Part shown: positions 1 through 9,219 of the stretch, piece by piece
Numbering within the stretch: position 1 is the first letter of the stretch
Layout of the letters: each line of letters begins with the position of its first letter
IMG/VR virus record: IMGVR_UViG_3300020479_000030
Coordinates: 1 to 9,219 of that record
Strand: one strand, 5' to 3'
DNA: 9,219 nt
The notes under the pieces: model-generated
Seen by the model: the letters and a program-made list of their open reading frames with translations, nothing else
Databases searched by the model: none
Told to the model about the DNA's origin: nothing
Program-made: the position numbers and the translations under genes

Positions 1-1214
1 CCATTAGCATAGATAAGACTTATAATAGCAGGTGTTTTTTGGAACAGTATCTGATATATTGTTACAGTCATATTTGACGGTGTACCGGAAAATGCTACTA
101 CATACCCTGGTTCCGCTACTTTCATTTCTAACAGATTTTGAATAGGCTGTGACGTGATAATTGAGTTAGTGCTTCTTATATATGCATACACAGTAAAGGT
201 TATCCCATTTGCTGTTATTTGCTGATAGCTAGGAAATATTATAGCACCATCAAAGTAAATAGCCCTAGCAGTACAATAGATATTATTTAAACTTTGCAAT
301 AAAGTTACTGTTAGAGTGTTAAGATCAATTGAGTAAATATTTAGATCATTCCAATATCGATTAGCATTTTGATTATATGGTACATATGCTAATAATTCAG
401 CTGTTATATTGCCATTATTATAAATATAGTTGAGGAATAACTGAGGCATTTCGGTATTCTGTACAGTATCTATCATATATACTGTTCCTACATTAGTTGG
501 GCTACTTGGGAAAGATTGAGCAAATGGTATTTCATCATAAGGGATAACCCATACATATGGGCTTAAGTTTCCATCTTGCCCGCCAAAGTAGAACACACCA
601 TTATAGAGCACGCCATAGGTAGGATAAATATAGAATTGACTCGGGGCATTTGACGGATATAACAATGCAAAAGACCACCCAGTAGTAACTGATAGATTTG
701 TTATTAATTGTTGTAGTTGACTGAAGGGAATAACAAAAATAGATAAAACCCCAGGTGATAATGCACTATCAATAAGATATACGTTTTGGTTTTCAAAATC
801 GATTATAATATCCATTAATTGTGTTGTGATATCATTCCAAGGAATTGGTGTACATGACCAATTGAAGGAGTTACTATTTGGGTCATATACTCCTAGCCAA
901 GGCCCACAACAAGACGAAGCATTGCACATACATTGCCCACCACCACATATACCACCACCAACAATAATAGTACTTGCGAACCATAGTGGTGGTGTAAGTA
1001 TTGTTAATACGTTACAATCACACCCCCATTCTTGTTGATTTGAAGAACCTATAATTTGCCCTACTGTAACACCATAACCATTGGGTGCATAATCGAATAT
1101 TATCGCCGGTAATGTAGGGTTAAGCACGACAGCACGTCCTAGTCCATTATAATAAAAATCCGGAAATGCTGTTACCCCGTCCAGTTCGGATATTTTTTGT
1201 AGTGTAAGCGACAT
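1..1214 (-). CDS. Large beta-rich protein (>=404 aa, 3' end outside window); putative virion terminal/receptor-binding protein, possibly a beta-propeller
   Basis: Not in ORF track. Open frame from ATG at 1214 to the window edge: MSLTLQKISELDGVTAFPDFYYNGLGRAVVLNPTLPAIIFDYAPNGYGVTVGQIIGSSNQQEWGCDCNVL...GVLYNGVFYFGGQDG...IYSIDLNTLTVTLLQ...IISLIYAN. GTGA SD and TTTATTTA box upstream. Rich in Y/I/V/T/N/P, very few K/R, several N-x-S/T sequons. The ORF is secure; the function is inferred. Confidence 0.8.
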   Translation of the reverse strand, partial: MSLTLQKISELDGVTAFPDFYYNGLGRAVVLNPTLPAIIFDYAPNGYGVTVGQIIGSSNQQEWGCDCNVLTILTPPLWFASTIIVGGGICGGGQCMCNASSCCGPWLGVYDPNSNSFNWSCTPIPWNDITTQLMDIIIDFENQNVYLIDSALSPGVLSIFVIPFSQLQQLITNLSVTTGWSFALLYPSNAPSQFYIYPTYGVLYNGVFYFGGQDGNLSPYVWVIPYDEIPFAQSFPSSPTNVGTVYMIDTVQNTEMPQLFLNYIYNNGNITAELLAYVPYNQNANRYWNDLNIYSIDLNTLTVTLLQSLNNIYCTARAIYFDGAIIFPSYQQITANGITFTVYAYIRSTNSIITSQPIQNLLEMKVAEPGYVVAFSGTPSNMTVTIYQILFQKTPAIISLIYAN

Positions 1215-1290
1215 AGCTTTTTCTCACTTTAATAATGTATTAATGTCTTGCTTAAATAAATCTTCGTTAATTTTGTGCTTAGCCTAATCC

Positions 1291-1309
1291 AAAAAACTTT
1301 ATATACTTG
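1291..1309 (+). promoter_or_regulatory. Archaeal BRE+TATA promoter core (AAAAAACTTTATATACTTG), copy 1
   Basis: A-rich BRE followed by TTTATATA at 1298-1305, 42 nt before the ATG at 1340; identical 19-mer at 2642-2660. Confidence 0.8.
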
Positions 1310-1339
1310 GGTAATACTAATTTACATAGAGGGATAAAA

Positions 1340-1624
1340 ATGGGTCAACTCTTCAATGAATTAAGTAGTTATATAAAAAACAAAAATATGAACGCAATAT
1401 ACGCGGAAATTGTAACCCGAGTGGCGTATCTAGGCTTAGGGATTTTAGAACGCGGAGAGTTTCTAAATGCTGTCGTTCAATCTGACAGTAATAATCCTTT
1501 CAATCAAAAGATAGTAGTAACATTAGGGCTACCACACTACATAGTAACAGTTACTGTAGACCAAAATGATAATATAAGTTACAAAATAACGACAGTTTAT
1601 GACCCAACAAAACAAATACTTTAG
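1340..1624 (+). CDS. Hypothetical 94-aa alpha/beta protein (possible early gene)
   Basis: The track start (TTG at 1307) lies inside the promoter core; ATG at 1340 has a GAGGGA SD. No family recognised. Confidence 0.75.
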   Translation: MGQLFNELSSYIKNKNMNAIYAEIVTRVAYLGLGILERGEFLNAVVQSDSNNPFNQKIVVTLGLPHYIVTVTVDQNDNISYKITTVYDPTKQIL

Positions 1625-1626
1625 AG

Positions 1627-1818
1627 ATGGCGCGCATGAAACCAATCTCATTCAAAGTAGACAGTGAAACATTAGATATAATCGAGCTTTATGCGAATCT
1701 CAAAAAGATAAGCAGAAGCGAAGCAATAAGGGATCTAATATGGCAAGGTTTCAAATGCTACCAAGAAAAAGAAAACAAAAGAATACAGATAAAAGTTGAA
1801 CGAATGAAATTGTTATAA
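1627..1818 (+). CDS. Ribbon-helix-helix (CopG/MetJ-Arc type) transcriptional regulator, 63 aa
   Basis: PISFKVD strand, SETLDIIELYANLKK helix, ISRSEAIRDLI helix with the canonical SRSE.IR motif. Confidence 0.88.
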   Translation: MARMKPISFKVDSETLDIIELYANLKKISRSEAIRDLIWQGFKCYQEKENKRIQIKVERMKLL

Positions 1819-1827
1819 GAAAAATAT

Positions 1828-1860
1828 AAAAAGAAAAAGCTTTTGTCTTTTTTCTCTTTT
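1828..1860. terminator. Bidirectional A-tract/T-tract terminator between convergent genes
   Basis: AAAAAGAAAAAGCTTTTGTCTTTTTTCTCTTTT between the stops at 1818 (+) and 1883 (-), giving U-runs on both transcripts. Confidence 0.6.
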
Positions 1861-1882
1861 GCTCTTACCTATTGTTCATTGA

Positions 1883-2176
1883 TTAACTGGTTTCTTCTAA
1901 ATATTCGCTATATTCTAGCCCTATTGTTATCAACAATATAAAGCCCATAGCCATTAACCCTAACGCTACTGGGTTTAATATCACTGAGCCATTTTGTAGA
2001 TTTACACTAATCCCCAAGAAGTATATAGCAAAAAATGCCAAGAAGCCGATACCTAGCCCTAAGAAGAATCCTCTAATTATCCTTACTCCTAATCTGCTTT
2101 TCTTTCCACCGGGAGATGGCTGACTCATTATGAAACCTAGCGCGCCTAGCACTACTGGGTTTATTCCGATTCTCAT
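1883..2176 (-). CDS. Small integral membrane protein (about 97 aa, 2 clear TM helices); candidate envelope protein
   Basis: Hydrophobic segments GFFLGLGIGFLAFFAIYFLGISV and PVALGLMAMGFILLITIGL, with a basic KKSR..R..R patch before TM1. ATG at 2176 is preferred because the track's GTG (2185) forms a GTGA SD for it. Confidence 0.75.
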   Translation of the reverse strand: MRIGINPVVLGALGFIMSQPSPGGKKSRLGVRIIRGFFLGLGIGFLAFFAIYFLGISVNLQNGSVILNPVALGLMAMGFILLITIGLEYSEYLEETS

Positions 2177-2210
2177 AGCTATCACAATATTAATTCAGTA
2201 TTCTAGTATT

Positions 2211-2615
2211 TTAATCTGTGAGTATTTCAACACCTTTGGCATGATAAAATTCATTCACACTTATAAGGTAGTGGTTTCCTCTGTCTTGCAATTGGTCTAA
2301 GGTAAAGAAGTACCATGATCTTGAACTGTCTATGTACACAGCAATAAATGCCTTGCCCCCAGTCAGTTGTTCCGCTTCTTTTAGCTTAGCAATTTGATTT
2401 TTGTCTATCGGAATAGAGTCCTTTTCCCTTCTTCTTTTCACTTCAAAAAGAAGAATGAGATTTCTCTTTATTGCAATAACATCAACTATAGGATAATGCA
2501 CAACTTTAGAACCCGAACCCGGCGCTCTTGCTACAAAATATCCCCTGCTATATAGCAATTTCATTAACCTATATTCCGCGTACCTACCTCTTGCTTTTGC
2601 TTTCGCTTTATTCAC
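2211..2615 (-). CDS. hjc: Archaeal Holliday junction resolvase (Hjc/Hje, PD-(D/E)XK nuclease)
   Basis: G-x3-E (GRYAE), GYFVARAPGSGS, VDVIAIK and FEVK motifs typical of Hjc. GTG start about 23 nt after a TTTTATA box, so probably leaderless. Confidence 0.92.
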   Translation of the reverse strand: MNKAKAKARGRYAEYRLMKLLYSRGYFVARAPGSGSKVVHYPIVDVIAIKRNLILLFEVKRRREKDSIPIDKNQIAKLKEAEQLTGGKAFIAVYIDSSRSWYFFTLDQLQDRGNHYLISVNEFYHAKGVEILTD

Positions 2616-2693
2616 ATGTAATAGCTAAGGAAAAATTGTATAAAAAACTTTATATACTTGTGGTGAGTACTATATAGTGGATGTGGTGAGAAA
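2616..2693. promoter_or_regulatory. Back-to-back divergent promoters for hjc (-) and ORF159 (+); includes copy 2 of the 19-bp promoter core (2642-2660)
   Basis: The minus-strand TTTTTTATA box shares the 2642-2647 A-tract that acts as BRE for the plus-strand TTTATATA (2649-2656); GGTGAG SD before ATG 2694. Confidence 0.72.
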
Positions 2694-3173
2694 ATGGCTG
2701 AAACACAAAACCAAGAACAACAAAAAGAAAGAAGATGGTATAGTCTGAGTGTGCCAAAAGAAGTTATGAGCCTATTAAGGCAAATAAAAGGTAAATCTGG
2801 TCAAAATAAAGCCAATTGGAGAATTATTGTTGAAGCACTGTCTTTTTATAATAGTGTAATGAGTTCACCACGAAAACTAATGAAAGTTGATAATGTTGAA
2901 AAGGCATCATGGTACATCACAAAGTTATCTCTTGCTTACTCTAATTTTGCACTAAACCCAAATCAAGGCACTTATGCTAACTTTAAAGAAGTATGTGAAG
3001 AAATTGCGGTAAGGCTAGGTATCGATACTTCTGTATTATTAAGGTTAGCTGACGAATACTCAGCCCTGAAAGACGAAGAAAAAAGAAAACAAAAAAGGAT
3101 TGAGTTTAACCAAGCGGTAAAGATGCTAGTTAAGGAAATAATTCTTAATGTAGGGGGTAATGAAAATGATTAA
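2694..3173 (+). CDS. 159-aa protein with an N-terminal RHH-like DNA-binding domain and a helical C-terminal domain
   Basis: WYSLSV-P-KEVMSLLRQIK...NWRIIVEALSFY fits strand-helix-helix; strong promoter and SD. Function inferred. Confidence 0.65.
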   Translation: MAETQNQEQQKERRWYSLSVPKEVMSLLRQIKGKSGQNKANWRIIVEALSFYNSVMSSPRKLMKVDNVEKASWYITKLSLAYSNFALNPNQGTYANFKEVCEEIAVRLGIDTSVLLRLADEYSALKDEEKRKQKRIEFNQAVKMLVKEIILNVGGNEND

Positions 3174-3372
3174 CGGATTTGCCGAAGTATTCTTAATTTT
3201 AGCCATAGCAACTATAATTTACTTAATTATACTCAAAGTCACAGAGAGGCATGATGAACCGCAATACCCAGGGCTCATTTATGATGACGATGAATTATAC
3301 GATAATTTCTTCTACGTAGTTTTTGCGACAATAATAATTATTCTTATCCTTTTGATTTCAATTTTTGTGTAA
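3166..3372 (+). CDS. Small two-TM membrane protein with an acidic loop (68-70 aa)
   Basis: TM1 VFLILAIATIIYLIIL, loop YDDDELYD, TM2 FFYVVFATIIIILILLISIFV. The GGGGGT SD at 3153-3158 spaces better to ATG 3166 than to 3160; overlaps the end of the upstream gene. Confidence 0.7.
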   Translation: MINGFAEVFLILAIATIIYLIILKVTERHDEPQYPGLIYDDDELYDNFFYVVFATIIIILILLISIFV

Positions 3373-3381
3373 GACTAAAGG

Positions 3382-3396
3382 AAAAAATATTTTTTT
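3382..3396. terminator. Palindromic bidirectional terminator AAAAAATATTTTTT between convergent genes
   Basis: Perfect 14-bp palindrome (3382-3395) between the stops at 3372 (+) and 3395 (-). Confidence 0.6.
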
Positions 3397-3958
3397 AGCT
3401 CTTTTTCTTTTCATCTTTCTTTTCTAACGGGTTATCAATTGGGGTCTTTTCGATATTTGTTGACTCTAACATTGCATTTTCGAATATTGATACATCGGCT
3501 TGGTTTTCTATAGCAGTTCTCCAAGCTAAAGTTTTTACTAAATTCCAATTATCGTTATTTATTTGCTCATCCAATGCATCAATAGCACCCATGGATGCTC
3601 TCAATTTCTCATACTTTTTTGCTAAATCTGTCCTTATTCCTATTGCTCTAACATCAATAAGGATTCTGTGCCCTAAGGCTGTAGGGGTCTGATAAACTAA
3701 CATATCTACTAACAACCCATACATTTTTAGGTTATCTGCTAATGCCCTTGCATAATTTTCTACTCTTCTCATCATATAGCCAATTACCATAGAAATATTG
3801 TTTCTAATATTCATTCTGTTTATAGACTCTATATCTAGAAAATTTGCATGCAAACCTTGCCCGACTTCGTCATCTGCTAGAATTTTTGGCGCAGTTTTTA
3901 CAACTTTTTTCTCATTATTCTTCTGTTCTGTATTTTCATCTTTGTTATCCGATTCCAT
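3395..3958 (-). CDS. Hypothetical 187-aa protein with charged, probably disordered termini; likely paralog of 4688-5026
   Basis: Clean ORF with a TTTATTT box about 24 nt upstream (leaderless); 53-aa gapless similarity to the 112-aa ORF. Confidence 0.8.
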   Translation of the reverse strand: MESDNKDENTEQKNNEKKVVKTAPKILADDEVGQGLHANFLDIESINRMNIRNNISMVIGYMMRRVENYARALADNLKMYGLLVDMLVYQTPTALGHRILIDVRAIGIRTDLAKKYEKLRASMGAIDALDEQINNDNWNLVKTLAWRTAIENQADVSIFENAMLESTNIEKTPIDNPLEKKDEKKKS

Positions 3959-3979
3959 AATTTAATTTACGTGGTTTTG

Positions 3980-3995
3980 CGAAATAAATATTTCG
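3980..3995. promoter_or_regulatory. Perfect inverted repeat CGAAATA-aa-TATTTCG overlapping the TATA box of ORF187; putative operator
   Basis: Arms at 3980-3986 and 3989-3995; the minus strand reads CGAAATATTTATTTCG. Confidence 0.55.
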
Positions 3996-4079
3996 TTTAT
4001 GTTATCGGTTCTACTATTAATTTAATTTTCCAAAATATACGGATTGAAAGTAACAGTTTTTTTCTAGATTATAATGGAT

Positions 4080-4187
4080 TTCCTTATAGAATTCCAAATG
4101 GAATTGGTTAAGAAATTTGCTATGAAATTAGTTAAGAAAATGGTTAAGAAAATCGAATAAAAATTCCTTATAGAATTCCTTAGCAAA
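4080..4187. repeat. Degenerate tandem array of nine 12-bp units
   Basis: TTCCTTATAGAA/TTCCAAATGGAA/TTGGTTAAGAAA/TTTGCTATGAAA/TTAGTTAAGAAA/ATGGTTAAGAAA/ATCGAATAAAAA/TTCCTTATAGAA/TTCCTTAGCAAA; an exact 16-mer TTCCTTATAGAATTCC occurs at 4080 and 4164. Confidence 0.85.
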
Positions 4188-4195
4188 TTATTTAC

Positions 4196-4531
4196 CTAAA
4201 AAATTGGGGTACCGCTTGGTTTATTTTTTGACTTTTTCTTTGTAATATCTCTGTAAAATTGAGAAAATATCCCATCTGCTACACTTTGCCCTAATGCTTT
4301 CTTAAAATCTGTTACACATTGGTCAATAGGGTAATCTTTATTACAACTTGCTAACTGTGCTGATACTGCTTTACATATTTTTGTTAATAGAGCATCAAGT
4401 TCTTCGTCTGTCATGTTTCCGCTATAATACTCAGATGACACTCTTCTCATTAAAATCATTAATTGTGTCTCTTCGCTTTCCATTTGGCAATTTCTAAATA
4501 GATTTTGAATAAGTTGATTCATAGCCATCAT
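4196..4531 (-). CDS. Hypothetical helical protein, 111 aa, with 4 Cys and a basic C-terminal tail
   Basis: ATGA overlap with the upstream 48-aa RHH gene, GAGGAG/GTGA SD upstream; last gene of a three-gene minus-strand operon. Confidence 0.78.
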   Translation of the reverse strand: MMAMNQLIQNLFRNCQMESEETQLMILMRRVSSEYYSGNMTDEELDALLTKICKAVSAQLASCNKDYPIDQCVTDFKKALGQSVADGIFSQFYRDITKKKSKNKPSGTPIF

Positions 4532-4674
4532 GGTTGTTCACTCTCCTCTTTCTCCAAGAATTCTGTTATTATAATAAGTAATAAATCTTCAACAGTTACG
4601 CCTCTTTTATCAGCCAATTTTCTAAGCCTATCTATCAGAACAGCAGGCGCTATTATGTGTAATTCTTCTGACAT
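4528..4674 (-). CDS. 48-aa ribbon-helix-helix (CopG-like) protein
   Basis: Not in ORF track. MSEELHIIAPAVLIDRLRKLADKRGVTVEDLLLIIITEFLEKEESEQP*; AGGTG SD upstream, fills the gap between 4688 and 4531, and its stop overlaps the next ATG. Confidence 0.82.
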   Translation of the reverse strand: MSEELHIIAPAVLIDRLRKLADKRGVTVEDLLLIIITEFLEKEESEQP

Positions 4675-4687
4675 TTATTTACACCTA

Positions 4688-5026
4688 TTAGCTATTCTCA
4701 TTTTCACTATTAAAATCTTCATAAGACTCGGTATCTACTTCTTTCAGCCTTTGAAATCTGAGTGTGTGTTTTTCTAGGTCTTGGATTCTATCCTTCTTTA
4801 CGGCTGTTACTTCTAGATGTATTACGATATCTATTCCATTATCTTTCCATTCTACTTTAGTAGTTGTTGATATTAGAATACCGCTCTTTTGCATGTACCG
4901 AGATACAAAATCCGCGTAATTGCTTATTTGGTCAGCTTTAGCTCTGAGAATTTCTAGTAATGCATCTTTTGCTTTTTCACTCTCTATGTCTTTTACGTTA
5001 ATGAATTGGCTACTCATGTATTTCAT
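4688..5026 (-). CDS. Hypothetical 112-aa alpha-beta-beta-alpha protein with an acidic tail; likely paralog of 3395-3958
   Basis: First gene of the minus-strand operon divergent from the MCP genes; TTTATTT box about 27 nt upstream. Confidence 0.8.
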   Translation of the reverse strand: MKYMSSQFINVKDIESEKAKDALLEILRAKADQISNYADFVSRYMQKSGILISTTTKVEWKDNGIDIVIHLEVTAVKKDRIQDLEKHTLRFQRLKEVDTESYEDFNSENENS

Positions 5027-5156
5027 TTAAAAATACATTCAGAAAAAAATAAATGTTGCTCACGGAAACACTATCATCTGTGTTCTTTTTCTAGCTTATT
5101 CTTATGTTTTCAAATGCGCTAACTCACACTTTTTGTGTGTTTTTGCTACTGAGTGC

Positions 5157-5164
5157 TTTAAATA
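5157..5164 (+). promoter_or_regulatory. TATA box (TTTAAATA) of the capsid operon
   Basis: Consensus Sulfolobales TATA 44 nt before ATG 5201, followed by a GAAGGTAAGG SD. Confidence 0.7.
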
Positions 5165-5200
5165 TGTGAAAGGGGAATTATTATTCGAAGGTAAGGAACC

Positions 5201-5557
5201 ATGGCTATATCCCACACACTAGAGGAAATGGTAAGCAAATACACAGCGAAGATGAACCCCCAACAGGTCGGTAGCCGTTATCAGAACTCTAAGACGGTAG
5301 CAGTAAATAGATATATGCAAGGATTCTACCCATTCATGGCTGTAATACCCCTAGTAAAGAACATATTAGAGTCTAACGGTGTTTCCGCAGGCAAGCAAGG
5401 GCAATACTTCGCTTTTGTATTTCAGTTAGTAAAAGAAGCACAAAAACACAGCCTACAAGAATTAGCTAATATCAGCGCAGGTTTACAACAAAAATTCACA
5501 ACTGAAGGATGCGACCCATCAATATTAAGTAAATTAGCTAACCTAGTAGTAGGGTGA
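5201..5557 (+). CDS. Major capsid protein 1 (SIRV2/AFV1-fold, A-DNA-coating helical capsid)
   Basis: Nearly gapless alignment with the downstream MCP (MAI, KY..K, KNIL...G...G..G.Y.AF..Q, DPS.L...A...G); pattern matches the rudivirus/lipothrixvirus coat protein four-helix bundle. Confidence 0.88.
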   Translation: MAISHTLEEMVSKYTAKMNPQQVGSRYQNSKTVAVNRYMQGFYPFMAVIPLVKNILESNGVSAGKQGQYFAFVFQLVKEAQKHSLQELANISAGLQQKFTTEGCDPSILSKLANLVVG

Positions 5558-5570
5558 GGGGGTGAAATAA

Positions 5571-5945
5571 ATGGCTATAGTTAAAAATCTGGGTCAAGCA
5601 GTAAACAAATATCAATTGAAATATGACGGTACGAATGTAACTAATAGGCTTACGGCGTTAGGTAGCCTAGTAGAAGAGAACTACGAAACCGGCGTTAGCG
5701 TTACTTACAATGCTGTAGGTATTGCTAAGAACATATTAGCTAACTTAGGAATTCCGCCAGGTCACTGGGGTTACTACATAGCATTTGCAGAGCAAGTAGC
5801 AAGATATACCGTACACTATGGTGGACAGACACTACAACTTAGAGTTAGTGCATTAATGTCCTACTACGTAACAGCATATCAAGCTGACCCAAGCGTTTTG
5901 ACTCAAATAGCCCAGGCAATTATCGGAACAGCACCACCTTACTAA
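5571..5945 (+). CDS. Major capsid protein 2 (SIRV2/AFV1-fold)
   Basis: C-terminal LMSYYVTAYQADPSVLTQIAQAIIG resembles the recalled SIRV coat protein LKGYYISAFNANPQVLDAVVNIITG; strong GGGGGTGA SD. Confidence 0.9.
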   Translation: MAIVKNLGQAVNKYQLKYDGTNVTNRLTALGSLVEENYETGVSVTYNAVGIAKNILANLGIPPGHWGYYIAFAEQVARYTVHYGGQTLQLRVSALMSYYVTAYQADPSVLTQIAQAIIGTAPPY

Positions 5946-5975
5946 CCTCTAATCTGACCTAACCATAAAAGCTAT

Positions 5976-5989
5976 ATTTTTTTATTTTT
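5976..5989 (+). terminator. T-tract terminator of the MCP operon (may overlap the leaderless promoter of the GT gene)
   Basis: TTTTTTTATTTTT about 30 nt after the MCP2 stop. Confidence 0.5.
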
Positions 5990-6000
5990 ACTATTTCTAT

Positions 6001-7071
6001 ATGCGAAAAGTCGCAGTAGTTACATCTCCGTGGTCGGTTTCTCTTCAGAAAGTATCACGCTCTATAGCCCAGGTTTTCGATGAAAAGAAAGATGAATTAA
6101 ACATAGATGGTACTAAGCTGTTTTTATCACAGCAAGTTTCGCCAACAGAATACCAAGACGTAGATTTAGCTATAGTAGTCATGACTTTTGACCCGCTCTT
6201 CGTAAAAGCTTATGCATTTATTGTTTATTACCTACAACAATATGGGAAAAAAGCGATTTTCTACACTACAACTGAAGGAAAACTGCTACCGACGGATGGA
6301 ATTGATTGGATAAAAAGAGAAATTGTTCCTTATGCAAATTCCGAGTACACAAAAGAAAAGCTAATTAAATATGGCATGAGAGTAGCTGGGGTAGTGTACC
6401 ATGGAATTGATTTTCAAAGATTTCAAAGTTACCCAGACGCAAGACCGCTTATTCGTGAACAACTAGGATTGTCAGAGAATGACTTCGTAGCAGGATATAT
6501 AGCTGGGTGTTATTCTAGGAAAGGTCATGATCGTTATGCTGAAGTCATAAGACAAGTATATAAAAAAGACCCCTCTATCAAATTTGTTGTTCTTACCACT
6601 GATAAGTGCGCTAAGCATTACGATGGCGTGCCTAACACTGTCGTAGTAAGTGATTTCGGCAAGCTTGATGACGAAGAGGTAGAACAAATGTATCAAGCTT
6701 TTGATATTTACGTGCATGCTAGCCTAAGTGAGGGTTTTGGATTGCCAGTTTTAGAAGCGTTAGCGTCAGGATTGCCCGTAGTGCACACTGATTATAAGCC
6801 ATTGAGCGAAATAACCACTAAGGAAACTAGTTTCAGGGCACCTACGCGTTTTATTTCTTACATACAAGAAACCGGCGCAATAAAATACGAATTGCATTAC
6901 TACAAGATTGATGAATTTGTTGATGCAATATTAAAGGCTAAAGAAGCAGTGCTAAGTAAAAAAGAGTACTATAGAGAAAAAGCATTGGAAAGGGCTAAAG
7001 AATTCGATATACATAAGGTTTATAATGCCTTTGTGCAATTATTAAATCGAGGAGAAACTAAACATGAGTGA
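6001..7071 (+). CDS. Glycosyltransferase, GT-B fold, family GT4 (Glycos_transf_1); probably virion protein glycosylation
   Basis: VVYHGID, RKG, and YQAFDIYVHASLSEGFGLPVLEALASGLPVV (E-x7-E motif); GT genes next to MCP genes are typical of Ligamenvirales. Confidence 0.95.
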   Translation: MRKVAVVTSPWSVSLQKVSRSIAQVFDEKKDELNIDGTKLFLSQQVSPTEYQDVDLAIVVMTFDPLFVKAYAFIVYYLQQYGKKAIFYTTTEGKLLPTDGIDWIKREIVPYANSEYTKEKLIKYGMRVAGVVYHGIDFQRFQSYPDARPLIREQLGLSENDFVAGYIAGCYSRKGHDRYAEVIRQVYKKDPSIKFVVLTTDKCAKHYDGVPNTVVVSDFGKLDDEEVEQMYQAFDIYVHASLSEGFGLPVLEALASGLPVVHTDYKPLSEITTKETSFRAPTRFISYIQETGAIKYELHYYKIDEFVDAILKAKEAVLSKKEYYREKALERAKEFDIHKVYNAFVQLLNRGETKHE

Positions 7072-7372
7072 AGAAGAAAAAACTAGAAGTAGAAGTAGAA
7101 GTAGATCAAATGAAAATGCATCACAAATGGTAGCACCAATGCCGGAACCAACACCGGAAATAACTGAAGAGCAAAAGAAGACACTACAGATAATGAATGG
7201 GTTAGTAGCTGACGGGCAAGATTTAACTACAATTCTAGTATTTGTTCAAAAAGATATACCTAAGGAAATATTTGACAAATACCCCATCTTAAATGAGTGG
7301 TTAGATGTATCAATGGATATAGCAAAACTAATTCATGATTTGCATAAACTAGTTAAAACTAGGGTAGGTTAA
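7064..7372 (+). CDS. Hypothetical 102-aa protein with an N-terminal RS dipeptide tract and helical C-terminus
   Basis: GAGGAG SD, 8-nt overlap with the GT gene; RSRSRSRS encoded at 7085-7108. Confidence 0.78.
   Translation: MSEEEKTRSRSRSRSNENASQMVAPMPEPTPEITEEQKKTLQIMNGLVADGQDLTTILVFVQKDIPKEIFDKYPILNEWLDVSMDIAKLIHDLHKLVKTRVG
7085..7108 (+). repeat. Hexanucleotide microsatellite (AGAAGT)3-AGATCA
   Basis: Directly visible; in frame, encodes (RS)4. Confidence 0.8.
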
Positions 7373-7374
7373 AC

Positions 7375-7635
7375 ATGAGAGCCCGTTTAGGGGCTACTAG
7401 TATTCAAATCGGAAAAGCTACGGCGCATATCCTAGAAGCCTCTAAGCATAAAGGTTTAGATAATTCCGTTTTTTATATTGTTTCTGTCTATGTAACTTAT
7501 GATAAATACGTTAGTCCGCGTTTTACGCTTGTTGTAAAAGATGAAAAAGATTTGATCTTTAAGTTAAGAGCAGAAGTCGCAAAAATGAGAATTCTAATTA
7601 TGCAAGGACATACCAAGCTCTTCTCTTCGCCCTAA
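7375..7635 (+). CDS. Hypothetical basic 86-aa protein (beta-sheet plus C-terminal helix)
   Basis: GGGTAGGT SD, 2 nt after the upstream stop, followed by T-tracts at 7643-7656. Confidence 0.75.
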   Translation: MRARLGATSIQIGKATAHILEASKHKGLDNSVFYIVSVYVTYDKYVSPRFTLVVKDEKDLIFKLRAEVAKMRILIMQGHTKLFSSP

Positions 7636-7768
7636 GCAAAACTTTTTCAATTTTTTGATTTGGTGACAAATCTGCCCACAACTTTGGGGTGCAAAATAGG
7701 GGCAAGATTGACCACATGTTACTCACTTTTTTTTAATTCAGCTGATACAAGTATTATTTAGAGGAGTC

Positions 7769-9219
7769 ATGAGTAGTGATAACTCTAAACTTGAGTTATT
7801 CACGATAGACGATATTAACTTTATACTTGATGCCATACACAAGGCTAATGCTGACTCTGACGAATTCATAATAGTACCTGAAGGTTTCAGCCTTGATGAA
7901 ATGGCTAGTGCATTACATGGTATCACTGACCCTATAGGTCAGATAGAGAGTTGGCTACAGAGTACGCTTAACCAAATTGCATCATGGCTAACTTCAGCCG
8001 TTTCAACAATGTTAAGCCCATTTGTTTCCGGTGTACAACAGTTCCTTAATGGAATAGTAAGTACATTAGAGAGTATTCCACAGTTGTTCACGCCAATAGG
8101 AGAAGGATTTGAAGCAATAACGAATTGGCTTAGTAGCTTCTTTACAAATCTACAAAGTGTTCTGAGTAATGCATTTCAGACGCTAGGCGTTACTTTAGAG
8201 AAATTCTTCAAGCCCGTAGGAGAGGCATTTTCAAAATTAGAGGACTTTATTACTAGTTTTGTAAATAAATTTGGTGATCTGATAAAGACCGCTACCGGTG
8301 ATTTGCAAAAAGGTATAGAACAAATTATAAAGCCAATAGGTGACGCGCTATCTAAATTAGGACAAGGAATTGAGAACTTTTTCGGAAATATCAGTAATAC
8401 ATTAAAGGCTATTGTCAGCGATTTGCAAAAAGGCTTAGAGAGTGCTTTAAAGCCTATTGTAGATACATTAACTAAATTAGAAAGTGGAATAGAGAACTTT
8501 TTCACTAAATTTGGAGATACACTAAAGACCATTTTCGGTGATATCGAAAAAGGCTTAGAGCAAGTGCTTAAACCTATATCTGATGCTATAGCCCATTTAG
8601 AACAAGGAATAGTTCAATTTTTCGGCGAAATTGGTAATACATTAAAGCAAATTTTAGGCGGAATTCTACAAAAAGTATCTAGTCTATTTGAAGATTTTGT
8701 AAATGTATTTAAAACCTTTGGTAAGGATATATCTGACTTCTTTACTACCTTTGAAAAGAAAATAGCAGGGATATTTAGTAGTATAGCCGATGACATAAAG
8801 AAGTTTTTCGAACCACTAACAAATGCGTTTAAAACAATCTTTAAGGATGTTGATACATTCTTCGGAAACCTTGGTAAGGTATTCAAAGAAGTTTTGAGCG
8901 ATATAACTAAAGGGATAACTGACTTCTTTAAGCCCGTAGTTGACTTCTTTACGGGGTTATTTGATAAGATTACTCAATTCTTTAAGCCCGTGATAGCGTT
9001 TTTCGAAGGGGCATATGATAAGCTTAAAGAGGTATTTTCGCCACTTATACATTTTTTTGACGTATTAGGGAAAGATATAATTGACTTCTTTAAGAACCCC
9101 GCTGGAACAATAAAATCATGGTTTAGCGATATAGGAAAAGATATAGAAAACTTCTTTAAGCCGGTAATTGATGTCTTCAAATTTGTATATAACGGAATTG
9201 AAGATGTAATAAAGAGCCC
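7769..9219 (+). CDS. Large amphipathic-helix repeat protein (>=483 aa, 3' end outside window); tape-measure/apolipoprotein-like
   Basis: Not in ORF track. ATG 7769 with a GAGGAG SD, open to the window end: MSSDNSKLELFTIDDINF...KPIGDALSKLGQGIENFFGNISNTLKAIVSDLQKGLESAL...KPVIDVFKFVYNGIEDVIKS. W/F residues recur at 11- and 18-residue spacing. Confidence 0.88.
   Translation, partial: MSSDNSKLELFTIDDINFILDAIHKANADSDEFIIVPEGFSLDEMASALHGITDPIGQIESWLQSTLNQIASWLTSAVSTMLSPFVSGVQQFLNGIVSTLESIPQLFTPIGEGFEAITNWLSSFFTNLQSVLSNAFQTLGVTLEKFFKPVGEAFSKLEDFITSFVNKFGDLIKTATGDLQKGIEQIIKPIGDALSKLGQGIENFFGNISNTLKAIVSDLQKGLESALKPIVDTLTKLESGIENFFTKFGDTLKTIFGDIEKGLEQVLKPISDAIAHLEQGIVQFFGEIGNTLKQILGGILQKVSSLFEDFVNVFKTFGKDISDFFTTFEKKIAGIFSSIADDIKKFFEPLTNAFKTIFKDVDTFFGNLGKVFKEVLSDITKGITDFFKPVVDFFTGLFDKITQFFKPVIAFFEGAYDKLKEVFSPLIHFFDVLGKDIIDFFKNPAGTIKSWFSDIGKDIENFFKPVIDVFKFVYNGIEDVIKS
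8090..9219 (+). repeat. In-frame coding repeats: seven 120-nt (40-aa) units, then 54/54/54/66/54-nt (18/22-aa) units
   Basis: Unit starts at 8090 (TP), 8210, 8330, 8450, 8570 (KP), 8690 (ED), 8810 (EP), then 8930, 8984, 9038, 9092, 9158, 9212; recurrent TTCTTTAAGCC and GATTTGCAAAAAGG DNA motifs. Confidence 0.88.

What the first reader, a model, noticed from the sequence alone, without database searches (positions are those of the whole stretch)
1291..2696. Two identical 19-bp promoter cores define a co-regulated gene class; candidate early/anti-defence cassettes
Seen: AAAAAACTTTATATACTTG at 1291-1309 and 2642-2660, each followed by GGT..TACTA, an SD and AAAATG 42-45 nt from the TATA. Each drives a two-gene unit containing an RHH-type gene (ORF94+RHH63; RHH-like ORF159+TM68). 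Established: in Sulfolobales viruses, early anti-CRISPR/anti-defence genes share strong conserved promoters and often pair with small DNA-binding proteins. Inference: ORF94 (1340-1624) is an Acr/anti-defence candidate with an Aca-like RHH partner.
Basis: partly seen in the sequence, partly recalled or inferred. Interest (0 to 1): 0.6.

Follow-up and report, generated by a model that had tools for sequence, protein, structure and literature searches.

The report
Shared archaeal-virus promoter, two regulator operons
Two short operons in a fragment of a new filamentous archaeal virus start from the same 19-bp strong promoter core, a pairing that related viruses keep; the operons mostly encode small DNA-binding regulators, and the idea that one product (ORF94) disarms host defence is reasonable but has no direct support.

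Summary
AAAAAACTTTATATACTTG occurs exactly twice (1291-1309, 2642-2660, + strand). It is the longest exact repeat in the window and exceeds chance. It is an archaeal core promoter: a purine-run BRE, the TATA box TTTATATA and 4 more nt. Each copy lies 42-45 nt upstream of an SD-led ATG.

The window is a whole 9.2-kb metagenomic record (about 15% of a genome) of a new Ligamenvirales-like virus. Ten related contigs show both units are syntenic and conserved. In three lineages the two promoters share a lineage-specific BRE/TATA module that other promoters of the same genome lack. A real promoter class is therefore supported.

The class mainly drives DNA-binding proteins:
- RHH63 is a genuine RHH protein.
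- ORF159 is a conserved gene with a probable N-terminal RHH domain and a four-helix bundle.
- ORF159's promoter also carries a near-invariant palindrome, ACTATATAGT, over the predicted start site. This suggests autorepression.

ORF94 is a clade-restricted helix-plus-sheet protein with no known relative or fold. It diverges fast only over long distances. Its promoter has no conserved operator.

The Acr/Aca reading is a legitimate application of a published method, but it is unproven (about 0.2). By that method's own rules ORF159 is a low-probability candidate. No expression data could be obtained.

The parts
1291..1309 (+). Promoter core, copy 1 (P94): purine-run BRE 1291-1296, C 1297, TATA box TTTATATA 1298-1305, CTTG 1306-1309. 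Predicted transcription start about 1327-1329.
   Evidence: Exact match. Longest repeat in the window. BRE/TATA conserved upstream of the ORF94 homologue in L015, with 3 mismatches. The start site is inferred from the usual archaeal spacing between TATA box and start site.
1340..1624 (+). ORF94: first gene of unit 1. A small protein with two helices and a four-stranded antiparallel sheet, function unknown, found only in this virus clade.
   Evidence: No Pfam, PHROG or PADLOC family. Only one relative among 1.84 billion representatives (P0016, 71% identity). Homologous to the 98-102 aa proteins at the same position in L012, L017 and L008. AF2 pLDDT 57 and Atlas model pTM 0.70. Best fold match Z 6.3, which is below the tool's noise level.
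1627..1818 (+). RHH63: ribbon-helix-helix DNA-binding protein, second gene of unit 1. The probable true start is ATG 1636 (60 aa). It has a conserved C-terminal tail, IKVERxKL.
   Evidence: PF01402 RHH_1, E 1.2e-5, above the gathering score. PHROG repressor families. PDB profile hits to NikR, CopG, the Rv0298 antitoxin and SvtR 2KEL. Alignment A4.
1841..1860 (+). T-rich stretch after unit 1, a candidate archaeal terminator.
   Evidence: Read directly from the sequence. The function is inferred.
2642..2660 (+). Promoter core, copy 2 (P159): BRE 2642-2647, TATA box 2649-2656, in the divergent gap between Hjc(-) and ORF159(+). Predicted transcription start about 2678-2680.
   Evidence: Exact match. 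A BRE/TATA at this place is conserved in all ORF159 orthologue promoters. TATAAA-N4-TTTATA symmetry straddles the BRE and is kept in L010.
2669..2678 (.). Perfect 10-bp palindrome ACTATATAGT, at about -10 to -1 of the predicted start of the ORF159 transcript. Candidate operator.
   Evidence: Present once per contig, always at this position, in 8 of 9 distinct ORF159 orthologue promoters, while the BRE and TATA box vary. Absent from the ORF94 promoters.
2694..3173 (+). ORF159: first gene of unit 2. A conserved gene of this clade with a probable N-terminal RHH domain (about residues 14-56) and a C-terminal four-helix bundle (about residues 60-155).
   Evidence: Orthologues at 44-66% identity in 9 of 9 contigs covering the site, always divergent from Hjc where the upstream flank is held. 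AF2 with the family alignment gives pLDDT 74, above 90 in the bundle. hhalign of the N-terminus against an RHH profile gives 34% probability in the correct register. Atlas feature and structure neighbours are dominated by RHH families. No Pfam family. Fold hits are generic.
3160..3372 (+). It overlaps the end of ORF159.
   Evidence: Translation. Weak PHROG membrane-protein hit, E 0.004. Small two-helix ORFs occupy the same position in L008, L013 and L019 without detectable sequence similarity.
3390..3396 (+). Run of seven T after unit 2, a candidate terminator. It overlaps the stop codon of the convergent ORF187.
   Evidence: Read directly from the sequence. The function is inferred.
2211..2615 (-). 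Holliday-junction resolvase (Hjc), transcribed divergently from ORF159. Context gene that marks the conserved block.
   Evidence: PF01870, E 7e-18. Orthologues at 55-60% identity.
3..1214 (-). ORF404: Cys-rich protein transcribed divergently from ORF94, with its own TATA-like box near 1253-1262. Context gene at the edge of the conserved block.
   Evidence: Its homologue in L015 is only 35% identical. Nothing corresponds to it at this position in L008, L012 or L017.

Best explanation
The 19-mer is the core of a virus-specific strong archaeal promoter: a purine-run BRE for TFB, the TATA box TTTATATA for TBP, and four flanking bases. It heads two short rightward operons in a new Ligamenvirales-like filamentous virus.

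Shown:
- The two promoters are one class. The class is conserved in position across relatives, co-varies within lineages, and differs from the structural-gene promoters.
- The class drives mainly small DNA-binding proteins: RHH63; ORF159, which probably combines an RHH domain with a helical bundle; and, in relatives, further single and tandem RHH proteins.

Inferred:
- This is a regulatory gene class, probably early, transcribed by the host machinery without help from the virus.
- The ORF159 promoter carries a second, gene-specific control. A near-invariant 10-bp palindrome lies over the predicted start site. An RHH dimer, most likely ORF159 itself, would bind it and block polymerase recruitment, giving negative autoregulation.
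- The perfect 19/19 identity in this genome goes beyond what function requires. The similarity runs on into spacer bases that are not conserved in the closest ORF94 promoter. It is therefore best explained by recent homogenisation (recombination or conversion) between the two promoters.

ORF94 is the one non-DNA-binding, clade-restricted product of the class. Its function is unknown, and anti-defence is a possibility, not a result.
For: Repeat and promoter features:
- The repeat is exact and beyond chance.
- It matches the published description of strong early promoters: TTTAWATA preceded by a purine-rich BRE with A at -3.

Promoter class:
- The best local match between the ORF94-type and ORF159-type promoters of one genome scores 19 (window), 15 (L008, which uses TTTTTAAG in both) and 12-14 (L012 and L017, ATAGATAA + TTTATATA).
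- Cross-lineage pairs score 5-11. Other promoters of the same genome score 5-10 (12 for the Hjc upstream region of L008, which reads the same divergent gap in reverse).
- L012 and L017 have a third copy in front of an RHH-like 101-105 aa gene and a zinc-ribbon gene.
- Capsid-gene and large-gene promoters have a pyrimidine-rich ACT[CG]A[CG]T-like element in place of the purine BRE.

Products:
- RHH63 is RHH.
- Relatives add a tandem double-RHH protein.
- The ORF159 N-terminus shows an RHH-compatible topology and RHH neighbours.

Operator:
- ACTATATAGT is present in 8 of 9 orthologue promoters, once per contig.
- L019 is the one orthologue without it. L019 alone changes three otherwise invariant residues of the N-terminal domain (K to E, G to N, E to K).

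Homogenisation:
- The spacer between TATA box and SD in the ORF94 promoter is not conserved between the window and L015, yet in the window it resembles the ORF159 promoter (GGT.A.TACTA).
Against: - There is no expression or start-site data, so timing, promoter strength and start sites are all inferred.
- Only two copies can be seen, because about 85% of the genome is missing.
- The within-lineage co-variation rests on three lineages. L012 and L017 are near-duplicates, and L015 and L010 may not come from one genome.
- With TATA-anchored ungapped flanks the within-genome excess is modest: 14-16 of 28 positions, with one cross-genome pair also at 16.
- The RHH assignment of ORF159 is not established. 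There is no Pfam hit, the first whole-protein profile comparison failed, the focused one gave only 34%, and the Atlas scores are below that tool's own 0.9 threshold.
- The link between palindrome and ORF159 rests on co-occurrence plus a single exception.
- A palindrome at -10 to -1 could instead be a sequence-constrained proximal promoter or initiator element rather than an operator.
Confidence: 0.6

Rival explanations
1. Both units are early anti-defence cassettes. ORF94 is an anti-CRISPR or other anti-defence protein, and RHH63 is its Aca-like repressor that shuts off the shared promoter after the early burst.
For: - Shared strong promoters are a published, experimentally backed predictor of anti-defence genes in Rudiviridae and Lipothrixviridae, and some predicted candidates carry RHH or HTH domains.
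- ORF94 is the first gene of its locus, small, and without homologues outside the clade among 1.84 billion representatives.
- It is the fastest-diverging shared gene over long distances: 21-28% identity, against 44-68% for ORF159, Hjc and the coat proteins.
- It is always followed by a tightly coupled RHH gene.
- It lies at the boundary between the conserved block and a variable left flank.
Against: - No similarity to any known Acr or anti-defence protein by sequence, profile or fold.
- No conserved inverted or direct repeat in the ORF94 promoter for an Aca to bind.
- Against the close relative L015, ORF94 is 70% identical, as conserved as the core genes and far more than the neighbouring ORF404 at 35%.
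- The gene is present in all 5 contigs that cover its position, so it is not sporadic.
- ORF159 is a conserved gene, and RHH63 and TM68 are downstream co-transcribed genes. The published pipeline calls both categories 'low probability'.
- No timing data.
Confidence: 0.2
2. No class at all. These are two independent promoters that each converged on the host's optimal BRE/TATA consensus. The 19-bp identity has no regulatory meaning beyond 'both are strong'.
For: - The identical stretch is exactly BRE + TATA + 4 nt, which is the footprint of host TFB and TBP.
- Each promoter has its own flanks: CTAATCC upstream of the ORF94 promoter, and AAAATTGTAT plus the palindrome in the ORF159 promoter.
- TTTATATACTT also occurs in the capsid-gene promoter of L011 and L014.
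Against: - Three lineages use three different BRE/TATA versions, and in each lineage both promoters carry the same version. Convergence on a single host optimum does not predict that.
- No other promoter in the same genomes has the module.
- A 19/19 identity is more than the degenerate consensus requires.
Confidence: 0.13
3. ORF94 and RHH63 form a physical pair, either a toxin-antitoxin-like module or a regulator with a co-regulator. The conserved C-terminal tail of the RHH protein would bind ORF94, and the complex would tune repression.
For: - The gene pair is conserved, with overlapping or adjacent stop and start codons, in five contigs.
- The tail IKVERxKL beyond the RHH fold is conserved.
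- The RHH63 family scores against RHH antitoxins such as Rv0298.
Against: - ORF94 matches no toxin family.
- The RHH gene of L008 lacks the tail.
- There is no positive evidence that the two proteins bind.
Confidence: 0.07

Closest known systems
Virus-specific early / anti-defence-gene regulatory sequences of Rudiviridae, Lipothrixviridae and Bicaudaviridae (Bhoobalan-Chitty et al. 2024, PMC11065993)
   Same: - A strong core promoter (purine-rich BRE + TTTAWATA) is repeated within one viral genome in front of small, mostly uncharacterised genes.
- The flanks differ between viruses while the core stays similar.
- Some products carry RHH or HTH domains.
- Inverted repeats overlapping the BRE are described there for SMV2. 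One is seen here in the ORF159 promoter.
   Different: - Only two copies are visible here. The strict identity is 19 bp, and about 29 of 36 positions with two indels, short of the 30-100 bp motifs used there.
- Both copies head two-gene units inside the conserved block next to Hjc and the capsid genes, whereas published candidates are mostly single accessory genes near genome ends.
- One downstream gene (ORF159) is a conserved gene.
- Early expression is unknown.
- There is no homology to Aca8 or to any listed Acr.
Bacteriophage acr-aca operons
   Same: A small gene of unknown function is followed by a small DNA-binding repressor-type gene behind a strong promoter.
   Different: - Aca proteins are usually HTH proteins that bind inverted repeats in the acr promoter. 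Here the partner is RHH, and no conserved repeat exists in the ORF94 promoter.
- Acr activity is untested.
SvtR (SIRV1 protein 56B, PDB 2KEL) and other RHH repressors of crenarchaeal viruses and plasmids (for example pRN1 ORF56, PDB 2K9I)
   Same: - The RHH63 family scores against both in a profile search (E about 0.007).
- These are small viral RHH regulators that repress viral promoters (function taken from general knowledge of SvtR, not tested here).
   Different: - The sequence relationship is distant. NikR and CopG score better.
- The targets of RHH63 are unknown.
- ORF159 adds a four-helix bundle that these proteins lack.
Archaeal repressors that bind over the transcription start site (the MDR1, LrpA and Phr type of mechanism; general knowledge)
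   Same: The palindrome lies downstream of the TATA box, at about -10 to -1. That is the position from which such repressors block RNA polymerase recruitment without displacing TBP and TFB.
   Different: The binding protein is not identified, and the start site is predicted rather than mapped.

Membership tests
Anti-defence gene (ADG) as defined by the regulatory-sequence pipeline of PMC11065993 | Predicted strong promoter: purine-rich BRE directly upstream of TTTAWATA | tested here: met
   AAAAAA-C-TTTATATA at both sites. A at -3 is as in the paper's preference; -6 is A, not the preferred G.
Anti-defence gene (ADG) as defined by the regulatory-sequence pipeline of PMC11065993 | Regulatory sequence around the promoter shared within the same genome (motif width 30 bp or more, MEME/RSAT value below 1e-8) | tested here: inconclusive
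   19 bp are exact, and about 29 of 36 positions match with two indels. Only two copies exist in a fragment covering about 15% of the genome. MEME and RSAT were not available. Within-lineage sharing is reproduced in L008, L012 and L017.
Anti-defence gene (ADG) as defined by the regulatory-sequence pipeline of PMC11065993 | Single gene, or first gene of its locus; downstream co-transcribed ORFs count as low probability | tested here: met
   ORF94 and ORF159 are first genes. RHH63 and TM68 are downstream genes and so fall in the low-probability class.
Anti-defence gene (ADG) as defined by the regulatory-sequence pipeline of PMC11065993 | Not among the conserved core genes of the virus group | tested here: not met
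   This result is for ORF159. Orthologues occur in 9 of 9 contigs covering the site, at 44-66% identity, next to Hjc where the flank is held. For ORF94 the test is inconclusive: it is present in 5 of 5 contigs covering its site, but at only 21-28% identity in the distant lineages, and it is absent outside the clade.
Anti-defence gene (ADG) as defined by the regulatory-sequence pipeline of PMC11065993 | Expression immediately after infection | not testable with these tools
   No sequencing run was listed for the window. The virus has not been cultured.
Anti-defence gene (ADG) as defined by the regulatory-sequence pipeline of PMC11065993 | Homology to a known Acr, Aca or ADG family (supportive, not required) | tested here: not met
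   No tblastn hit in GenBank phage and archaeal-virus records. No Pfam, PHROG or PADLOC family for ORF94. No PDB hit by sequence or fold.
acr-aca operon | Downstream gene encodes a DNA-binding repressor | tested here: met
   RHH63 matches PF01402 above the gathering score and PHROG repressor families. Repressor activity itself was not tested.
acr-aca operon | Operator (inverted repeats) for the Aca in the acr promoter | tested here: not met
   No inverted or direct repeat near the core of the ORF94 promoter is shared by the window, L015, L012, L017 and L008.
acr-aca operon | Upstream gene inhibits a defence system | not testable with these tools
   Needs interference assays in a host.
Ribbon-helix-helix (RHH) superfamily: RHH63 | Profile match over strand, helix A and helix B | tested here: met
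   PF01402, E 1.2e-5, 25.5 bits against a cut-off of 20.5. PDB profile hits to NikR (7e-5), CopG and SvtR.
Ribbon-helix-helix (RHH) superfamily: ORF159 N-terminus | Profile or fold match to RHH | tested here: inconclusive
   No Pfam hit. The whole-protein hhalign failed. The focused hhalign gave 34% probability in the correct register. AF2 shows an extended segment plus two helices at pLDDT about 57. Atlas feature and structure neighbours are mostly RHH families, but below that tool's confidence threshold.
Ligamenvirales-type filamentous archaeal virus | SIRV2-type major capsid protein(s) | tested here: met
   Two paralogous coat genes. MCP2 matches PF12193 at E 3.9e-11, above the cut-off; MCP1 scores 24.8 bits, just under the 25.2 cut-off. 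MCP2 is about 30% identical to the coat proteins of SMRV1 and SRV.

The most novel reading that the evidence does not exclude
ORF94 founds a new anti-defence (for example anti-CRISPR) family, controlled by an RHH-type Aca, in a previously undescribed clade of two-capsid-protein filamentous archaeal viruses. Alongside it, ORF159 with its near-invariant palindrome forms a conserved autoregulatory switch that times the early-to-late transition.
Probability: 0.15. Interest if true: 0.6.

Novelty: new member of a known kind. Interest (0 to 1): 0.4.

Why it matters
Archaeal viruses have very few characterised anti-defence proteins and regulators. Promoter-sharing is currently the main route to finding them.

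This case shows the signal is real and conserved in an uncultured virus clade. It also shows the limit of the signal: the shared strong promoter here marks mainly conserved DNA-binding regulators, not obviously accessory anti-defence genes. That is a useful caution for promoter-based Acr prediction.

It also yields concrete, testable parts: a 19-bp core, a 10-bp candidate operator, two candidate RHH repressors, and one orphan protein.

Tried and rejected
- **Whole-genome motif scan:** impossible, because the record is only the 9.2-kb window.
- **Exact 19-mer in IMG/VR:** three hits, all chance matches inside bacteriophage coding sequence, for example a terminase-region gene.
- **GenBank phage and archaeal-virus records:** no nucleotide match. 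No tblastn match for ORF94 or ORF159.
- **Relatives in other collections:** IMG/VR gave none for MCP2 or the ORF159 family. No cellular genome among 185,579 species encodes an ORF159 relative.
- **Cmr5 lead:** one PADLOC hit for the ORF159 C-terminus (E 0.007). Rejected, because only 1 of 7 family members reproduces it, each member hits a different unrelated model, and no Cmr5 or Csm2 appears in the fold lists.
- **Fold searches:** ORF159 gives generic helical bundles only (no Foldseek hit at E 0.001 or better; best Z 11.8, below the level of about 13 that the tool gives for helical bundles). ORF94 gives a best Z of 6.3 (cystatin-like designed protein), below noise. Atlas structure neighbours of ORF94 are heterogeneous.
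- **Complex prediction, RHH63 with ORF94:** returned 'no answer'. It counts neither for nor against binding.
- **Sequencing runs for expression or start sites:** none was listed.
- **Rfam over the window:** nothing.
- **Palindrome as a second TATA box:** rejected. It lies only 16-23 nt from the ATG, so a start site about 26 nt downstream would fall inside the coding sequence, and there is no in-frame downstream ATG before the conserved domain.
- **Assembly artefact:** considered and judged unlikely, on general grounds rather than a test. A 19-bp repeat is shorter than typical assembly k-mers, and both copies sit in distinct, conserved contexts.
Full report
**What the window is.** The 9219-bp window is a complete public record, contig Ga0213457_127340 of JGI metagenome 3300020479. 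IMG/VR classes it as linear, and CheckV estimates it at about 15% complete. It encodes:
- two paralogous SIRV2-type coat proteins (5201-5557 and 5571-5945);
- a GT4 glycosyltransferase;
- a Holliday-junction resolvase, Hjc (2211-2615, minus strand);
- several small RHH proteins;
- the start of a very large repeat-built protein.

The coat protein is only about 30% identical to those of the rudiviruses SMRV1 and SRV, and nothing in GenBank matches at the nucleotide level. This is a fragment of an undescribed Ligamenvirales-like filamentous archaeal virus. Genes run off both ends of the contig, so neither end is a genome terminus.

**The observation.** AAAAAACTTTATATACTTG occurs at 1291-1309 and 2642-2660 on the + strand and nowhere else, even at three mismatches, where 0.04 copies are expected. 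It is the longest exact direct repeat in the window. None of 300 first-order Markov simulations reached 19 nt (mean longest 13.4, maximum 18). The RHH gene probably starts at ATG 1636 rather than 1627.

**What the 19-mer is.** It reads as a purine-run BRE (AAAAAA), then C, then the TATA box TTTATATA, then CTTG. That is the footprint of archaeal TFB and TBP. It matches the published description of strong early promoters of Sulfolobales viruses: TTTAWATA preceded by a purine-rich BRE with A at -3. With the usual spacing between TATA box and start site (general knowledge, not measured here), transcripts would begin near 1328 and 2679. That leaves 11-15 nt leaders that contain the SD. T-rich stretches follow each two-gene unit (1841-1860; 3390-3396).

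**Relatives.** The exact motif in IMG/VR hits only bacteriophage coding sequence by chance. Protein searches did find relatives:
- four ORF159 homologues and eight coat-protein homologues;
- one ORF94 homologue at 71% identity, among 1.84 billion representatives;
- two more contigs from the metagenome scan.

In total ten related contigs were read, L007 to L015, L017 and L019 (L016 and L018 are duplicates of L009 and L012). All come from the same JGI sample or from ENA assembly ERZ1684502. Gene order is conserved:
1. an ORF94-family gene plus an RHH gene, followed in relatives by a tandem double-RHH protein and a 190-211 aa protein;
2. a small membrane protein and Hjc on the minus strand;
3. 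ORF159, often with a small two-helix membrane protein;
4. a long non-coding gap;
5. a three-gene minus-strand operon that includes another RHH;
6. the two coat genes, the glycosyltransferase, two small genes and the giant repeat protein.

**Is there a promoter class?** Yes, on comparative evidence. I scored the best local ungapped match (+1 match, -2 mismatch) between 80-nt upstream regions.

| Comparison | Score |
|---|---|
| ORF94-type vs ORF159-type promoter, window | 19 |
| Same pair, L008 (both use AAAGATTTTTAAGCT) | 15 |
| Same pair, L012 and L017 (both use ATAGATAA + TTTATATA) | 12 and 14 |
| Cross-lineage pairs | 5-11 |
| Either promoter vs every other promoter of its own genome | 5-10 (12 for Hjc in L008) |

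The score of 12 comes from the Hjc upstream region of L008, which reads the same divergent gap in reverse.

- L012 and L017 carry a third copy in front of an RHH-like 101-105 aa gene and a zinc-ribbon gene.
- The coat-gene and giant-gene promoters differ. They have a pyrimidine-rich ACT[CG]A[CG]T-like element instead of the purine BRE.
- A stricter TATA-anchored count of flank identity gives a smaller margin: 14-16 of 28 within genomes, with one cross-genome pair also at 16.
- There are only three independent lineages, so I call the class supported, not proven.
- TTTATATACTT, the 3' part of the 19-mer, also precedes the coat gene in the closest relatives L011 and L014. The BRE is therefore the class-specific part.

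**Why 19 of 19?** In the closest relatives the two promoters differ from the window's 19-mer at 3 positions (L015) and 2 positions (L010), and from each other at 4 positions. The spacer between TATA box and SD of the ORF94 promoter is not conserved between the window and L015. Yet in the window that spacer resembles the ORF159 promoter (GGT.A.TACTA). This pattern fits a recent copying event between the two promoters in the window's lineage. That is an inference.

**A second element, specific to ORF159.** The perfect palindrome ACTATATAGT (2669-2678) lies at about -10 to -1 of the predicted start site.
- It occurs once per contig, always at this place, in 8 of 9 distinct ORF159 orthologue promoters, even where the BRE and TATA box differ.
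- It cannot be a second TATA box, because it is too close to the ATG.
- It is absent from the ORF94 promoters, which have no conserved inverted or direct repeat at all.
- L019 is the single orthologue without the palindrome. L019 alone changes three otherwise invariant residues in the N-terminal domain of the protein.
- The window and L010 also share a TATAAA-N4-TTTATA symmetry across the BRE.

The simplest reading is an operator bound by a dimeric protein, most likely ORF159 itself. This is inferred.

**The proteins.**

*RHH63* is a genuine RHH protein. It matches PF01402 above the cut-off and PHROG repressor families, and its profile hits NikR, CopG, an RHH antitoxin and SvtR of SIRV1 in the PDB.

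*ORF159* has no Pfam family.
- Folded with its family alignment, it shows a confident four-helix bundle (about residues 60-155, pLDDT above 90). The N-terminus is less confident: an extended segment plus two helices.
- Fold searches give only generic bundles.
- For the N-terminus, a whole-protein profile comparison failed.
- A focused comparison against thirteen RHH domains from these viruses aligned the strand and helix A in register at 34% probability.
- Atlas neighbours of residues 10-58, by features and by structure, are dominated by RHH families (CopG, BrnA, NikR, RHH_1, RHH_3, RHH_5, RHH_6), but below the tool's confidence threshold.
- I rate the RHH assignment as probable, not shown.

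*ORF94* has no family, no GenBank match and no PDB match. Its fold, two helices packed on a four-stranded sheet, matches nothing above noise. It is homologous to the 98-102 aa proteins at the same position in L012, L017 and L008.

**Evolutionary behaviour** (window compared with relatives; unless noted).

| Gene | Identity to relatives |
|---|---|
| ORF94 | 70% to L015; 21-28% to the distant lineages |
| RHH63 | 56% to L015; 32-34% to the distant lineages |
| ORF159 | 44-66% |
| Hjc | 55-60% |
| MCP1 | 57-75% |
| MCP2 | 64-86% |
| ORF404 (left neighbour) | 35% to L015 |

ORF404 is replaced by other genes at this position in L008, L012 and L017. ORF94 is therefore fast-evolving over long distances but ordinary over short ones. 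It is present in all five contigs that cover its position.

**Comparison with the known system.** That paper requires a strong promoter plus a shared surrounding regulatory sequence in the same genome. It explicitly moves ORFs among conserved core proteins, and ORFs co-transcribed downstream, into a low-probability list. By those rules:
- ORF94 qualifies as a candidate: it is the first gene of its locus, behind a strong shared promoter.
- ORF159 does not fully qualify, because it is conserved.
- RHH63 and TM68 are downstream genes.

The acr-aca analogy fails one tested feature, because the ORF94 promoter has no conserved operator. Timing could not be examined, since no sequencing run was listed. 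The complex prediction for RHH63 with ORF94 returned no verdict and is not used as evidence.

**Verdict.**
- The repeat is real and is a promoter core. A conserved, lineage-co-varying promoter class is supported.
- The class chiefly drives small DNA-binding regulators, with an extra candidate autoregulatory operator at ORF159.
- The anti-defence role of ORF94 remains a reasonable but unsupported hypothesis, at about 0.2.
- This is a new member of a known kind of system, virus-specific strong early-type promoters of crenarchaeal viruses, found in a new virus clade.

Noticed in passing
window 3959-4195; also L014 1055-1327, L012 4399-4728, L007 2244-2585, L013 2927-3239, L009 1132-1555: A 237-bp non-coding gap carries TTCCTTATAGAATTCC twice, flanking three GTTAAGAAA units. 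Every relative has a 270-420 bp gap at the same place with its own array of short degenerate repeats (for example CTCTGTA about 7 times in L013). These look like iterons, so the gap could be a replication origin or a regulator-binding array. Rfam finds nothing.
   Followed up: partly
window 5140-5200 and 7700-7768; L011, L014, L007, L012 and L013 equivalents: Promoters of the first coat gene and of the giant repeat gene share a pyrimidine-rich ACT[CG]A[CG]T-like element just upstream of a T-rich TATA box and lack a purine BRE. This may be a second promoter class, possibly for late or structural genes.
   Followed up: partly
window 5946-6000 and equivalents in L007, L011, L012, L013, L014: AAAAGCTATATTTTTTT is invariant between the stop of the second coat gene and the glycosyltransferase start in all six contigs. 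It may combine a terminator with an internal promoter.
   Followed up: no
window 5201-5945: There are two paralogous SIRV2-type coat proteins (29% identical to each other), and they are only about 30% identical to rudivirus coat proteins. Together with the lack of any GenBank nucleotide match, this points to an undescribed clade of filamentous archaeal viruses. It is represented by at least ten further contigs in JGI 3300020479 and ENA ERZ1684502.
   Followed up: partly
window 7769-9217 (open end); L011 2723-8524: A giant protein (more than 1934 aa in L011) is built of roughly 40-residue repeats with a recurring FFKP motif. Its function is unknown. A structural or terminal-filament role is plausible from its position.
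   Followed up: no
window 3-1214 (minus strand): ORF404 has a cysteine-rich patch (CDCN...GGGICGGGQCMCNASSCCGPW). Its L015 homologue is only 35% identical and lacks most of these cysteines, and other lineages have different genes at this position. It is a fast-evolving protein, possibly involved in adsorption.
   Followed up: partly
L019 370-596: This is the only ORF159 orthologue whose promoter lacks ACTATATAGT. It is also the only one with K to E, G to N and E to K changes at otherwise invariant N-terminal positions, which hints that the protein and its operator co-evolve.
   Followed up: partly
L009 193-253: The called start of the ORF159 orthologue in L009 is probably 60 nt too far upstream. 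The TATA box and palindrome lie inside the called ORF, and an in-frame ATG follows the palindrome at 253.
   Followed up: yes
window 4528-4674 (minus strand): A third small RHH protein (48 aa, Arc-like PHROG hit) sits in the conserved three-gene minus-strand operon that diverges from the coat genes. It is conserved at 42-71% identity in four relatives. This virus group is unusually rich in RHH regulators.
   Followed up: partly

What the first reader, a model, noticed from the sequence alone, without database searches (positions are those of the whole stretch)
3395..5026. Hidden paralog pair (187 aa and 112 aa) bracketing the 12-bp array: a possible second heterodimer module
Seen: gapless 53-aa alignment of ISNYADFVSRYMQKSGILISTTTKVEWKDNGIDIVIHLEVTAVKKDRIQDLEK with VENYARALADNLKMYGLLVDMLVYQTPTALGHRILIDVRAIGIRTDLAKKYEK. 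It has 11 identities (NYA, G, L, G, I, I, D, EK) and the same helix-G-strand-G-strand-helix pattern, and both proteins carry DIES 23-26 residues before NYA. Both genes are minus-strand with TTTATTT leaderless-type promoters. Inference: the two paralogs, the 48-aa RHH, the 111-aa Cys protein and the array could form an uncharacterised DNA-handling module (replication or packaging initiation) transcribed divergently from the capsid genes. The acidic tail of ORF112 recalls SSB-like proteins.
Basis: partly seen in the sequence, partly recalled or inferred. Interest (0 to 1): 0.7.

Follow-up and report, generated by a model that had tools for sequence, protein, structure and literature searches.

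The report
Paralog pair in archaeal rod virus
Two small genes that flank a 12-bp repeat array in an uncultivated rod-shaped archaeal virus are real, ancient duplicates of one orphan protein family that always occurs as a pair in the few known relatives, but its function is still unknown.

Summary
ORF187 (3395-3958, minus) and ORF112 (4688-5026, minus) exist, and the 53-residue gapless alignment has 11 identities. The similarity is homology. The window pair alone is weak (BLASTP E 0.014; 2 of 2000 shuffles). In a relative, the same pair gives E 2e-7. Family profiles match at 91-96% hhalign probability, against 8.7% or less for nine control families. HMMs built from one family find every member of the other. 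AlphaFold2 gives both the same helix, 12-residue beta-hairpin, helix core. The pair keeps the same positions in all six related contigs that cover both sites: Hjc / 159 aa / B / gap / 111-aa Cys protein / 48-aa RHH / A / two capsid genes. In one lineage the B protein carries the domain twice. No Pfam, PHROG, NCBIfam, PDB or BFVD relative was found, and none in SIRV2, AFV1, SIFV or the 14 kb of SMRV1 scanned. The "heterodimer" and "DNA-handling" readings remain untested. Both proteins are acidic (pI about 5-6), there is no OB fold, and B evolves several times faster than A. The intergenic 12-bp periodicity is conserved in all seven loci. Its likelier binder is the RHH protein.

The parts
4688..5026 (-). 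ORF112, the 'A' paralog. It is the first gene of the A-RHH-C111 operon. The model has helix 17-47, strands 50-61 and 64-76, helix 78-107, and a disordered acidic tail 100-112. The real start may be Met4, where the relatives start.
3395..3958 (-). ORF187, the 'B' paralog, with its own promoter. Residues 1-40 are a disordered Lys/Glu/Asn-rich stretch. The core is helix 49-79, strands 82-92 and 97-108, and helix 110-151 (core about nt 3599-3841). An extra helix 156-166 and a Lys-rich end follow.
4528..4674 (-). 48-aa probable ribbon-helix-helix protein. Its gene overlaps the next gene by 4 nt (ATGA).
4196..4531 (-). 111-aa protein with four invariant Cys (C15, C53, C63, C72) and a basic C-terminal tail. 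It matches no known family.
4075..4194 (.). About ten degenerate 12-bp units, consensus TAAcgAATTTCa on the module's sense strand. They lie between the stop of the 111-aa gene and the ORF187 promoter. No conserved ORF and no Rfam match.
3982..3988 (-). TATA-like TTTATTT, 24-30 nt upstream of the ORF187 ATG (candidate promoter; leader short or absent).
5047..5053 (-). TATA-like TTTATTT, 21-27 nt upstream of the ORF112 ATG, in the 174-bp divergent region shared with the first capsid gene.
5201..5945 (+). Context: two paralogous Ligamenvirales-type major capsid protein genes (118 and 124 aa), transcribed divergently from ORF112.

Best explanation
ORF112 (A) and ORF187 (B) are ancient paralogs of one orphan family of small alpha-beta-beta-alpha proteins: a 31-residue helix, an invariant Gly, a hairpin of two 12-residue strands, and a second helix. 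The duplication predates the split of the known relatives, and both copies have been kept at fixed positions in a conserved block next to the two capsid genes. Shown: homology, the same predicted secondary-structure layout, strict co-occurrence, and a lineage in which B carries the domain twice in one chain. Inferred: the domain self-associates. A two-stranded sheet with one hydrophobic face needs a partner, and the domain occurs fused to itself. So A and B would act as a homo- or hetero-oligomer whose disordered, oppositely charged ends serve as interaction arms: an acidic C-tail in every A, and a basic C-tail plus acidic N-end in the short B forms. Most likely role, at low confidence: non-enzymatic adaptor subunits working with the 48-aa RHH protein. 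The RHH would be the sequence-specific binder of the 12-bp array just upstream of the B promoter, and the complex would control this block or mark the genome for later steps. A and B probably do not bind DNA as generic DNA-coating proteins.
For: Homology: hhalign of the A family against all B domains gives 96.4% probability and E 1.3e-9 over 94 columns. A against the short B forms gives 94.3%, and A against the ORF187/223-aa domains 91.4%. Nine unrelated families from the same loci score 1.8% or less against A and 8.7% or less against any B set. An HMM of A alone finds all B proteins as its next-best hits among all six-frame ORFs (E 5e-10 to 0.41 against noise from 0.65; the weakest, L009, is not separated). 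B-only HMMs find every A (E 7e-13 to 0.005; noise 0.03 or higher). The A and B proteins of locus L008 give BLASTP E 2e-7. Fold: AF2 places the elements as H17-47, E50-61, E64-76, H78-107 in ORF112 and H49-79, E82-92, E97-108, H110-151 in ORF187. The cores have block-mean pLDDT about 81-95. Co-occurrence and order. Domain duplication in the 223-aa orthologue. One invariant Gly across 18 domain copies. Tails and charge. A, short B and long B each form one clade, with A from all lineages together. RHH assignment and array.
Against: No oligomer was modelled or measured. The two AF2 alignments share rows from both families, so the identical topology is not independent evidence. B has its own promoter, evolves much faster (terminal branches up to 1.3-1.6 against 0.3 or less for A) and varies in length (125-126, 187 and 223 aa), which also fits an independent role. 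Every functional statement rests on gene context. The relatives come from only three samples and about five distinct lineages. The link between array unit type and RHH strand sequence rests on two clades only.
Confidence: 0.5

Rival explanations
1. A and B are paralogs that no longer work together. A is a constrained core factor. B is a fast-evolving protein with a separate role, for example host interaction or counter-defence, and each acts as its own homo-oligomer.
For: B has its own promoter behind a 237-342-bp gap. B branches are several times longer than A branches. B architecture varies: 125-126, 187 and 223 aa. The two B subgroups match each other at only 53-65% hhalign probability.
Against: B is never lost and never moves in any locus. 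The short B forms and A have complementary charged ends. No defence or anti-defence family matched, though PADLOC was not searched.
Confidence: 0.25
2. A and B are assembly chaperones for the two capsid proteins. The acidic pair would hold the basic DNA-binding capsid subunits until they load on viral DNA.
For: A shares a 174-bp divergent promoter region with the first capsid gene. A and B are acidic (pI 4.9-5.9), while MCP1 has pI 9.3 and MCP2 7.9. There are two paralogous capsid proteins and two A/B paralogs. The single-capsid-protein rudiviruses SIRV2 and SMRV1 have no A/B homolog.
Against: This is purely contextual. AFV1 and SIFV also have two capsid proteins and lack A/B. There is no similarity to prefoldin or any known chaperone.
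Confidence: 0.12
3. One reading: A and B form a sequence-specific DNA-binding heterodimer that recognises the 12-bp array and starts replication or packaging.
For: The genes bracket the array. The 12-bp period is conserved in all seven loci. It equals the 12 bp covered by one capsid dimer in AFV1 (PMC5517147).
Against: The proteins are acidic and have no DNA-binding motif, family or fold match. Unit consensus is fairly stable within the L006/L008/L009/L011 clade (r 0.61-0.91), although B diverges strongly there. An RHH protein, the classic binder of tandem short repeats, is encoded in the same operon.
Confidence: 0.1
4. The similarity is chance or compositional, and the two proteins are unrelated.
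For: The window pair alone reaches only E 0.014 at 17% identity.
Against: Reciprocal HMM hits, hhalign with nine negative controls, E 2e-7 for the L008 pair, and matching element lengths.
Confidence: 0.03

Closest known systems
The paralogous capsid protein pair of two-capsid-protein Ligamenvirales (e.g. AFV1 ORF132/ORF140, and MCP1/MCP2 of this window)
   Same: An old duplication within the virus, both copies always kept. In the capsid case the products form a heterodimer.
   Different: A and B are not adjacent and are not helical-bundle capsid proteins. They are acidic, and no heterodimer has been shown. There is no sequence relation (hhalign 0.2% or less).
RHH proteins that bind arrays of short tandem repeats (omega of pSM19035, ParR, ParG, CopG/Arc operators); from general knowledge
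   Same: A small RHH gene sits next to about ten short direct repeats near a promoter. One dimer per repeat is the usual mode.
   Different: Binding was not tested here. The RHH assignment is itself weak (PHROG Arc-like E 6.9e-4; Pfam below cut-off). Those systems have no partner like A or B.
HU alpha/beta and IHF alpha/beta heterodimers; from general knowledge
   Same: Small paralogous subunits with helices plus a long beta-hairpin that pair through their sheets.
   Different: HU and IHF are basic, have a different strand count and bind DNA with their arms. No sequence or Foldseek match was found.
Prefoldin alpha/beta subunits; from general knowledge
   Same: A helix-hairpin-helix layout. One paralog has one hairpin and another has two, as the 223-aa B does.
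   Different: There are no Pfam prefoldin hits in any of 18 members and no prefoldin among the 50 Foldseek hits listed per search. The strands here are twice as long, and the 223-aa form has a full helix between its hairpins.
Phage phi29 protein p6 nucleoprotein complex; from general knowledge
   Same: A small dimeric viral protein binds DNA with a 12/24-bp phase. The array here shows both the 12-bp and 24-bp periods.
   Different: This is an analogy for the array only. There is no sequence relation, and no binding has been shown.

Membership tests
One A/B family (ORF112 and ORF187 as paralogs) | Significant profile-profile and profile-sequence similarity, with negative controls | tested here: met
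   hhalign 91-96% against 8.7% or less for controls. Reciprocal HMM hits. L008 pair E 2e-7.
One A/B family (ORF112 and ORF187 as paralogs) | Same predicted fold | tested here: met
   Same order and length of elements at high core pLDDT. Caveat: the two alignments shared rows.
One A/B family (ORF112 and ORF187 as paralogs) | Co-occurrence at conserved positions in relatives | tested here: met
   Both genes are present in L001, L006, L007, L008, L009 and L011. A alone is visible where the contig ends (L002, L010, L012).
A-B heterodimer | Physical A-B interface | not testable with these tools
   No multimer prediction was available. The only indirect support is the tandem-domain 223-aa orthologue.
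SSB-like proteins (OB fold plus acidic tail) | OB-fold DNA-binding core | tested here: not met
   The model is alpha-beta-beta-alpha. No SSB family in Pfam, NCBIfam or PHROGs. Only the acidic tail is shared.
Rudiviral ssDNA-binding protein SIRV2 gp17 (ORF131b) | Sequence similarity to gp17 | tested here: not met
   The A HMM against SIRV2 ORF131b gives E 3.6, which is noise. No hit to it among the 50 Foldseek PDB matches listed per search.
Ribbon-helix-helix (the 48-aa protein) | Match to RHH profiles or structures over the strand-helix-helix unit | tested here: inconclusive
   PHROG Arc-like repressor E 6.9e-4. Pfam RHH_5 E 0.081, below cut-off. PDB ORF56 (2k9i) E 0.18 over residues 4-42. The sequence pattern, including the G-x-T turn, fits.
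Prefoldin | Prefoldin profile or fold match | tested here: not met
   No hit.
Ligamenvirales (context of the window) | SIRV2-type capsid protein fold family, Hjc resolvase and GT1 glycosyltransferase | tested here: met
   Sulf_coat_C E 3.9e-11, Hjc E 7.4e-18 and Glycos_transf_1 E 8e-19. The best named relatives are rudivirus coat proteins at 29-30% identity.

The most novel reading that the evidence does not exclude
The block A / RHH / Cys protein / 12-bp array / B is the assembly-origin system of this virus lineage. The roughly ten 12-bp units would match, unit for unit, the 12 bp covered by one capsid dimer on A-form DNA. The RHH protein would mark the site, and the acidic A/B oligomer would hand the basic capsid heterodimers to it. 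That would give Ligamenvirales their first known packaging or nucleation signal.
Probability: 0.08. Interest if true: 0.8.

Novelty: new variant of a known kind. Interest (0 to 1): 0.42.

Why it matters
How rod-shaped archaeal viruses choose their own DNA for coating, and how their mostly orphan small proteins work, is largely unknown. This work turns two unrelated-looking ORFans into one family with a defined domain, a conserved partner set and a conserved periodic DNA element. That gives a small, clonable set of parts (A, B, RHH, Cys protein, a 120-bp array) for direct binding and structure tests. On its own, a lineage-specific orphan family in an archaeal virus is common and only moderately surprising.

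Tried and rejected
Family and fold searches:
- Pfam, PHROGs and NCBIfam on the window proteins and on all 18 domain copies gave only scattered sub-threshold hits.
- A PDB sequence-profile search gave nothing better than E 0.048, to a designed protein.
- Foldseek of both models against PDB, and of ORF112 against BFVD, gave best E values of 0.66, 1.2 and 0.14, with query-normalised TM-score 0.43 or less among listed hits.
- The weak V-ATPase D, dsRBD, SRP14, OsmC and ferredoxin-like hits were not pursued.

Searches for relatives:
- blastn and tblastn against GenBank phage and archaeal virus records gave nothing for A or B.
- The word-index search found no relative of ORF187.
- The full HMMER scan found only the 223-aa orthologue and a 3091-aa repeat protein. 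That match is a short repeated motif summed over 11 copies, and I rejected it.
- Scans of viral contigs, metagenome contigs and genome contigs added no new loci.

Classical Ligamenvirales:
- HMM scans of the complete SIRV2 genome, most of AFV1 and SIFV, and 14 kb of SMRV1 gave one marginal hit: SIFV0020, E 0.0018.
- It covers only helix 1 and the start of strand 1, at the very C-terminus of that protein, so I did not accept it.

The gap and other checks:
- A coding reading of the array is rejected. The 40-aa ORF at 4064-4186(-) has no conserved counterpart in relatives.
- No Rfam family or tRNA was found.
- A literature search for the sample and assembly identifiers found nothing.

Full report
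**What the window is.** The window is the whole 9219-base IMG/VR contig IMGVR_UViG_3300020479_000030. GC is 27-39%. It encodes:
- an Hjc resolvase (2211-2615, minus);
- two paralogous SIRV2-type capsid proteins (5201-5557 and 5571-5945, plus; BLASTP E 2e-13 to each other);
- a GT1 glycosyltransferase (6001-7071);
- a giant repeat protein that runs off the end.

The nearest named viruses are rudiviruses, at only 29-30% capsid identity. No DNA match exists in GenBank phage and archaeal virus records. It is therefore a divergent, uncultivated Ligamenvirales-like virus with two capsid proteins.

**Checking the observation.**
- The 53-residue gapless alignment is exact: 11 identities, BLOSUM62 score 37.
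- DIES lies 23 and 26 residues before NYA.
- TTTATTT lies 21-30 nt upstream of both ATGs. The heptamer is not enriched in this AT-rich window (12 found, 9.1 expected).
- Taken alone the pair is borderline: BLASTP E 0.014 at 17% identity, and 2 of 2000 shuffles reach the Smith-Waterman score.

**Finding relatives.** ORF112 had two close relatives. ORF187 had none by word search. In a full HMMER scan of 1.84 billion representatives it had one real relative, a 223-aa protein. The other hit is a repeat artefact.

Searching with the capsid protein instead found eight relatives at 66-86% identity. Their contigs, plus the two that encode the ORF112 relatives, gave ten loci, L001, L002 and L005-L012. 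They come from one JGI sample, one ENA assembly and one NCBI assembly.

Wherever the contig is long enough, the order is the same:

Hjc(-) / 159-162 aa(+) / B(-) / 237-342-bp gap / 111 aa(-) / 46-48 aa(-) / A(-) / MCP1(+) MCP2(+) GT(+)

A is 110-118 aa (127 and 138 aa as called in L012 and L011, which look like upstream starts). B is 125-126 aa in four loci, 187 aa in the window and 223 aa in L001 and L007.

**Homology.**
- hhalign of the A family against all B domains gives 96.4% probability and E 1.3e-9 over 94 columns.
- A against the short B forms gives 94.3%. A against ORF187 plus the halves of the 223-aa protein gives 91.4%.
- Nine unrelated families cut from the same loci give 1.8% or less against A, and at most 8.7% against any B set.
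- An HMM built from A alone, run on every six-frame ORF of all loci, finds all seven B proteins as its next-best hits. Six score E 5e-10 to 5e-3. The weakest (L009, E 0.41) is barely above noise (0.65 and up).
- B-only HMMs find every A (E 7e-13 to 0.005; noise 0.03 or higher).
- In L008 the A and B proteins match directly at E 2e-7.
- One Gly, between helix 1 and strand 1, is invariant in all 18 domain copies.
- A tree puts all A proteins in one clade, so the duplication is older than the known lineages. B terminal branches reach 1.3-1.6 changes per site; A terminal branches are 0.3 or less.

**The 223-aa B protein.** It carries the domain twice. Both halves match ORF187 residues 64-121 and 40-105 at about E 1e-10. 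The halves match each other at E 1e-6. Two variants about 90% identical both have the duplication, so it is not an assembly error. The helix after the first hairpin doubles as helix 1 of the second copy.

**Structure.**
- AF2 with an 18-row alignment gives ORF112 a mean pLDDT of 80.5. Ten-residue block means are about 81-93 across residues 11-90. The elements are helix 17-47, strands 50-61 and 64-76, helix 78-107, and a disordered acidic tail.
- ORF187 has a mean pLDDT of 71.6, with block means of 81-95 across residues 41-120. The elements are helix 49-79, strands 82-92 and 97-108, and helix 110-151, plus one further helix and a disordered N-terminal 40 residues.
- The layouts and element lengths coincide. 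The alignments shared rows, so this is supporting evidence, not independent evidence.
- Neither model matches anything in PDB, and ORF112 matches nothing in BFVD (best E 0.14-1.2). The sequence profile finds no solved relative.
- A predicted monomer of a probable oligomer may simply be hard to match, so "new fold" is not established.

**What bears on function.**
- Both proteins are acidic overall, pI 4.9-5.9. The 223-aa form is the exception at 8.5.
- Every A ends in a D/E/N-rich tail. The short B forms have an acidic N-end and a basic PRGxSxKR-type C-end.
- No DNA-binding family or OB fold is detectable.
- A heads an operon with the 48-aa and 111-aa genes: a 13-nt gap, then a 4-nt overlap. 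B has its own TATA-like box.
- The 48-aa protein has an RHH-like pattern and weak RHH hits.
- The 111-aa protein has four invariant Cys and a basic tail, and matches no family.

**The gap.** In all seven loci where it is complete, 12 or 24 is the top-ranked period among periods 5-30, and 0-4 of 300 shuffles reach the observed value. Each locus has roughly 5-12 degenerate units.
- Unit consensus is TAAcgAATTTCa in the window.
- It is AGT....TACA-like in L006, L008, L009 and L011.
- Unit profiles are alike within that second clade (r 0.61-0.91), where the RHH strand is also conserved and B is not. This rests on two clades only.
- No conserved ORF, Rfam family or tRNA lies in the gap.
- In AFV1 each capsid heterodimer covers 12 bp of A-form DNA (PMC5517147), the same as the array period. 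This is a lead, not a result.

**Distribution.** HMM scans of the complete SIRV2 genome, most of AFV1 and SIFV, and 14 kb of SMRV1 gave no convincing A/B homolog. The best hit, SIFV0020 at E 0.0018, covers only helix 1 at that protein's C-terminus. Further scans of viral, metagenome and genome collections added nothing. On present data the family is confined to this small clade.

**Verdict.** The paralogy is real (about 0.95). Self-association of the domain is a reasonable inference, and an A-B heteromer is possible (about 0.4). A direct DNA-handling role for A and B is unsupported (about 0.1-0.2).

The best working model has A and B as oligomeric adaptor proteins in a block whose sequence-specific element is the RHH protein on the 12-bp array. 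The main rival is that B has taken on a separate, fast-evolving role.

Noticed in passing
window 4075-4194; gaps L001:1115-1387, L007:1055-1327, L006:4399-4728, L008:2244-2585, L009:2927-3239, L011:417-746: A 12-bp (and 24-bp) periodicity is the top-ranked period in this intergenic gap in all seven loci, although the unit sequence differs between clades. The period equals the 12 bp covered by one capsid dimer in AFV1 (PMC5517147). It could be an RHH operator array or an assembly-nucleation site.
   Followed up: partly
L001:1388-2059 and L007:383-1054: The ORF187 orthologue in a sister virus is 223 aa and carries the domain twice in tandem. The middle helix is shared between the two copies.
   Followed up: yes
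window about 7772-9219 (+), runs off the end; L005:2723-8524: A giant ORF, more than 1934 aa in L005, is built of repeated helical units with recurring F..P(V/I).D/E.F motifs. It is probably a terminal or fibre-type structural protein.
   Followed up: no
window 4196-4531 (-): The 111-aa protein has four invariant cysteines (C15, C53, C63, C72) and a Lys-rich tail ending in SG..I(L/F). It has no known family. Its gene overlaps the RHH gene by ATGA, in the manner of a coupled pair.
   Followed up: partly
window 1883-2185 (-) and 1627-1818 (+): The 100-aa hydrophobic protein matches phrog_22428 (E 5e-11). A second, clearer RHH/CopG-like repressor of 63 aa matches phrog_876 (E 9e-8).
   Followed up: no
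L016 (SIFV) 8273-9436 (-): SIFV0018 and SIFV0020 are similar small proteins that share an ...E(I/V)EV(N/D) C-terminal ending. SIFV0020 gives a marginal partial hit to the B profile (E 0.0018). It may be chance or a very remote, rearranged relative.
   Followed up: partly
window 4688-5026 (-): Relatives of ORF112 start at the position of its Met4 (MSD/MSE/MTE...), so the real start may be 5017 rather than 5026.
   Followed up: no
JGI sample 3300020479 and ENA assembly ERZ1684502: One hot-spring-type sample holds at least four distinct variants of this virus lineage (the window, L001/L007, L008, L009, L011). That points to a diverse local population that could be mined for a complete genome.
   Followed up: no

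What the first reader, a model, noticed from the sequence alone, without database searches (positions are those of the whole stretch)
4068..4199. Non-coding 12-bp-period array whose period equals the DNA footprint of one capsid dimer: candidate encapsidation-nucleation or origin element
Seen: nine contiguous 12-bp units (4080-4187), each framed (T/A)T...AA, with two weaker flanking units, in the longest intergenic gap. One is a near-perfect dyad (AATTCCA-aa-TGGAATT, 4090-4105). Established: cryo-EM of SIRV2 and AFV1 shows 12 bp of A-form DNA per MCP dimer, and 12-bp indels are a known feature of rudivirus/lipothrixvirus genomes. Inference: this may be a phased, pseudo-dyad landing strip that nucleates or phases MCP heterodimer polymerisation, an iteron array for one of the RHH proteins, or a record of repeated 12-bp duplications. 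I know of no described sequence-encoded packaging signal for these viruses.
Basis: partly seen in the sequence, partly recalled or inferred. Interest (0 to 1): 0.8.

Follow-up and report, generated by a model that had tools for sequence, protein, structure and literature searches.

The report
Conserved 12-bp repeat array, archaeal virus
A non-coding run of ten 12-base repeats in an uncultivated filamentous archaeal virus is real and is kept, at the same period but with different sequence, in all close relatives, so it is most likely a landing strip for a DNA-binding protein, though which protein is unknown.

Summary
Window 4080-4199 is ten in-register 12-bp units (TTnnTTAnGAAA), with a weaker unit at 4068-4079. 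Lag-12 identity is 0.65 against 0.31 in shuffles (z 8.6).

The window is a whole 9.2-kb contig of a Ligamenvirales-like virus. All eight related loci that cover this gap also carry a 12-bp-period array, downstream of the conserved 111-aa gene. The gaps cannot be aligned between lineages, yet the units share a skeleton (TYTnTA..AA).

- **Not coding:** no reading frame stays open through the arrays across relatives, so the in-phase 28-aa ORF is not a conserved gene.
- **Under constraint:** in two close pairs the array is 80-89% identical, against 63% at third codon positions.
- **Clade-specific:** the array always sits upstream of a fast-evolving gene (187 aa here, a paralogue of the neighbouring 112-aa gene). 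Both are missing in more distant relatives that keep homologous capsid proteins. AFV1 and SIFV have no such array.

That absence weakens the capsid-nucleation reading, although 12 bp per capsid dimer is confirmed in the literature. My best reading (about 0.4) is an iteron array forming one module with the downstream gene. Capsid nucleation, a host-Orc1 origin and a neutral 12-bp minisatellite remain open.

The parts
4080..4199 (.). Core array: ten contiguous in-register 12-bp units, consensus TTnnTTAnGAAA. Read one base later, the unit is TCCTTATAGAAT-like and matches the clade skeleton TYTnTAnrAAAn.
4068..4079 (.). Weak leading unit ATTATAATGGAT (6 of 12 matches to the next unit).
4080..4095 (+). 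First copy of the exact 16-mer TTCCTTATAGAATTCC.
   Evidence: 2 matches found, 0.16 expected
4164..4179 (+). Second copy of the exact 16-mer, 84 bp (7 units) from the first. The two copies bracket the central GTTAAGAAA-type units.
4090..4105 (.). Dyad AATTCCA-aa-TGGAATT. It resembles the archaeal mini-ORB core TTCCAGTGGAA but has one extra central base.
4074..4160 (+). 28-aa ATG ORF in phase with the units (MDFLIEF...). Judged an accident of the repeat: the same frame carries 2-9 stops in every relative with a complete array (1 in the partial L009).
4064..4186 (-). 40-codon open frame continuing the frame of the 111-aa gene past its TAG stop. It carries 2-5 stops in L003, L004, L005 and L007, so it is not conserved.
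3959..4195 (.). Whole intergenic gap (237 bp), the longest in the window. A gap of 237-342 bp is kept in all relatives where both ends are seen.
3395..3958 (-). Variable gene (187 aa) directly downstream of the array in its own transcription direction. It is 17-30% identical between lineages and is a diverged paralogue of the 112-aa gene family. It is present only where the array is present.
3979..3994 (.). Dyad CGAAATA-aa-TATTTCG, 21-36 bp upstream of the variable gene's ATG. Probably the TATA region of that gene (inference from position).
4037..4045 (+). ATACGGATT, 43 bp left of the array. The same 9-mer lies 37 bp left of the array in L004, with one mismatch in L007. A weak shared landmark.
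4196..4531 (-). Conserved 111-aa gene whose stop codon lies inside the last unit. Predicted four-helix bundle with four invariant Cys; no known fold relative.
4528..4674 (-). 48-aa weak ribbon-helix-helix (Arc/CopG-like) protein in the operon that ends at the array. A candidate binder, but it is also present in L026, which has no array.
4688..5026 (-). 112-aa gene, first in the operon and paralogue of the variable gene. Predicted helix / beta-hairpin / helix fold.
5201..5945 (+). Two tandem major capsid protein genes (118 and 124 aa, Sulf_coat_C), about 1 kb from the array.

Best explanation
The array is a non-coding, selectively maintained tandem iteron array. It is the cis-acting half of a clade-specific two-part module whose other half is the fast-evolving gene immediately downstream (187 aa here).

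Proposed mechanism (inferred, not shown). A virus-encoded oligomerising DNA-binding protein loads on the 10-13 head-to-tail 12-bp sites, one protomer or dimer per unit, and builds a continuous nucleoprotein filament of about 120-156 bp. The first candidate is the product of the downstream variable gene. The second is the 48-aa RHH protein of the operon that ends at the array. As in plasmid iteron/Rep or centromere/centromere-binding-protein modules, this complex would control the adjacent gene. It could also serve genome maintenance (replication start or segregation). Its specificity would diverge quickly between co-resident relatives.

The array grows and homogenises by in-register duplications of 12, 24, 36 or 84 bp.

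Shown: periodicity, conservation of the period, non-coding status, sequence constraint, and co-occurrence with the variable gene.
Inferred: protein binding, the identity of the binder, and the biological outcome.
For: - Period 12.0-12.2 in 7 of 9 arrays, with its second harmonic in the other two. Lag 12 or a multiple of it is the top lag in 8 of 9 syntenic gaps; in L014 lag 11 leads marginally. The gap holds each contig's strongest lag-12 window, and contigs without the gap have none.
- The gaps cannot be aligned between lineages. Even so, 84 pooled units share T1 76%, Y2 80%, T5 64%, A6 74% and A11 82%, with position 7 free in all lineages. The unit register relative to the neighbouring stop codon is kept at shift 0 or 1 in most pairs.
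- No frame is open through all arrays.
- The array is 80% identical in L004/L007 and 89% in L009/L014, against 63% at third codon positions of flanking genes. Fisher p = 3e-4 in each pair.
- Copy number stays at about 9-13 units in every lineage seen in full.
- Higher-order repeats of 24 bp (L006), 36 bp (L013) and 84 bp (window) show in-register turnover.
- The array and the variable gene are both present in the whole close clade. Both are absent in L026, which otherwise keeps the gene order Hjc, 159-aa, 111-aa, RHH, 112-aa, MCP1, MCP2, GT.
- Five relatives with different arrays and variable genes come from one metagenome.
- Tandem iterons placed upstream of the gene for their binding protein are the standard layout of tubC/TubR-type centromeres (PMC6009700).
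Against: - No protein is shown to bind. The variable-gene and 112-aa family has no recognisable DNA-binding fold.
- The RHH assignment is below Pfam thresholds. The RHH is also retained in L026, where there is no array.
- No partition NTPase or replication initiator is detected in the 9.2 kb window. The contig is a partial genome.
- The motif does not recur in other promoters of the window.
- The array starts 110-140 bp upstream of the variable gene's ATG, farther than usual for archaeal repressor sites.
- The higher conservation in close pairs could partly reflect recent recombination rather than selection.
Confidence: 0.4

Rival explanations
1. Capsid nucleation or phasing site. The MCP1/MCP2 heterodimer, which covers 12 bp of A-form DNA in related virions, binds the 12-bp-phased array preferentially and starts helical assembly there. 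This would be analogous to the 3-nt-periodic origin of assembly of tobacco mosaic virus, or to a nucleosome-positioning sequence.
For: - 12 bp per dimer in SIRV2 and AFV1. In AFV1 there are 93 repeats of 12 bp per 10 turns, so the DNA makes exactly one turn per 12 bp in the lattice frame, and one nucleocapsid turn is about 112 bp (PMC5517147).
- The arrays are 120-156 bp, of the order of one turn.
- The period is conserved while the sequence drifts.
- The array lies about 1 kb from the capsid genes.
- No packaging signal is described for these viruses in the searched library.
Against: - The array is absent from relatives with homologous capsid proteins at 36-51% identity. L026 has 32 bp at the syntenic site, and L019, L021 and L025 have no lag-12 array in 15-20 kb. 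The complete AFV1 and SIFV genomes have none either.
- There is no 12-bp lattice in the rest of the genome.
- The pseudo-dyad is not conserved.
- The units are A/T-tract rich, and such tracts are the most resistant to the A form (established A-philicity scales, from my own knowledge).
- Known capsid-DNA contacts in these virions are with the backbone, not the bases.
Confidence: 0.17
2. Neutral 12-bp minisatellite. The array is a by-product of the 12-bp insertion/deletion process known in rudiviruses and lipothrixviruses, acting on the only sizeable non-coding stretch, with no function of its own.
For: - 12-bp indels are common in these virus families (PMC4390879).
- Unit sequences differ between lineages, and higher-order 24-, 36- and 84-bp repeats show ongoing in-register duplication.
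- Gap lengths differ by exact multiples of 12 in two comparisons: 237 against 273, and 330 against 342.
Against: - The array is more conserved than third codon positions in two close pairs.
- It is retained at 9-13 units in every member of a clade whose gaps are otherwise unalignable.
- The same unit positions stay conserved across lineages.
- Close-pair alignments show no 12-bp indels. Length differences between orthologous proteins are not multiples of 4 aa.
- One gap length (313) breaks the 12-bp series.
Confidence: 0.15
3. Replication origin built of mini-ORB-like boxes that recruit the host Orc1/Cdc6 initiator. TTCC...GAA boxes at both ends would flank an AT-rich centre.
For: - Archaeal mini-ORBs are 13-bp boxes with invariant TTCC and GAA (for example TTCCAGTGGAACT) and bind Cdc6 cooperatively when clustered (PMC1904270).
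- Window units 1, 2 and 8 read TTCC-N5-GAA. Unit 2 (TTCCAAATGGAA) differs from the mini-ORB core by one extra central base.
- The two TTCC-box pairs bracket about 60 bp of roughly 20% GC.
- These viruses show no initiator gene of their own in the window.
Against: - The spacing is N5, not N4, and only 3 of 10 units fit.
- Relatives have TCTGTA- or TTTGAA-type units without TTCC...GAA.
- There is no G-string and no adjacent orc1/cdc6 gene.
- The boxes are direct repeats, not inverted.
- The array is absent from more distant relatives, which would need an origin too.
Confidence: 0.1
4. Coding 4-aa repeat. The array would encode either a 28-aa amphipathic micro-protein (4074-4160, plus strand) or a C-terminal extension of the 111-aa protein (minus strand).
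For: - An ATG ORF lies exactly in phase with the units and gives a hydrophobic, hydrophobic, x, charged pattern.
- A TATA-like AAAATATA lies about 35 bp upstream.
- The minus-strand frame is open and continuous with the 111-aa gene after its TAG stop.
Against: - A repeat unit without a stop keeps a frame open automatically, so the open frames are not independent evidence.
- The plus frame has 2-9 stops in every relative with a complete array (1 in the partial L009). The minus frame has 2-5 stops in L003, L004, L005 and L007.
- The closest relative, L003, has its only small ORF in a different frame relative to the units.
- The repeat continues in phase beyond the TAA stop of the 28-aa ORF.
Confidence: 0.03

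Closest known systems
Plasmid and prophage centromere iteron arrays (R1 parC with ParR; tubC with TubR)
   Same: Contiguous or blocked head-to-tail short direct repeats lie upstream of the gene for a small DNA-binding protein. They are expected to be coated cooperatively, one dimer per repeat, and to double as a regulatory site (PMC6009700). From my own memory, R1 parC has ten 11-bp iterons and pBtoxis tubC has 12-bp iterons.
   Different: No motor NTPase (ParA, ParM or TubZ) is seen in the window. The binder is unidentified. The host is an archaeal virus with a linear genome. The unit sequence turns over between close relatives.
Iteron/Rep modules of theta-replicating plasmids
   Same: A tandem repeat array next to a fast-diverging gene; co-variation between relatives that share a habitat, as with incompatibility determinants.
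   Different: Typical iterons are 17-22 bp. No Rep-like fold or AT-rich DnaA-box region is seen here, and the neighbouring protein has an unknown helix / hairpin / helix fold.
Tobacco mosaic virus origin of assembly and nucleosome-positioning sequences
   Same: The sequence period equals the nucleic-acid footprint or lattice repeat of one coat subunit. Here that is 12 bp per capsid dimer in related virions. The array length is of the order of one helical turn.
   Different: This array is dsDNA, not an RNA hairpin. It is not conserved wherever the capsid protein is conserved. No binding data exist.
Archaeal ORB and mini-ORB origin boxes
   Same: Clustered boxes of about 12-13 bp. Some window units carry the TTCC and GAA cores.
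   Different: The spacing is off by one base. Most units, and all relatives, lack the core. The boxes are direct rather than inverted, and there is no G-string and no orc1/cdc6 neighbour.
12-bp indels of rudiviruses and lipothrixviruses
   Same: Same unit length, same virus order. Array growth in 12-bp steps looks like the same process.
   Different: The described indels are scattered, mostly inside ORFs. This is a fixed, conserved tandem array at one intergenic site and is under sequence constraint.

Membership tests
Tandem iteron array (centromere or Rep-binding type) | Four or more head-to-tail direct repeats of a short unit in non-coding DNA | tested here: met
   10 units in the window and 9-13 in relatives. 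No frame is open in all lineages.
Tandem iteron array (centromere or Rep-binding type) | Position-specific conservation within the unit, consistent with a binding site | tested here: inconclusive
   The pooled skeleton is T1, Y2, T5, A6, A11 with position 7 free. Correlations of per-position information between lineages are mostly positive but individually weak.
Tandem iteron array (centromere or Rep-binding type) | A cognate sequence-specific DNA-binding protein encoded next to the array | tested here: inconclusive
   The variable gene always accompanies the array, but its fold is unassigned. The 48-aa RHH is only a weak match.
Tandem iteron array (centromere or Rep-binding type) | A partner NTPase (ParA, ParM or TubZ) or a Rep initiator | tested here: not met
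   None found among window proteins by Pfam or PHROGs. The contig is a partial genome, so absence is not proven.
Tandem iteron array (centromere or Rep-binding type) | Cooperative protein binding with a one-unit ladder | not testable with these tools
   Needs EMSA or footprinting.
Capsid origin-of-assembly (TMV-like, period equal to subunit footprint) | Sequence period equals the nucleic-acid footprint of one capsid unit | tested here: met
   The period is 12.0-12.2. The footprint is 12 bp per dimer in SIRV2 and AFV1. It has not been measured for this virus.
Capsid origin-of-assembly (TMV-like, period equal to subunit footprint) | The element is conserved wherever the capsid protein is conserved | tested here: not met
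   Absent in L019, L021, L025 and L026 (MCP2 36-51% identical) and in AFV1 and SIFV.
Capsid origin-of-assembly (TMV-like, period equal to subunit footprint) | Preferential capsid-protein binding, or assembly starting at the element | not testable with these tools
   Needs in vitro assembly.
Archaeal ORB / mini-ORB origin | TTCC-N4-GAA core dyad as in TTCCAGTGGAA | tested here: not met
   The window has TTCC-N5-GAA in 3 of 10 units. Relatives lack it.
Archaeal ORB / mini-ORB origin | Inverted ORBs flanking an AT-rich unwinding element, next to orc1/cdc6 | tested here: not met
   The boxes are direct repeats, and no orc1/cdc6 gene is in the window.
Coding tandem repeat | The same reading frame is open across the repeat in relatives | tested here: not met
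   The plus frame of the 28-aa ORF has 2-9 stops in relatives with a complete array (1 in the partial L009); no frame is stop-free in every lineage.
12-bp indel phenomenon of Ligamenvirales | Length differences between relatives in multiples of 12 bp | tested here: inconclusive
   Gap lengths of 237 against 273 and 330 against 342 fit; 313 does not. Close-pair alignments show no 12-bp indels.
Known RNA families (Rfam) | A match at the family's gathering score | tested here: not met
   No match in the window or in five relatives. No tRNA.

The most novel reading that the evidence does not exclude
The array is a sequence-encoded nucleation and register-setting site for the A-form nucleocapsid. 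Ten to thirteen 12-bp-phased units, about one helical turn, would give the MCP1/MCP2 heterodimer a preferred start point. This would be the first packaging signal known for any virus of the realm Adnaviria, and it would give a rationale for the long-unexplained 12-bp indels. It would have to be a lineage-specific solution, because more distant relatives lack the array.
Probability: 0.15. Interest if true: 0.9.

Novelty: new variant of a known kind. Interest (0 to 1): 0.55.

Why it matters
No cis-acting element for packaging, replication start or segregation has been defined inside the genome of a filamentous archaeal virus with two capsid proteins. This is a compact, conserved candidate that can be tested directly. 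It is about 120 bp long, has a fixed 12-bp step, and has natural sequence variants in at least five co-occurring relatives. Its period matches the one structural number known for these virions.

Both outcomes are informative. If the binder is the capsid heterodimer, the array explains how the viral genome is chosen and phased. If the binder is the product of the neighbouring fast-evolving gene, the array defines a new plasmid-like specificity module in archaeal viruses and assigns a role to an orphan protein family.

Tried and rejected
- **Whole-window DNA search against phage records:** no match.
- **Protein database searches with the 187-aa and 111-aa proteins:** only self hits. Relatives had to be reached through MCP2.
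- **IMG/VR scans with single proteins or the 111-aa alignment:** only the window itself.
- **Rfam and tRNA scans:** nothing.
- **Motif copies elsewhere in the window, as dispersed operators:** not above chance.
- **Dyad symmetry of the unit as a conserved property:** rejected.
- **A genome-wide 12-bp lattice:** rejected. The peaks at lags 12, 21 and 33 fit the alpha-helix coding periodicity.
- **Structure prediction and fold search** of the 111-aa protein and the 112-aa/variable family: confident models (pLDDT about 80) but no significant PDB or BFVD match.
- **PDB sequence searches:** nothing useful apart from a marginal hit of the 48-aa protein to pRN1 ORF56.
- **Looking for 12-bp indels in close-pair alignments:** none.
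- **AFV1 replication paper:** not in the library.
- **A correction of my own:** I first thought window 1-1306 was ORF-free. It is a minus-strand ORF cut by the contig end.
- **Not attempted:** the 28-aa ORF is too short for the protein search tools, and no read-through translation was tried.

Full report
**What the window is**

The 9219-bp window is the entire contig IMGVR_UViG_3300020479_000030. Its genes are:
- two tandem capsid genes with the Sulfolobus-virus coat fold (5201-5557 and 5571-5945);
- a GT1 glycosyltransferase;
- an Hjc resolvase;
- an RHH protein.

The best matches of MCP2 among deposited viruses are rudiviruses, at about 30% identity. No DNA match exists in the phage collection. 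The contig is therefore a partial genome of an uncultivated Ligamenvirales-like virus. One distant relative sits in a MAG labelled Thermoprotei.

**The observation**

Positions 4080-4199 are ten contiguous 12-bp units in one register, with consensus TTnnTTAnGAAA. A weaker unit lies at 4068-4079.
- Lag-12 identity is 0.65 against 0.314 in 1000 dinucleotide shuffles (z 8.6), with harmonics at lags 24, 36 and 48.
- In an unbiased sliding scan, this is the strongest lag-12 window of the contig (0.68). It exceeds the maximum for any of 21 control lags anywhere in the contig (0.51).
- The dyad at 4090-4105 is exact.
- An exact 16-mer recurs 84 bp apart, at 4080 and 4164.
- The 237-bp gap is the longest intergenic gap. 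The apparently empty left 1.2 kb is a minus-strand ORF running off the contig.

**Coding or not**

The units are in phase with a 28-aa ATG ORF (4074-4160), and the repeat continues in phase past its stop. On the other strand the array is open in the frame of the 111-aa gene, beyond that gene's TAG stop.

A unit that contains no stop keeps a frame open automatically, so these ORFs are not independent evidence. In the relatives:
- the plus frame has 2-9 stops in every relative with a complete array (1 in the partial L009);
- the minus frame has 2-5 stops in L003, L004, L005 and L007;
- no frame is free of stops in every lineage.

The closest relative, L003, has its only small ORF in a different frame relative to the units. 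The array is non-coding.

**Relatives**

The two flanking proteins found nothing but themselves in the 5.8-billion-protein database. MCP2 found eight relatives at 65-86% identity, and their contigs were fetched. A metagenome scan with the 111-aa alignment added two more loci.

Every locus that covers the site has the same layout: variable gene (minus strand), then a long gap of 237-342 bp, then the 111-aa, 48-aa and 112-aa operon (minus strand), then MCP1, MCP2 and GT (plus strand).
- In the first seven gaps tested, the top lag out of 38 was 12 or 24. The two added later gave 36, 24 and 12 (L013) and a near-tie of 11, 12 and 24 (L014).
- In every contig the strongest lag-12 window falls in the gap. 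Two contigs that lack the gap show no such signal.
- Fourier peaks are at 12.0-12.2 bp in 7 of 9 arrays. The second harmonic (5.9) leads in the other two.
- The unit types differ between lineages: TTnnTTAnGAAA (window), AnnATATAGnAA (L003), TCTGTAnnnnAC (L005), TCTGWAAARAAC (L006), TCTCTAnAGnAC (L013), TTTnAAAnGAAA (L009 and L014).
- The gaps cannot be aligned between lineages. Even so, the pooled 84 units keep a skeleton of T1, Y2, T5, A6, A10 and A11, with position 7 free.
- The register relative to the stop codon of the 111-aa gene is kept at shift 0 or 1.

**Is it maintained by selection?**

Two close pairs could be aligned without gaps.

| Pair | Array identity | Third codon positions of flanking genes | Fisher p |
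|---|---|---|---|
| L004 / L007 | 125/156 = 80% | 63% | 3e-4 |
| L009 / L014 | 74/83 = 89% | 63% | 3e-4 |

Every lineage seen in full keeps 9-13 units. Higher-order repeats of 24, 36 and 84 bp show that the array also turns over by in-register duplication. The picture is short-term constraint combined with long-term concerted turnover. Recent recombination could contribute to the high identity in the close pairs.

**What the array travels with**

More distant relatives (MCP2 36-51% identical) were fetched from IMG/VR and from a Thermoprotei MAG. None has a lag-12 array.

L026 keeps the full gene order Hjc, 159-aa, 111-aa, RHH, 112-aa, MCP1, MCP2, GT. There, the 159-aa and 111-aa genes end 32 bp apart, so there is no gap, no array and no variable gene.

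The variable gene is a diverged paralogue of the 112-aa family. It is 43% identical over 54 residues to the L026 gene at the 112-aa position (E 2.5e-8). The two families align colinearly. Array and variable gene therefore form a clade-specific module. By contrast, the RHH and both capsid genes are present with or without the array.

The complete genomes of AFV1 and SIFV have no internal non-coding 12-bp array.

**The capsid idea**

The literature claims check out:
- 12 bp per capsid dimer in SIRV2 and AFV1, with 93 repeats in 10 turns for AFV1;
- 12-bp indels as a common feature of these families.

From the AFV1 numbers it follows that the DNA makes exactly one turn per 12 bp in the lattice frame. 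A 12-bp sequence period would therefore present the same face to every dimer. The array length of 120-156 bp is also of the order of one nucleocapsid turn. This is an attractive inference.

Four results weigh against it:
- The array is absent where the capsid proteins are conserved (above).
- Outside the array, the genome's lag-12 excess is accompanied by lags 21 and 33 rather than 24 and 36. That is the 3.6-residue alpha-helix signal of the coding sequence.
- The pseudo-dyad is not conserved.
- The units are rich in A/T tracts, which resist the A form (my own knowledge).

**Candidate binders**

- The 48-aa protein is a weak RHH. The evidence is a PHROG Arc-like hit at E 7e-4, sub-threshold Pfam RHH_1 matches in four orthologues, and pRN1 ORF56 at E 0.15.
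- The 111-aa protein is predicted as a four-helix bundle.
- The 112-aa/variable family is predicted as helix / beta-hairpin / helix.
- Neither fold has a significant PDB or BFVD match.
- Motif copies are not enriched elsewhere in the window.

**Origin idea**

Pyrococcus mini-ORBs are 13-bp boxes with invariant TTCC and GAA. Three window units read TTCC-N5-GAA, and one differs from the mini-ORB core by a single extra base. However, the spacing is wrong, most units do not fit, and the relatives lack the motif.

**Verdict**

The array is a real, conserved, non-coding 12-bp iteron array under constraint. It is tied to a fast-evolving neighbouring gene.
- Most likely reading: a protein landing strip of the plasmid iteron or centromere kind (about 0.4).
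- Most novel surviving reading: capsid nucleation (about 0.15).
- Also open: a neutral 12-bp minisatellite (about 0.15) and a host-Orc1 origin (about 0.1).
- Effectively excluded: a coding repeat.

Noticed in passing
window 3395-3958 (-) and 4688-5026 (-); L003:383-1054: The hypervariable gene next to the array is a paralogue of the conserved 112-aa gene (helix / beta-hairpin / helix, no known fold relative). The L003 copy carries an internal duplication of the RIENFAR...G segment.
   Followed up: partly
window 4196-4531 (-): The conserved 111-aa protein has four invariant cysteines and a basic tail ending PSGxxI(F/L). It is predicted as a four-helix bundle (pLDDT 79) with no PDB match.
   Followed up: partly
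window 3979-3994: A perfect 7-2-7 dyad, CGAAATA-aa-TATTTCG, lies 21-36 bp upstream of the variable gene's ATG. It has the same 7-2-7 geometry as the dyad inside the array.
   Followed up: no
window 4037-4045; L004:4480-4488; L007:498-506: The 9-mer ATACGGATT lies 37-43 bp to the left of the array in otherwise unalignable gaps of two lineages. It is absent in the others.
   Followed up: partly
L005:3196-3239, L006:2542-2585, L009:108-151, and L013/L014 next to the 111-aa stop: A conserved block, AGAAAAGAAAAAGA..TCTTTACAAAAA, lies just after the 111-aa stop in the clade with the 131-aa MCP2. It is T-rich on the transcribed strand and is probably the operon terminator. The window and L003 lack it, and there the array abuts the stop codon.
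   Followed up: no
window 7769-9219 (+); L002:2723-8524: A very large gene (1934 aa in L002) starts here and runs off the contig. It is coiled-coil-like (Baculo_PEP_C, E 8e-16). Its antisense strand gives several long spurious repeat ORFs, and relatives show lag-21 and lag-33 periodicity in this gene.
   Followed up: partly
window 1-1221 (-): A minus-strand ORF of at least 406 codons runs off the left end of the contig. It has no Pfam match and is invisible to the ORF lister.
   Followed up: partly
window 7084-7105 within 7064-7372 (+): A perfect TAGAAG hexamer repeat encodes an SRSRSRSR tract at the N-terminus of a 102-aa protein.
   Followed up: no
whole window and relatives, arrays excluded: Base autocorrelation peaks at lags 12, 21 and 33. 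This is the signature of a 3.6-residue helical periodicity in a proteome that is largely alpha-helical.
   Followed up: yes
window, L003, L005, L006, L007 (metagenome 3300020479); L002, L004, L009, L012-L014 (ERZ1684502): At least five distinct members of this virus clade co-occur in one metagenome, and several more in a second. Each has its own array sequence and variable gene.
   Followed up: partly
L017 (SIFV) 9437-10014: SIFV has a 578-bp gap between SIFV0020 and SIFV0021 with only a weak lag-12 signal (0.52). It was not examined further.
   Followed up: no
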